DNA from: Gammaproteobacteria bacterium
GTDB taxonomy: Bacteria > Pseudomonadota > Gammaproteobacteria > G965277405
Direction of reading: 5' to 3'
Length of the DNA stretch: 64,000 nucleotides
NCBI GenBank assembly: GCA_965277405.1
Contig: OZ255726.1
Span: 736,001-800,000, forward strand
Part shown: in pieces, positions 1 to 64,000 of the stretch
Position numbering within the stretch: the stretch's first letter is position 1
How the letters are laid out: each line of letters begins with the position of its first letter
Notes under the pieces: model-generated
Seen by the model: the letters and a program-made list of their open reading frames with translations, nothing else
Databases searched by the model: none
What the model was told of the DNA's origin: nothing
Made by a program: the position numbers and the translations under genes

Positions 1-183
1 CGGCAGTGCTCGCTCCTCAAAGGCCTGCTTGAGCTCAGCCACTTTGTCATTCATGGCGTGTTCAATCCGTAAAATAGCGCGGCGCTTCTCGCCTAATGCT
101 TTGATAAAATCAGCCGCATCTTCGGCATGTTGTGCGGCTTGGTAGTTGTGCTGGCGCAGTGCGCCTTTTACTCGGGTATTCAT
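1..183 (-). CDS. gam: Mu-like Gam host-nuclease inhibitor (5' part; runs off window)
   Basis: Manual translation MNTRVKGALRQHNYQAAQHAEDAADFIKALGEKRRAILRIEHAMNDKVAELKQAFEERALP resembles Mu Gam (IKRIGDLQREASRLETEMNDAIAEITEKFAARIAP); lies downstream of the Mu A/B-like gene. Confidence 0.8.
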   Translation of the reverse strand, partial: MNTRVKGALRQHNYQAAQHAEDAADFIKALGEKRRAILRIEHAMNDKVAELKQAFEERALP

Positions 184-500
184 ATACTTGGTCCTTGGTT
201 GCTGGTGGTGATTGATGTTGATTTCATGTTGTAAAATAGTTTTTCATGCTGCTTGGCAGAATGATAGATTGCACTACGCAATGCTTTGTCTCGCCGGAAT
301 TGATGTATGCGAGCAAGCCGCTGCGCTGCTGTCATTCCTGGAGCAACACGAATATCAGTTGCGCCCTGGTGGTTCTTATCGCGCGATGGCGAACACGGCA
401 GGTAATCTTTTTGAAGACCTTTGCCATGTGCAGATTCCACCTTGGCCAGAGGCATTTGCGGCCGTTTGTCCGTCTCCATTTCATGAATAATTGCACTCAT
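180..500 (-). CDS. Hypothetical prophage early protein
   Basis: 106-aa ORF with ATGA overlaps on both sides in a phage-like operon. Confidence 0.6.
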   Translation of the reverse strand: MSAIIHEMETDKRPQMPLAKVESAHGKGLQKDYLPCSPSRDKNHQGATDIRVAPGMTAAQRLARIHQFRRDKALRSAIYHSAKQHEKLFYNMKSTSITTSNQGPSI

Positions 501-670
501 TGCGTCGCTCCTCGGTTTAAACAGGCTTGGATGCGCTCGTGCTTGGCATCCGCGCTCAAAGCCATAAATTGAAAAAAGGTGATTTGCAGCCGTTTATGCA
601 GGTGGTATTGGCAAAAAATATTGCCCCAGGCTTTCAGCTCAATATCGTGGTACGTGGTGTTACTAGTCAT
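497..670 (-). CDS. Small hypothetical prophage protein (57 aa, MTSNTTYHDIELKAWG...)
   Basis: Manual translation; GGAG RBS upstream; stop overlaps the next ATG. Confidence 0.6.
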   Translation of the reverse strand: MTSNTTYHDIELKAWGNIFCQYHLHKRLQITFFQFMALSADAKHERIQACLNRGATQ

Positions 671-679
671 AGCTATCTC

Positions 680-1870
680 CTAATCCAAAATTACAGTGTT
701 CGAGGCCATCGCGATGTGCTGTGCAGATACATCCACACCATCATTGGCGGCAAAGCGCAGTGCTTTGCGAAACATGCTCACCGAGCGGCGAATATCGTCG
801 GTAAAGCGCTTAATTTCGTTGCCGAATCCACCGAATAACGCCTTGCGGTCAGCGGCCGTTAACCCAATCATTTCGTGCTTGTTGCAAATCCGTGAATACA
901 TGGAATAATAATTGCTCTGGTCATACAGCCCATACACCACGGCGTTGCTATAATTATCGGCAATCCCCACAATCTTCATCCGTACCAGCTGGTAATCCTC
1001 ACTCGCCGCGCGGGTAAAATAATCACGATAGCCTTCATTCTTACTGGTCTTGATGATTGGCACCTTCACCATCACATCAGCAACTGTCGCGTCCATTTCC
1101 CATTGCTGATTCGGATATTCCCACTCTCTGCCAATACTCGGCTCAGCATACGTAAAGGCATCCATGCCAATCGCCAAAAACTTAGCAATATGCGGGTCAT
1201 CGCGTTTTAACCGCTCCACCGCCCGTACAAAAGTAACATAATGAATATCAGCGCTGGGGTTGCGTAAATCCAGCGCCAGCCCATTATCCTGCGCATACAG
1301 ATAACAGTAATTAAAAAATAGCGAGGTGTAATGCAGCGTACCACCAGCAAACACCACCCGCTTCAGCAACTCAATATCCACCTTGGCATCCTTGCCGCCG
1401 CGTTTATCCTCCAGCGCCGCAATCCCACCATCCCGATACGCCTTATCCCACCGTCGCATCTTCGTTTCCAAGCTCGATTCTTTTTCAGCAAATACCTGAT
1501 GCTTACAAATCAAACCCTTGGCAATATGCCCATACGCCAACTTAGAGGTTTTGCAAAAAGTTATCACCGCCAATTTTTCCGCAGCACTCGGCCGCTTAAA
1601 ATCAGCAATCAGCGGCAGCTGCGCCGGGTTCAGCACTACCGCTGCCGGCACCCGCCGCCGCGGCTTCGCTCCCGCCTTGGGCAAATCGATAGCGCTGTAG
1701 ACATAAGACTTGCCACACGTTGCGCGGGTTGAAATAAGCTCAAATCGAAACCGCTTACCGTGGTAGGACATTACTTTCAATCCTTTAATGTTTGCATCTT
1801 TAGTAATGCGGCGGACATGACGTTCACTCAGCCTTAAATGCTCACACAGTTGTAGGCTGCTCAACATCAT
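680..1870 (-). pseudogene. Mu-like transposase A N-terminal part fused in frame to a MuB-like C-terminus
   Basis: HTH N-terminus, RWDKAYRDGGIAALEDKRGG, and first catalytic Asp region (NQQWEMDAT...IADNYS), then an abrupt switch to a MuB-like MYSRI...RKALRFAA...VSAQHIAMA tail; remaining D and E and the Walker motifs not seen. Confidence 0.7.
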
Positions 1871-1875
1871 GCATT

Positions 1876-2193
1876 GTGCTAACCAACAAAGGCTTATACG
1901 CTAAAGACCTTTCACTAATTCGCGTCCACGGCGATTCTATGGTACCCATGCTGCAAGACAAAGACCTGATTATGCTCGATACCAGCAAAACCATCCCCAC
2001 CGCCGCCATGCCGTTTGTGGTGCGGGTGGACGACGTGCTCTACGTCAAGCTGCTGGCTAAAATGAACAAAAAATGCGTTCGCCTCATGAGCGCCAATAAA
2101 TTCTATAGTGATATCGAAATCGACCTCAGCGACCCAGCAAGCGGCTTTGCAGTAATCGGCGCCGTCGTCTGGCACGCCCATTCATATATTTAA
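1876..2193 (+). pseudogene. S24 peptidase (CI-like repressor C-terminal) domain lacking the HTH
   Basis: VHGDSMVP...D...VK motif and VIGAVVW end; only 5 bp from the divergent transposase start, so no room for an N-terminus or promoter. Confidence 0.75.
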
Positions 2194-2548
2194 CAACACA
2201 CAACATCAGCCAACCAAGCAATCCGCAGTATTGAGCAATACTGTCAACGCAATCACCTCCACAGCTTAAGCACGCGCCAACCAAAGCGTTTAATTCGTTT
2301 AATAGCCGTTTAATTAGCCAAGTTGACCTTGCAAACTTAATTTTGCCATCAACTCAAAACAACCCTGCAATGTCTTTAATATGTCGTTGGTCGCTCCTTG
2401 TATGCCCCGATAATATATAACTCGTTGTTTTATCAAGATAAATACATGTCCTTGGTATGTCCTTAGGTCTGTTTTAGCTCCAATTTCACCCAAAAACAAC
2501 AAAAAACTATCGATAAATCAACGAGTTACATATCGAAAAAATAAGGGG

Positions 2549-2593
2549 CATTTCAAACGCAAATATTCCGTACATTTCAAACGCAGATTAACA
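2549..2593 (-). repeat. Putative Mu-type end with tandem transposase-binding sites
   Basis: CATTTCAAACGCA at 2549-2561 and 2573-2585 (24-bp period); minus strand starts TGTTAATC; IS remnant begins right after. Confidence 0.6.
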
Positions 2594-2888
2594 AATCTTG
2601 TATATAAAACGCATGTTTAGATATAGCAAAGTACGCTACATTCTGTATACAAACTTAGCAAATAATACCAACCGACTATACATGCTTGCAGGACTTACAA
2701 ATCTTGTGCGCAGTCACAAGTATTTGCCGCAACCACACGGTTAGTGCGTCCAAAGCATAGTAAATTCAGCAAAAACGGATAAAAAACAAGAAAAAATGAA
2801 CAAAAATAGCTTTTCGGCTTTTGAGTTTAATGTTTTTGAGCATTGCTGCGTCGAGAAAATCAAATGTGGTGAATTGTTCAGGGCTTCT
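2594..2888 (+). mobile_element. IS5-family (type B) 3' remnant
   Basis: Colinear similarity to ~36080-36385; degenerate TIR TGTTCAGGGCTTCT followed by CTAA. Confidence 0.75.
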
Positions 2889-2920
2889 CTAAGCCGTTGT
2901 AAGTTACTCATTCTCGCCCA

Positions 2921-4249
2921 TCATGGGCTTATTCCAAGCTTCATAACACCTGATACCAGCCGCTTGGGAGGAAAGACACAGCGAAAAGTGCTGCCTTCTC
3001 CAACAGTACTGGTAATTTCCAGCGTAGCAGAATGATTGTGTAATACGTGCTTAACAATTGAAAGTCCAAGACCTGTGCCATGATGCGCATGCGTTGCATC
3101 TCCGCGAAAAAAACGCTCGGTTAAGCGAGGAATAATGTGTGCAGGTATCCCATTGCCGTTATCTGCAACATCAAAATAGCCATGTTGATGTTGCAGATAC
3201 CAACGTACAGTAATCGTTGCAGTTGTGGGAGTATGGGAAATGGCGTTATTGATCAAATTCGTAGCCATGCTAATAATGTGAGATACATTGCCTTGTAGGT
3301 CGATGTTATTGTCGCAAAAAAAGTGCAAATCACGACTTGGAAACGCAGTCCTCATATCATCTATAATGCTGCGCAACACATTGCACATGTTGATTTTTTT
3401 GCGCTCCTGTGCTGACTGGTGTTCGATACTTACTAGGGACAGCATGTCTTTCACCAGCCGTTCCATCCGCAAGGTCTGGGTGTGAATACGCTGAATTGGC
3501 ATGCTATGCGGGGCATCTTGTTGGATGCTTTGGCTAATCAGCTCAACGTATCCTTTGATAATAGTAAGCGGAGTGTTGAGTTCATGCGAAATATTAGCAA
3601 TAAAACGTCTGCGTAGCATGTCAGTGTTGCGTTGCTGAGACATATTTTGAAACAAAAAAATTTGCTGATCACCTTGCAAAAACAGCCTACGCACTAAAAA
3701 AAAGGTGTTGCTCCGATTCAGGTGGAGTGTCCTTTTTTTCTGGTTGCTTTCTATAAATGCAATAAAGTTGGGCGCGCGCAGCAGATGGTTAAGTCGATAG
3801 CCAATAACTTTTTTATGTAACTGGGTATACCGTTTGGCGGTGTTATTCAACAGCTCGATGGTTAAATCGCGGCGAGTAACGATCAAACCATCAGGGAGTG
3901 CGTTAATAATCGCACGATAATTGTGCGCAATTGTTGATACGCGCTGTCGATGACGATTAAATTTCTCTCCCTTTTTCACTTGGCGCTGCCAAATTAAATA
4001 AAATACACCAGACACATTGTCAGGTGATTTTGCTGTATTAGTCGCTGTAGCAAGGATAGCTGCTTGATAGATATACCAACAAATTATTCCAATTAAGCAC
4101 AACAGTATTGCGAGGACTACCGCATTAAAAATCAGCCCGGCAGTTACTGCTACTGCAACGATTATCAAGCAACGATAGGCTTCGTTTAAACAGAGTAGAT
4201 GGTGTTTTTTTAAACTAAATGAATATTTCACAGCATAGGGTTTTACCAA
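2921..4249 (-). CDS. phoR: PhoR-like sensor histidine kinase
   Basis: TM N-terminus, PAS-like region, FIANISHELNTPLTIIKGY H-box, RLTERFFR, GTGLGLSIVKH; start uncertain. Confidence 0.85.
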   Translation of the reverse strand: MVKPYAVKYSFSLKKHHLLCLNEAYRCLIIVAVAVTAGLIFNAVVLAILLCLIGIICWYIYQAAILATATNTAKSPDNVSGVFYLIWQRQVKKGEKFNRHRQRVSTIAHNYRAIINALPDGLIVTRRDLTIELLNNTAKRYTQLHKKVIGYRLNHLLRAPNFIAFIESNQKKRTLHLNRSNTFFLVRRLFLQGDQQIFLFQNMSQQRNTDMLRRRFIANISHELNTPLTIIKGYVELISQSIQQDAPHSMPIQRIHTQTLRMERLVKDMLSLVSIEHQSAQERKKINMCNVLRSIIDDMRTAFPSRDLHFFCDNNIDLQGNVSHIISMATNLINNAISHTPTTATITVRWYLQHQHGYFDVADNGNGIPAHIIPRLTERFFRGDATHAHHGTGLGLSIVKHVLHNHSATLEITSTVGEGSTFRCVFPPKRLVSGVMKLGISP

Positions 4250-4333
4250 TTGTCGAGTTTTATGAGCGGCACTTGTATTTGTTTTGCCTAATGATAGGTA
4301 TAATTTTGCTTTTTACGTTCATGGAGAAGAGTA

Positions 4334-4573
4334 ATGGGTGAATATTGGAAAGCTAACCTGCGGCTGATAAGGCTCTGCCTGATCATTTGGTTCGTCGTAT
4401 CGTATTTATTTGGGATCATATTAGTTGATCAATTAAATGCTATCACAATCGGCGGGTATAAATTAGGGTTTTGGTTTGCCCAGCAAGGGTCAATTTATGT
4501 GTTTGTTGCGTTGATTTTTTTCTATTCGTCAAGAATGAGCAGCCTTGACATCGAACATGGCGTTGAGGACTAA
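4334..4573 (+). CDS. DUF4212 small membrane partner of sodium:solute symporter
   Basis: YWKANL...GYKLGFWFAQQGSIYVF motif; GGAG RBS; precedes SSS gene. Confidence 0.9.
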   Translation: MGEYWKANLRLIRLCLIIWFVVSYLFGIILVDQLNAITIGGYKLGFWFAQQGSIYVFVALIFFYSSRMSSLDIEHGVED

Positions 4574-4585
4574 ACAGGAAACATT

Positions 4586-6349
4586 ATGGATTTAAAGACA
4601 TATACATATATTTTTGTAGGTGGCTCGTTTGCCTTGTATATTGCAATTGCATGGGTGGCGCGCGCATCAAATACTAGTGAATTTTACGTTGCTGGTAAAA
4701 GCATCCATCCTATTGCTAATGGAATGGCAACAGCAGCTGACTGGATGTCGGCTGCATCATTTATCAGCATGGCTGGGTTGATTGCATTTCTGGGGTACGG
4801 TGGCTCTGTATTTTTGATGGGGTGGACTGGTGGGTATGTGCTGTTGGCGTGTATGCTTGCACCATATTTAAGAAAGTTTGGCAAGTTCACTGTCCCTGAG
4901 TTTGTTGGTGAACGCTATTATTCAAAGACAGCTAGAATTGTTGCGGTAATTTGCTTGCTAGTGGCTTCTATTACCTACGTGATTGGGCAGATGAAAGGTA
5001 TTGGTGTTGCATTTTCAAGATTTCTTGAAGTTGACTTTTCTATAGGTCTGTTTGTTGGCATGGTTGTTGTATGGTTTTATGTGGTAGTTGGTGGCATGAA
5101 AGGAATTACCTATACACAAATTGCCCAATATTGTGTGTTGATATTTGCTTACACTGTACCTGCTGTGTTTATCTCACTCCAGCTAACAGGTAACCCCATA
5201 CCACAACTTGGCTTAGGCAGCACAATGGCAGACGGTAGCGGTATGTATCTATTGGATAAGCTAGATATGGTGGTAACCGACCTTGGCTTTAAAGAATATA
5301 CAACAGCCGACTTCGGCAGTCGGGTAAATATGTTCTTTTATACTTTGTCATTGATGATTGGTACTGCTGGTTTGCCACATGTTATTGTTCGGTTTTTTAC
5401 TGTTCCTCGTGTCCGTGATGCCCGCACATCAGCTGGCTGGGCGTTGGTGTTTATCGCGTTGTTGTATACAACAGCTCCTGCAGTTGGAGCAATGGCACGA
5501 TTAAACTTGATCAACACGATCCAACCTGGGGAAATCGGCTCGCCGACAGGTAACCTTGTTATTAGCGAGCGTCCAAGTTGGTTTATAAACTGGCACAAAA
5601 CTGGCTTGTTGCAGTTTGAAGATAAAAATGGTGATGGTCGCATCCAATATTATGGTGATGCAGACCCTACGTTTGCTGCAAAAGCAGAGTCCTACGGTTG
5701 GAAAGGTAACGAAATGACCAAAGTTGACCGAGACATTATGGTGCTGGCAAATCCAGAAATTGCGCAGTTACCGTTTTGGGTGATTGCCTTGGTTGCAGCT
5801 GGTGGCATAGCTGCTGCGCTGTCGACAGCGGCGGGTTTGTTGTTGGCAATTTCATCTGCTATCTCACATGATTTGGTAAAAGGTATTTTCATGCCGAATA
5901 TTTCAGACCGTGCTGAGCTTCGAGCAGGGCGAATTGCGATGACGGGTGCGGTGTTACTTGCTGGCTATCTTGGGCTAAATCCGCCAGGATTTGCTGCGGG
6001 GACTGTGGCAATAGCGTTTGGTCTTGCCGCTTCATCGTTGTTTCCTGCCATCATGATGGGAATATTTTTCAAGCGCATCAATCGTCAAGGTGCTATCGCA
6101 GGGATGATTGCAGGTCTTGGGATTACCATGATGTATACATTCCAACATCATGGGATTATGTATATCAAGGGTACAGAGTTCTTATTTGGTTTAGACAAGC
6201 ACTGGTTTTTTGGGATTTCAACCGCAGCATTTGGGTCTATTGGGGCAATTGTTAATTTTGCCGTGGCATTTGCAGTTTCAGCAGTTACAGAAGAAACACC
6301 GCAAGAAATCCAACAGTTGGTTGATAACATTCGCATGCCAAATGGATAG
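4586..6349 (+). CDS. Sodium:solute symporter, cation/acetate ActP-like
   Basis: GMATAADWMSAASF, GGMKGITYTQ, GTAGLPHVIVRFFTVP motifs. Confidence 0.92.
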   Translation: MDLKTYTYIFVGGSFALYIAIAWVARASNTSEFYVAGKSIHPIANGMATAADWMSAASFISMAGLIAFLGYGGSVFLMGWTGGYVLLACMLAPYLRKFGKFTVPEFVGERYYSKTARIVAVICLLVASITYVIGQMKGIGVAFSRFLEVDFSIGLFVGMVVVWFYVVVGGMKGITYTQIAQYCVLIFAYTVPAVFISLQLTGNPIPQLGLGSTMADGSGMYLLDKLDMVVTDLGFKEYTTADFGSRVNMFFYTLSLMIGTAGLPHVIVRFFTVPRVRDARTSAGWALVFIALLYTTAPAVGAMARLNLINTIQPGEIGSPTGNLVISERPSWFINWHKTGLLQFEDKNGDGRIQYYGDADPTFAAKAESYGWKGNEMTKVDRDIMVLANPEIAQLPFWVIALVAAGGIAAALSTAAGLLLAISSAISHDLVKGIFMPNISDRAELRAGRIAMTGAVLLAGYLGLNPPGFAAGTVAIAFGLAASSLFPAIMMGIFFKRINRQGAIAGMIAGLGITMMYTFQHHGIMYIKGTEFLFGLDKHWFFGISTAAFGSIGAIVNFAVAFAVSAVTEETPQEIQQLVDNIRMPNG

Positions 6350-6360
6350 CAGCAATCACC

Positions 6361-6390
6361 AAAAAAATCCCCGTGGATGCGGGGGTTTTT
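6361..6390 (+). terminator. Rho-independent terminator
   Basis: AAAAATCCCCG-TGGATG-CGGGGGTTTTT hairpin after the symporter stop. Confidence 0.7.
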
Positions 6391-6397
6391 ATGGGAA

Positions 6398-6853
6398 ATG
6401 TTAAAAAACATAATACCAGCAATACGCATTCGATGGGGTCAACTTGGCAGCCACAAGTGGATTGCCATCGTGTTATTCCCGTTCTTCCTCGCCTGTGGTT
6501 ATTTATTTGCTGGAATGTATTTAGTAGACAAACCAACTACAGCGGTAACGTTTGAATTGCAGCAGGAGTCTGACTGTGATTTGGTTACAACACCATGCTT
6601 TATGATTGCCAATACCCTGCGGGTCAAAATTGGCTTTGAACCAAATATTGGCATATATGCGGTTGCAGCCACCCCAATGCAGCTAGTTGTTTTGAACATT
6701 GACGGGACGCCAGTGGTATTGCAACAAGCAGACACTACAGGTAATCGTTGGGGATATCCGCGTCATTCAGCGATTGGCATAACCCACATCCAGGTGGCAA
6801 TGCTGCGTACATCAGCGGAGTTTTTTGGTGGATTGATTATCAGCCCGCAATAA
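6398..6853 (+). CDS. Hypothetical membrane-anchored protein
   Basis: N-terminal TM then CDLVTTPC; start moved to ATG 6398 to avoid the terminator. Confidence 0.6.
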   Translation: MLKNIIPAIRIRWGQLGSHKWIAIVLFPFFLACGYLFAGMYLVDKPTTAVTFELQQESDCDLVTTPCFMIANTLRVKIGFEPNIGIYAVAATPMQLVVLNIDGTPVVLQQADTTGNRWGYPRHSAIGITHIQVAMLRTSAEFFGGLIISPQ

Positions 6854-7835
6854 CCCAGCTCTCGGACACTGCTATTGGGGTTGGTAAATGTGCATACACG
6901 CATTCGCCAAGTCGGTATTGCTGTGTTTGCGGCGCTACTGTAAAAAAATGATCGATCGAGCATTGATGGTTGCGGCTTTGCGACTGTAATCGCAAATAAT
7001 TATTGTTGATTTGCATAATTTTACACGGGAGCACTTGCCAATACAGCGTCGTATCCTGCGGGGAATGTTTAATTATGATCGCGGCTGCAGGGATGAGCAA
7101 CCGAACTTTGGCTAGGCTATTTTCTTGAATTATACCTGTATCTATTGTGGGGTATGCGGATCTGGCAGCGCAAATAATAATATTATGCTGTTCGTGGTGT
7201 AATGCTTGGTATAAAAAAATATTTTCCTCCATAGCAACAATGCTAGGATGCTGCTGCTCGAGCTCAATTCTATGCGATGCAAAACTATATACATCAAAGC
7301 AACTGTGTGCAGAAAACACACAAGTCTTATCCCATTTTTGCAGCAAATATTTGAGTTGGCGAATAATGAACGGTGTATGCCAGCTATCGACAGCATGAAA
7401 TGGCTCATCGAGCAGCACTAAGTCGGCATTGGTGACTAGACTCCGTGCGATACAAACCCGTTGTTGTTCACCACCAGAGAGTTGATAGGGGAAATGGCCG
7501 CAAATATTACCAAGATTAAAGGCATCAATGACGATACCCAAGCGTTGTGCTTGATTACAAGCAATAGCAATGTTGTCTTTAACAGATAAATGCGGAAAAA
7601 GCGTTGGAGCTTGCGGCGAATATACAATACTGCGTAGTCGCGGGGGTAGCTTGTGGACATTGGCATTGTTCGCAGTAGCTATAGTATCACCATGACGCTC
7701 TAAACCGGCGATAGTGCGCATCAGCACGGTTTTTCCAGTTGCATTGCCTCCCCATACACAGGTGATACTGTTGCCAGGCAGCCTGATATCGAGTGCACCG
7801 ATAGCTGGGAGTTCCTTACAGCGAATGGTGTACAT
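6840..7835 (-). CDS. modC: Molybdate ABC transporter ATP-binding protein (divergent)
   Basis: Walker A GGNATGKT, LFPHLSV, LSGGEQQR, LLDEPF; follows modB. Confidence 0.8.
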   Translation of the reverse strand: MYTIRCKELPAIGALDIRLPGNSITCVWGGNATGKTVLMRTIAGLERHGDTIATANNANVHKLPPRLRSIVYSPQAPTLFPHLSVKDNIAIACNQAQRLGIVIDAFNLGNICGHFPYQLSGGEQQRVCIARSLVTNADLVLLDEPFHAVDSWHTPFIIRQLKYLLQKWDKTCVFSAHSCFDVYSFASHRIELEQQHPSIVAMEENIFLYQALHHEQHNIIICAARSAYPTIDTGIIQENSLAKVRLLIPAAAIIIKHSPQDTTLYWQVLPCKIMQINNNYLRLQSQSRNHQCSIDHFFTVAPQTQQYRLGECVYAHLPTPIAVSESWVIAG

Positions 7836-8502
7836 GCTTATTGCGCAAACAAAAATACACTACCGATAAGATCAGCGCTGAGATGCAAACCAACAGCAAT
7901 GCTAGTTGATGGGCGTGTTGGTAATCGAGCAATTCAACATATTCAAATAATACAATAGAAACCATTTTGGTTTGATTAGGGATACTGCCACCAATCATCA
8001 GCACGACACCGAACTCGCCAACGGTGTGGGCAAAGCTTAATAATACCGCCGCATTGATCCCAGGTCGCATCAATGGTAGCCAAATTCGGGTGCACGTCTG
8101 CCACTTTGAAACGCTTAATGACGCTGCCAGCTCAAGGTATTGCGTACCAAGATGCTGTTGCGCCGCCATTAACGGCTGCAGCGCAAAAGGCAGGGAATAC
8201 AGCACAGATGCAATAATCAAACCAGTTTTAGTAAACAGTAATTGCACTCCAAATTGTTGCAACGTTGTGCCAATAATTCCCGTAGGACTAAAAAAAATCA
8301 ATAGATAAAAACCTAATACTGTTGGTGGCAAAACAGCTGGCAAGGTTGCAATTGCTTGGAGTATTGCGACATACCAACCAGAGTGCGTATACAGCCACCA
8401 CGCCAAGGGTAAGCAAATAACACATAAAATAACAGTGCTGATCCCTGCAATTTCAAACGACAACAGCAATGCCTGCCAGTCCGATACGCTTAATAAATTC
8501 AT
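7816..8502 (-). CDS. modB: Molybdate ABC transporter permease
   Basis: LPAVLPPTVLGFYLL, SFAHTVGEFGVVLMIGG; ATG 8502 overlaps the modA stop. Confidence 0.92.
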   Translation of the reverse strand: MNLLSVSDWQALLLSFEIAGISTVILCVICLPLAWWLYTHSGWYVAILQAIATLPAVLPPTVLGFYLLIFFSPTGIIGTTLQQFGVQLLFTKTGLIIASVLYSLPFALQPLMAAQQHLGTQYLELAASLSVSKWQTCTRIWLPLMRPGINAAVLLSFAHTVGEFGVVLMIGGSIPNQTKMVSIVLFEYVELLDYQHAHQLALLLVCISALILSVVYFCLRNKHVHHSL

Positions 8503-9296
8503 TGGGAATATCCTGCATTGTGCAAGACATCGATTGCTGTTGCTGACTGCAAAAACAACAGAAAGCGCGCAACGGTTGTTGATGGTGTTATTACCGCAAG
8601 GCATTGCTGGATTGGATCATGCCAAGATTGAGGAATGGCAATATCCACAGCCTTGGCTATTGCAGTGGTGGGTAATCGAGCTTGACTCGCTGCAATAAAG
8701 GCCATTGGCACAGCTCCTTGCACAAACAATGCATACGTTTGGGCAATATTCATTGCGTGTATTGGCTGGGCGATAATGTTGCTAAACTGGGGCAGAACTT
8801 GAGTGCTAGCCTGCCCATATGGCGCCAATTGCGGGTTAGCTTGGGCAAAATATCGTGTTGATGACAACAGCTGCTGGATGCATGCGTGTGCCTGTTTGTC
8901 GAGGCATTGTTGCGGTGCATTTTCTCGTTGCACAATGACATACAAGCTACCAGTCGCATACACCAAGCTGCGCTGGGCGCGACCAAGTGCAACAAGTTTG
9001 CTTGGTTTGGCACAATCGGCGCTAAAAAACACATCGTATGGTGCACCTTGGCGAATTTGGTTAAACAACAACCCGCTTGAACCGATAGAGGTAGCAATTT
9101 TTGTTGCTTGATAGTGTTGCGCCAGAGTCTTGAGCGTTGTGGCAAAGTTTGCAGCCACTGCAACGCGAATGTTTTCAGTATGGCCGCTTGGTGAGAACCC
9201 CAATAAATTGCTCAAAATGAGCAATACAACAACACAAAACCGCTTGAAAAACTTATTTTCCTTATTTAAGTGTCGCGTAAATAACCGTGCATTCAT
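8499..9296 (-). CDS. modA: Molybdate-binding periplasmic protein
   Basis: VAVAANF, GSSG..QIRQGAPYDVFFSAD, ANPQLAPYG; start uncertain. Confidence 0.88.
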   Translation of the reverse strand: MNARLFTRHLNKENKFFKRFCVVVLLILSNLLGFSPSGHTENIRVAVAANFATTLKTLAQHYQATKIATSIGSSGLLFNQIRQGAPYDVFFSADCAKPSKLVALGRAQRSLVYATGSLYVIVQRENAPQQCLDKQAHACIQQLLSSTRYFAQANPQLAPYGQASTQVLPQFSNIIAQPIHAMNIAQTYALFVQGAVPMAFIAASQARLPTTAIAKAVDIAIPQSWHDPIQQCLAVITPSTTVARFLLFLQSATAIDVLHNAGYSQ

Positions 9297-9333
9297 GTTT
9301 ACCAATATAGTATAAAATTTAACGCAACATACT

Positions 9334-10314
9334 ATGACTTCCTCACCTAAGAAAATAGCCGTCACAGGCGCCGCAGGTCAAATTAACTATTCCTTGCTGT
9401 TCCGATTAGCCTCGGGTTCATTGTTAGGACCAGACCAGCCAATACAGTTACAGTTGCTTGAAATACCGCAAGCGCTGGCAGCTGTTCAAGGCGTGATTAT
9501 GGAGCTTGAAGATTGCGCATTCCCACTGTTGCATACAATCAGCGTAACTGATGCAGCAGCAACAGCATTTGCTGACATTGACTATGCGTTTTTAGTAGGC
9601 GCAACACCGCGTGGTCCAGGCATGGAGCGCAATGATTTATTGCAAGCCAACGCAAAAATCTTTGTTGGTCAGGGGAAGGCATTAAACAGCACAGCAAAAT
9701 CAAGCGCCAAAATATTAGTAATAGGTAATCCTGCCAACACCAACGCTTTGATTGCACAACATCATGCGCCAAAATTAGACCCAGCAAATTTTTCGGCAAT
9801 GACGCGGCTTGATCATAATCGCACTTTGTCGCAGCTTGCAACTCAGCAAGGCTGTAACATAACTGAGGTTGTCAACCCAATTATTTGGGGCAATCACTCA
9901 TCAACACAGTTTCCTGATATTCACCACTGCACGATTCAAGGCAGGCCTGCATTAGAGAGCATTGATGAAAACTGGTATAGAAATACTATGGTGGGTGCTG
10001 TACAAACCAGAGGTGCAGCAGTGATAGCAGCTCGTGGTGCATCGAGTGCGGCATCGGCAGCTGCAGCGGCAATTGATCATATGCGCACGTGGGTGTTTGG
10101 CACGGATGAGCAGCAATGGACAAGCATGGCGGTCAAAGGAAACGGCGCGTATGGTGTTGATGATGATTTATTTTATTCGTATCCAGTACACTGTAGCAAT
10201 AGTCAATGGTCAATCGCCACTGGTTTAGCAATATCAGATTGGAGTAGAGCACAAATGAAAATATCTGAGCAAGAATTGATCGAAGAGCGCGATACTTTGC
10301 GTAACATACTATAG
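9334..10314 (+). CDS. mdh: Malate dehydrogenase (type 2)
   Basis: [47 protein letters not shown]. Confidence 0.96.
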
Positions 10315-10355
10315 AATATTTTGTTATTACCACTCATATTTGGGAGACGACATTC

Positions 10356-11780
10356 ATGAATAATTGGCAACAAGCAATTGTGCTTATAAGCACTATAGTT
10401 GTATCAAGCTTGAGTATTGCGCAGCAAGATAGCGTACGCGGTTCGCAAATAACATTGGGGCAATCCTACCATACAGCAACAACGTTTGGGCTAACAGGCA
10501 ACCCAGCAACCTCATTATCGCAACAAAAGTCATGGTTTCACGCTGATAGTGACACGGTGACAACAGACACATGGCGGTATGCGGGCAATATAACAAATTA
10601 TGGACTTGGTTATGAAGTACCCGATATAGTCAAAGCAAATGATAAACTTGATGATATCATCGAAAATATTGAGGGGAGTAAATCACTGAGCAGAGCACAA
10701 GTTGTTGTCAAAGCTGCAAATGATGCATACACTGAATTTAAAAATGAACATATCAACTTGTATGTTGACGGCGTATTGAGCCAAGGTTTAAGCAATGTAG
10801 GTCTACCGGTGTTGTCCTCTGCAATGGTATATCTACCTTTGTTACGCGGCACTGTTGGTCTGCAATGGGATTCAGTTAGCAGCGTTGATTTGAGTTTCAG
10901 TGGCTATGGCAAATTTGATACAAGTCCATTAAAATCTGACTCAGACTGTTATCGTCATGCAAAAAGTCAAGCATGTTTAGCTCAGATACAGGCCCTTGAT
11001 CTGGCGACAAGGCACGAATATTTCGGGGCAAGTTGTAATACAGGTAAAGAGCCAAGTTGCCACTTAACCGTTACCGTCGATTCATCAAATTATCAGGTGA
11101 TCCGCGCTGGAACGTTGTCACAACTTGCACTATCATATGGCAGATTTATCCACTATTTCGATCATAAATCTCAGTGGCTGGCTGGTAATGTATTTGTTGG
11201 GGGCAGGATAAAGTTATATACTGCCGACGTATTGGTTGTCAAGCATCAGCTAACCTCTGAGAATGCAACTGATAACGACGATCGTATCGAAAATGACTTA
11301 AAAGACGCTGTTAGCAAAAAATCAACTAGGGCGAGCCTTGATCTTGGTGTGCAGATGCAAACAACTACCTCAGTATATGGTTTGGTCATCGAAGACCTGC
11401 TCATCCCCAGGTTTGCATATACTGATGGCTCTACGGTCACCTTGAAACCAAAATTGATTGCCAGCGGCACGGTGTTTTTTAACGATAGCAAGAGCCTACA
11501 CGCAAATTTGCAATGGGACCTTAACAGCGGTAGAAATATAGCGAACAATCAAACCCAATGGACTGTAGTCGGGCTTGGCTATACTCCAGACAGCTATTTG
11601 ATTCCAGCAATACGCATCGGTAAACGCTGGCAGAATGCTGGCGACAATGCCTTAAGCTATAATGCCTTTGGCTTTACACTATTCAAAACAGTGAACTTTG
11701 ATGCGGCAATCAGTAACAAGTCAACTGGGGATTCGCCTCAAGGAATATTATTCAATCTAGGATTTTATCTCGATATTTAA
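10356..11780 (+). CDS. Exported outer-membrane beta-barrel-like protein, TraF-like
   Basis: Signal peptide, GNPA motif, alternating beta strands, terminal FNLGFYLDI. Confidence 0.55.
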   Translation: MNNWQQAIVLISTIVVSSLSIAQQDSVRGSQITLGQSYHTATTFGLTGNPATSLSQQKSWFHADSDTVTTDTWRYAGNITNYGLGYEVPDIVKANDKLDDIIENIEGSKSLSRAQVVVKAANDAYTEFKNEHINLYVDGVLSQGLSNVGLPVLSSAMVYLPLLRGTVGLQWDSVSSVDLSFSGYGKFDTSPLKSDSDCYRHAKSQACLAQIQALDLATRHEYFGASCNTGKEPSCHLTVTVDSSNYQVIRAGTLSQLALSYGRFIHYFDHKSQWLAGNVFVGGRIKLYTADVLVVKHQLTSENATDNDDRIENDLKDAVSKKSTRASLDLGVQMQTTTSVYGLVIEDLLIPRFAYTDGSTVTLKPKLIASGTVFFNDSKSLHANLQWDLNSGRNIANNQTQWTVVGLGYTPDSYLIPAIRIGKRWQNAGDNALSYNAFGFTLFKTVNFDAAISNKSTGDSPQGILFNLGFYLDI

Positions 11781-11908
11781 TTGCGATACTTCACATTACA
11801 ATAATTTCACAAATGTATGGACTCCATCGAGAAACATGCATAAACAGCACCCAAAATTACCCTATTACAACTTATGCAGAACTTCTATAAATAAATGAAA
11901 TTATATGC

Positions 11909-11937
11909 TTGTCCTTCTTTGGTGGTTTTGCTATAAC
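11909..11937 (+). promoter_or_regulatory. Sigma70 promoter of rpmB-rpmG
   Basis: TTGTCC-17 bp-TATAAC with TG extension, 30 bp before the rpmB ATG. Confidence 0.6.
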
Positions 11938-11967
11938 CCGCAACGCTTATAAATATTTAAAAAAATT

Positions 11968-12192
11968 ATGTCAAAAGTTTGCCAAGTAACAGGAAAGTCA
12001 CCACAAGTCGGGAATAATGTGTCACATGCCAATAACAAGACTAAGCGTAGGTTTATGCCTAATTTACGCTATAAGCGCTGTTGGGTGGCATCAGAAAATA
12101 GGTTTATTCGCCTGCGCGTTTCATCAAAAGGGCTGCGTATTATTGATAAGAAAGGAATCGACGCGGTATTGCTAGCAATACGCGCCAAATAG
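11968..12192 (+). CDS. rpmB: 50S ribosomal protein L28
   Basis: [28 protein letters not shown]. Confidence 0.97.
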
Positions 12193-12200
12193 GGAAATAC

Positions 12201-12356
12201 ATGAGAGATAAAATAAAAATGGTTTCGTCAGCTAAAACAGGACACTATTATACAACAGACAAAAACAAAAAAAACTCAACAGAAAAGCTCACCATGAAAA
12301 AATATGACCCAGTTGTCCGCCAACATGTCGAATACAAAGAAGCAAAGATTAAGTAG
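12201..12356 (+). CDS. rpmG: 50S ribosomal protein L33
   Basis: Manual translation [51 protein letters not shown]; below the ORF-track length cutoff. Confidence 0.96.
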
Positions 12357-12376
12357 TTTAATTATTGTTGTTACTA

Positions 12377-12404
12377 GGGGAGCCTATATTGGCTCCCTTT
12401 TTTT
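12377..12404 (+). terminator. Rho-independent terminator
   Basis: GGGAGCC-TATATT-GGCTCCC followed by a T run. Confidence 0.85.
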
Positions 12405-12429
12405 GTCCAAAATTCAAATGAGGTATTGA

Positions 12430-13575
12430 ATGACACAAGCTGTTGTATTGTTGCGCGATGGGCTAACCATTGTAGGTAGGCATTGCGGCGCAGACATTGC
12501 TACTGTGGGTGAAGTTGTATTCAATACAAGTATGACAGGGTATCAAGAAATTGTCACGGATCCATCGTATAGCCAGCAAATCATTACGTTTACAACAGCA
12601 CACATTGGTAATACAGGGGTAAATACAGAAGATACCGAGTCAAATACAGTCCATGCTCGAGGGGTTATTATCCGCGACTTAAGCCAGCAATACAGTAATT
12701 GGCGCGGTCAAATGACATTCGCTGCGTATTTACAACAACATCAAATTACAGGTATTTACGCTATAGATACTAGAATGTTGGTTCGCCATCTCCGTGAGCA
12801 CGGTAGTCAAGATGGTGCAATCGTGCCAGTAGCGACGACGGTGGCGACGGCACTTGGCGTTGCTAAGCAGTTATTAGCAGGTTTTGCTGGCATAGAGCAC
12901 GCTGATTTGGCAACTACGGTAACAACAACACAAAAATACATTCATACGCAACATGTTTGGGCATTCAATAGCCCGATGCAAACTCAAGTAACTGGTAGCA
13001 AAACCATTGCAGTCATCGATTATGGGGTGAAGACAAATATTCTGCGGTTGATCCGTTCAGCAGGGGTCAAGGTTATTGTATTACCAGCAACAACCACAGC
13101 AGAACAAATATCAGCGGTGAAGGCTGATGGAGTGGTGTTGACAAACGGTCCTGGTGATCCGCATGCAATTAGCTATACAGTCAAACAAGTGCGTAGCGTT
13201 CTAGCCCTTAATATCCCAGTTTTAGGTATTTGCTTGGGCTGCCAAATTCTGGCTCTTGCCCTTGGGGCAACTACGAAAAAGATGAAGTTTGGCCATCATG
13301 GGGCTAACCATCCAATTATCGATGTGGAAACAAAGGCCGTGAGCATAACCAGCCAGAATCATGGGTTTTATATTGACGAAGTCACCCTGCCAAACACTAT
13401 ACACGTTACCCATCGCTCGCTATTTGACGGATCTATTCAAGGGATACGCGCCAAACAAGGGAATGTGATTGGCTTGCAAGGGCACCCTGAAGCCAGCCCA
13501 GGACCCAAAGACATCCAGCACATCTTCGCAAGTTTTATTGATGCAATACCAACTCCCCATGCCGCAGCGAACTGA
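12430..13575 (+). CDS. carA: Carbamoyl-phosphate synthase small subunit
   Basis: [39 protein letters not shown]. Confidence 0.96.
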
Positions 13576-16500
13576 TATACAGACCGTCCTTATTCTAGGT
13601 GCAGGCCCAATCATCATTGGCCAAGGCTGCGAGTTTGACTATTCAGGGACTCAAGCATGCCGAGCGCTGCAGGAGCTTGGGTATCGGGTGGTATTGATAA
13701 ACTCAAATCCAGCAACAGTGATGACCGATCCGGCAATTGCAGATGCAACCTATGTTGAGCCGTTAACATGGCAAACTGTTGAACGGGTGATACAACGAGA
13801 GAAACCTGATGCAATATTACCGACAATGGGTGGACAAACTGCACTCAATATTGCATTACAGCTGCATGAAAAGCGCGTCCTTGAACAACATAATGTCCAA
13901 CTGATTGGTGCGCAACCAGAGGCCATTGAAAAAGCTGAGAATAGACAATTGTTTAGTGAGGCGATGCAGGAAATTGGTCTGCAGACCCCAAACTCTGGGA
14001 TTGCCACCACGATGGCGCAATGCTATGAATTACTTGAACGTTTTGGTACACCGTGTGTCATTCGCCCATCATTTACACTTGGTGGTAGTGGCGGCGGCAT
14101 TGCGTATAACGTTGAAGATTTTGACAAAATTTGCCATGGTGGGTTAGAGCTTTCGCCAATCCAGCAATTGCAAATTGACGAGTCGCTGTTGGGTTGGAAA
14201 GAGTTTGAGATGGAAGTCATTCGTGATAGCAATGACAACGCAATTGTTATTTGTTCGATTGAGAATTTCGACCCGATGGGGGTGCATACAGGCGATTCTA
14301 TTACTGTCGCACCCGCACAAACTCTCACCGATAAAGAATTGCAAATAATGCGTGATGCGGCGCTGGCGATCATTCGAAAAATAGGTGTTGAAACCGGCGG
14401 CTCAAATGTCCAATTCGCCATACATCCACAAACAGGCGTTATGGTGGTAATTGAAATGAACCCGCGCGTTTCTCGCTCATCAGCACTTGCCTCCAAAGCA
14501 ACTGGCTACCCAATTGCAAAAGTTGCTGCGCAGCTTGCGGTTGGATTGACGTTGGAGGAAATTGATAATGCGATTACCTCTGGGCGAATACCTGCTTCGT
14601 TTGAGCCAACGCTTGACTATGTTGTTACTAAGATTCCACGGTTTGCATTTGAAAAATTTCCACATTCAAGTGGCATTCTTTCTACGCATATGCAATCCGT
14701 CGGCGAAGTGATGGCGATTGGTAGTACGTTTGCAGAGTCTTTACAAAAAGCGTTGCGTTCGTTAGAAAATGGCAAACTTGGACTGTTGCCAATCGGTGAC
14801 GGCATTGCTGAAAATGGCGCAGTGGCTGATGATGTAGATAGAAAAAAAATCATCACAGCGCTTGCTGTACCAACCGAACATCGTATTCGCTATATTGGTG
14901 ACGCTTTACGGATTGGATTGAGTGTCAAAGAAATATACAAAGAGTCCCATGTAGATCCATGGTTTTTGTACGCGCTACAACACATTATCAATTTGGAAAC
15001 CCAGCTGCGAACGGCAAAAAAAATCGACATGCAGTTATTACTAGAGGCAAAAAAACTAGGTTTTGCTGACCAGCGTATTGCTGCAATACGCAACATGGAA
15101 GAGCAGCAAGTGCGCAGTTTGCGGCAGCAGTTTGCACTCCACCCTGTATATAAACGCATCGACACATGCGCTGGAGAGTTTGACGTTGACACGGCATATA
15201 TGTATTCAACCTATCAGCAACAATGTGAGGCACGGCCAAGCGATGTAAAAAAAATTATCGTACTTGGAGGTGGTCCGAACCGCATTGGTCAAGGTTTGGA
15301 ATTTGATTATTGCTGTGTTCACGCTGCGTTGACATTGCGCGAATGCGGCTATCAAACCATTATGGTGAACTGCAACCCAGAGACTGTTTCTACTGACTTT
15401 GATATTTCAGATAGATTGTATTTTGACCCAGTGACTTTAGAAGATGTGTTGGAAATCATTCGTATTGAGCAGCCAACAGGGGTGATTGTGCAATTTGGCG
15501 GGCAGACACCGTTAAATATTGCGCAAGCTCTTGAGGCGGCTGGCGTGCCAATTTTGGGGGTACAGCCCCGCGATATTGCTTTGGCTGAGGATCGCGAAGC
15601 CTTTCAAAACATTATTCAAGAATTGCAATTACTGCAGCCTATAAATGCCATTGCCCGTACAGTGGAGCAAGCACAACAGCGTGCCGATGCCATTGGATAT
15701 CCGTTGGTGGTGCGACCATCTTTTGTCCTAGGTGGCCGGGCGATGGAAGTGGTGTATAACGCCGCTGACCTTGCGCATTACATGCATACTGCAGTGCAAG
15801 TCACGCCAGGTTCTCCAATTTTACTCGATAAGTTTTTACACAATGCCATTGAAGTCGACGTCGACGCCATTAGTGACGGTGTCGCCGTGACTGTTTGCGC
15901 GGTAATGGAACACATCGAGCCTGCGGGGGTGCATTCTGGTGATTCATCGTGCAGTATACCTGTGCGTACGTTGTCAGCCGCAACAGTTGCATCAATCGTC
16001 GCACAAACATCCAAACTAGCACTGCGTTTGCATATTGTTGGTGTGCTGAATATTCAGTTTGCAGTACAAGGTGACGACGTGTATGTGCTCGAGGTAAACC
16101 CACGAGCATCACGAACAATCCCATATGTTTCTAAGGCGACTGGGGTGTCTGTAATTAACATCGCTACCCGCGTAATGCTGGGTAGCACATTGCAACAACT
16201 TAATTTTATCGAAACGCCCAAACCACTACTGTGGTTTGTGAAAGAAGTTACGTTACCATTTCGTAAATTTTACAATGTTGATCCAGTACTTGGACCAGAA
16301 ATGCGTTCAACGGGGGAGGTCATGGGAGTCGGCAGTACATATGCCGAAGCCTTTGGCAAGGCATTGCTTGCAGTTTCACCAGATACACAACGGATATTTA
16401 AGCAAAGCCCTGGAGTACTATTGAGTGTTCGCAATGCCGACAAAGCAGCAGGGATGGCAGTAGCAAAAGAGCTGATTGCGCTTGGCTGCGTAATGTATGC

Positions 16501-16807
16501 CACTAGAGGGACGCAGGAATATTTACAACGACATGATGTAGCTGTTGAATTAGTACATAAAATATTTGAAGGCACGCGGCCTAACACACTAGATGCGATT
16601 AAAAATAGAGACGTGTGGTTATTGATAAATACAACATCAGACCGGGCTTCCTTGTTAGACTCTGAAAATCTACGCAAAGCAGCGCTGCGGCATAATATTC
16701 AAATAGCTACTACGATTGAAGGAGCGCGCGCCATTGCGTCCGCGTTGGCTAATATTGAACAAGGAGCCGTGCGTAGTTTGCAAGAGATTCATCGTGGCGC
16801 GTTGTAG
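13559..16807 (+). CDS. carB: Carbamoyl-phosphate synthase large subunit
   Basis: Start MPQRTDI; [17 protein letters not shown]; two ATP-grasp halves; MGS domain. Confidence 0.97.
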
Positions 16808-17865
16808 TGATACTTGCTCGATATATCTTGCGCGAAGTGCTATCGAGCATCATCGTTGTATTTTTGGTGCTGTTTTGCATTACCCTTGCAACCCAACTCA
16901 ATGTTTTATTACGGTGGAACTTAGACCAGCCAGCGTACGCAAAATATATATTGCCAATTTTACTCCACAGCGTGCCGCATTACCTCAGCGTGGTTGTGCC
17001 GATAGCATTTTATTTTGGCTGTGTTTTTGCGCTTGGGCGGCTGCATAGCAACTATGAAATAATCACGATGTATTCATGCGGAATGTCGCAAAAAACATTC
17101 CATGGAGCATTATTGTTGTTAACGATGGCATTTACCGCAATAGCGGTGTATATCAATATGTATGCTGCACCAGCAAATGCTCGGCAATTAAATGCCATCG
17201 TGCAAGTCCAACGGCAACATGATTTATTTGATGTCTTAACGAGTGAAAATTTCTATACAGTTACGGGAGCACAACCAGCAACAATATACATTGAGAAAAA
17301 GGACAAAAACTCATTTAGCAATGTATATATCGCTCAACTTGGTATAGCAACACAACAGGATACATTTACGTTTGCACAACACGGCAGTGTGAATACAAAA
17401 AAAGGACAACGATATTTTGATTTGCATGCTGGGTATCAGGTGCGCACGAATAATAATACCCAGACAAGCGCAACAACAACGTTTGATGTAATGAGTTTAA
17501 AACTACCTAATCATCAGCAGCTAGCCAATGTTGAAAAAAAAGAAATGCTCAGCAACACCGCGTTATTGCGTTCAGAAAAACATGAATACCGTGAACACTG
17601 GTATTGGCGTGTTGCGTTGGTTTTAACAATTCCTACATTATATTTATTAAGTATATTGATAGGAAAAGTTGCGCCAAGGCAGGGGAGTTTTCGCAACTCA
17701 TTACCGGCATTTATTATATTAGTCGGTTATTTTGCTGCACTTATTGGCGCATCGCAACTGGCTAAACAGCCACAGAATCCTGCATTTCTCTCGATTATTG
17801 CTGCTCCATTAACCGTCATTATCGTATACGTCGGCGTTTATACTAGGCTGAGATTATCGCGATGA
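16807..17865 (+). CDS. lptF: LPS export permease LptF
   Basis: MILARYILRE, LGRLHSNYEI..MYSCG, PRQG; paired with lptG. Confidence 0.85.
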   Translation: MILARYILREVLSSIIVVFLVLFCITLATQLNVLLRWNLDQPAYAKYILPILLHSVPHYLSVVVPIAFYFGCVFALGRLHSNYEIITMYSCGMSQKTFHGALLLLTMAFTAIAVYINMYAAPANARQLNAIVQVQRQHDLFDVLTSENFYTVTGAQPATIYIEKKDKNSFSNVYIAQLGIATQQDTFTFAQHGSVNTKKGQRYFDLHAGYQVRTNNNTQTSATTTFDVMSLKLPNHQQLANVEKKEMLSNTALLRSEKHEYREHWYWRVALVLTIPTLYLLSILIGKVAPRQGSFRNSLPAFIILVGYFAALIGASQLAKQPQNPAFLSIIAAPLTVIIVYVGVYTRLRLSR

Positions 17866-18938
17866 TGTTGTTAGAACGATATATTGCGACGCGCGGATTA
17901 CAAGCATCACTCAATATTTGGTTAGGGTTGACGACGTTATTGGCTGTTTTTGGTTGTATTGATGAGCTTGATGAGTTAAAGCAAGCATACGATGGCATTC
18001 ATATGTTGCTGTATATTGGACAAAAATTGCCAATCCTGGCATTTAATATTTTCCCAACGGCCTGCTTGATTGGCACAATGATTGCAGTTGGCGCCATGAT
18101 GGCACAATCCGAATTTGCAATAATACGTTGTAATGGAATCGGTCTTTGCAGCATCGTCATCTGGTCAATATTGCCGTTAGTGCTCGTAGCTGGTGTATTG
18201 GTCGTGTTATATGACAGCTACTTTATTGGCTGGCATCAACAAGCCGAAACCACTCGAGATAAATTGCGCAAGAATATTCCAGCACCTGATTATGCAAGTA
18301 TTAGTAAAACAACATGGCTTAAAGAGAACAACGCGATTATATCGGTAGGCTCAGTAGCTAGTAATGGCACAGTGCGCAATATACACGTTTGGTATCTTGA
18401 CCCAGCAACTCAAAACCTTACCAAGTTTGTGACGGCAGAGCGCGGCACATTAGCAAATGGAGAAATTATACTTGACCATGGTAGGGAAGTTAGTCTGAGC
18501 TCACACTCAATGCGCTGGGCTAAGATTAACAAAATACCGCTAACAACAGACCAGCAGACAATGCAATGGCTGAGTGTGCGCACACCTGAGTATTTAACAA
18601 TGCAAAATCTCTATCGAATAACTGAATATCTCAATACGCAACAACTCAACAGTAATACATTTGGCTATGCATTGTGGCAAAGAGCATTGTTTCCTATTTC
18701 GATTGTGGTGCTGGTAGTGTTTGCTGTCGGCTTGGTTGCTGGTCCACTGCGCGGCACACCAGTGTCGACACGGATATTTGTTAGCGTATTAGTAGGAATA
18801 TTAATTCAGTTTGTGCTCCAGCTCCTCGGATCGATTAGCGTTGTTTTTAGTTTTGACCCGTTATTGTTTGTATCTGTTCCTATGGCTGTGATATTTGCTG
18901 TTGGCTGTTGGTTTTTTATGCGACACAATACGGGGTAA
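17862..18938 (+). CDS. lptG: LPS export permease LptG
   Basis: LLERYI, SEFAIIRCNG, GPLRG motifs. Confidence 0.85.
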   Translation: MMLLERYIATRGLQASLNIWLGLTTLLAVFGCIDELDELKQAYDGIHMLLYIGQKLPILAFNIFPTACLIGTMIAVGAMMAQSEFAIIRCNGIGLCSIVIWSILPLVLVAGVLVVLYDSYFIGWHQQAETTRDKLRKNIPAPDYASISKTTWLKENNAIISVGSVASNGTVRNIHVWYLDPATQNLTKFVTAERGTLANGEIILDHGREVSLSSHSMRWAKINKIPLTTDQQTMQWLSVRTPEYLTMQNLYRITEYLNTQQLNSNTFGYALWQRALFPISIVVLVVFAVGLVAGPLRGTPVSTRIFVSVLVGILIQFVLQLLGSISVVFSFDPLLFVSVPMAVIFAVGCWFFMRHNTG

Positions 18939-18947
18939 ATGCACATT

Positions 18948-19346
18948 TTAAGTCTCCATTACTTGTTGCAACCTCCCAAGTAACGCAATGTTGGCAGGAA
19001 GCAACGACCATGCCGATAGGTTTGTGGTATGCACCCAAGCAAGTTCTTGACCTTCCATTCCGTGTGGCTGACCATCCCACGCGGTAACAATAAAAAATTC
19101 CCTCGCTATATCTCCGTGCAGATACGCAGCACTGCTGCGGGAAAAAAAACTGGATAGGGAAATACTAATCCCGAGTTCTTCGTGTAATTCTCGATGCAAC
19201 GCCTGCTGGTAACTTTCATCGGCTTCACATTTTCCACCAGGAAACTCCCATAGCCCTGCAAGTAGCGTTTCCTTGCGGCGCCTGCCGAGCAGCACGCAGT
19301 TATTATCAACTATAATGCCTATCGCAACACGCAGGTTTACCATCAA
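18948..19346 (-). CDS. mutT: 8-oxo-dGTP diphosphatase (NUDIX)
   Basis: WEFPGGKCE.DES...ALHRELHEELG, GMEGQ. Confidence 0.85.
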   Translation of the reverse strand: MMVNLRVAIGIIVDNNCVLLGRRRKETLLAGLWEFPGGKCEADESYQQALHRELHEELGISISLSSFFSRSSAAYLHGDIAREFFIVTAWDGQPHGMEGQELAWVHTTNLSAWSLLPANIALLGRLQQVMET

Positions 19347-19350
19347 TAAC

Positions 19351-19818
19351 TCACAGGTTATTTGATGGTGACTTGTGTTTAGTGATTGCGTCTATGGTGT
19401 TTTTAAACTCGCTCACGTCATTGTAATCAAGATACACAGAAGAAAAGCGCACATAAGCAACTTCATCAAGTTCAAGGAGGGCGTCCATCACATATTGTCC
19501 AATCAGCTTAGTGGTAATTTCATCACCACGAAAATCATGGATGCGGGTTATAATTTGATTGATGCAAATATCAATCTTTTCATTACTAATACGATTGCAT
19601 GCGCGGTTGAGACCCGTACGAATTTTATCTTGGTCGAAACTTTCTTTGCGACCAGAGTTTTTTAGCACGCGTGGCATAATCAACTCAAACCGCTCGTATG
19701 TAGTAAACCGTTTGTTACAAACATCACAGCCACGCCTGCGACGCACACTACTGTTATCTGGACTCAAACGGCTGTCAATAACGCGAGTATCAGCTGCGGC
19801 ACAATAAATACACTTCAT
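19351..19818 (-). CDS. nrdR: Transcriptional repressor NrdR
   Basis: CxxC, RVIDSR, RRRRGC..C..RFTTYER, DEVAYVRFSSVY. Confidence 0.96.
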   Translation of the reverse strand: MKCIYCAAADTRVIDSRLSPDNSSVRRRRGCDVCNKRFTTYERFELIMPRVLKNSGRKESFDQDKIRTGLNRACNRISNEKIDICINQIITRIHDFRGDEITTKLIGQYVMDALLELDEVAYVRFSSVYLDYNDVSEFKNTIDAITKHKSPSNNL

Positions 19819-19824
19819 AGTTAT

Positions 19825-20064
19825 GGAACCTCTGATTAAGTCGCTGACGGAGCGAGTTTGATGGCAATTGCTGATGATTGCAAGGCGCTAAGCGCATGAC
19901 CTAGCTATACGCCAAGAGATGCAACACAGCAAGTACCGCTGCCGCAAACCATCATATATTCAACACAACGACGGGAAAAAAGCTGCACTGTGTCGATGCA
20001 GCACTTGGCAATACCCACACAATACCCACAAGACCCACCAATGTTATCTGCGCACTGCGCTTAA
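19825..20064 (+). mobile_element. ~300-bp MITE family copy, truncated at its internal TTAA
   Basis: GGAACCTCTGATTAA TIR; body matches 41527-41820. Confidence 0.85.
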
Positions 20065-21105
20065 CAGGCTGTTAAAAATTTATCATATAAATAAGCCTCA
20101 AGACTGCCAAAATTGATTTTTTAGCGCACATCAGCATGATACAACACCAAGATTGCGCACGCGTACCAAGTTATACGCGGCCATGGTGAATACAAATTGA
20201 TGGTTCACTTTGCTATTACCACATACTTTCCTTTGTGAAGTCCGCCAATAGTCTTAGCCCAGCCAAAGACTTCTTGTATGCGTTTGCGTACTTTTTGGCT
20301 GGTTTGCTACCCGGGGTGTCTCGTCGTTCGTTGATCTATTGATGAACTTCGTTTTGCTGTGTTTTGCGCAACGTGGGGCGTCACGCTCAATTCACGGCAT
20401 TGCTTGGCATTGCTTGGCATTGCTTGACAAGGCCTTTGGTGTCGTATTTCTTGTCCGCTGCCAATGTCACTTGGCGATTTCCTGGAATATTGGCAAGCAT
20501 TTCTATCGCAGCATCGGTTGCAGCGGTGCCGCTGAACTGTTTGCTATGTGCGTCTACCACCAAACCATTGCGGTTCTCAATCATAGTATTGCCCACGTAA
20601 CACGGTATTGCCGCTTGGGCTTGGCTTTTCTTGACAAAGCGCGCTTCGGGATCTGTGGTAGATTGGTGGGTAGCGCGGTGGCGTTTCTTGCCTTTAACAT
20701 CAATCCGTTTGTTGCTGCTGCCATAATTGTGGTCATCGTCGTCTTTCATGTGGAAGCTTTTCACTGATGCCAGCGCATGAAGCAATGTTCCATCCACACT
20801 GAAATGTTCGTCTGCAAGAAGGCCTGCTGTTTCAGCCTGTTGTTTGATGCGAATGAAAAACTCAACAGCAGTATTTCCCGCAAGAAGACGATCGCGGTTT
20901 TTGGTGACGGTTGAGTGATTCCAAATACCATCATCCATACAAAAACCGACAAACCAACGGAACATCAGGTTATAGCCAATTTGCTCCATCAACGCACGTT
21001 CGCTGCGGATCGTGAAAAGCGCCATCAACAACTGGGCACGCAATAATTTCTCTGGTGGTATACCTGCTCGTCAGCTTGGGGCATACAAAGTATTGAAGTG
21101 GCCGT
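20065..21105 (-). pseudogene. IS5/IS1182-like transposase remnant (DUF772-type)
   Basis: IRSERALMEQIGYNLMFRWFVG, HFSVDGT, STTDPEAR, ENRNGL; frameshifted at a triplicated GGCATTGCTT; end CAGGCTGTTAAAA; 5' truncated. Confidence 0.85.
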
Positions 21106-21267
21106 TCATCTCCTACAACGCCACATCGACCATTTTCTTGATATGGAGAATTGGCTGATTTTGGGGTACTGCGCTTGCAGGCGACAGGGTGCTGAACATT
21201 CTAGCTTGGGTGAAATCAGTTCCTCGTATCGAATTATCTCAGGAAAATAAACATTATACCTTATTAA

Positions 21268-22506
21268 GGAATCTCTGATTAAGACTCTCATATACTCCAA
21301 GAACTCGCATATACTCCAAAAAAGTAATAGCAATAATTTTTAATGGTCAATATTTGACCATTTCGCTGATCTTCTGTTGCTGTGTTACTGTTTTTTATTG
21401 TTTCTTATTGTTTTTCTTGAATTTTGGGCGGTTCTATCCTGTTAGTCGTCCGCGCAGCATGTATAAGTTCGTCAATGCAAGCAAAGAAAATACTTGTACT
21501 CGATTCTTTTCTAGTCCTTTGTAGCGAGCTTTCTTATAACCAAACTGACATTTGATTACCCGAAAACAGTGCTCAATCCGGGCGCGCACCTTAGAGTTCT
21601 GTGTATTGCGTTGGCGCTGCGAGGTGCTCATTTGCTGCTTTGGCTTGCGTTTATCATTCACACGCCAATCTATCCCAAGGTGACGCGAGCCGCGTTTATA
21701 ACTGTCGCTCGTATATCCTGCATCGGCAAAGATGACCTTATCTGTTTCAAGCAGCAATTTGGGGAGTTCATTGATGTCCTCTTCATTCGCGGCTGTCGTG
21801 GTGGACCGCGGCTGTGGTGGTAGGCATTGCCGCGCTATGAATCATATTGCTATTAGCGTCAGTTCCTATATGAATCTTCATGCCAAAATACCACTGCTTG
21901 TCTTTCCTTGTTTGCTGCATTTCAGGATCCCGTTTTTTCTCTTTATTCTTCGTAGATGATGGCGCATTGATGGTCGTGGCATCAACCATTGTCCCTTGTG
22001 AGATTATTATATTATTTTCCATACAATACTCATTCACGACAGCAAGTATCTTGACGCTGAGTTGATGTTTTTCTATGATCCTGCGGGCAAGTTCAAGATG
22101 GTAGTTTCATCAGGGATGGCATCGTCTATCAGCTCTATATGGGCAAAACGCCGCATGCTTTCCATGTCATATAGTGCTTCTTCTACCCCTGGGTCTGATA
22201 AGTTGTACCATTGCTGTAAAAAATAAATGCGTAACATGGTCTGCATATTAATCGGTGGGCGGCCATTCCCTTTCTTGGGATAATGCGGTTCTATTAACTC
22301 TAACAACTGTTGCCATGGAGCTAATTTGTCCATTAACTGCAAGAATTTTTTTTGGTTTCATTGTTACTTTCTTGTGGTCGTATGCAGCACTGGCAAAAGT
22401 TGTTTGTTTCATAAGATTATTCGCTTATTCAAATATTCAAATAGATTCACCATTGTATATCTTTCTAGCTGATATTGCTGTTGTTTGGGACTTAATCAGA
22501 GTTTCC
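21268..22506 (-). mobile_element. IS5-family element (type A), frameshifted transposase
   Basis: TIRs GGAATCTCTGATTAA / TTAATCAGAGTTTCC; GRPP, PDETTILN, VDAT, WYFGMK, ADAGY, RARIEH motifs. Confidence 0.92.
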
Positions 22507-22516
22507 CTAGGTTCAA

Positions 22517-22848
22517 TGAGTATGACAATTAGTGGAGTTCGATGGGAGACGATAGGTCAATCAGAGTTTACTAAAAAACGTCTATACTTATTTGCGTCTT
22601 TAGACCAGTTTGCAAGTACAACAGGTATTCCAGCTGGTATGTTGCTGTTTGGTTTTGCGGGTCTGATAGATAAAGCGGCGTTTATGTATGACAACATTGC
22701 TTGTATGACAACATTGCTTGGGGGAATCGCTTTTTTATTTACGATGCCTTGTCTTATCCACTTTTTATTGAAAGATGATAAATTGAAAGATGATAAGACG
22801 AAAAAAACTCAACTGGATCTGACAATGCGCCTTCCAAGTTTTCATTAA
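22517..22848 (+). pseudogene. Membrane protein C-terminal fragment (MFS-like?)
   Basis: Hydrophobic ORF tail starting at an IS end. Confidence 0.3.
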
Positions 22849-22936
22849 CGATCTCTTACATACCTCAAAATTGAACCACTTTCTTTGACTAGAGTGATGT
22901 AAGGATTTTATTTTCTTATAATGACTCTGGTCTACT

Positions 22937-23642
22937 GTGATAAAATCGCAGTCGTTGACCACGCAAGAAGCTATCGAGTACGAATTAGCGGATGGAACAT
23001 ATGCAACAGGAGAAGTTGAATATGCCGATGATGTTGATGCGTCATGGATGAGCAAAGGTGATAAATTGCCGTATGGTTATAGTGCTACTGTGGTAACAGA
23101 TGAACATGGTGATATCTGTTGCTACGCATGCGGCGCATACCAGCGCGATGGGCAGATTTGCAGATGGTATGGCGTGTAGCTCCTAATCAAAGTCGGACAA
23201 ACGCTGGTGTATGATAAGGGAGCTGCCAGCAAAGCAAATCAAGCAAATCTAGGTGATAAGCAAATTGATGATGGAATTATGCGGAAAAAGCCACGCGGTA
23301 AACAAATGCCACACTGGCAAAAGGCTGACATCATCAAATTTGTAGTCGAGCGAACTTTCGCCACAATGAAAAGGGTGTATGGTCTCCAGCGCACGATATC
23401 TTGGCATAGCCAAAGTCGATGCTGAGGTTGAAGGCAATGGCGTATAACTTGAAAAGGGATCGCAACTTATATCAACAACAGCAGCAGTATTGCTCTTAAA
23501 TGGTGGGAAATAGGACCAAAAAAGACCGGATAAATGGGCATATATGCACCATTTTCGGCGCATTCTGTGTTTTTTAGTAGAAACACCCAATTTACGATTG
23601 CCCACGCTTCAAAGCAAAAAATAAGAGGGTATTGCAGTTGTC
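22937..23642 (+). pseudogene. Decayed IS5-family (IS1106-like) transposase
   Basis: DVDASWMSKG..YGY, YDKGAAS, IMRKKPRGK, VERTFATMKRVYG across several frames. Confidence 0.7.
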
Positions 23643-23731
23643 TTCATTCATGCAGCGCTTGCAAGCCAACAAAACGCATCTGCATCAGCAACGTAATCTG
23701 AACTTGCCGATGCAGAGCTACAATTGAGTTA

Positions 23732-24229
23732 TCAGTCAAGAAACAAATCATCAAAATTTTTGTCTTGATGCTGTGCCAAATGTTTAACCATCGTGGTGCT
23801 GATAACCGCATGAATATCTATGTGATTTTCATGGTGAATAAGGTTTTTGACAAGAAAGTCACGAACACGGTTAATCTGTTCGATTTCATCAACTTGGACA
23901 TGCAACAACACATCAAAAAATCCACTGACATGATAAATTGCATACACTTCGCTTATATCAAGCAATTTGCGCTTAAATGTATCAAACTCTAATCCACCGA
24001 GCTTAATGGTAATGAAGGCATCGATGGTACGAGCAACATTGGTATTGCCAAAAATTGTGTGATAGCCACGGATAACCCTTAAATCTTCTAGCTTACTTAA
24101 CCGTTGATTGACAGCACTTCTTGAAAGCCCAATGCTGCGTGAAATATGCGCAATAGGGATTCTGGCGTTGTCTTTAAGGTGGGCGAGAATTCTACGATCA
24201 TAGCGATCTAATACTAATTTATTACTCAT
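23732..24229 (-). CDS. Lrp/AsnC family transcriptional regulator
   Basis: LDRYDRRIL..L..NAR, GLSRSAVNQRL..LE, VIRGY, VSGFFD. Confidence 0.9.
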   Translation of the reverse strand: MSNKLVLDRYDRRILAHLKDNARIPIAHISRSIGLSRSAVNQRLSKLEDLRVIRGYHTIFGNTNVARTIDAFITIKLGGLEFDTFKRKLLDISEVYAIYHVSGFFDVLLHVQVDEIEQINRVRDFLVKNLIHHENHIDIHAVISTTMVKHLAQHQDKNFDDLFLD

Positions 24230-24479
24230 GATTTACTCCATTCTCCTCGCATATACAGCGAAGTTTGTAAAGCAACAATATCAATGATAGTCACATTCTT
24301 GTTGCTATAATTACTAGGAATACCCAGTATTTGAATAAATGAATAACTACAACACATCACATAGTGAGTTTTGTATTGTTATTACACACTATCAGAACAT
24401 CATATACAAAAACATTATTTTGTATGCATAATTAGCGATATATTATATCATCGCAATGCGCATCATACCTAGCAGCAAC

Positions 24480-24534
24480 TTAGGTAAGCTCTGATTAAGC
24501 CGCTGGTGGAGCGAGTTAATCAGAGCTTACCTAA
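24480..24534. repeat. Minimal MITE / 19-bp perfect inverted repeat
   Basis: TTAGGTAAGCTCTGATTAA - 17 nt - TTAATCAGAGCTTACCTAA. Confidence 0.85.
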
Positions 24535-24791
24535 AGGATTTTTTCTCCTGAGAAACCTTCTCACAGCCAAAGACATGAAGTTTTTCATTTTGCAGATCAA
24601 TGGTTTATACTTGATGAGGACACACGGAGATATCCAATTTTCATGAGATGACTGGGTTAGAAGTTTCAAAATTATCTTATGGTTTTGGACTGTGTTTTGT
24701 CACGAATTTTGAGACGCATGGCATGGGCTTTTGCTCTTTTCCCAGACTGTATAGATATTGAGACGGTGTATGACCCCAGCAACCCAAGCGC

Positions 24792-25067
24792 TCAGGAATA
24801 GTGCTGTCTAAGTTTCTGGTATACCTTGTCACGCTTCTCAACAATGGTGACAAGCAGTGTATCATCATCAAATTCATAGATGATACGGTAACTGCCCACA
24901 CGAGCGCGGTGACAAGGATAGCCAACAATTTTGGTGGAATTCCGTGGTGTTGCATCTTTACGCAGCTTTTCAATTTGCGCAGCGATTACTCTGGCAATTT
25001 CCGGTGTACGTTTGATGAGTTGGTCGAGAGATTTTCCCGACTGGCTGGTGAATTGCAGTTTACGCAT
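24792..25067 (-). CDS. RelE/ParE family toxin
   Basis: RARVGSYRIIYE...VEKRDKVY. Confidence 0.88.
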   Translation of the reverse strand: MRKLQFTSQSGKSLDQLIKRTPEIARVIAAQIEKLRKDATPRNSTKIVGYPCHRARVGSYRIIYEFDDDTLLVTIVEKRDKVYQKLRQHYS

Positions 25068-25311
25068 TTTTCATACGTGTTAGCAGGCTTTCAGAGGATT
25101 CAGAATCCAAAATGCCTTCCTGCTTGGCTTCTTCGGACATTTCTCCCCACACCTTATCTTCTGCAACAGAATCGTGTTGAATACGCTCCATAAGCGCATC
25201 AATCACATAATTCTTCAGGGTTTTCCCGTGAGCGATGGCCTGAATTTTCAGCTCATCACGAAAATCAGGTGAAACATTGATGGTCAGCCTTGTGGGAGTC
25301 TTGGTGGTCAT
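25060..25311 (-). CDS. Antitoxin, ribbon-helix-helix-like
   Basis: RLTINVS...LKIQA..GKTLKNYV; acidic tail; overlaps the toxin start. Confidence 0.8.
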   Translation of the reverse strand: MTTKTPTRLTINVSPDFRDELKIQAIAHGKTLKNYVIDALMERIQHDSVAEDKVWGEMSEEAKQEGILDSESSESLLTRMKNA

Positions 25312-25532
25312 ATAGTTTTCCAGTTAATGCAATAATACAGTTAAGAGTATATATGAAAATGCACTGTTGTCATAACTTTTGACATCGCGGCATTTCTGGA
25401 TAGCTTTTCACAATCCCTCACACGCCGCGCCAAAGACGGCTTGTGGGACCGGCCGCGAGAAAACCTCCTTTTAAGCCTGCTCTGTACACCTGTCAGCACA
25501 AAAAAGGCAGCATCCGCCATCCGTAACCATTG

Positions 25533-26735
25533 GGAAGCTCTGATTAAGTCCCAAACAACAGCAATATCAGCTAGCAAGATATACAAAGAGAGAATCTATT
25601 TGCATAAGCGGATGTTCTTATGCAACAAACAACTTTTGCCAGTGCTGCATACGACCACAAGAAAGTAACAACAAAACGTGAAAAATTCTTGCAGTTAATG
25701 GACAAATTAGCTCCATGGCAACAGTTGTTGGAGTTAATAGAACCGCATTATCCCAAGAAAGGGAATGGCCGCCCACCGATTAATATGCAGACCATGTTAC
25801 GCATTTATTGTTTACAGCAATGGTACAACTTATCAGACCCAGGGGTAGAAGAAGCACTATATGACATGGAAAGCATGCGGCGTTTTGCCCATATAGAGCT
25901 GATAGACGATGCCATCCCTGATGAAACCACCATCTTGAACTTGCCCGCAGGATCATAGAAAAACATCAACTCAGCGTCAAGATACTTGCTGTCGTGAATG
26001 AGTATTGTATGGAAAATAATATAATAATCTCACAAGGGACAATGGTTGATGCCACGACCATCAATGCGCCATCATCTACGAAGAATAAAGAGAAAAAACG
26101 GGATCCTGAAATGCATCAAACCCGCAAAGGCAAGCAGTGGTATTTTGGCATGAAAATGCATATAGCAACTCGACGCTAATAGCAATATGATTCATAGCGC
26201 GGCAATGCCTACCACCACAGCCGCGAATGAAGCTGACATCAATGAACTCCCAAAATTGCTGCGTGAAACAGATAAGGTTATCTTTGCCGATGCAGGATAT
26301 ACGAGCGACAGTTATAAACGCGGCTCGCGTCATCTTGGGATAGATTGGCGTGTGAATGATAAACGCAAGCCAAAGCAGCAAATGAGCACCTCGCAGCGCA
26401 AACGCAATAGACAGAACTCTAAGGTGCGCGCCCGGATTGAGCACTGTTTTCGGGTAATCAAATGTCAGTTTGGTTATAAGAAAGCTCGCTACAAAGGACT
26501 AGAAAAGAATCGAGTACAAGTATTTTCTTTGCTGGCATTGACGAACTTATACATGCTGCGCGGACAACTAACAGGATAGAACCGCCCAAAATTCAAGAAA
26601 AACAGTAAAAAACAGTAAAACAGCAACAGAAAATCAGCGAAATGATCAAATATTGACCATTGAAAATTATTGCTATTATTTTTTTGGAGTATATGCGAGT
26701 TATTGGAGTGTATGAGAGTCTTAATCAGAGATTCC
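25533..26735 (+). mobile_element. IS5-family element (type A), frameshifted transposase
   Basis: Near-identical inverted copy of 21268-22506; TIRs GGAAGCTCTGATTAA / TTAATCAGAGATTCC. Confidence 0.92.
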
Positions 26736-26865
26736 TTAGCAAATAATAGTGAACAGTTGTTGCGTATTGCATCACTGTGTGGTGATATTCGAAATGAACG
26801 GCGTTGCAATCTGATCAGCGCGACCAATAGTATTTATACAAAAACAATCCATATACAACGCAACC

Positions 26866-27192
26866 ATGCCAATTTATCTTTATAAATGTTCATCGTGTGA
26901 AAGCACTCAAGAAAAGCTGCAAAAATTGAGTGACGCACCACTCTATCAATGCCAAAACTGCCTTACAGATACTTTGGTAAAACAACTCACTGCACCAGTA
27001 TTTCGTTTGAAAGGCGGCGGTTGGTATGAAACAGATTTCAAAACTGACAAAAAGCGCAATCTTGCATCTGCTAGCTCAACCGATGCAACGAACACTCCTG
27101 CAACTACGACTGATAGCAAGACAAAGGATGACAAACCTGCAAATACAAACAGTAGTTTAAGCACTACACCCGCGCCATCTCCTGCTGCATAA
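26866..27192 (+). CDS. FmdB-family zinc ribbon protein
   Basis: MPIY.YKCSSC...CQNC...FRLKGGGWYETDFK; usual neighbour of aspS. Confidence 0.9.
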   Translation: MPIYLYKCSSCESTQEKLQKLSDAPLYQCQNCLTDTLVKQLTAPVFRLKGGGWYETDFKTDKKRNLASASSTDATNTPATTTDSKTKDDKPANTNSSLSTTPAPSPAA

Positions 27193-27267
27193 CTTTATAT
27201 TTTTTATTTTGAGCAACCCAGTGGGCATTATGCTATTGGCTAGGTCATTTCATTAAACACGATACCA

Positions 27268-29007
27268 ATGCGAACACATTACTGCGGTGAACTCACCGCT
27301 CAACATATTGATTCAGACATAATAATCTGCGGTTGGGTGCATAATAGGCGCGACCACGGTGGTGTCGTTTTTTTGGATATGCGCGACGTACGTGGCATTG
27401 CACAAGTTGTCTGTAACCCAAACAATCAGGCAGCATTTGCCATTGCCGATAAAGCGCGCTGCGAATTTGTGTTGCAAATCAGCGGCCGCGTTCGCCAACG
27501 ACCAGCAGGCACGGTCAATGCTGCGATGCACACTGGTGAAATAGAAGTCGAAGCCAGCACTGTGACAGTATTGGCAGGCTCAAAACCACTGCCATTCCCG
27601 CTTGATGAACACTACAACATTGGTGAAGAAATCCGCTTGCAATATCGATTTTTAGATTTGCGCCGCCCTGAAATGCAGAAAAATTTTTTCATGCGGCATC
27701 AAGTGATGAAAATTGTACGGTCGTATCTTGATGAAAACGCCTTCATTGATTTAGAAACACCTATGTTAACACGGGCGACCCCAGAAGGTGCGCGCGACTA
27801 TTTAGTGCCAAGCCGTACCCACCCACACCACTTTTTTGCCTTGCCACAATCGCCACAATTATTCAAACAGTTACTCATGGCCGGCGGATTTGATCGCTAC
27901 TATCAAATCGTTAAATGTTTTCGTGACGAAGATCTCCGCGCAGACCGTCAACCTGAATTTACCCAAATCGATATTGAGGCAAGTTTCGTTGATGAAGCAA
28001 CGATTATGGACTTGACCGAACGCATGCTTAAACTACTGTTTTCCCAAGTTCTCAAGATTGATCTGCCAGATTTCCCCCGCATCTCATACCAGCAGGCGCT
28101 GGAGCTGTATGGCTCGGACAAACCAGATTTACGGATTTCGCTCCAGCTCGTTGACGTTGCTGATGACATGAAAAATGTCGCATTCAAAGTGTTTTCTGGT
28201 CCTGCCAACGACCCAAACTCACGTGTTGCTGCGCTCAAAGTGCCTGGTGGAGCCAAGCTCAGTCGCAGCGCTATCGATGAATATACAAAATTCGTTAGCC
28301 GCTATCGCGCCAAAGGTTTGGCATATATCAAGGTCGAAGACGATGGGCTGCATTCGCCAATTTTAAAATTTCTGCCAGAAAATGTCATCGAGCATCTGCG
28401 CAGCAAACTTGCGCTTGAGCCAGGGGACATTGTGTTTTTTGGCGCAGATAAAACCCAAATCGTCAACGACGCACTCGGCGCACTGCGGACAAAAATTGGC
28501 ATGGATCTCGGCTTGATACAACCCGGTTGGCAACCACTTTGGGTGACTGATTTCCCAATGTTTGACCACGATGTCCACACAGGTAAACGTACCGCGCTCC
28601 ACCATCCGTTTACCGCACCAATTGACGTGAATGCTGCGCCCGACACCATGCTCTCGCGCGCCTACGATATCGTTATAAATGGCGTAGAAATTGGCGGAGG
28701 CTCGATGCGCATTCATACCGCAGATATACAGGAAACAGTGTTAGGTTTACTCGGCATCAACCAGCAGCAGGCACAACAGCAATTTGGTTTTTTGCTTACA
28801 GCACTCGAGTACGGCTGTCCCCCGCATGGTGGTATCGCGCTTGGACTAGACCGGCTTATCATGATGATGTGCGGCAGCGACAGTATTCGCGATGTCATTA
28901 CTTTTCCAAAAACCCAAAGTGCTGCATGCTTACTCACCAAAGCTCCCGGCAGCGCATCAAAGCAACAATTGCAAGAGCTCCACTTACGCCTGGCAAAATT
29001 TGACTAA
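27268..29007 (+). CDS. aspS: Aspartate-tRNA ligase
   Basis: [56 protein letters not shown]. Confidence 0.97.
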
Positions 29008-29014
29008 CACCTAT

Positions 29015-29318
29015 GGAACCTCTGATTAAGCCCATGACGGGCGAGACGGAGCAACAACGCTCGATGAAAGTTAAGCGCAGTGCGCAGGTCACACTGGTGC
29101 AGTCTTTGTGGGTGTTGCCAAGTGCCGCAACGACGCAGCGCAGTGTTTTTTCCCGACCCTGTTTCGTGAATTTACTTTTGATTTGCGCCAATTGCTTAAC
29201 GTTTGCTGTGTTGCATCCCTTGGCGTATATGCTACGGCATGCGCTCAGTGGAATGCGCCTTGCAATCATCAGCAATTGCAGGCAAACTCGCTCCATCAGC
29301 GGGTTAATCAGGGCTCTG
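29015..29318 (-). mobile_element. ~300-bp MITE family copy
   Basis: TIRs GGAACCTCTGATTAA / TTAATCAGGGCTCT; fills the aspS-yebC gap. Confidence 0.88.
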
Positions 29319-29319
29319 T

Positions 29320-30030
29320 ATGGCAGGACATAGCAAATGGGCGAACATTCGCCACAGAAAAGGCAGACAAGACGTGAAGCGTGGCAAGGTTTTTACCAAA
29401 CTGATTCGCGAACTGACTATCGCAGCTAAAGGTAGTCCATCACCAGAAGATAATCCACGGCTGCGCTTGGCGATTGACAAAGCACTCTCGGCAAACATGA
29501 CCCGCGATACGATAGATCGCGCAATTGCCCGCGGATCTGGGACGGCTGACACGGGTCATATGGATGAAATCACCTACGAAGGGTATGCGAACGGAGGTGT
29601 CGCAATTCTGGTTGCAGCAGTGAGCGATAACCGCAACAGAACAGTTGCTGAAATTCGCCATGCCTTCAGCAAAAACGGCGGCAACCTCGGGACAGATGGG
29701 TCGGTGGCGTATTTATTTGAGCGGCGCGGCATGTTGATGTTCGCTGCCAGCGTTGACGAAGACCAGCTGATACAAATAGCACTTGAATCTGGTGCTGATG
29801 ATGTAATCAACGAAGAAGAATGCTTTGTGGTATATACTCAACCAGATAGTCTGCTGACAGTTCTTCAAGCCTGCCAAGCCGCCAACATTCAGCCGCAAAA
29901 TCATGAAATCGCCATGGTCGCCCAAACCACTGTTGCCTTAGATGACGCAGCCAGCGAATCATTAGCGCAACTGATTGACGCACTCGAAGACCTTGACGAT
30001 GTACAAAATGTGTATTCAAACGCGCAGTAA
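29320..30030 (+). CDS. yebC: YebC/PmpR family protein
   Basis: MAGHSKWANIRHRKG, YEGY, DNRNRT, DLDDVQNVYSN. Confidence 0.95.
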   Translation: MAGHSKWANIRHRKGRQDVKRGKVFTKLIRELTIAAKGSPSPEDNPRLRLAIDKALSANMTRDTIDRAIARGSGTADTGHMDEITYEGYANGGVAILVAAVSDNRNRTVAEIRHAFSKNGGNLGTDGSVAYLFERRGMLMFAASVDEDQLIQIALESGADDVINEEECFVVYTQPDSLLTVLQACQAANIQPQNHEIAMVAQTTVALDDAASESLAQLIDALEDLDDVQNVYSNAQ

Positions 30031-30032
30031 CC

Positions 30033-30512
30033 GTGCGCATTTTTGGGATTGACCCTGGATCTCGCATCACCGGGTTTGGCTGTATTGATATCGTCGACCG
30101 CAACATCAGCTACGTCGCTTCGGGGACAATTAAAGTCAGCCACCATCGATTCCCACTGAACCTCAAATTTTTATTTTTACACACCCGCGAATTGATGGAA
30201 AAATACCACCCAGATGAATGTGCTATTGAACAAGTATTTGTTGCCAAAAATCCATCGAGCGCCATCAAGCTCGGTCAAGCACGCGGCGCATTATTGTGCG
30301 CGATGATGATGCAATCAACCCAAGTTGCCGAATATGCCGCGCGCTCGATCAAACAAGCAGTTGTTGGCAACGGTGGCGCCAGCAAACAACAAGTACAATT
30401 TATGGTACAAGCAATCCTCAATTTGCCAAAACAATCGCAGCCAGACGCGGCAGATGCGTTGGCTATTGCTATTTGTCACGCCCATGTACGCAACGCAGCA
30501 ACTGCAAAATAG
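30033..30512 (+). CDS. ruvC: Holliday junction resolvase RuvC
   Basis: GIDPGSRITGFG, KLGQARG, DAADALAIAICH. Confidence 0.96.
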   Translation: MRIFGIDPGSRITGFGCIDIVDRNISYVASGTIKVSHHRFPLNLKFLFLHTRELMEKYHPDECAIEQVFVAKNPSSAIKLGQARGALLCAMMMQSTQVAEYAARSIKQAVVGNGGASKQQVQFMVQAILNLPKQSQPDAADALAIAICHAHVRNAATAK

Positions 30513-30735
30513 CGACCAGCCTCAATAACAAATTAACAGCATTAGCTACAAACTTCTGTTGCTGAGCGCTAATAAGAATGGGGAGGTTACACTCAAATAA
30601 TGAAGTTTTCTTAAATACAGCTACAGGGAAGCACGCATAGGGTGCAAAGGTAAATGCAAAGGTAAAAGTAAATACTGCCTGCACGAAATCCAACAACATG
30701 TTGGTTTGCAATTTTTTACTAATGTAAAAAATCTT

Positions 30736-31848
30736 GGGTCAACTATAAAAGTGCGGTGTATTTATTATATATTTGTTTAAAATTAAGCTAAAATTAAAAT
30801 TATGGATGCAAGTCAAGTAAAAGCATATATTCAAGTTTATCACAGTCTAACCAGGAGCATTTATTAAAATCCTTAAGCAGGATACAAATTGAATCGGATT
30901 ACACAGAATTATTGCAATTACGTGGAGATGCCGTTGATGACAAGCGATCAGAATGCCCTCATTGTCAAAGTACTAATTATTACAAGAATGGAAATGACAA
31001 AGGGAGTAGCAGCTATAAATGTAAGGATTGTCAGCGTGGTTTTACAGAATATACAGGGACGTGGATCAGTGGGCTTCATAACAAGCACTTAGTCATTAAG
31101 TTTTTAAAAACGCTGGAATCTACTTTAAATTTGATTAAAATTTCTCAGGAGACAGGACTTGACCCAGTTACTATTTTTAATTGGCGGCACAAATTTTTAT
31201 CCTCCCAAGAATCTGTTGAGAATCAAAAACCATGTAAGGGATAATCGCAGTGGATGAAACTTTTTACTTACAAAGTCAGAAAGCAAAGAAGTGTACCGAT
31301 AGAACTCCAATAAATAGAGGTGGGAGACCCACAAGAGGAATAACAAATAACGGACCTCTGTACTAACAATTATGGATAAATCAGGAAATCCAGCATATAG
31401 GTTCATCAATATGGGTAGAATTTCAACTGACGATATACAAAAAGCCATAGGAAATAGAACCTCCAAAAGAACCATTCATTGCAGTGATGGACACAACAGC
31501 TATAAATCTTTTACCAACAAGAAGAAAATAGAACATCATATTCTAAATGCCACTATCTAAATACCACTAAAGGAATAATGGTAAATGGAGATTATCACAT
31601 ACAACATATTAATATGTTTGCATACTGGAATTAAAATATCTTTAACTATAATATACAAGGCGTGTCAACAAAATACTTGCAAAAGTATTAAAATTGGCAA
31701 GGAATAAAAGACCTATTTAAAGACACTACAAAATGGATAAAACGGTACTTGCATTATCCTTACAAAAGCAGCTGCAATCACCATTTATAATAAAATAGAA
31801 AAAGATTATTTGAAAATTGATAAGTCATCGCAACTTTCAAGTTGAGTC
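30736..31848 (+). pseudogene. Decayed IS1595-family element, AT-rich
   Basis: CPHC..YKCKDC zinc ribbon, FNWRHK, DET, CSDG, YHIQHIN, GVSTKYLQ fragments; imperfect TIRs GGGTCAACT / AGTTGAGTC. Confidence 0.8.
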
Positions 31849-32310
31849 AACCCATACAACTATTTAATGGAGATACGCCTAAGCAATTATTAGCTAGAAG
31901 CAGATATATTATAGCTAAAAAATAAAATGAGTGGACAGAGAGTCACAAACAAAGAGCTACATTGTTATTTAAACCATAACCACATTTAGAAACAGTTTAT
32001 AACCACACTCATGAACTTAGAAATATCTATGAAAACACAGATAAAGTAATCGCTCAAGAGCGTTTTGACAAATCGATTGAAGATACATTTGAAGCAAAAT
32101 TAGAAATTTTTTATACAACAGCGCATACTGTAAAAGCTCATTGTGATAATATACTCAACTTTTTTGACAACAAAATACCAATGCCAAATCTTTTAATGCT
32201 AACATAAAACTCTTTATGGCTAACTTAACGGGGTAGTAGCTACTACTTTTTTCCTCATTAGATTACATAAATTATTCGCCTAATCTCCGAAATTGAATGT
32301 GCCCCGAAAA
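31849..32310 (+). pseudogene. ISL3-like (Bacteroidetes ISAon1-type) transposase 3' remnant
   Basis: FNGDTPKQLLARSRY motif, then ILNFFD..NA..FNA fragments. Confidence 0.6.
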
Positions 32311-32336
32311 GACAACACAAAGATTACTGCGTGAAT

Positions 32337-34775
32337 TTAGTTTTCTTTTTCAATTTCCCAACTCACCATTCTCATCTCGTTATACGTAAACTTATTCTCG
32401 ATTTTTCTTTTTAGGTCAGTAATGTTCTCATACTTGGTTTCTTTCATTATTTTTTTAAGGGCTATATATTTTTCTTTGGGAATCAAATCCGTAATGTTCA
32501 ACTCTCCTGAGGCTACAAATTTCATAAGATGGGTTTCTATAGTGCCAGTAACTAAGCCTCGCTCTCTAGAAATTTCAGCGACACTCAGTCCATTTTTAAA
32601 TAATTTATAAGATTCTTTGTCCGATTCCCCCTTTTTTGGAAGCAACTTTTTTTCAGGAGTATCTTCTTTTAGGGCAATCGCATTTTTTTCGCAATAGTCT
32701 TGTATAAGCTCAGTGATTTTAGCACCGTATTTTTGAACCCTCACTTTCCCCATACCATTTATAGCAGCTAGTTGCTTTGTTGTTGTAGGAAGTGTTTCGC
32801 ACATTTCACAAAGCGATTTTTGAGTAAAAACCTGATATAATTCCACATCATAATTAAGTGCGAATACAGCACGTAAGGCTCGTAATGCCTTAAATAATAC
32901 AGGCTGTTCTGAAGTTACCGCATATTCTTTTTTAACCTTTGTAAGGGTAGGCTTTTGTAGAATTGCCTTTGCTCGCAATTCTAAATACTTCTTAATGGTA
33001 AATCCGCTTTTTAACCCGTTAAAACAGTATAATTTGTTTCCCAATTGCTCGTCTAGGATTTTAAATTGCTTATGCATATCCTTGTCAACTGCCTTGTTTT
33101 CAGTAGAGAAATTAAATGCTTCTAAAGGGGTCTTAATATAATTTTCTGTATGTGTTATAAAATAATTTAGGGCTTTTAGTATACGTTCTTGAACAGCAGT
33201 ATCTCTTTCAGGCTCTAAAATATCTGTACTTAGTTCTTTTAATTGATTGCTAAAATTATTGGAGATTTTTAGTAGTTTAATAATGCCCTCATCTTTTATA
33301 GTGGTCAGTGGGTCAATAGCATTGCCTTGGATACTTGTTTTATTAGTGTAATAAATATCAATTAACCGTTTTACAGGGTAAAGAAAGCTATAATAATCAA
33401 ATAATTCTTTGATAAGACTCAATTGGTAACTCTTCTGCGATTCGTTTAATATTTCTGTATTTGGAGGATTGTCCTCAACATTTTTATTAAAAGAAGTAAC
33501 CCTAATATCATTAATAATACTTTGTTCGCTAAGGGGACTTTTTAATACAATGCCTTCCAGTGTTCTACATCTGCTCAATGCAACATAGGTCTGCCCATGG
33601 GCAAAGGATTCTTTGGTATCGATAATGGCCTTTTCAAAAGTTAACCCTTGACTTTTATGAATGGTTATCGCCCAAGCTAGTCGTAGCGGAATTTGGGAAA
33701 AAGAGCCCGTAATATTTTCAGAAATTTCTTTGGTTTCAGGGTTTATGGAATAACTTACATTTTCCCAAACCTCTGCCGTGCTTACAATATCTTCTTCATC
33801 ACTAGGGCAACGAACCGTTATCTCTTCATTATCTATATATACTATTTTACCGATTTTTCCGTTGAAATACCTTTTGTCAACAGAGCTATCGTTTTTAATA
33901 AACATTACTTGAGCCCCCTTTTTTAACTCTAATTTTTTATGAGTAGGAAAAGAATATTCAGGAAATTTCCCATTTACATCGGCTGTATAAAAGAAACTTT
34001 TTGTCTTAATTTTTTCAAGCTCTATACAATTCATTTCATCAGCCCTATGGTTATGTGTCGTTAGGGTAATATAGCCATCGTCCTCTTTTGGTGAAAAATT
34101 GGGTAAGTAACGCTTATTTAAGTCGGTTATCGATTTTTTTGTGAGGCTATTGTTCCGTATTTCGTTTAGGATGACAATAAATTTTTCGTTGTCCTGTCTG
34201 TAAATATGTTTTAATTCAATACTAATGGCTAGGCATTGTTGAAAGGCAGTACTGCTAAAGAAATAAGGCGTTTTATAATAGGGTTGTAACAATTCCCATT
34301 CGTTATCTTTTACAACAGGAGAAAGTTGTTGCAGATCGCCTATCATAAGTACTTGTACCCCACCAAAAACTTTGTTCCTGTCTTTATAACGCCTTAGAAC
34401 TTGGTCTATTCCGTCTAATAAATCGGCACGAACCATACTAATCTCATCGATGATCAATAAATCTAAAGAGCGGATAATATCGATTTTGGTTTTGTTAAAT
34501 TTATTTTTAAATGATGTTTTTGTATTCTGGGCTTGCACTCCATTTGGAAGTATTGGTCCAAAAGGCATTTGAAAAAAGGAATGTATAGTAACTCCTTTGG
34601 CATTAATTGCAGCGACACCAGTAGGAGCAACCACTACCAAACGCTTTAATGAATTGATTTTGATATTATGTAAAAATGTGGTTTTTCCGGTACCGGCCTT
34701 TCCTGTCAGAAAAATGGAGCGATCTGTTTTTTCAACAAAATTTGTGGCTAATTCTATCTCTGTATTTATATGCAT
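32337..34775 (-). CDS. PIF1/RecD-like helicase with HRDC and C-terminal HTH domains
   Basis: LTGKAGTGKTT, APTGVAA, IIDEISMVRAD, LAWAITIHKSQG, QTYVALSRC; HRDC-like ING.GKVR.QKYG; Flavobacteriaceae-like. Confidence 0.9.
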   Translation of the reverse strand: MHINTEIELATNFVEKTDRSIFLTGKAGTGKTTFLHNIKINSLKRLVVVAPTGVAAINAKGVTIHSFFQMPFGPILPNGVQAQNTKTSFKNKFNKTKIDIIRSLDLLIIDEISMVRADLLDGIDQVLRRYKDRNKVFGGVQVLMIGDLQQLSPVVKDNEWELLQPYYKTPYFFSSTAFQQCLAISIELKHIYRQDNEKFIVILNEIRNNSLTKKSITDLNKRYLPNFSPKEDDGYITLTTHNHRADEMNCIELEKIKTKSFFYTADVNGKFPEYSFPTHKKLELKKGAQVMFIKNDSSVDKRYFNGKIGKIVYIDNEEITVRCPSDEEDIVSTAEVWENVSYSINPETKEISENITGSFSQIPLRLAWAITIHKSQGLTFEKAIIDTKESFAHGQTYVALSRCRTLEGIVLKSPLSEQSIINDIRVTSFNKNVEDNPPNTEILNESQKSYQLSLIKELFDYYSFLYPVKRLIDIYYTNKTSIQGNAIDPLTTIKDEGIIKLLKISNNFSNQLKELSTDILEPERDTAVQERILKALNYFITHTENYIKTPLEAFNFSTENKAVDKDMHKQFKILDEQLGNKLYCFNGLKSGFTIKKYLELRAKAILQKPTLTKVKKEYAVTSEQPVLFKALRALRAVFALNYDVELYQVFTQKSLCEMCETLPTTTKQLAAINGMGKVRVQKYGAKITELIQDYCEKNAIALKEDTPEKKLLPKKGESDKESYKLFKNGLSVAEISRERGLVTGTIETHLMKFVASGELNITDLIPKEKYIALKKIMKETKYENITDLKRKIENKFTYNEMRMVSWEIEKEN

Positions 34776-34931
34776 TGTTTTTTTGTAAATTACTGATGTT
34801 TACCTTTCTCCCATCTGGAGCTACTAAGGGCATATCAGTTTTTTTAAGGTTGCCACCAAATTTACCAAATACTAGATTTAATTGCAAGTGCAAGAAATTG
34901 ATGTATTTTTGATAAAATTAAAAGAATTATT

Positions 34932-35186
34932 ATGACAGATAACATTAGTACGAAATGGTTAGAAAATATGACTTTCAAACGCAATAACCCTGCCGAATTG
35001 GATTTAACAATGAATATTTCTCCTGAAGATGGGGAGACGGAAATGGATACCGGCCTAAGTCATTAATGCTTGCAGCTCTTGCGGGTTGCTCTGCATTGGA
35101 TATTGCTGCGCTGATAAAAAAATGAAATTGGACATTTGTGACTTCCAGATAGAAACCATTGCGAACCTTACCGACGAACACCCTGA
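34932..35186 (+). pseudogene. OsmC-family gene 5' fragment, frameshifted and cut by IS
   Basis: MTDNISTKWLENMTF...RPKSLMLAALAGCSALD...IANLTDEHP; Bacteroidetes-type TATTTTTG -7 box at 34904-34911. Confidence 0.7.
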
Positions 35187-36385
35187 GGAAGTTCTGAAAA
35201 CCCCCAAAAATCATACTAATCTGCCATACTGCCCTAACTTTTTTTTGAGAATTGATATAAAGCAAATGACGTTTACAGATTTGGCATACGCACATAAGCA
35301 ATGCAAAACTCGTAGAGAAATATTTCTTGAGAAATCAGCAGCTGTTATTCCATGGCAGCAGTTAGATGAATTAGATGAAGTTGTCGCCAAACACTATACT
35401 AAAACTACGCAAAACAGGCGCTCGTCCATAATATCCGCTGCAAACGCTACTGCGTCTACACGTTATGCAAGTAGTGTATGACTTCAGCGATGTAACGATG
35501 GAGGATATATATTGTACGAAGTCGATTGAATGCGGCTGTTTGCTCGTTTAAACCTCGACAAAATACCCGACGAGACCACCATCTTGAATTTCAGCAGATT
35601 GCTGGAACAGTACCGCCTCTGTGAAAAAATATTCAGGCGAATCAGTCAACAACTCAATAACCATGGATTATTACTCCGCGCAGGCAAGCGTTGACGCATC
35701 AATCATCGACACCCCAACAACAACCTAAGAATAAACAGCAAGCCAGTGATCCGCAAATGCAGCAAACAAGGAAAGGTAACCAATGGTACTTTGGCATGAA
35801 AGTTCTTGTTGGTGTAGATGAAAGCTCTGGGATGATTGAAGCCCGCAACCACGGCGGGTAATGTCAACGATGTGACCCTGATAAACTCTGGCATGGCGAT
35901 GAACGACGTGTTTTGGCGATGCGGGTTTATGTAGCTGTGCAGCAACGATTTAAACATCAGCAACGGGCAATGTGGATGGTGAGTCAGCGTATCGGCAAGC
36001 AGCGTCAATTGAAAGCAGGGAGTGTCCAGCAGCAGCTTGAGAAATTGCCAGCCAGTGTCCGCGCCAAAGTTGAGCATGTATTCTTTTATATGAAACGCAT
36101 GTTTGGATATAGCAAAGTATGCTATACTATATATACAAGTTTAGCAAAGAATACCAACCGAACTATACATGCTTGCTGGACTTACAAATCTTGTGCCCAG
36201 TTACAAGTATTTGCCGCAACCACATGGTTAGTGCGTCCAAAACATTGGAAATTCAGCAAAAACGCATGAAAAACAATAAAAATTGAACAAAAATAGCTTT
36301 TTCATCTTTTCATCTTTTCACTTTATCGTTTTTGAGCATTACTGCGTCGAGAAAATCAAATGTAGTGAATTGTGCAGAGGTTTCC
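35187..36385 (+). mobile_element. Decayed IS5-family element (type B)
   Basis: Ends GGAAGTTCTGAAAA / TGTGCAGAGGTTTCC; KQMTF..TRREIFL, IPDETTILNF, KGNQWYFGMK, VRAKVEH fragments. Confidence 0.85.
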
Positions 36386-36686
36386 TAAAACATGAACTAA
36401 TCAAAGTTTTCCATAATAAAGAACTCATAGAATTAGGAAAAAATCATCCCATTTTTTTCCAAAAACATTCCTTTCCTAAAGGCTTGCCCAAAATTCATGA
36501 GTATAATGACAAGCGCCACCAAGCCTTTGGTGTTTTTGATAAAACAGATTAGTTTTACTTTTCACCTACGAGAGCGATTTAAGTGATGGATGGCAAGACA
36601 AAAAAGTAAATAAGGACTTCGCTGAAATTAGATTAAAAGCATTGCGTATGGCTGCGAATATTATATCTTACGTATTTAAAAATTAA
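36386..36686 (+). pseudogene. DUF4159-like protein 3' fragment
   Basis: HPIF..FPKGLPKIHE, YESDLSDGW, ALRMAANIISY; frameshifted; 5' end cut at the IS. Confidence 0.65.
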
Positions 36687-36690
36687 GAAT

Positions 36691-37779
36691 ATGACCTCAA
36701 AGACTATAGCAAATGGTATTTTAAAAGCAATAGGTATTTTAATAAGTGTCTTTTTAGGGTTATTTTTTTTATTTAAGATACAATCCGTCCTTATTTATTT
36801 GGCAATCGCTGTGGTTATAGCTCTCATAGGACGTCCTATAGTACTGTTTTTAAGAAGAAAATTAAAATTACCAAATATCTTGGCTGTAATAATAACAATG
36901 ATTCTGCTAATCGGGATATTAGTTGGCGTCATTGCTCTTTTTATACCTCTGTTGGTGCAACAAGGACATAATTTGTCATTGTTAAATATTGATGAGTTAC
37001 AAAATAATATAGAAAACATATACCGTCAGTTTATTAATTATTTCAAAATAAATTCCACGGATATTGAACAGAGAATTAAATATCCTAATTTTTTAAAATC
37101 CATAGATTTTGGATTTATCCCTAATTTCTTAAATTCGATTGTTAGTATTCTGGGTAGTTTAAGCATAGGTATTTTTTCTGTTCTCTTCATTACTTTTTTC
37201 TTCTTAAAAGACAGTAGCTTATTTGAAAGGGGCGTATTCGTTTTTATCCCTTCGGATAAAGAGGTTAGATTAAAAAAATCTATAGAAACGATTAAAAATT
37301 TACTTTCTAGATATTTTGTGGGGCTTGTATTTCAAATCCTTATATTGTTTGTAATATATACTGTTGCCCTATCTATTTTCGGAATAGAAAACTCGGTGGT
37401 AATAGCCTTCCTTTGCGCCTTGCTGAACCTAATCCCATATATTGGTCCCATCATTGGCGGAATCTTAATGTTAATCTTATCTATGACAAGTAATTTAGGA
37501 GCCGATTTCAGTACGGTAATACTACCTAAAACGTCTTATGTAATGATTGGTTTTGGTTTTGGGCAATTGGTCGATAATTTTTTCTCACAACCCTATATTT
37601 TTTCGAATAGTGTCAAATCTCACCCCCTCGAAATATTCCTTATTATAATTATCGGAGGACTTTTATTCGGTGTTACCGGACTGATTTTGGCCGTACCAGG
37701 ATATACCGCCATAAAAGTAATTTTAAAAGGCTTTTTTGCTGAGAATGAAATAGTAAAATCTTTGACCAAAAACTTATAA
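36691..37779 (+). CDS. AI-2E family (PerM-like) transporter
   Basis: NLIPYIGP, QLVDNFFSQPYIFS.SVKSHPLEIF; Flavobacteriaceae-like. Confidence 0.9.
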   Translation: MTSKTIANGILKAIGILISVFLGLFFLFKIQSVLIYLAIAVVIALIGRPIVLFLRRKLKLPNILAVIITMILLIGILVGVIALFIPLLVQQGHNLSLLNIDELQNNIENIYRQFINYFKINSTDIEQRIKYPNFLKSIDFGFIPNFLNSIVSILGSLSIGIFSVLFITFFFLKDSSLFERGVFVFIPSDKEVRLKKSIETIKNLLSRYFVGLVFQILILFVIYTVALSIFGIENSVVIAFLCALLNLIPYIGPIIGGILMLILSMTSNLGADFSTVILPKTSYVMIGFGFGQLVDNFFSQPYIFSNSVKSHPLEIFLIIIIGGLLFGVTGLILAVPGYTAIKVILKGFFAENEIVKSLTKNL

Positions 37780-37826
37780 CCAATACTCTAAACAAGGAAA
37801 TTTTGTTGTCTAAAACCTCATTCCAC

Positions 37827-38103
37827 TTATATAAAAGCCGAGTGTCCTGTAATATCCATTCCGGTTATTAGCAAATGAATATCGTGTGTACCTTCGTAGG
37901 TAATAACACTTTCAAGATTCATTATATGACGCATAATACTATATTCTCCAGAAATTCCAATAGCCCCCAATACTTGCCTAGCTTCACGGGCAATATTCAA
38001 GGCCATTTCTACATTGTTTCGTTTCGCCATAGAAATTTGGGTAGTAGTTGCTTTTCCTTCTTTTTTTAATTGTCCCAAACGTAGTGCCAATAGTTGTGCT
38101 TTT
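37827..38103 (-). pseudogene. Acyl-CoA (glutaryl-CoA-like) dehydrogenase 3' fragment
   Basis: [24 protein letters not shown]; cut at the IS TIR at 38104. Confidence 0.85.
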
Positions 38104-38198
38104 GGGACTGTTGCAAATAGAAGACAAATAATCTTATTGATTAGGTATATTGCTTATAGCCTGGTGTAAAATCATTAAACTCAACTACAACCTTATAT

Positions 38199-39222
38199 GG
38201 CTCTATTTGAATAAATTGTTGAAATATGATATGCTCCAAGTATCAATCACATCCACAATGCTCTAAATCATGAAGACCTCTGAATTTAATCAGTTAAAAC
38301 AAGCAGTTAATGGGCTTTCTCCAAAGCAAAAGGCTGACTTAGAACAGCATTTAATCAATCCAGAATCGCAACCTCAAGTGCTGAAATTACTTGAACAAGC
38401 GGTACATGGATGCCCTCATTGCCAACATGACAGTACCTATAAGTGGGGCACGTCAAAAGGACGTCAGCGGTATCGTTGTCGATCATGCTTAAAAACCTAT
38501 AATGCACTAACGGGTTCAGAATTGAATGGTCTGCATAAGCCTGAACTGTGGGAACAATACTGCCAAACGATGGTTGATTCAAAATCGCTGCGCATTGCTG
38601 CAAAGGAATGCGGCATCAACCTCACCACGGCATTCACATGGCGTCATAAATTTCTTAAATTGGCTGATTTACTTATGAGCAAGCAGCTTGAAGGCATTGT
38701 CGAAATAGATGAAACTTGGTTTAAATATTCTGAAAAAGGCAGTCGCTATTTAACCACTGGCAAGCCGCGAAAACGCGGTAATAGCAAAGCATCTACAGTG
38801 AAAGCTGTTATTGGCATCGATCGAAGTGGCAACATTGTCGATCAGGTTGTAGAGCACTTTACGCTGGATCAATTACAGGCAACCTTTGTACCTAAACTCG
38901 CCGACGATCTGGTTCTCTGTACCGACGGTCATATCAATTATGAGCATCTAGCCAAGCAGAAAAATATCAATCATGTCGTGTTAAATCAAAGCCTTGGTGA
39001 GCGGGTCAAAGACAAAGTTTTTCATATTCAAACGGTGAACGCTTACCACATGAGGCTCAAGCAATGGCTAGCCCCTTTTCATGGTGTTGCAACTAAAAAT
39101 CTTCATAAATATTGTGGATGGTTTCGTTGGTTTGAGCTTAATAAACGGGGAGATATATCCCCTGCCAGCTTCATGAGGGATATGCTGTATACAGCATTTC
39201 AACAAACTATCAGAACATAGCC
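38199..39222 (+). mobile_element. IS1595-family element, intact transposase 38270-39220
   Basis: CPHC..YRCRSC, EIDET, CTDG, HIQTVN, FHGVATK; TIRs GGCT..TTGTTGAAAT; (A)CCTTATAT duplication on both sides. Confidence 0.93.
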
Positions 39223-39241
39223 ACCTTATATTTTAAATATC

Positions 39242-40213
39242 ATGTATAAACAAGTAGAAATGATTACCCTAGCAGATCTAGTAGCCGCTGATCATATATA
39301 CCGCAAGTTCGCTCAATTAATAGATATTCGCCGCTTAGATAATAAATATTTAAAAACAGCACAAGGCTCTAGCAACTATAAAGGTTATGGTATAGAACTG
39401 TTATTTAAAGCACTACTGCTGCAACACTTAGAAAATTTAAGTGATAGAGAGCTTGAAAGTTACTTAACAGAAAATAACGCCGCTAAATGGTTTTGTAATG
39501 TAGCGTTAACCGCGCCTACGCCAGATCATACAGTATTTACAAGAGCTAGGGCGCGTATAGGTACGCACCAATTATCTAAGATATTTGCAGATGTTCGCGC
39601 TCAATTGCAACAACATGGGTACATGAATGAGGTATTTACTTGTATAGATGCCTCTCATTTAATAGCTAAAGCTAATTTGTGGGAAGAGAGAGATAGAGTA
39701 ATCCAGCAAAAGTACGCCAAACTTAATAATGAGGTTTTACCTAAAGTAGCTACAGACAAACAAGCCCGCATTGGCTGCAAAGGTAACGGTAAATTTTGGT
39801 ATGGCTATAAGAAACATATTAGTGTTGATATGCAGTCAGGCTTGATTAATAATAAAGTAGCGATAACACCAGCTAACGTAACAGACGGACAAGGTATTGG
39901 TCATGTTATTCCAACACAAGGAGCTATGTATGCAGATAAAGGTTATTGCAGCAAAGGAGCAAGACATGCAGCCGCTAAAAAGCGTTGCCATTTGGCAGCT
40001 ATAAAAAAGAACAATATGAAAGATAAAAACAAAGACCAAGATACATTCTTTAGCAAGCTGCGTTCTCCGTATGAAAGAGTATTTTCAAAAACCAATCATC
40101 GGGTTAGATATGTGGGAGTAGCAAAGAATCAGTTTGCGATATTTCTGGAGTCGCTAGCATTTAACCTGAAAAGACAGGTGGTGTTAGACGTAAAGTATGG
40201 TGGCGTTTTGTAG
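39242..40213 (+). CDS. IS5/IS1182-like DDE transposase, apparently intact
   Basis: LSDRELE, PDHTVF, IDASH, WYGYKKH, ADKGY, RSPYERVF. Confidence 0.9.
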   Translation: MYKQVEMITLADLVAADHIYRKFAQLIDIRRLDNKYLKTAQGSSNYKGYGIELLFKALLLQHLENLSDRELESYLTENNAAKWFCNVALTAPTPDHTVFTRARARIGTHQLSKIFADVRAQLQQHGYMNEVFTCIDASHLIAKANLWEERDRVIQQKYAKLNNEVLPKVATDKQARIGCKGNGKFWYGYKKHISVDMQSGLINNKVAITPANVTDGQGIGHVIPTQGAMYADKGYCSKGARHAAAKKRCHLAAIKKNNMKDKNKDQDTFFSKLRSPYERVFSKTNHRVRYVGVAKNQFAIFLESLAFNLKRQVVLDVKYGGVL

Positions 40214-40351
40214 GATAACTGCACCAAAAAACAGCTATTTGACTGAAAATACCAGTAAATATTGATTGTTAAACCTTGGATTGATAGAAAATTCTGTGTT
40301 TGTACAAAATTTTTAATTTTTATCAAGTTTTAACCTATTTGCAACAGACCC

Positions 40352-40657
40352 ACTTAAATTTTCTAAGTGTTGCAGTAGCAGTGCTTTAAATAACAGTTCT
40401 ATACCATATCCTTTATAGTTGCTAGAGCCTTGTGCTGTTTTTAAATATTTACTAACTAAGCGGCTAATATCTATTAATTGAGCGAACTTGCGGTATATAT
40501 GATCAGCGGCTACTAGATCTCCTAGGGCAATCATTTCTACTTGTCTATGCATGATATTTAAAATATAAGGTTGTAGTTGAGTTGAATGATTTTACACCAG
40601 GCTATAAGCAATATACCTAATCAATAAGATTATTTGCCTTCTATTTGCAACAGTCCC
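40352..40657 (-). pseudogene. Inverted 5' fragment of the same IS as 38104-40351
   Basis: Near-identical first ~67 codons plus left TIR; truncated exactly at the neighbour's right TIR. Confidence 0.9.
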
Positions 40658-40700
40658 ATTATGGCAGATTAACCAGTTTTTTGGGGGTTTTCAGAAATGC
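40658..40700 (-). mobile_element. Isolated IS5 type-B left end
   Basis: Reverse complement GGCATTTCTGAAAACCCCCAAAAAACTGGTTAATCTGCCATAAT matches 35187, 54451 and 63574 ends; CTAG flank. Confidence 0.7.
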
Positions 40701-40950
40701 CCTAGACCATGACCATTTCATGACCATTTGCTAGGCTGCCTTGCGGACCAGGTTCCGCCAACTTTTGCCAGTATGACCAATTGATTGCGCCTGCAATCTA
40801 ACATCGTCCGTCAAGCAACAAGTGTTATGTTTGTGTGTTTCCCCAGCGTTACAACACCATCTTTTGATCCGTAAACCTCAATATCCCGACTTGATAGGTC
40901 TAGTAGAAGCGTTAGCCCTAACTGGTCAAGTAGTTTGTTTAAATATTTGA

Positions 40951-41115
40951 TTATTTTTTTCGCATTTTATGCAACAATAATTTAATTTGTTCATATTCTT
41001 CTAGGCTCGTCCAAAGTGACCGCTTATTTCGAAGAAGCGACCGTTGTTTTATCGCAAATTTACGTTGTCTTTCTGCGGCACTTTGGGGTTGAGTATCGGG
41101 CGGGTTATCTGTCAT
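40951..41115 (-). CDS. Small basic hypothetical protein (54 aa)
   Basis: Manual translation MTDNPPDTQPQSAAERQRKFAIKQRSLLRNKRSLWTSLEEYEQIKLLLHKMRKK. Confidence 0.45.
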   Translation of the reverse strand: MTDNPPDTQPQSAAERQRKFAIKQRSLLRNKRSLWTSLEEYEQIKLLLHKMRKK

Positions 41116-41526
41116 TTTGAATATTTAGTTATAAATACAGGTGAGCATAACAAAACCGCCGAGGATTTATCTAGGCGGTTGAATTAATCTTGACTTTATT
41201 CAAAAGCTCTATATGTTTCTTTTAAATTACAGCTAACTGCTTTAACTTAGACTACTTCGTTGTGATTTGCTAAATCATAAAATTATAGTCGGTTAAACTA
41301 CCCTGATAATGTTTGTTATGATTGATGTGCTGATACAGCACCTACAAAATATAATACTCTCTGTCAGCATGCGACAACCCTTATTATTACCAAAACACAA
41401 GAATTGACACAGGATTTTGCATAGTGTAGAAGAGTTAGATAGCGTAGAAAAATTAGCTTGCGTATTGGGACCTTAGTATTCTCTACACATTATTATCCTG
41501 CAATGTTATGTTGCGCTTATCCATAG

Positions 41527-41820
41527 GGAAGCTCTGATTAACTCGCTGATGGAGCGAGTTTACCTGTAATTGCTGATGATTGCAAGGCGCAAACCGCTAA
41601 GCGCATGCCGTAGCATATACGCCAAGGGATGCAACACAGCAAGTACCGCTGCAGCAAACCCAAAGTATATTCAACACAACGACGGGAAAAAACGCTGCGC
41701 TAACGTCGTTGCAGCACTTGGCAGCACCCACAGGACCACCAGTATTATCTGCGCACTGCGCTTAAGTTTCATCAGCATTTTTTCTCCGTCTCGCCGATCA
41801 TGGAATTAATCAGAGGTTCC
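41527..41820 (+). mobile_element. ~300-bp MITE family, complete reference copy
   Basis: TIRs GGAAGCTCTGATTAA / TTAATCAGAGGTTCC with ATAG duplication on both sides. Confidence 0.92.
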
Positions 41821-41877
41821 ATAGGCTGCTTTCAGACCTTCAATTGAAGAATATCAACAAATTATAGAGCTATGCAG

Positions 41878-41902
41878 TTGAAATGCGACTATACAACCCT
41901 AT
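41878..41902 (+). promoter_or_regulatory. Sigma32 (RpoH)-type promoter of groESL
   Basis: TTGAAA-13 bp-CCCTAT upstream of groES; no CIRCE seen. Confidence 0.7.
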
Positions 41903-41992
41903 CGAAGTGACAAGTTTTGTTGTGGAGCGCGGTGATTCATTTGCCTTTAGCTCCATTTTTATCTAACATTTTTTACCAAAGGAGTAAAAAAT

Positions 41993-43940
<1,948 letters not shown>

Positions 43941-43966
43941 TAGAATATTGTAGTTCAAATTATCTA

Positions 43967-44000
43967 TAAAAGCCCGAAAGTTTACTTTCGGGCTTTTTTT
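43967..44000 (+). terminator. Rho-independent terminator
   Basis: AAAGCCCGAAAG-TTTA-CTTTCGGGCTTTTTTT. Confidence 0.9.
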
Positions 44001-44060
44001 ATCTAACCTGCTCTGTCAAGTGCTATATTATTGGTTCAGCAATATATTCTCCTAAGGATA

Positions 44061-44371
44061 GGAAGCTCTGATTAATTCCATGATGGGCGAAACGGAGAAA
44101 AAACGCTGATGAAAATTAAGCGAAGTGCGCAGATAATATAGGTGGTCTTGTGGGTGTTGCCAAGTACTGCAACGTCGTTAGCACAGCGTTTTTCCGTCCT
44201 TCTGTTGGAATATACTTTGGGTTTGCGGCAATTGCATACGCTTGCTGTGTTGCATCCCTTGTCGTATTGCTAGGTCATGCGCCAGCGGTTTGAGCCTTGC
44301 AATCATCAGCAATTGCAGGCAAACTCGCTTGCAGCCAAACTCACTCCATCATGGAGTTAATCAGAGTTTTC
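44061..44371 (-). mobile_element. ~300-bp MITE family copy
   Basis: TIRs GGAAGCTCTGATTAA / TTAATCAGAGTTTTC; inverted relative to 41527-41820. Confidence 0.88.
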
Positions 44372-44480
44372 ATAGGGCACTTCATCAATCAATTTTACAA
44401 TCAATTCGTGCTGTGCAGCCTTGCTCCCTAAAATAGGTATCTCACAATACATGTTTTATTTTAATCAATGCTAGATAAGT

Positions 44481-45614
44481 TCACAGGATAATTGCGTATT
44501 GCGCAATGACATCACGGTCAATCTCGATACCCAGCCCTGGTCCATTAGGGATATTGACAATACCGTTAATATGTTCAATCGGTTGTTTTATAATCGTTTG
44601 ACGAAATGGATTATGAGTCCGATCAAATTCGAATATCGGTGCAATAGGGTTTTGTCGTGGTGGGTCAGGTAATAATGAAGCAATAAATTGTAAACTCGCA
44701 GCAATTTGCACCGCGGTCCCCCATACATGAGGCACTAATCGAATACCGTGTAACGTTGCTATATCAGCAATACGCCGCATTTCAGTAAAGCCACCTGATC
44801 CACATAAATCAGGTTGTGCGATATCGACACAGCCAGTTTTCAATGCTTCATGAAAGGCAAATCTCCCTTGCCATGTTTCACCCCCAGCTACTGGGATGGG
44901 CTGACCTGCACGTACTGCACGATAGGCTGTTAACAATTCTGGTACTACTGGTTCCTCCAACCAATCTATATCATATTGAGCGGCAGCATTGCCTAATGTG
45001 ATGGCTTCGCGAACCGTATAGCCATGATTAGCATCTACCATTAATCGTGCATCACAACCAATAACTTCTCGAACAGCGCAAATCACGTCTAAATCTTCCA
45101 AAACTCCAAAGCCAATTTTAATTTTAACCGCGTGAAAACCAGCGTTGATATGTGCTGCACATTCCTGTGCGCAATCGCGGACACGGTCAACCCCATCTCG
45201 GCGAAATGACCCTGTGGCGTACGCGCGTACGCTTTCACGGACGCGCCCACCTAATAAAGTAGAAATAGGTACATTAAAATGCTTGCCTTTAATATCCCAT
45301 AATGCTACATCAATCCCAGAGAGTGCGGTGATGGTTAGGCCGCGTTGCCCTTGGTCGCGTAATGTATTGTAAAGATCTAGCCATATCACTTCATTATCTA
45401 GAGGGTTTCTCCCTATTAAATGTTGAGAATATACCTTTACTACCGCAGCATTTGGACCGGCTGGCCCAAGACATTCGCCCCATCCAATAGTTCCATCATC
45501 GCAAGTAATTTCAACTAACATATGTTGACGACTGCTAAATCGCGTAGCAGCACTTTCAAAAGGGGTGCTTAATTTGTATTCAAGTATATGGGTGTTAACT
45601 TTACAAATTTTCAT
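44481..45614 (-). CDS. gci: D-galactarolactone cycloisomerase (enolase superfamily)
   Basis: Closely resembles recalled Agrobacterium Gci: GECLGPA.PNAAVV, LRDQGQRG, KIKIGFG, DANHGY, EFDRTHNPFRQ; clustered with udh. Confidence 0.85.
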   Translation of the reverse strand: MKICKVNTHILEYKLSTPFESAATRFSSRQHMLVEITCDDGTIGWGECLGPAGPNAAVVKVYSQHLIGRNPLDNEVIWLDLYNTLRDQGQRGLTITALSGIDVALWDIKGKHFNVPISTLLGGRVRESVRAYATGSFRRDGVDRVRDCAQECAAHINAGFHAVKIKIGFGVLEDLDVICAVREVIGCDARLMVDANHGYTVREAITLGNAAAQYDIDWLEEPVVPELLTAYRAVRAGQPIPVAGGETWQGRFAFHEALKTGCVDIAQPDLCGSGGFTEMRRIADIATLHGIRLVPHVWGTAVQIAASLQFIASLLPDPPRQNPIAPIFEFDRTHNPFRQTIIKQPIEHINGIVNIPNGPGLGIEIDRDVIAQYAIIL

Positions 45615-45670
45615 TATCTAAAGTTTCTCTACTGAGGAAAATTGCTACATTCATCTGCGCGTAGTTTCTA

Positions 45671-46423
45671 CTATTTTGCAGTATTCGTTTTGTTTTTTTG
45701 ATAAATACGTAATAATTTTCGATAGCGATTTTGCCCGCCTTTTAAATGTGTTCGCATGGTCTTACGCGCGAGCAGCGGATTTTTTGCTGCTAGTGCATCG
45801 GCAATCTGTCGATGCTCTGTACTGAGTTGTTTGGTATAATCTATGACTACTTGTTCACTAAAATTAACTAATAACCGTGCTCTTGGTATAGCATCAGCCC
45901 CCATCATTGCAAGGATTTTCCTAAACCATGGGTTGTTTGTGGCTTCTGCAATTAACGTGTGAAAGCGAAAATCTAGTACGCTTGAGGATTTATCCGTAAT
46001 GTTTGCTTGTTCCATTGCATACAAACATTCAAAAATAGCTTCTTCTTGCGCTGGTGACCGTCGTACAGCTGCTATGGCAACGGCTTCAATTTCAATCGCT
46101 GCACGGAACTCTAACATTTCCAATGTGCTGGATAAATTTTCTGGGTGACCTATACTAATTGATGTAGCGGTAACACGCTCTTTAGTATTAATAACATACG
46201 TTCCTGAACCTTTTTTGGTGTCGATTAATCCCTCGGTTCGTAACGCAGCAATGGTTTCTCTAATAACGGTGCGCGACACATTGTATGTTTTGCATAACTT
46301 CGCCTCGCTAGGTAATTTATGCCCGACCGTTAAGCTGCCACCAGATATAACAGTTCTTAGTTCGTTGGCAACTGATTGGACTAAATTACCCTGATTACTA
46401 AATCCTGTTTTTTGATTTGTCAT
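45671..46423 (-). CDS. GntR/FadR family regulator
   Basis: KLPSEAKL..YNVSRTVIRE..G.G; FCD domain DFRFH..IAEATNN. Confidence 0.92.
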   Translation of the reverse strand: MTNQKTGFSNQGNLVQSVANELRTVISGGSLTVGHKLPSEAKLCKTYNVSRTVIRETIAALRTEGLIDTKKGSGTYVINTKERVTATSISIGHPENLSSTLEMLEFRAAIEIEAVAIAAVRRSPAQEEAIFECLYAMEQANITDKSSSVLDFRFHTLIAEATNNPWFRKILAMMGADAIPRARLLVNFSEQVVIDYTKQLSTEHRQIADALAAKNPLLARKTMRTHLKGGQNRYRKLLRIYQKNKTNTAK

Positions 46424-46517
46424 GCCGTTTTACTTTGCAGAGTTTCACAAATCTTGTGAAAACATAGTGTGTATTACCATAGCACAAACTGTACTAATAA
46501 CTACTGAATAACAATAA

Positions 46518-46560
46518 TCTATCATATAGCTTGACAAGCTGTCATACAACTCCTTAGCAT
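46518..46560 (+). promoter_or_regulatory. Sigma70 promoter overlapped by a FadR-type operator
   Basis: TTGACA-18 bp-TAGCAT with TGTCATACAA in the spacer; related CTATCATATAG just upstream. Confidence 0.6.
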
Positions 46561-46639
46561 TGTTACTAATCAAGTATTGTATTCAGTCATCAGAGAACTA
46601 TTGCTTGATTTATTTTTATTAACCAAGGAGAGATTGACA

Positions 46640-47617
46640 ATGCTTAAAGTTAAACTAAAAAAATCAGTTGCCTTAGCGGTTATGATTGCATTTGTAGTAT
46701 CACCAGTAGTAGCAAAAGAATTAAAAGGTTGGAACATTCATCCACCAGGATACCCGGTCACTGTTGCAATGGAGTCATTTAGCGCAGCAATAACTAAGGC
46801 GACAAATGGTAAATTAAAAGCGAAGACGTATAATTCAGGGTTACTAGGAAACCAGAACCAAGCTATCCAGCAAATTCAACTTGGCGGTATTGATTTTGCC
46901 GTATTTAACCTAGTACCACTGAACAATATTGTTGCTGAAACGCAACTTGCAACCCTACCTTATGTGTTTAGATCGATGGATCATATGCACAGAGTAATGG
47001 ATGGGAAAATTGGTGATGAAATTGGTGATGCTTTAGCAAAGCATAATATGATTGCACTCGCCTGGTATGATAGTGGGGCGCGCTCTTTGTATTCAAAATA
47101 CAAGTTGAACTCAATCACAGACTTGAAAGGACTAAAATTCCGCGTCCAAAATTCAGATATGAATGCAGCAATGATTGAGGCGCTTGGAGCAAGTGCGACA
47201 ACTATTCCATATGGTGAAGTATATACGTCCATCCAATCTGGCTTGATCGATGGTGCTGAAAACAATTGGCCGTCGTATCAAAGTAGCGGTCATTACGAAG
47301 TTGCAAAAAATTACTTGCTTGACGGGCATGCGATTGTCCCAGAGGTTTTTGCAATGAATAAATCAGTCTGGGATTCTCTCAGTATTGCTGATAAAAAAAC
47401 TGTTCGTAGCGCCGCTAGAGACAGTGCCGTATTACAGCGCAAACTATGGAAGGAACAAGTGGAAAAGTCAGAAAAAATTGTTCGTGCCAGTGGTGTAAAA
47501 GTTGTCGAAGTCAAAGATAAAACCCAGTTCATTAATGCAATGAAACCAGTCTACGATAAGTTTGTTACCACAACTAACATGAGAGACATGCTCCAGCGAA
47601 TCCAAGACACTAAGTAA
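46640..47617 (+). CDS. dctP: TRAP transporter solute-binding protein DctP
   Basis: AGGAG RBS, signal peptide, WYDSGARS, DLKGLKFRV, DGAENN. Confidence 0.92.
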   Translation: MLKVKLKKSVALAVMIAFVVSPVVAKELKGWNIHPPGYPVTVAMESFSAAITKATNGKLKAKTYNSGLLGNQNQAIQQIQLGGIDFAVFNLVPLNNIVAETQLATLPYVFRSMDHMHRVMDGKIGDEIGDALAKHNMIALAWYDSGARSLYSKYKLNSITDLKGLKFRVQNSDMNAAMIEALGASATTIPYGEVYTSIQSGLIDGAENNWPSYQSSGHYEVAKNYLLDGHAIVPEVFAMNKSVWDSLSIADKKTVRSAARDSAVLQRKLWKEQVEKSEKIVRASGVKVVEVKDKTQFINAMKPVYDKFVTTTNMRDMLQRIQDTK

Positions 47618-47806
47618 TCTCGACAGCTAAAATCAAGGAAGTTCTGACTCATTAATGAGGGATAAGCAGTGCGATAATGGTTGAATGCAAACGATATAAT
47701 TTTTAAGCAACGTCACACAATTAACTGGGTAATAAGACTTCTTAAGGGCGCGTTCTTGATGAATTCGTAACGTGCTCTTACATTATGGCTCTTACATTAT
47801 GGAAGG

Positions 47807-48319
47807 TTGCTTAAAATGAGATTTAGATTATTGGATTACTTGAGTAAATTATTTTTTATTCTAGGAGGAATCGCTTTGGTGGTACTCATCGCCATAATCA
47901 ACTGGTCTGTTTGGTGGCGTTATGTATTAAATAATCCGCGAACATGGACAGAGCAGCTTGCATTATTATTAGTTTTAGTCGTCGTATTACCGATTAGTGC
48001 AATTGGTTTACGAGAAAATACACACCTTAACATTGAATTGATTACTAATAAACTACCTCACAAGGCTCAAAAAGTTGTTGATATTATTAATAGTATTGTC
48101 TTATTATTTTTTGGAATAGCTATGATATTATATTCTCTTCCTCTCGTTAAACTAACCCTGTCCCAAAAAATACCATTACTTGGCGTTTCTCAAAGTTGGC
48201 AATATGTACCATTAATGGTTACTGGTGCATTAATTTCTATTTTTATGATTGAGAAATTGTGGTTTTCAATCATTGCTACAACTCAAATAACTCGAGCGCA
48301 GAAAAGTCGATGGAAATAG
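47807..48319 (+). CDS. dctQ: TRAP transporter small permease DctQ
   Basis: RYVLNNP..WTEQL, RENTH; four TM segments. Confidence 0.88.
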   Translation: MLKMRFRLLDYLSKLFFILGGIALVVLIAIINWSVWWRYVLNNPRTWTEQLALLLVLVVVLPISAIGLRENTHLNIELITNKLPHKAQKVVDIINSIVLLFFGIAMILYSLPLVKLTLSQKIPLLGVSQSWQYVPLMVTGALISIFMIEKLWFSIIATTQITRAQKSRWK

Positions 48320-49596
48320 GACTCATTATTTTATTTGCCACCTTTACTATAACGATGGCACTTGGCATGCCAATCGCTTTTGCGTTAGGAGTAGCTGCAC
48401 TTATTACAGCATTTGTAGCGGGCGTTCCCCCACCTATTGTTTTTCAGCAAATGGTTGGTGGAATAAATGTCTTTTCTTTACTAGCCATTCCATTCTTTAT
48501 TTTTGCTGGTGAATTAATGATGCGCGGGGGGATTGCCATGCGTTTAGTTCGATTTGCTGAATCAATCGTCGGTCAAATGCGTGGGGGATTAGGTGTCGTC
48601 AGTGTATTATCTTCAATGTTGTTTGGTGGTATTTCAGGTTCGGCAGTTGCCGATACTTCAGCGATCGGCTCTACGATGATTCCAATGATGAAGAAGAAGA
48701 ATTATGATGCGGACTACGCAGTCAACGTCACCGTGACCGCTTCGATAGCAGGCGTCATGATCCCACCAAGTCACAATATGATTTTGTATGCATTAGCTGC
48801 TGGTGGTGGAATTTCCATATCATCATTATTTATGGCAGGAATTATTCCAGGAATAATCATGTGTTTATGCTTGGCAGTTTCTGCGTATGCTGTAGCTATA
48901 AAACGTGGCTATCCATCATCGCGATTCGCTGGTTATAAAACTATTCTAAAAACTGCGGTGTCTGCTATTCCTGGACTATTAACAGGAGTAGTAATCATTG
49001 GTGGTGCCCTATCTGGGGTTTTTACAGTTACTGAATCCGCAGCCATTGGTGTCATGTATGCCTTATTTGTCACGACCTACATTTATCGTTCACTTTCAAT
49101 TATAGATTTTGTGTTATGTGTAAGAGAATCTATTCGAACAACTGCAATGGTGATGGTATTAATTGGTACAGCATCAGCATTTGCTTATTTTTTATCATTA
49201 TACGAAGTACCAAGCATTATATTAAGATTGCTACTGAGCATTAGCGAAAACAAAATTATTTTGTTATTACTCATTAATGTCTCCTTATTAATCCTTGGTA
49301 CTTTTATGGACATGGGTCCGCTGATCCTAATTTGCACACCTATCTTCTTACCTGTTGTAGAAAAAATTGGTATGGACCCGGTCCAGTTTGGCATGGTACT
49401 CATGATGAATCTGGGATTAGGCTTGACCACCCCTCCTGTCGGTGGCTGTTTATTCATTGGCTGTTCTATCGGCAAAACGCGCATTGAAGATGTTGTTAAA
49501 ACCATTTTTCCATTTTACCTTGCGATTGTTGTTGCACTCATGTTAACAACATTTATTCCATTTATTTCTTTAGCATTACCTAATATATTTAAATAA
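48310..49596 (+). CDS. dctM: TRAP transporter large permease DctM
   Basis: LLAIPFFIFAG, GGISGSAVAD, IPPS, TPPVG. Confidence 0.93.
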   Translation: MEIGLIILFATFTITMALGMPIAFALGVAALITAFVAGVPPPIVFQQMVGGINVFSLLAIPFFIFAGELMMRGGIAMRLVRFAESIVGQMRGGLGVVSVLSSMLFGGISGSAVADTSAIGSTMIPMMKKKNYDADYAVNVTVTASIAGVMIPPSHNMILYALAAGGGISISSLFMAGIIPGIIMCLCLAVSAYAVAIKRGYPSSRFAGYKTILKTAVSAIPGLLTGVVIIGGALSGVFTVTESAAIGVMYALFVTTYIYRSLSIIDFVLCVRESIRTTAMVMVLIGTASAFAYFLSLYEVPSIILRLLLSISENKIILLLLINVSLLILGTFMDMGPLILICTPIFLPVVEKIGMDPVQFGMVLMMNLGLGLTTPPVGGCLFIGCSIGKTRIEDVVKTIFPFYLAIVVALMLTTFIPFISLALPNIFK

Positions 49597-49632
49597 ATAT
49601 TTAAATATACTATATACATATGAAGTCTTATT

Positions 49633-50436
49633 ATGCTTAAAAAATTATTAGTAACTGGTGCTGCTGGTGGAATAGGTCAGATGCTGATTGAACAATTGGG
49701 TAGCGTCGCTGACAGCATTCGTTACAGTGACATCGTGATTCCTGCAAAAATGCCTTCAGCCATTGAGTTTGTACAATGTGATTTATGTGACCAGGAGTCA
49801 CTCAATAATATAATCAATGGCTGTGATGGTATTTTACACCTTGGTGGCATATCAGTTGAAAATACTTTTAATGCTATTCTCCAGGCTAATATTATTGGTA
49901 TACACAATTTATATGAATCAGCACGAAAAAATGGATATCCGCGTATTTTTTTAGCAAGTTCAAATCATGTTGTCGGGTTCTATCATCAAAATGAGAAATT
50001 AGACCACCATTCGTCACATCTCCCTGATTCATGGTACGGTGTTTCTAAATCATTTGCAGAAGCTGTTGCCTTGATGTATTTCCACAAATATGGTCAAGAA
50101 ACTGCAATAGTGCGCATAGGATCTTGCTTGCAAGAACCCAAAGATCACCGCATGTTGTCAACGTGGTTATCGGTCGCTGATTTTATCTCGCTAGTTGGCT
50201 GCGTGTTTAACGTATCTCGATTAGGTTGTCCAATTATTTACGGCATGTCTAACAACCACAGCACATGGTGGGACAATTCTGGCGTCGCCTACCTCGGTTG
50301 GCGACCAAAAGACAACTCTGAGCAGTTTAGAAAAAGAATCAACGCTACCGTACAATTACCCGATAAAGATGACCCGGCTGCATTGTATCAAGGAGGCATG
50401 TTTGCGACCAATCCCATTATTGTGGACAAACCTTAA
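49633..50436 (+). CDS. udh: Uronate dehydrogenase
   Basis: TGAAGG.G, HLGGISVE, ASSNH, YGVSK, RIGSC.EP...RMLSTW, WWDN, QGG.F. Confidence 0.85.
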   Translation: MLKKLLVTGAAGGIGQMLIEQLGSVADSIRYSDIVIPAKMPSAIEFVQCDLCDQESLNNIINGCDGILHLGGISVENTFNAILQANIIGIHNLYESARKNGYPRIFLASSNHVVGFYHQNEKLDHHSSHLPDSWYGVSKSFAEAVALMYFHKYGQETAIVRIGSCLQEPKDHRMLSTWLSVADFISLVGCVFNVSRLGCPIIYGMSNNHSTWWDNSGVAYLGWRPKDNSEQFRKRINATVQLPDKDDPAALYQGGMFATNPIIVDKP

Positions 50437-50670
50437 GGAATCTCTGAACAATTCACTACATTTGATTTTCTCGACGCATCAATGTTCAAAACAATAAATT
50501 CACAAGCTGAGAAGCAGTTTTTGTGCACTTTGTATTGTTTTTCATGAGTTGTTGCTGAAGTTCCTATGTTTTGGACGCACTAACCCTGTGTTTGCGACAA
50601 ATACTTGTGAGCCCAGCTACCATGAATCTGGAAAATTTGTCTCGCAGATCATGGGCTTAATCAGTGGTCC
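50437..50670. mobile_element. Chimeric mini-element: IS5 type-B right end joined to a MITE end
   Basis: 50437-50610 matches the reverse complement of ~36200-36385; ends TCTCGCAGATCATGGGCTTAATCAGTGGTCC; flanks TTAA / GTAA. Confidence 0.7.
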
Positions 50671-50806
50671 GTAAAGCGATAATTGGACAAATTGCGCGGC
50701 AGCATTGTATCGCGCAATGTAGCGTAATATCTGCCATTTACCGTGTAAATATGTGAAATAGCTAAGCCAACGTTGCTGACAATTCTTCTTTTATGGAGAG
50801 ATGTTT

Positions 50807-51137
50807 ATGAATACGTTAAAAAACGATAGTCCCGCTGTTAGTGTTGCTGGCTTGTGTGCTCGGCAGCTCCGCAGCTTTTGCCGAAGAACAACAACACAGG
50901 ATAGGTGTCAATCTCAATAGCGCCGATGCCCAAACGATTGCGGTGTCAATTAAAGGTGTTGGACAGCAGAAAGCGCAGGCCATCGTTGCATATCGCCAGC
51001 AATATGGCGAATTTACTGATTTCTCACAACTTGAAAATATCAAAGGCATCGGCGCGAAGCTCGCACAGAAAATCAGTATGCAAGCCCACCTGATGCCAGT
51101 CTCTGCCAAACAACACGATACTAATGCGACTAATTGA
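50807..51137 (+). CDS. comEA: ComEA-family helix-hairpin-helix DNA-binding protein (possible frameshift in signal peptide)
   Basis: VNLNSADA, KGVGQQKAQAIV.YR, IKGIG; the RBS-linked ATG is out of frame by one base at an A6 run. Confidence 0.8.
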
Positions 51138-51576
51138 TGTGCAACTCAAAGCGTCACTCAAAGCTAGCATCAGTATAACAACACTGCTCATACTTGCGCA
51201 GACATTAGTAGTATTCCAACCTTGGCCAACCAGCGTAGTAATTGTGGCAAGTGGCTGCGTTTGGCTGTATTGCATCGAACTACTGCGCCTCCATGCTTGG
51301 CTATTAGATGCAGAATCAGTGGTGCGAGTAGAACATGACCCGACCGGACATAGCGTACAATGCAGCCTACGCAATGGTGGAGTGCAAACATACAGCAAGG
51401 TACGGTTTCAATCGCTTGGTTGGTGTGTGCTGATACATTGCAGCGATGGTCAAAACAACAATGCCCCGCAGCGCAAATACGCCGCAACACCAAAGAAGCG
51501 CACACTGACGGTGTTTACTGACCAATGTATTGATCATTACCAATTGCGGATAATGGCACAATGGGGGAGCAGCTGA
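51124..51576 (+). CDS. Hypothetical membrane protein (YgfX-like topology)
   Basis: Two N-terminal TM segments; overlaps the comEA stop. Confidence 0.5.
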   Translation: MRLIDVQLKASLKASISITTLLILAQTLVVFQPWPTSVVIVASGCVWLYCIELLRLHAWLLDAESVVRVEHDPTGHSVQCSLRNGGVQTYSKVRFQSLGWCVLIHCSDGQNNNAPQRKYAATPKKRTLTVFTDQCIDHYQLRIMAQWGSS

Positions 51577-51591
51577 TTCTGGGTCTGTTAT

Positions 51592-51890
51592 GGAACCTCT
51601 GATTAAGTCCATGATGGGCGAGACGGAGAAAAAACGCTGATGGCTGATGATTGCAAGGCGCAGTGCGCAGATAATACTGGTGGTCTTGTGGGTGTTTCCA
51701 AGTGCTGCAACGAAGTTAGCGCAGTCTTTTTCCCGTCGTTGTGTTGAATATACTTTGGGTTTGCGGCAGCGGTACTTGCTGTGTTGCATCCCTTGGCGTA
51801 TATGCTACGGCATGCACCTGCGGTTTGCGCCTGGCAATCATCAGCAATTGCAGGCAAACTCGCTCCATCAGCGACTTAATCAGCGCTTCC
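51592..51890 (-). mobile_element. ~300-bp MITE family copy
   Basis: TIRs GGAACCTCTGATTAA / TTAATCAGCGCTTCC. Confidence 0.9.
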
Positions 51891-53716
51891 TTAGCGCAGT
51901 AGCTGCTGCACCGCTGCACTATCGCCTCCACTCCAATAGTCCCCCCAAGTAACGACAGTCCCAGCGTTGGTAAGCGCCGCAAAAGCAGAGTGATTTGCAT
52001 AGATTGCTTTAACGTCAGTCAGTAGCTGCTGCACGCTTGAACTATTGGCGCCAGACCAGTGCGCCCCCAAGTAACGACGCCCCCAGCGTTGGTCAGCGCG
52101 GCAAAAGCAGAGTCGGTTGCATAGATTGTTTTAATCTTAGTATCATTTTGACCTGCCACAACTTCGCTACTGGAGCTAGACTCACCGCCGTCATTGTTTG
52201 CGGTTATTGTGTAATAGTATGATTAATCATAACGCCCTGTATGGGTGTACGGGCTGGTTACTGGCGATATTTTGCTGCCAGATTTACCATATCCAGCGGT
52301 TGTCGCCCAATATAGATTGTATGAATCGGCATTATATACTGGATTACAACTAATGGTTATTTCTCCTCCCCTATCACCTGCTGCTGCGCTTACATTGGTT
52401 GGTGCATCTGGGGGAGTTATGATGTGTGGCTAGCCACCGTCAGCATGTGCTAGTGGAGTTTTATAATTTATTATGTCAGGAAAATTTGCAGCGAGACTTA
52501 TCTTTTTTACAAGCAGGTTTAAATTTAATTCTGCTCCTATACCTGCTTTTATTCCTCCATACAACGCCCACCACGGATTAACGCGTCTATCTGTTTCAAT
52601 GGCAATGTAACCGTTCAAATATACTTCTGGTCCAGCAATATTATAAAAAAGAAATGCTAACTCTGGACCAGCAAATACTTCTACTCTTTTAGCGCTAATA
52701 TGAATATCAGGAGGCACATAACTAAATTTGTTTTCGGTTTCTTTAAAGCTTTTCCACCCTGATCCATCTGTGTATTCCACGCCTATTTTGACTGAAGAAC
52801 TTGCTGTTCCAGACATACTTAAGTTTGTAGATACCTCTCCACTTGCTTCAAATCCTACTCCTAATCCCACTACAACTTGCAATTCAACTACTATTGTGAC
52901 TGGCATAACACCAATGAAAAGGGTTATGACCCCCAATTTTTGGGTAAAAATTGTTTTTTCTAAAGAGATAGATCCAAGTTTTAGATAATTTAATGCGTTG
53001 AAAGATATTTGTATGCTTTGTGTTGGTGTGATAGCGGCATAGTATTTTTGTAACTTCCAATCATCAATTTCTACTTTTATATCATAGTCAACAGATAACC
53101 CGATACATCCTGTTATAGCCACTCCATCAGGTAAGTTTAAGTTACCTATGTCTATTACGAAGGCAGGGTTGTGCTCTTGACAGCTGTTTCCGTTGACGAC
53201 ACGACTCTCGTTTTGCGAGAGGATTCTAACTCCACTACTGGCAGGTCTATAATTTAATGTGTTCTGTTGTGGGTTAGCTGAGGGAGGAGTAGATAGGCTG
53301 CCAGATACAGACCCTTGTCCTTTCTGGATCACGTCTGTTAGCTCTGCTTACTCTGTTTTTAACACAACCTCCCCGTCAGCGTTGGTTGTTTTGGCTACTA
53401 TCTTCCTGAGTAAGCCATATTCAGCTTTACTGTTGCTCCCCATAACGATGTAGTCATTCTCAACCACAGAAGCAAGGGTTAAACTCTGGCTCGAAAGAAC
53501 AATATCACCACTCTCGACATCAATTTCTTTAATTTCTTGCTCAGCTGTATGTGCTGCAATGACTGTCGCATTATCGGATATTTGCACTTCTGCTGATGCA
53601 GATGTTGCGCTACTGCTAGTTTCGTTACTGTTGGTTTCACTATCGCTGCTACTTCCATTGTTACAGCCTGCTATAGCTAATAGTCCTAGCGCTAAAAAAA
53701 AAATCTTTTTGTTCAT
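51891..53716 (-). pseudogene. Surface lipoprotein pseudogene with an FN3 domain and RCC1-like repeats
   Basis: Lipobox LAIAGC; one frame continues through stops at 53348, 52430 and 52223 into PDAPTNVSA..YNLYW..YYYTITA..GES and AFAALTNAG.VVTWG repeats; cut by a MITE. Confidence 0.75.
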
Positions 53717-53842
53717 TTACCCCCCATGAAATAAAATGTTTTCATTCTATAATAGTTGATAAAACTATATGCATTATACTCAAACACTACAATCATATTT
53801 GCAACAAATTACACAAAACAAAGGAATACATTTTCCTTCTTC

Positions 53843-54131
53843 GGAACCTCTGATCAATTCCATGATGGGCGAGACGGAGAAAAAACGCTGATGATACTTA
53901 AGCGCAGTGCGCAGATAATACTGGTGGTCTTGTGGGTGTTGCCAAGTGCTGCAACGACGTTAGCGCAGCGTTTTTCCCCGTCCTTCTGTTGAATATACAA
54001 TGGTTTGCTGCAATTGCTACGCTTGCTGTGTTGCATCCCTTGGCGTATATGCTATGGCATGCCCTTAGCGCCTTGCAATCATCAGCAATTGCCATCAAAC
54101 TCGCTCCATCAGCGAGTTAATCAGAGCTTCC
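53843..54131 (-). mobile_element. ~300-bp MITE family copy
   Basis: TIRs GGAACCTCTGATCAA / TTAATCAGAGCTTCC. Confidence 0.9.
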
Positions 54132-54233
54132 TTATGGATATGTGCAACATATTCTTATTGATTGGGTCTATTACCAGAGCATCTCAATCGCTAGCGCGAC
54201 ACCTGATGATTATGCAGCGAAGTGCATAGTGAT

Positions 54234-54267
54234 TAGTGTCGTAGTGTCGTAGTGTCGTAGTGTCGTA
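54234..54267. repeat. 8-bp tandem repeat (TAGTGTCG)x4
   Basis: Direct reading of the sequence. Confidence 0.85.
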
Positions 54268-54450
54268 TATAGTAACCAATCTAGCCATGATGTTGGCGAA
54301 TACTTGCTCTATCAAGAAGCTTCGATGCAAGCGATAACAGTACAGCCAGTTAGTAATGTAGCTGGTGTGCGTGCTGGTATGCCCATGAGCTATGCCTTGA
54401 ACATCAAGATTAGTCATGCTGTTGCAGAAAACCCCTCCATTATTACCTAA

Positions 54451-54606
54451 GGCATCTTTGAAAAACCCCCAAAAACCCTGCTAATCTGTCATAATGTTTT
54501 AACTATTGTTTTTGAGATACGTCATTTGCTGCAGATAATATCTCAACAACAATAGTCTGCAAATGATGGTAAATCAGCTAGCTTTTGGTGGTTTTTCAGA
54601 GATGCC
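54451..54606. mobile_element. 156-bp MITE built from two IS5 type-B left ends
   Basis: GGCATCTTTGAAAAACC ... GGTTTTTCAGAGATGCC. Confidence 0.75.
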
Positions 54607-54772
54607 TGAATAAGTAGTTGCGTTGCAGCGGACTATTTTAAGGATGTGGCAGATTTATACAACATATACAGTGATATGTGGCATTCTTATGACTTAATCA
54701 GAACTTTTAAAGTAAGTTATTGTTTTTCTGTAGGTCATTATACTGAATAATTCAAGCCCAACAGCACAGTCG

Positions 54773-56506
54773 TTGCGACTGCTGCTTCATTTTATTCGTC
54801 CATACCGCATGCGGTGTTTAACTGCTGCTGCGATGCTATTGTGTGCTGCGGCAATTGTGCTGGTATTTCCCATTACCATTAAAGGATTAATTGATAATAG
54901 TATCGTCAGTGCGACTGCTGATAGCCAACTACTCAATGATTATGTTGTTATGGTCTTGTTGGTAGCTGTGTTGCTCGCCATATTTTCTGCAGCAAGGTAT
55001 TATACGGTTACTTGGCTGGGTGAACGTGTCATTACCGATATTCGCCAGCAAGTTTTTAATCATGTAATACAACAGAGTCCTGAGTTTTTTGAATCGACAA
55101 AAGTCGGGGATATATTATCGCGACTATCGGCAGATACAACGCTGATTCAGTCAGTACTGACATCGACAATTTCCTTTGGGCTGCGCAATACATTGTTGAT
55201 CATCGGTTCGATGCTGATGTTAATAATTACTAATCCTGTGGTGATTATTCCAATATTGATTGGGGTTGTTGTGTTGGTGACGCCGATTGCATTTATTGGT
55301 CGCTCGGTCAGGCGGCTGGCACGCACCAATCAAGACGATTTAGCGCATGCCAACTCCATTGCCAATGAAGGTATATCAGCAACACAGTTGGTACAAAGTT
55401 ATACCGCAGAAAACTTTGAAACTCTGCGATACGCTAAGGCAACCAATACTGCGTTTGCTACTGCTATTCGCCGCGTGACGACACGGTCTTGGTTAATTGT
55501 GTATGTGTTTATTGCCGTAGCCTTGACTCTACTTGCTGGGGTATATTTTGGCATGCAAATGGTGTTGCATGGTGAAATGAGTATTGGTGTGATGGGGCAG
55601 ACGATTATGTATATTTTAATGTTGGGCAGTGCTCTTACCACGATGGGTGAAGTATACGGCGAATTGATGCGCGCTGTTGGTGCCAGTGAACGCTTGTATG
55701 AGTTGTTGCAATTGCAGTCAAAAATTAATGACCCGCAGCAACCAATAGCTTTGCAAATTTCAGTAGATGGAGCAGATATTACATTTGCCAACGTGACATT
55801 TTCCTATCCATCTCGGTTGCATACTAATGCCGTTAATGCAGTTACTTTTCATGTAAGCGCGGGGCAGACAGTTGCTTTTGTTGGGCCAAGTGGCTCGGGC
55901 AAATCAACTATTTTTTCCTTGTTGCAACGCTTCTATGACCCAGGTGAAGGTTCAATTAGCATAGCTGGTAATACAATACAGCACTATACGCTTGAGCAGT
56001 TGCGAAAATCGATTGCGGTGGTTGCACAAGAAACGATTATATTTTCAGACTCGGCGATGGAAAACATCCGTTACGGAAATTTACACGCGGATGATAAACA
56101 AGTTATTCAAGCAGCTAAATTGGCCAATGCAGATGGTTTTATTCAACGGTTACCAGATGGTTACAGGACGTTTTTAGGCGAGCGCGGCACTCGGTTATCA
56201 GGCGGACAAAAACAACGAATAGCAATTGCGCGCGCCATCCTCAAAGATGCTCCAATTTTGCTGCTCGACGAAGCGACAAGCGCGCTAGATAGCGAAAGTG
56301 AACAGCAAGTACAGCAAGCGCTAGCAGCATTAATGATGAATCGAACAACGTTAGTGATTGCTCACCGACTGGCAACTATTCGTTCTGCTGACACAATTCT
56401 AGTGTTAGATGAAGGAAAAATTGTTGAACAAGGCAGCCATGAAGTATTATTACAAGATGATAAGCTGTATGCCTCTCTTGCAAAGTTACAATGGAAAAAT
56501 ATATGA
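54773..56506 (+). CDS. ABC exporter, fused permease/ATPase (MsbA-related)
   Basis: WLGERV..DIR, SRLSADTTLIQ, GPSGSGKST, LSGGQKQR, LLLDEATSALD. Confidence 0.93.
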   Translation: MRLLLHFIRPYRMRCLTAAAMLLCAAAIVLVFPITIKGLIDNSIVSATADSQLLNDYVVMVLLVAVLLAIFSAARYYTVTWLGERVITDIRQQVFNHVIQQSPEFFESTKVGDILSRLSADTTLIQSVLTSTISFGLRNTLLIIGSMLMLIITNPVVIIPILIGVVVLVTPIAFIGRSVRRLARTNQDDLAHANSIANEGISATQLVQSYTAENFETLRYAKATNTAFATAIRRVTTRSWLIVYVFIAVALTLLAGVYFGMQMVLHGEMSIGVMGQTIMYILMLGSALTTMGEVYGELMRAVGASERLYELLQLQSKINDPQQPIALQISVDGADITFANVTFSYPSRLHTNAVNAVTFHVSAGQTVAFVGPSGSGKSTIFSLLQRFYDPGEGSISIAGNTIQHYTLEQLRKSIAVVAQETIIFSDSAMENIRYGNLHADDKQVIQAAKLANADGFIQRLPDGYRTFLGERGTRLSGGQKQRIAIARAILKDAPILLLDEATSALDSESEQQVQQALAALMMNRTTLVIAHRLATIRSADTILVLDEGKIVEQGSHEVLLQDDKLYASLAKLQWKNI

Positions 56507-56919
56507 AATGGCTAGCCCCGCACACATTGATTTTTGTGACGATTGTGATTTTAGCCGCGACACAGGTAGCAACGTGGATATTCACCTTGGTAGTCTATTT
56601 CTTTACTGAGTTCTGGACATCAATAATTGTTGGCGTATCGGCAATAGTTGTCATGGTTGTGTCGTTTGTTTGTACCCGTTTTGCTCGGGCAAACGCTGTT
56701 GGAACAGTATGGTTTTTACTGCCACCGTTGTTGTTTACCGTGGCACCAATCGTCTATACTGTGTTTTTTAGCACCCCAGTTACAGAACCAGAACAACCTG
56801 TGAGTGTGGTACAAACGCTTATAGAAATAATACCGATGATAGCGCGTTTCGTGATACCCGTTGTACTGCTGAGTTTGGCATATTGGCAAGTTAGCAAGAG
56901 AATGCGCGTTGACGTATAG
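56503..56919 (+). CDS. Hypothetical membrane protein
   Basis: Four hydrophobic segments; overlaps neighbours on both sides. Confidence 0.65.
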   Translation: MKWLAPHTLIFVTIVILAATQVATWIFTLVVYFFTEFWTSIIVGVSAIVVMVVSFVCTRFARANAVGTVWFLLPPLLFTVAPIVYTVFFSTPVTEPEQPVSVVQTLIEIIPMIARFVIPVVLLSLAYWQVSKRMRVDV

Positions 56920-58969
56920 TGTGTTGAGTGATTTTGAATTGTTACGGCCATGGTGGCTTTGCGGTATCCCCATATCTTTTGTGTTGGTATGGCTGTACAC
57001 GCGGTATTTTGACCCGAATGAAATGATGAAACGTGTGGTTGACCCAGCACTGCACGATGATGTTTTGCACATCCCCAATGCATACTCGCCACTCAAAAAA
57101 AAAATATTACTGATCTCGATTTTAGTATTATCTTTCATCGCCTTGTCAGGGCCAAGTTTTCAAAAGGTTGAGCAACCACTAGTCAGTAAAAAATCAGGCT
57201 TAATTCTTGTATTAGACATGTCGTTTTCGATGGCAGCAACAGATATTAGCCCAAGCCGCTATCAAATTGCAAAATTTAAAATACGCGATATTTTAGCGAC
57301 AAGAGACGAGGGGCAAACTGCGTTGATTGCGTATGCTGGAGATGCGCACGTTGTCGTGCCGTTGACGACTGATACAGCAACAATCGAGCACTTTTTAGAC
57401 GGATTATCGCCGCAAACAATGCCTGTATACGGCAGCAAGCCACAACGTGGCATCGAAGCGGCTGCAGCTATGATTACGCGGAATAATCTTAACAATGCGC
57501 AGGTGTTAATTTTTACTGATGGCTTTCCAGCAAATGCAATAGCGCCGATGGCTGCATTGGCAAAAAACATGGGTATGCAGATTGGGGTGTTAGCAATTGG
57601 TACCAAGCAAAAAGTTCCAATTGCATTATCAGGCGGCGCATTGCTACGCGACAATAACGATAATATAGTCGTAGCAACGTATGAGCCTGAGACCTTGCAA
57701 AAATTTGCGCAACAAGCGAATGCCGCGATTATAGCAGTGGATAGCGACTCAAACGATATTGAATATTTACTGCGAACCACACAGCCTGATGTCACGGTTT
57801 CCAAGACAAAGCAATCAAAAATTTTAGCGCTTGACCAAGGGTATTGGCTTATTATTCCGCTACTGCTTTGCTTTGTATTGGGGGTTCGGCAAGGGTATAT
57901 TTTTTGTATACTGCTGGTCGTTGTTCCGCTGCCAGGACACGCTATGGAGATTGACTGGAGCGATATCCTTGGTAGACAACACCGCCAGGCGCAACAAGCA
58001 ATTATGCAAGATGATTTTGCTGCGGCCGTCGCTACATTTCATGACCCGCGCTGGCAAGGATATGCCGCGTATAAAAATGGCGATTTCCAGCAAGCGATTG
58101 ATATATTACAAAACACCAGCGACCCAACATCTCGATTTAATCTAGGGAATGCCTATTTACAGCTACAGCAGTTTAAACCGGCAATCAGCGCATATGAAAA
58201 AGTCCTTGCTAGCGCAGGAATATCGCAGCAGTTGCAACAAGATGCGCAGGCGAATATAGCATTTGCAACAGCTAGCCAACAGGAGCAACAGGCAGGCCAG
58301 CAACAAGACCAACAAGGACAACAAGGACAGCAAGGTAAACAGGGTCAGCAAGACCAGCAAGGTCAGCAAGGCCAGCAAGGTAAACAGGGTCAGCAAGGTC
58401 AGCAAGGTCAACAGGACCAGCAAGACCAGCAAGGTACACAAGACCAGCAAGGTCAGCAAGGTCAGCAAGGCCAGCAAGGTAAACAGGGTCAGCAAGGTCA
58501 ACAGGACCAGCAAGGTACACAAGACCAGCAAGGTACTCAAGGTCAGCAAGGACAACAAGACCAGCAAGGTCAACAAGGACAGCAGTCAGCATCCCAGTCC
58601 CAAAGCGTTGCTGCTGCGCATAGTCAGCAGGCACAGTCAGACCATCAAGAAGGCATGCAGCAAGCAAACGGCAACCAACAACAGCTCGGACAACACCATG
58701 ACGCTGAAAATACTGGCAATCAAAATGGCGCAGACAATAATGAAGAAGCTCAGAATACAACTATGCAACAGCAACATGCAGCTGCAAACCAATATCCAGC
58801 AACAAGTGTTTTTTCGATGGACAGTCCAACGAGCACACCCACAAATCAAATTGACATGTTACTTGATAAAATTGAGGATAATCCAAGTGAACTATTGCAA
58901 AGAAAATTTTACAATGAGCAACAAAGACGCAATCAAGGACAGTCATTAACCAGTGATGAGGTATTGTAA
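56909..58969 (+). CDS. VWA + TPR protein (BatB/BatC-like) with Gln-rich linker
   Basis: LRPWWL, MIDAS DMSFSM, YAGDAHVVVPLT.D, FNLGNAY TPR, LDKIEDNPSELLQRKF. Confidence 0.9.
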   Translation: MTYSVLSDFELLRPWWLCGIPISFVLVWLYTRYFDPNEMMKRVVDPALHDDVLHIPNAYSPLKKKILLISILVLSFIALSGPSFQKVEQPLVSKKSGLILVLDMSFSMAATDISPSRYQIAKFKIRDILATRDEGQTALIAYAGDAHVVVPLTTDTATIEHFLDGLSPQTMPVYGSKPQRGIEAAAAMITRNNLNNAQVLIFTDGFPANAIAPMAALAKNMGMQIGVLAIGTKQKVPIALSGGALLRDNNDNIVVATYEPETLQKFAQQANAAIIAVDSDSNDIEYLLRTTQPDVTVSKTKQSKILALDQGYWLIIPLLLCFVLGVRQGYIFCILLVVVPLPGHAMEIDWSDILGRQHRQAQQAIMQDDFAAAVATFHDPRWQGYAAYKNGDFQQAIDILQNTSDPTSRFNLGNAYLQLQQFKPAISAYEKVLASAGISQQLQQDAQANIAFATASQQEQQAGQQQDQQGQQGQQGKQGQQDQQGQQGQQGKQGQQGQQGQQDQQDQQGTQDQQGQQGQQGQQGKQGQQGQQDQQGTQDQQGTQGQQGQQDQQGQQGQQSASQSQSVAAAHSQQAQSDHQEGMQQANGNQQQLGQHHDAENTGNQNGADNNEEAQNTTMQQQHAAANQYPATSVFSMDSPTSTPTNQIDMLLDKIEDNPSELLQRKFYNEQQRRNQGQSLTSDEVL
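58282..58585 (+). repeat. 9-bp-unit coding tandem repeat (QQG/QQD/KQG/TQD)
   Basis: CAGCAAGGT / CAGCAAGAC variants with higher-order blocks. Confidence 0.9.
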
Positions 58970-58975
58970 ATCGCT

Positions 58976-60652
58976 ATGAAGCAACTAGGCATTGTAGCTG
59001 TATTATTTTGTTTTATCAGTCAGGCGCATGCCTTTATTACTGTAGAGACGGACCGAACCAGCATCGGCATTGGTGAGGGCTTGACGCTGACGATCACGAC
59101 TGATACCAATCTAGACAATATTGACTTAGCGCCGATTGCAGTAAACTTCACCATTAGTGGCAAACAAACCAGCAATAGTATCTCTATTGTGAATGGCAAA
59201 CGCTCAGATAAACATACTCTTACATTGCAGCTTTTGCCAAAACGCCAAGGGATTTTGGTAATTCCTGCGTTGCAGCAGGGTTCATCAATATCAAAACCAT
59301 TACAAATAACCGTTACCAAAACGCGACCAACTACTACTGGCGACGTGGCAAGTATACAATTAGAAATCATTAGCCCTCAACAGAAAATCTGGGTGAATCA
59401 ACAAGTCATTGTTGCAGTGAAGCTATATTATTTAACCAATAAACTTCGCGAAGGAACTTTGACCGAGTTGACTGTTGCCAATGCACATGTCGAATTTCTT
59501 GGGCAACAAAAAAGCCAAGTCTCGCGTGATGGCTATGTATATCAGCTACTAGACAGACGCTATGCGGTATTCCCCACAATATCTGGGAACATTGATATTC
59601 AACCCGTTCGCTTGCAAGGCAGCGAGGTCGTGCAAGGTTCAAGTAGCCAGTTTTTTGGCTTATCGCAAGGACGCGCATTACAACGCATTTCAAATTCACT
59701 AACGATACAAGCCCTGCCACCAGAATACACGGATGCGCCGTGGATAGTCGCAGGCGACGTACGCTTGCAGCAAACGTTTGATACCAATACGTGGCGTGCA
59801 GGTGAGCCGATTGGACGCAAATTATCGATAATAGTGAACGGAATGCCGTATCAGTTATTGCCAAAACTACAGCCAGTTGAATTGCCGGGCAGTAGAGTGT
59901 ATCAAGACAAAAGTGACACAGACAACCAAGTTAATCTCAATGGTGTGATTGCTAAAGTTACAGATAAGCAAGTATATATCCCAACGAATGCTGGGCAGCT
60001 GACTTTGCCTGCTATGGAGTTGAAATGGTGGAACCCCAACACCCAGAGCGTTGCGGTTGCTAGGCTTGGCAAAAAAGTCTTGCAGGTTGAGGCTGCGACG
60101 CAACAACAGGTTACGGCAACTATCGCTGCACCTATAGATAATACCATGGCAAAAAAAATTGATACTCCCCTACCAACAACGCCGCAGCGTTCACCACAAT
60201 TGTGGTGGCTGGCGCTGCTCAGTTTAGGATTCAATGCCTTATTGATTATTGGCGGTGTTATGTATTGGTGGTCGAATACCCGCAGCGTTGTTATTAAGCG
60301 CGGTATGGTCGACGATAGTCAACAGTTCACCGAGTTGCAATTGGTTATGCAACAACAAGACGTTCATCAGTTGCGTTTTGTATTAAATCGCTGGTTCGCT
60401 GTCCACCAGCTCCCGCATATTAAGCGTATCAGTGAATTGACAAGTGTATTGGAAAAATATGTAGCGGATGGTGATGCGCTGGCAAAGCAGGTACATGCTC
60501 TTGACCGGTGGATGTTTCATAACGGCCCATTTATGCCATTGGATTGGCTCGATAGTATTATTAAAACCATCCGTTCTGGCAAGGTTGACCAGCGCGAGTT
60601 GCAAGCCAAAGAACACGATAGAGTGCTGTATACACTATTGGCGCAACGCTAA
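58976..60652 (+). CDS. BatD family protein
   Basis: Signal peptide, SISIVNG, RYAVFP..SG, GEPI.R, LPAMELKWWN, C-terminal TM. Confidence 0.85.
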   Translation: MKQLGIVAVLFCFISQAHAFITVETDRTSIGIGEGLTLTITTDTNLDNIDLAPIAVNFTISGKQTSNSISIVNGKRSDKHTLTLQLLPKRQGILVIPALQQGSSISKPLQITVTKTRPTTTGDVASIQLEIISPQQKIWVNQQVIVAVKLYYLTNKLREGTLTELTVANAHVEFLGQQKSQVSRDGYVYQLLDRRYAVFPTISGNIDIQPVRLQGSEVVQGSSSQFFGLSQGRALQRISNSLTIQALPPEYTDAPWIVAGDVRLQQTFDTNTWRAGEPIGRKLSIIVNGMPYQLLPKLQPVELPGSRVYQDKSDTDNQVNLNGVIAKVTDKQVYIPTNAGQLTLPAMELKWWNPNTQSVAVARLGKKVLQVEAATQQQVTATIAAPIDNTMAKKIDTPLPTTPQRSPQLWWLALLSLGFNALLIIGGVMYWWSNTRSVVIKRGMVDDSQQFTELQLVMQQQDVHQLRFVLNRWFAVHQLPHIKRISELTSVLEKYVADGDALAKQVHALDRWMFHNGPFMPLDWLDSIIKTIRSGKVDQRELQAKEHDRVLYTLLAQR

Positions 60653-60756
60653 CAAAAACGCTATATGCGCTTGCTAGCCAATGATATTGATGTTGCTTAA
60701 TTCGTTTGACCTTAAAAGAATATAAGCAAATGTTGGACAATACGTTGATGCTTACA

Positions 60757-61932
60757 TTATATGTCTACAAGTGCTTGAACGATATCTTCAGCAATATCTT
60801 GCCAGTGTTCAAGTCCAACAGATATACGGATCAATCCATCACAAATACCTTGGTCGCAGCGTTGTTGTGGGGTGAGTTTTGCGTGGGTGGTGGTGGTTGG
60901 GTGGGTGGCGATGGTGCGGCTGTCTCCAAGATTTGCAGAAATGGTGAGAAGTTGCAGCCGGTTGAGAAGCCGTTGGCAGGCTGGAGTGCCGCCATCAATG
61001 GTAAATGTTACTAAGCTACCGCCAAACTTCATTTGTCGTTGCGCAATGTCATGTTGCGGGTGTGTTGCTAGCATCGGGTAGCTGACTGAAGTTATTGTTG
61101 GTTGTTGTTGTAAATGTTTGGCAAGGCGTAGCGCGCTTTTAGATTGCTGGCGGACACGAATTGCCAGCGTTTCTATACTGCGCGAGAGCAGCCACGCATT
61201 CATTGCTGACATCGTTGGCCCGGTGAGGCGGAGGATTTGCATGAGTGGGTCGATGTATTGCTCGCTAGTGACCACAACCCCGCCAATGCATCTGCCGTGC
61301 CCATCGAGCAGTTTAGTTGCTGAGTGGATGATGATATCCGCACCGTACTTTGCTGGGTTTTGGATAATTGGTGAGGCGAAGCAGTTATCTACGCAGTAGG
61401 CAATATTGTGTTGTTTGGCAATGACGCCAATCTCGGCTAAATCTGTGAGGATTAGCCCAGGGTTGCTGGGCGTTTCAACCAATACCATTTTGGTGTTGTC
61501 TTGAATCGCATGTTGCCAAGCTACGTTGTCCGTTGGGTTGACAAATGTGGTGCTGATGCCCCAACGCGGCAGCAGAGTATTGAGCAATTGATACGTTGAA
61601 CCAAACAATGAGTTGCCACTGACGATGTGGTCGCCTTGGTTGCAAACGGCCATAATCGTGGCAAATATTGCTGCCATCCCGCTTGCTGTGGCGATTCCGT
61701 GCGGCAGGTCTTCGAGCACGCAGATTCGGTCAATAAATTCATCGGTGTTGGGGTTCTGATAGCGTGAATAGGCATGGCTGTTTGTTTCGCCAGCAAAGCA
61801 GGCCTGAATATCTTCTGCGCTATCAAAGGCGTAACCAGAGGTAAGAAAGATCGGTGGTGTATTTTCGTTGATTGCCGATTTAGCAATGCGGGTGTGGATG
61901 ACTTGGGTTTCAGGTTTTTTTGCAGGAGTCAT
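60757..61932 (-). CDS. metZ: O-succinylhomoserine sulfhydrylase (trans-sulfuration PLP enzyme)
   Basis: PIFLTS, YSRYQNPN, SGMAAI, ETPSNP, VDNCF, HSATKLLDG.GR, NLGD. Confidence 0.85.
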   Translation of the reverse strand: MTPAKKPETQVIHTRIAKSAINENTPPIFLTSGYAFDSAEDIQACFAGETNSHAYSRYQNPNTDEFIDRICVLEDLPHGIATASGMAAIFATIMAVCNQGDHIVSGNSLFGSTYQLLNTLLPRWGISTTFVNPTDNVAWQHAIQDNTKMVLVETPSNPGLILTDLAEIGVIAKQHNIAYCVDNCFASPIIQNPAKYGADIIIHSATKLLDGHGRCIGGVVVTSEQYIDPLMQILRLTGPTMSAMNAWLLSRSIETLAIRVRQQSKSALRLAKHLQQQPTITSVSYPMLATHPQHDIAQRQMKFGGSLVTFTIDGGTPACQRLLNRLQLLTISANLGDSRTIATHPTTTTHAKLTPQQRCDQGICDGLIRISVGLEHWQDIAEDIVQALVDI

Positions 61933-62342
61933 GGTGTGACGTGGAGCGCATGGGTAATGAGTATGGTAGCAAGCAAATGTTGCGCAACTGAGCAATATTT
62001 ATCAATTGCTAGTTACAACGCCTTGGTTGCTTTGACTTGATCAATTTCACCGCTGATATAAAAATCAGCGTGGATGTTGGTGAATGTTGCAGGTGTTGCG
62101 TTGGTATCGCGTTGCGCATCGATTACAATAGCCAACGAGCTAACGCGCTGTTGTTGTTTTTGTAAAATTAGCAAAAAATCAATACTAGCACACGTGGCAA
62201 ATGCCGTAGGCAATAATTCCATCGGCCGAAATCCAGCAGCATCACCACTGAGCGCAGGCGTTGCAACTATAGCGCAGCCATGCCCTTGCTCATTGCGTGC
62301 CGTAAAAGTGTAATCAGCAGTTAAGTCGATCGTTATTTTCAT
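61929..62342 (-). pseudogene. OsmC-family protein with an internal TAA
   Basis: GFRPMELL...CASID; after TAA at 62013-62015 the frame continues LAIDKYCSVA... to a TGA overlapping the metZ ATG. Confidence 0.85.
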
Positions 62343-62508
62343 TACTGCATCTCTATATATTCATGCAAGCATGGCAACCTTTGCTTAAGTCCAAGATGGG
62401 CAAGACGGAGCAAAGCCACGTTCAAGTAGCGTTTGCCGTCGCTATATGCAATATACTCGTGTTTGCGGCAATTACTGAATTTTATCAGCGTCTTCATGGG
62501 CATATTGG

Positions 62509-62758
62509 GGAAGCTCTGATTAACTCGCTGATGGAGCGAGTTTGCCTGCAATGACTGTTGATTGCAAGGCGCAGAGCGCGCGCATGCCGCTGGCGCATGA
62601 CCTAGCTATACGCCAAGGGATGCAACACAGCAAGTACCGCTGCTACAAACCCAAAGTATATTCAACACAACGACGGGGTAAAACGCTGTGCGCCGTCGTT
62701 GCAGCACTTGGCAATGCACCACAAGACCCACCAGTATTATCTGCGTGCTTCGGCTTAA
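62509..62758 (+). mobile_element. ~300-bp MITE family copy, truncated at its internal TTAA
   Basis: GGAAGCTCTGATTAA TIR; ends CTTAA at the next IS TIR. Confidence 0.87.
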
Positions 62759-63574
62759 GGAAGCTCTGATTAAGCCTCGCATATACTCCAAAAAAGTAAT
62801 AGCAATAATTTTCAATGGTCAATATTTGACCATTTCGCTGATCTTCTGTTGCTTTTTTACTGTTTTTATTGTTTTTTACTGTTTTTCTTGAATTTTGGGC
62901 GGTTCTATCCTGTTAGTCGTCCTCGCAGCATGTATAAGTTCGTCAATGCCAGCAAAGAAAATACTTGTACTCGATTCTTTTCTAGTCCTTTGTAGCGAGC
63001 TTTCTTATAACCAAACTGACATTTGATTACCCGAAAACAGTGCTCAATCCGGGCGCGCACCTTAGAGTTCTGTGTATTGCGTTTGCGCTGCGAGCCGCTC
63101 ATTTGCTGCTTTGGTTTACGTTTATCATTCACGCGCCAATCTATCCCAAGGTGACGCGAGCCGCGTTTATAACTGTCGCTCGTATATCCTGCATCGGCAA
63201 AGATAACCTTATCTGTTTCACGCAGCAATTTTGGGAGTTCATTGATGTCAGCTGCATTCGCGGCTGTCACTGTCGCGCTATGAACCATATAAGACCATTG
63301 TATTAACATGTACACGGAGCAGCGTTTGCAGCGGATATTGTGGTCGACCGCCTGTTGTGCGCAGTTTTAGTATAGTGTTTAGCGATAACTTCATCTAACT
63401 GCTGCCATGGAATAACAACTGCTAATTTCTCAAGAAGTATTTCTGTACGGGTTTTAGTTGCTGATGTGCGTATTCCAACTCAGCAAACGTCATTTGCTGT
63501 ATATCAATTCTCAAAAACAATAGTTAGAGCATTATGGTAAATTAGTTGGGTTTTTTTGGTTTTTCAGAGATGCC
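62759..63574 (-). mobile_element. Chimeric IS5: type-B 5' part joined to type-A 3' part
   Basis: 62759-63291 matches the type-A 3' half; 63292-63574 matches the reverse complement of ~35187-35480; ends GGAAGCTCTGA and GGCATCTCTGA. Confidence 0.8.
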
Positions 63575-63817
63575 CTAGTAGAGTTTAGCTGTACTTGTAT
63601 ATTATTGCTTGAATCTTTTTCGTATTTTAAAATATTGTCGGCATCCTTTTTCAGCCTGAATCGCAACATTTAATTTATAAAAAATTCATTTTTAATTCAT
63701 TTATTTTGTGTTTGCGCATATTTTTATAATAGTAAATATTTGACAATATTTTGTATTTTACCTGAATTTATACACAATATAGTGTAATATATTATTTTAT
63801 CACTTATGGAGTTTATA

Positions 63818-64000
63818 ATGTTTATCATACAAAATAAATTTAGTCTGGCGACAATAATTGCTGTTGCATTGTTGCTTACTGGGACCGCTTCTTTAGCCGC
63901 CAACGACGCAATTACACTGGGCCCCCGCCCTGCTTTTCTTATTGACCAAATGAGAACAAGCCCGCTCAAGGAAAAACTCCTCGCCTGCGCCAGTAGCCCA
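63818..64000 (+). CDS. Glycerophosphodiester phosphodiesterase family protein (5' part)
   Basis: GGAG RBS, signal peptide, then LGPRPAFLIDQM...LKEKLLAC. Confidence 0.7.
   Translation, partial: MFIIQNKFSLATIIAVALLLTGTASLAANDAITLGPRPAFLIDQMRTSPLKEKLLACASSP

Follow-up and report, generated by a model that had tools for sequence, protein, structure and literature searches.

A patchwork of Flavobacteriaceae core genes in a gammaproteobacterial chromosome, probably the eroded remains of larger imports

The window analysed here, the whole stretch of 64,000 nucleotides at positions 736,001 to 800,000 of contig OZ255726.1 (GenBank assembly GCA_965277405.1), belongs to a marine Gammaproteobacteria bacterium whose genome is a single contig of 2.17 Mb with a GC content of 44.8%. 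Directly behind ruvC it contains an AT-rich block in which an initial annotation had placed a helicase with an HRDC domain, OsmC, DUF4159, an AI-2E family transporter and an acyl-CoA dehydrogenase. Pfam searches found all of these again in the same places, OsmC by way of its homologue at the flavobacterial locus L001. Numbered from the first letter of the window, the block and its flanks contain the following features.

27268-29007, + strand: aspS, host flank (Pfam)
29320-30030, + strand: yebC, host flank (Pfam)
30033-30512, + strand: ruvC, host flank (PF02075, 180.9 bits; NCBIfam ruvC, 182.9 bits)
30513-30735, no strand: spacer 3' of ruvC, the ruvA slot in relatives (synteny)
30669-30736, no strand: short host repeat, 89.7% identical to genome positions 2049551-2049617
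30736-31852, + strand: decayed AT-rich IS1595-family element with several frameshifts (Zn-ribbon matches below cut-off)
31853-32250, + strand: C-terminal relic of an ISL3 transposase (PF01610, E 1e-7, 32.5 bits, cut-off 23)
32337-34775, - strand: predicted Pif1-type SF1B helicase, intact, 812 aa (Pfam PIF1, HRDC, HTH_40)
34796-34815, - strand: about 20 nt left over from the 3' terminus of a CMD-family gene (18/20 nt as in L001, counted by eye)
34857-34911, no strand: putative divergent promoter spacer with TAAATTTG at 34857-34864 (-) and TATTTTTG at 34904-34911 (+)
34934-35186, + strand: OsmC 5' fragment with two frameshifts (three frames needed), cut by the IS5-type relic
35187-36385, + strand: decayed IS5-type element ('type B') with fragmented ORFs, GC about 0.45
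36386-36690, + strand: DUF4159 3' fragment with a 1-bp deletion (PF13709)
36691-37779, + strand: AI-2E family transporter, intact, 362 aa (PF01594, 156.3 bits)
37780-37826, no strand: joint without IS where the 3' ends of AI-2E and dehydrogenase meet
37827-38103, - strand: last ~87 codons of a glutaryl-CoA-dehydrogenase-type acyl-CoA dehydrogenase, open, cut by IS5 (PF00441; C-terminal fragment at 37827-38090)
38104-40671, no strand: right border, host IS5 copy interrupted at 38195-39223 by an active IS1595 (Pfam, NCBIfam)
40351-40671, no strand: partial inverted IS5 end at the right border (genome blastn)
40672-41523: no recognisable ORF
41524-41823, + strand: IS5-type MITE, host flank (accounting for most of 324 blastn rows against the genome)
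41993-42280, + strand: groES, host flank (Pfam)
42264-43940, + strand: ORF of groEL, host flank (Pfam Cpn60)

The block had been described as an abrupt AT-rich stretch where ruvAB usually follow, and both the drop in GC and the gene order of relatives bear this out. The GC content is 0.47–0.53 over 27.2–30.6 kb, falls to 0.29–0.37 over 30.6–35.0 kb, rises again to 0.45–0.48 at 35.4–36.2 kb and drops to 0.28–0.35 at 36.2–38.2 kb; for the block as a whole (30.6–38.1 kb) it is about 33% compared with 44.8% genome-wide, where 2-kb windows have a mean of 0.448 (sd 0.037) and 23 of them lie below 0.35. The helicase (GC 0.339, GC3 0.294) and the AI-2E transporter both have a GC3 of 0.29, while aspS, yebC and ruvC show 0.475–0.478 and the orthologues in the uncultured Flavobacteriaceae MAG G001 0.34–0.35. 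The tetranucleotide profile, proposed earlier as a check, gave the same picture, as the block correlates, after correction for composition, with flavobacterial DNA at 0.68 and with the host at 0.19, compared with 0.886 ± 0.085 between random host windows and the host. The base composition of the imported pieces shows no shift toward host values.

In all nine relatives' loci that were examined yebC, ruvC and ruvA follow each other without a break, and the block was found in none of 40 relatives, which are at closest of the same class as the host and include the unpublished genome G043. The relatives of AspS outside its own cluster reach at most 63% identity, and every named match is a gammaproteobacterial genus. 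Intact ruvA and ruvB are present elsewhere in the host genome at 1.782–1.784 Mb, and we have therefore rejected the reading that the helicase replaces ruvAB.

The first piece of the block (2.85 kb) comprises the helicase and the 5' part of OsmC. The PIF1 core of the helicase (PF05970) scores 95.2 bits against a cut-off of 25.9 and residues 3–431 match Pif1 chains in the PDB with E values of 1e-95 to 1e-105; judged by these domains the protein can be assigned to the Pif1 family of SF1B helicases. Outside its own 90% cluster its best match among 5.8 billion proteins is a Cellulophaga sp. MAG protein with 79% identity, and a donor closer than this was not found in that set, nor one above 78% in JGI metagenome contigs. 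Among 151 genomes drawn as relatives of G001, 33 match at E ≤ 1e-100 and the best helicases show 77% and 76% identity. Of the best 80 genome loci 79 carry Bacteroidota names and one is named 'uncultured bacterium'. Within the host's own class a match at E ≤ 1e-10 is present in 45 of 300 genomes, and the best one over the full length shows 47% identity. The phylogenetic tree was reconstructed from 82 of 84 assembled rows, leaving out L061 and L124 with less than 600 aa. Here the window's helicase is sister to L001 (SH-aLRT 91) within clades that include L002 (99) and Urechidicola (99), 54 of the 82 rows are labelled Flavobacteriaceae and the remaining topology tracks flavobacterial genera. The helicase nests inside the Flavobacteriaceae and, together with the closest matches, the tree supports the origin proposed for the block.

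The OsmC fragment shows 66% nucleotide identity with several indels to OsmC of L001, whose ORF matches PF02566. OsmC is divergent from the helicase also in L001, L002 and L133, where a CMD-family gene of about 200 aa (PF02627 in L001) lies between the two; in L132 this gene stands directly upstream of the helicase. Compared with these four loci, which are the closest ones, an internal deletion of 0.6 kb has reduced the CMD-family gene to about 20 nt here.

The second piece (1.4 kb) contains the 3' part of DUF4159 and the AI-2E transporter, and the third one is the 3' stub of the dehydrogenase (0.28 kb), which shows 94–97% identity to the full-length proteins P0258, P0259 and P0260. For every piece G001 ranks among the closest relatives, with identities of 77% for the helicase (L001), 77% for the AI-2E transporter (G001:C111), 67–69% on the amino acid level for DUF4159, whose gene in G001 is located directly upstream of AI-2E, and 87% for the dehydrogenase (G001:C43). 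A THUMP-like gene of about 395–413 aa follows AI-2E in five of five flavobacterial loci with enough flank and is missing here, and the joint at 37780-37826 showed no likeness to either G001 flank in a comparison of the printed sequences by eye. Three large flavobacterial genome records place helicase, AI-2E and dehydrogenase at distances of 0.18–2 Mb. A single contig of G003 has helicase and AI-2E 62 kb from each other, with order and orientation as in the block, a match with a chance of about 1 in 4, and the dehydrogenase locus lies on a separate contig in both G001 and G003. The initial annotation had suggested ordinary chromosomal genes from two or more unrelated loci, and at least three unlinked loci were found: the block contains at least three non-adjacent pieces of the core chromosome of one Flavobacteriaceae lineage. 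Its description of the genes as mostly truncated holds for several fragments and needs to be qualified for the helicase and the AI-2E transporter, which are whole and, unlike their neighbours, have no frameshifts.

A blastn search of the whole genome against 1.15 Mb of Bacteroidota loci, which cover the neighbourhoods of helicase, AI-2E and dehydrogenase only, returned no flavobacterial DNA but the block, apart from conserved genes such as rRNA, and among 27 ORFs from 9 of 11 AT-rich stretches no other island of a similar kind was found. Pfam matched 23 of these 27 ORFs and left four without a match. Most of the 23 belong to restriction-modification, GmrSD, Abi or DpnII defence or to the dnaA region, and others encode an alkylmercury lyase, an L,D-transpeptidase, an SNF2 helicase, a glycosyltransferase and a MatE transporter.

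The leftmost 1.8 kb of the block is IS debris and not flavobacterial housekeeping DNA, as an IS1595-family copy and an ISL3 relic fill this part. The ISAon1-like IS of the initial annotation would be the former, which we assign no further than to the IS1595 family. It is 33–35% identical to transposases annotated as IS1595 and 38% identical to the active IS1595 of the host; its best match (52%) is an ORF of this family that a Flavobacteriaceae genome carries in several copies. Classification via plasmid records (at most 35% identity) reaches the family level only and carries no taxon signal. Solo ends of this element with 84–90% identity occur at three further host sites, which points to a history of its own in the host, and its read depth, 3–5 times that of the host flank with a maximum of 16 times at position 31763, indicates close copies elsewhere in the community. 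The ISL3 relic, which the initial annotation had missed, is single-copy in the genome, since tblastn returned itself alone.

Between the OsmC and DUF4159 fragments lies the IS5-type relic that had already been proposed to stitch the pieces together and to be shared with host DNA. Indeed, partial relics with 75–91% identity are present at more than 10 other places in the genome and their ends align with those of the relic in the block. Its flanks, CTGA on one side and CTAA/TAAA on the other, correspond to two different target sites of the YTAR type, and the OsmC site reads CTAA in L001 and the DUF4159 site TTAA in L081. No matching 4-bp repeat was found as a target-site duplication, which is weak evidence because one other relic copy also lacks it. 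Thus, the relic is apparently a recombinant of two insertions, a reading of the target sites that rests on 4-bp words beside a decayed end. At the right border the IS5 copy is 95–97% identical to other genomic copies and the active IS1595 inside it 99.4–99.8% identical to five others. A composite transposon was ruled out, as the left border is made of IS1595-type and ISL3 relics and the right one of IS5.

Two boxes resembling the Bacteroidota -7 promoter element had been pointed out, and both are present, TATATTTG at 30768-30775 at the left end of the IS1595-family relic and TATTTTTG in front of OsmC. The Bacteroidota sigma-A consensus is given as -33 TTTG / -7 TANNTTTG in PMC9723704 and PMC6847099. 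As 70 copies of TANNTTTG were counted in the window against 72.3 expected, the motif by itself does not exceed chance. What counts for these candidate boxes is instead their paired placement, since those at 34857(-) and 34904(+) each face their own gene, helicase and OsmC, in a divergent spacer of 158 bp. In L001, L002, L132 and L133 this placement is not conserved, another gene lying in between. The leaders of helicase, OsmC and AI-2E are A/T-rich and contain no AGGAGG, in agreement with the A-rich leaders without Shine-Dalgarno motif noted before.

Taken together, we consider it probable that the block represents the eroded remains of larger imports from one Flavobacteriaceae lineage in a genuine gammaproteobacterial chromosome. 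This reading is favoured by the joints themselves, which are a decayed IS5-type relic that is apparently a recombinant, a fusion without IS, and a deletion of 0.6 kb inside one piece. One or a few episodes would have brought in larger tracts, perhaps after free DNA had been taken up and joined at a break by an illegitimate or homology-facilitated route, which is a guess. Related papers are PMC12359135, PMC13344027 and 10.1101/2023.11.22.568220. IS5-type elements would then have inserted into the imported tracts, and recombination between two of these insertions, illegitimate deletions and later IS5 and IS1595 insertions would have removed most of the import and created the present joints, leaving truncated genes that decay and a helicase and an AI-2E gene that stay open. 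A version with a single import needs a tract of tens of kb or more plus the dehydrogenase locus.

The initial annotation had preferred the capture of random fragments, in which small pieces of a neighbour's chromosome were each taken up in their present form, for instance to fill a break, with joints that are primary. The pieces are indeed short (0.28–2.85 kb) and come from loci 0.2–2 Mb apart in complete genomes, the joint between AI-2E and dehydrogenase is free of IS, and the site is a rearrangement breakpoint. However, the first two pieces are joined by an IS5 relic between two target sites, the helicase/OsmC piece has suffered a later internal deletion, and an IS still 95–97% identical to other copies truncates the right end, all of which point to secondary events in already resident DNA. 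With the loss of the THUMP-like gene in addition, the joints look secondary, and we regard random capture as unlikely.

Helicase copies with 95–99% identity are found on five contigs in which none of 18 proteins from the neighbourhood in the window was found, and a near-identical helicase is also visible as extra read depth. These non-host copies hint at a donor lineage in the same community and at a recent transfer with a few percent neutral divergence, and lend indirect support to the co-occurring donor assumed before. Copies in host context differ from the window by one amino acid in AI-2E in each of two assemblies, by 9 and 18 in the helicase (23 between those two copies) and by 3–5 in AspS. 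Across eight helicase variants the alleles are distributed as a mosaic, without a clade of the three copies in host context, which would not be predicted by a single old transfer without later exchange. The fragments (about 835 bp) contain three frame-breaking indels and the two whole genes (3,528 bp) contain none, where about 12.7 would be expected at equal rates (P(0) ~3e-6). The pN/pS of 0.21–0.26 on the window's branch (0.11–0.14 on the sister) was set aside as a test of selection in the host, because this branch is mostly donor-lineage history and mixes it with host time. From the indel pattern and the amino acid differences, selection in the host probably acts on both genes, tightly on AI-2E and in a relaxed form on the helicase; alternatively, the whole genes might be refreshed by recombination with donor DNA. 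A cross-phylum gene flow that is still ongoing, with the helicase as homology anchor at which DNA of a co-resident flavobacterium recombines repeatedly with the host copy, would account for the mosaic alleles, for the host copies not being a clade, and for whole genes that remain open with foreign composition while truncated neighbours decay; we consider it quite improbable.

It could also be imagined that the patchwork was built in the donor on a mobile element, such as an IS-bounded segment, a plasmid or a conjugative element, and arrived as one unit. The two AT-rich IS relics adjoining the helicase would fit this, as would the flavobacterial multi-copy element as best match of the IS1595-type relic and the elevated depth of the latter. 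Against it, the block has no integrase, relaxase or transfer genes, its borders belong to different IS families, the internal IS5 relic is of a host family with host-like GC, the IS1595-type solo ends occur at three other host sites, and the behaviour of helicase, AI-2E and dehydrogenase is that of core genes passed on vertically, making such an arrival very unlikely. As no tRNA gene was found in the window and no integrase, relaxase or Tra domain among 16 ORFs, the block is no classical genomic island, ICE or conjugative transposon, in line with the earlier view that it is not a coherent island.

The main alternative named at the outset, an assembly chimera, was addressed with short-read contigs from the runs X1, X2 and X3, which belong to one study and may include the source sample. 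Contigs of X1 and X2 span 29800-30884 (ruvC to IS) with no mismatch, and short-read contigs also span 31739-32366 (ISL3 relic to helicase) and 35064-35582 (OsmC to IS5); a contig of X3 spans 35934-36581 (IS5 to DUF4159). Parts of the block are without cover in X3. At the first three of these junctions the depth of the contigs (262–277 in X1, 41–45 in X2) follows that of the host flanks (277.5 and 300.8 in X1, 41.8 and 45.4 in X2). Junctions and flanks alike have an X1/X2 ratio of 5.9–6.6, compared with about 3.5 for the additional depth on the helicase. Furthermore, a 236,205-bp and a 75,807-bp contig from two other assemblies apparently carry variants of AspS, RuvC, helicase and AI-2E together, their linkage on one contig being deduced from the equal contig sizes of the marker proteins. 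Thus, the block is genuine host chromosomal DNA. Although an organism with a near-identical helicase is apparently present in the same runs, which raises the prior for misjoins, flavobacterial contigs wrongly assembled or binned into this chromosome are hardly credible given four junctions bridged independently, the first three of them with a depth that follows the host in two runs, a decayed and unique host IS between two flavobacterial pieces, and all four marker proteins with differing sequences in two further assemblies.

In summary we describe a natural, junction-resolved case of non-mobile core DNA that passed from Bacteroidota to a gammaproteobacterium, together with its later fate, in which the import appears to have been shredded by IS insertion, recombination between IS copies and deletion while two whole genes survive. 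These have kept putative Bacteroidota-style promoter boxes and leaders without Shine-Dalgarno motif. The finding alone leaves the existing knowledge of horizontal transfer unchanged. If the near-identical non-host copies represent the donor, donor and recipient could be compared in the same samples, and with a confirmed donor the joining mechanism and the expression in the new host would be directly testable.

Compared with known systems, the helicase resembles Bacteroides Pif1 (PDB 5FHD, 5FTB and relatives) in its PIF1 domain, matching over residues 3–431 with an E value of 1e-95, and differs by an extra C-terminal half with HRDC and HTH_40, a form common in Flavobacteriaceae. With acquired genomic islets the block shares the sharp break in GC and tetranucleotides, genes that fall into a clade of another phylum, IS at the border and a broken gene order, but it has no integrase, tRNA site, direct repeats or adaptive cargo module and carries housekeeping fragments from three unlinked loci of the donor. 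In Acinetobacter baylyi foreign DNA reportedly integrates during natural transformation by illegitimate or homology-facilitated illegitimate recombination; here as well non-mobile DNA of an unrelated donor is found in the chromosome without site-specific machinery and with one IS-free joint, whereas our case is a natural one and crosses phyla. IS-mediated deletion and rearrangement occur in IS-rich bacteria that are host-restricted or recently bottlenecked, and the IS relic between non-contiguous DNA, the truncated genes at IS borders, the split between ruvC and ruvAB and hundreds of MITE copies agree with this type of erosion, with the difference that the eroding material here is foreign DNA from another phylum.

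The host genome consists of one contig (2,174,577 bp, 44.8% GC; the window is G000:C1:736001-800000). Right behind ruvC the GC content drops from 0.47-0.53 to 0.29-0.37, it is back at 0.45-0.48 at 35.4-36.2 kb and then stays at 0.28-0.35 until ~38.2 kb. The initial annotation had described this block as a patchwork of Flavobacteriaceae-like DNA; its coordinates and gene list are correct, its 'ISAon1' label being a putative one, and an ISL3 relic that it had overlooked is added here:

27268-29007, aspS, host flank left of the block
29320-30030, yebC, host flank left of the block
30033-30512, ruvC, host flank (Pfam and NCBIfam)
223-bp spacer between ruvC and the IS1595-family element
30736-31852, decayed AT-rich IS1595-family element
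~31853-32250, C-terminal relic of an ISL3 transposase
32337-34775, minus strand, intact helicase of 812 aa with PIF1, HRDC and HTH_40 domains (Pfam)
158-bp divergent spacer between helicase and OsmC fragment
34934-35186, OsmC 5' fragment spread over three reading frames
35187-36385, decayed IS5-type element
36386-36690, 3' part of a DUF4159 gene, 1 bp deleted
36691-37779, intact AI-2E family transporter
47-bp joint between AI-2E and dehydrogenase stub
37827-38103, minus strand, last ~87 codons of an acyl-CoA dehydrogenase
right border, in order: IS5 copy interrupted by an active IS1595, partial inverted IS5 end, MITE, groES-groEL

To locate the origin of the block we compared its genes with genome collections. 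Residues 1-431 of the helicase match solved Pif1 structures with E values of 1e-95 to 1e-105, and among its best 80 genome loci 79 are Bacteroidota by name, the exception being an unnamed 'uncultured bacterium'; the closest (77%) is L001 from the uncultured Flavobacteriaceae MAG G001. In a maximum likelihood tree of 82 rows (L061 and L124, both below 600 aa, were left out of 84) the window helicase is sister to L001 (SH-aLRT 91), nested in clades with locus L002 (99) and Urechidicola (99), and the remainder of the tree tracks flavobacterial genera as expected for a vertically inherited core gene. Of 300 genomes of the host's class, including the unpublished G043 and G300 with weak matches only, 45 matched the helicase at E<=1e-10; the best full-length match shows 47% identity, and most others are confined to either the helicase core or the HRDC region. 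G001 also carries the relatives of the other pieces: AI-2E (77% to G001:C111) with DUF4159 directly upstream as in the window (67-69%), the dehydrogenase stub (87% to G001:C43) and OsmC (~66% at the nucleotide level), which occupies the equivalent divergent position beside the helicase in L001, L002 and L133. The composition agrees, as GC3 is 0.29 for helicase and AI-2E, 0.34-0.35 for their G001 orthologues and 0.475-0.478 for aspS, yebC and ruvC, and the composition-corrected tetranucleotide correlation is 0.19 to the host and 0.68 to flavobacterial DNA, the latter figure being inflated because its reference set contains orthologues of the same genes. The cross-phylum origin is borne out. Both -7 promoter boxes reported before were also found in place; TANNTTTG was counted 70 times in the window, with 72.3 copies expected, so that only the placement, one box facing each gene of the divergent spacer, carries weight. 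The -7 consensus and the lack of Shine-Dalgarno motifs in Bacteroidota are described in passages of PMC9723704 and PMC6847099.

Two further helicases were observed. The host has its own shorter Pif1-like ORF outside the window (G000:C1:1631325-1632599, 516 aa; 43% identity to residues 3-433 of the imported one), and a genome of the host's class encodes a full-length 823-aa Pif1-HRDC-HTH helicase (L122, G247:C16:50812-53211; 47%) that groups among Bacteroidales rows (SH-aLRT 91) and may represent a second, independent Bacteroidota-to-gammaproteobacterium transfer.

AspS of the host has no relative above 63% outside its own cluster among 5.8 billion proteins, its named matches being Saccharospirillum, Marinobacter, Halorhodospira, Luminiphilus or Halieaceae, all of them Gammaproteobacteria. 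Together with the nearest 40 genomes compared, which belong to 40 different families and exclusively to the host's class, this makes the host a deep, sparsely sampled gammaproteobacterial lineage. Synteny is broken at the site of the block: relatives have yebC-ruvC-ruvA as an uninterrupted run at 9/9 loci, and the host's ruvA and ruvB are intact 1.0 Mb from ruvC.

An assembly chimera had been named as the main alternative. The stretch is present in three sequencing runs of one study (X1, X2 and X3, possibly including the source sample), whose short-read contigs were assembled independently of the genome. Contigs of X1 and X2 bridge 29800-30884 with 0 mismatches, short-read contigs bridge 31739-32366 (ISL3 relic to helicase end) and 35064-35582 (OsmC to IS5 relic), and an X3 contig bridges 35934-36581 (IS5 relic to DUF4159). 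The junctions bridged in X1 and X2 are covered at a depth of 262-277 and 41-45, respectively, matching the flanks (277.5 and 300.8; 41.8 and 45.4). Furthermore, two contigs from other assemblies (236,205 and 75,807 bp) each record variants of AspS, RuvC, helicase and AI-2E in the protein collection, their linkage being inferred from equal contig sizes. A unique, decayed host-type IS between two flavobacterial pieces is also not the product expected of a misjoin. We reject the chimera.

The patchwork nature was borne out as well. Helicase, dehydrogenase and AI-2E are three separate loci in the large flavobacterial genome records G427 (1.745, 1.524 and 3.034 Mb), G430 (~1.316, 1.492 and 3.353 Mb) and G429 (~5.16, 1.36 and 3.81 Mb). 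In G003 one contig carries helicase (minus, 251-253 kb) and AI-2E (plus, 315 kb) in the order and orientation of the window, the dehydrogenase being on a different contig. Such scatter had been read as capture of random fragments, which we find less favoured, as the joints look secondary. The IS5 relic, whose ends align with other relics flanked by YTAR words, is bordered by CTGA on the left (CTAA in OsmC of L001) and by CTAA/TAAA on the right (TTAA in DUF4159 of the flavobacterial locus L081); it thus lies between two different target sites, as expected if two insertions had recombined with each other. A 200-aa CMD-family gene separates helicase and OsmC in L001, L002 and L133, the closest loci with OsmC (in L132 it adjoins the helicase, but another neighbour lies beyond), and is deleted in the window to ~20 nt of its 3' end (18/20 identical to L001 by eye). 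A THUMP-like gene of ~395-413 aa follows AI-2E in all five loci with enough flank (Pfam: L081 only), and the dehydrogenase stub has taken its place. On the right, the block is truncated by an IS5 that retains 95-97% identity to its other copies. One or more larger imports of flavobacterial DNA, later shredded by IS-driven erosion, would therefore fit better than capture of tiny fragments as such.

The active IS1595 splitting the right-border IS5 is 99.4-99.8% identical to five other copies. The decayed IS1595-type element (window 30642-31904) is single-copy in the genome, yet reaches 3-5x flank depth in X1 and X2 (~16x at 31763), so copies at least 95% identical must be common in other community genomes; its solo ends lie at genome 218.9, 456.2 and 2103.2 kb. 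The ~300-bp MITE (window 41524-41823) accounts for most of 324 blastn rows, with hundreds of copies genome-wide, and contig joints (35362 to 41524, 36241 to 41817) indicate that MITE and IS5-type relic share terminal sequence. The remaining large AT-rich islands (genome 245-253, 455-465, 1214-1221, 1602-1612 and 1923-1935 kb) serve defence: they hold a DpnII system, an Eco57I-like methylase, two genes of GmrSD type and two type I R-M systems, of which one comes with Abi_2 and a nucleotidyltransferase pair and the other with RhuM. The island at 1026-1033 kb corresponds to the dnaA region.

Within the import, the truncated fragments show three frame-breaking indels in ~835 bp; helicase and AI-2E show none in 3,528 bp, where equal rates would give ~12.7 (P(0) ~3e-6 by our own arithmetic). 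Two other host-context assemblies differ from the window copy by 1 and 1 aa in AI-2E, 5 and 3 in AspS, 1 and 2 in RuvC and 9 and 18 in the helicase, which suggests tight constraint on AI-2E and relaxed constraint on the helicase. Branch pN/pS is 0.21-0.26 for the window and 0.11-0.14 for its sister, values not assignable to time in the host. At 33048-33243, a part of the helicase, the X1 and X2 contigs all depart from the assembly sequence, at 5-9 positions, which points to strain-level variation within the block.

The 90% cluster of the helicase contains eight variants with 95-99% identity across the residues aligned (the truncated one 92% by another comparison), which share alleles in a mosaic, the host-context copies forming no clade. 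In one of the eight, P0122, the first ~214 residues are missing and the C-terminus is shifted, which may reflect decay of this copy or a fault of the assembly. Three variants lie on contigs bearing host markers, the other five on contigs of 1,317,304, 1,174,332, 397,095, 85,496 and 67,087 bp. None of 18 other window proteins (AI-2E, RuvC, YebC, AspS, GroES, 10 further host proteins and the window's own three entries) is recorded on contigs of these five sizes, which is weak evidence because the collection lists identical sequences under the longest contig only. The best match to the dehydrogenase stub is P0258 (84/87 residues), and the 1,174,332-bp size is also recorded for P0260, a full-length flavobacterial-type dehydrogenase 94% identical to the stub. 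An internal helicase contig has a depth of 362.9 in X1 and 66.7 in X2, exceeding flank and junction contigs by ~85 and ~25, a ratio unlike the host's, and in X2 the depth contributed by contigs of variant AI-2E is 21-26. We consider a co-occurring donor lineage with recent transfer, perhaps with repeated exchange, somewhat more probable than not; alternatively, differently arranged host strains would carry the helicase copies outside host context.

The value of the block lies in its resolved joints and in two retained genes with putative foreign expression signals and, if the reading of a co-occurring donor is true, in the chance of having donor and recipient in the same samples. The event itself is clear, but of a conceptually known kind.
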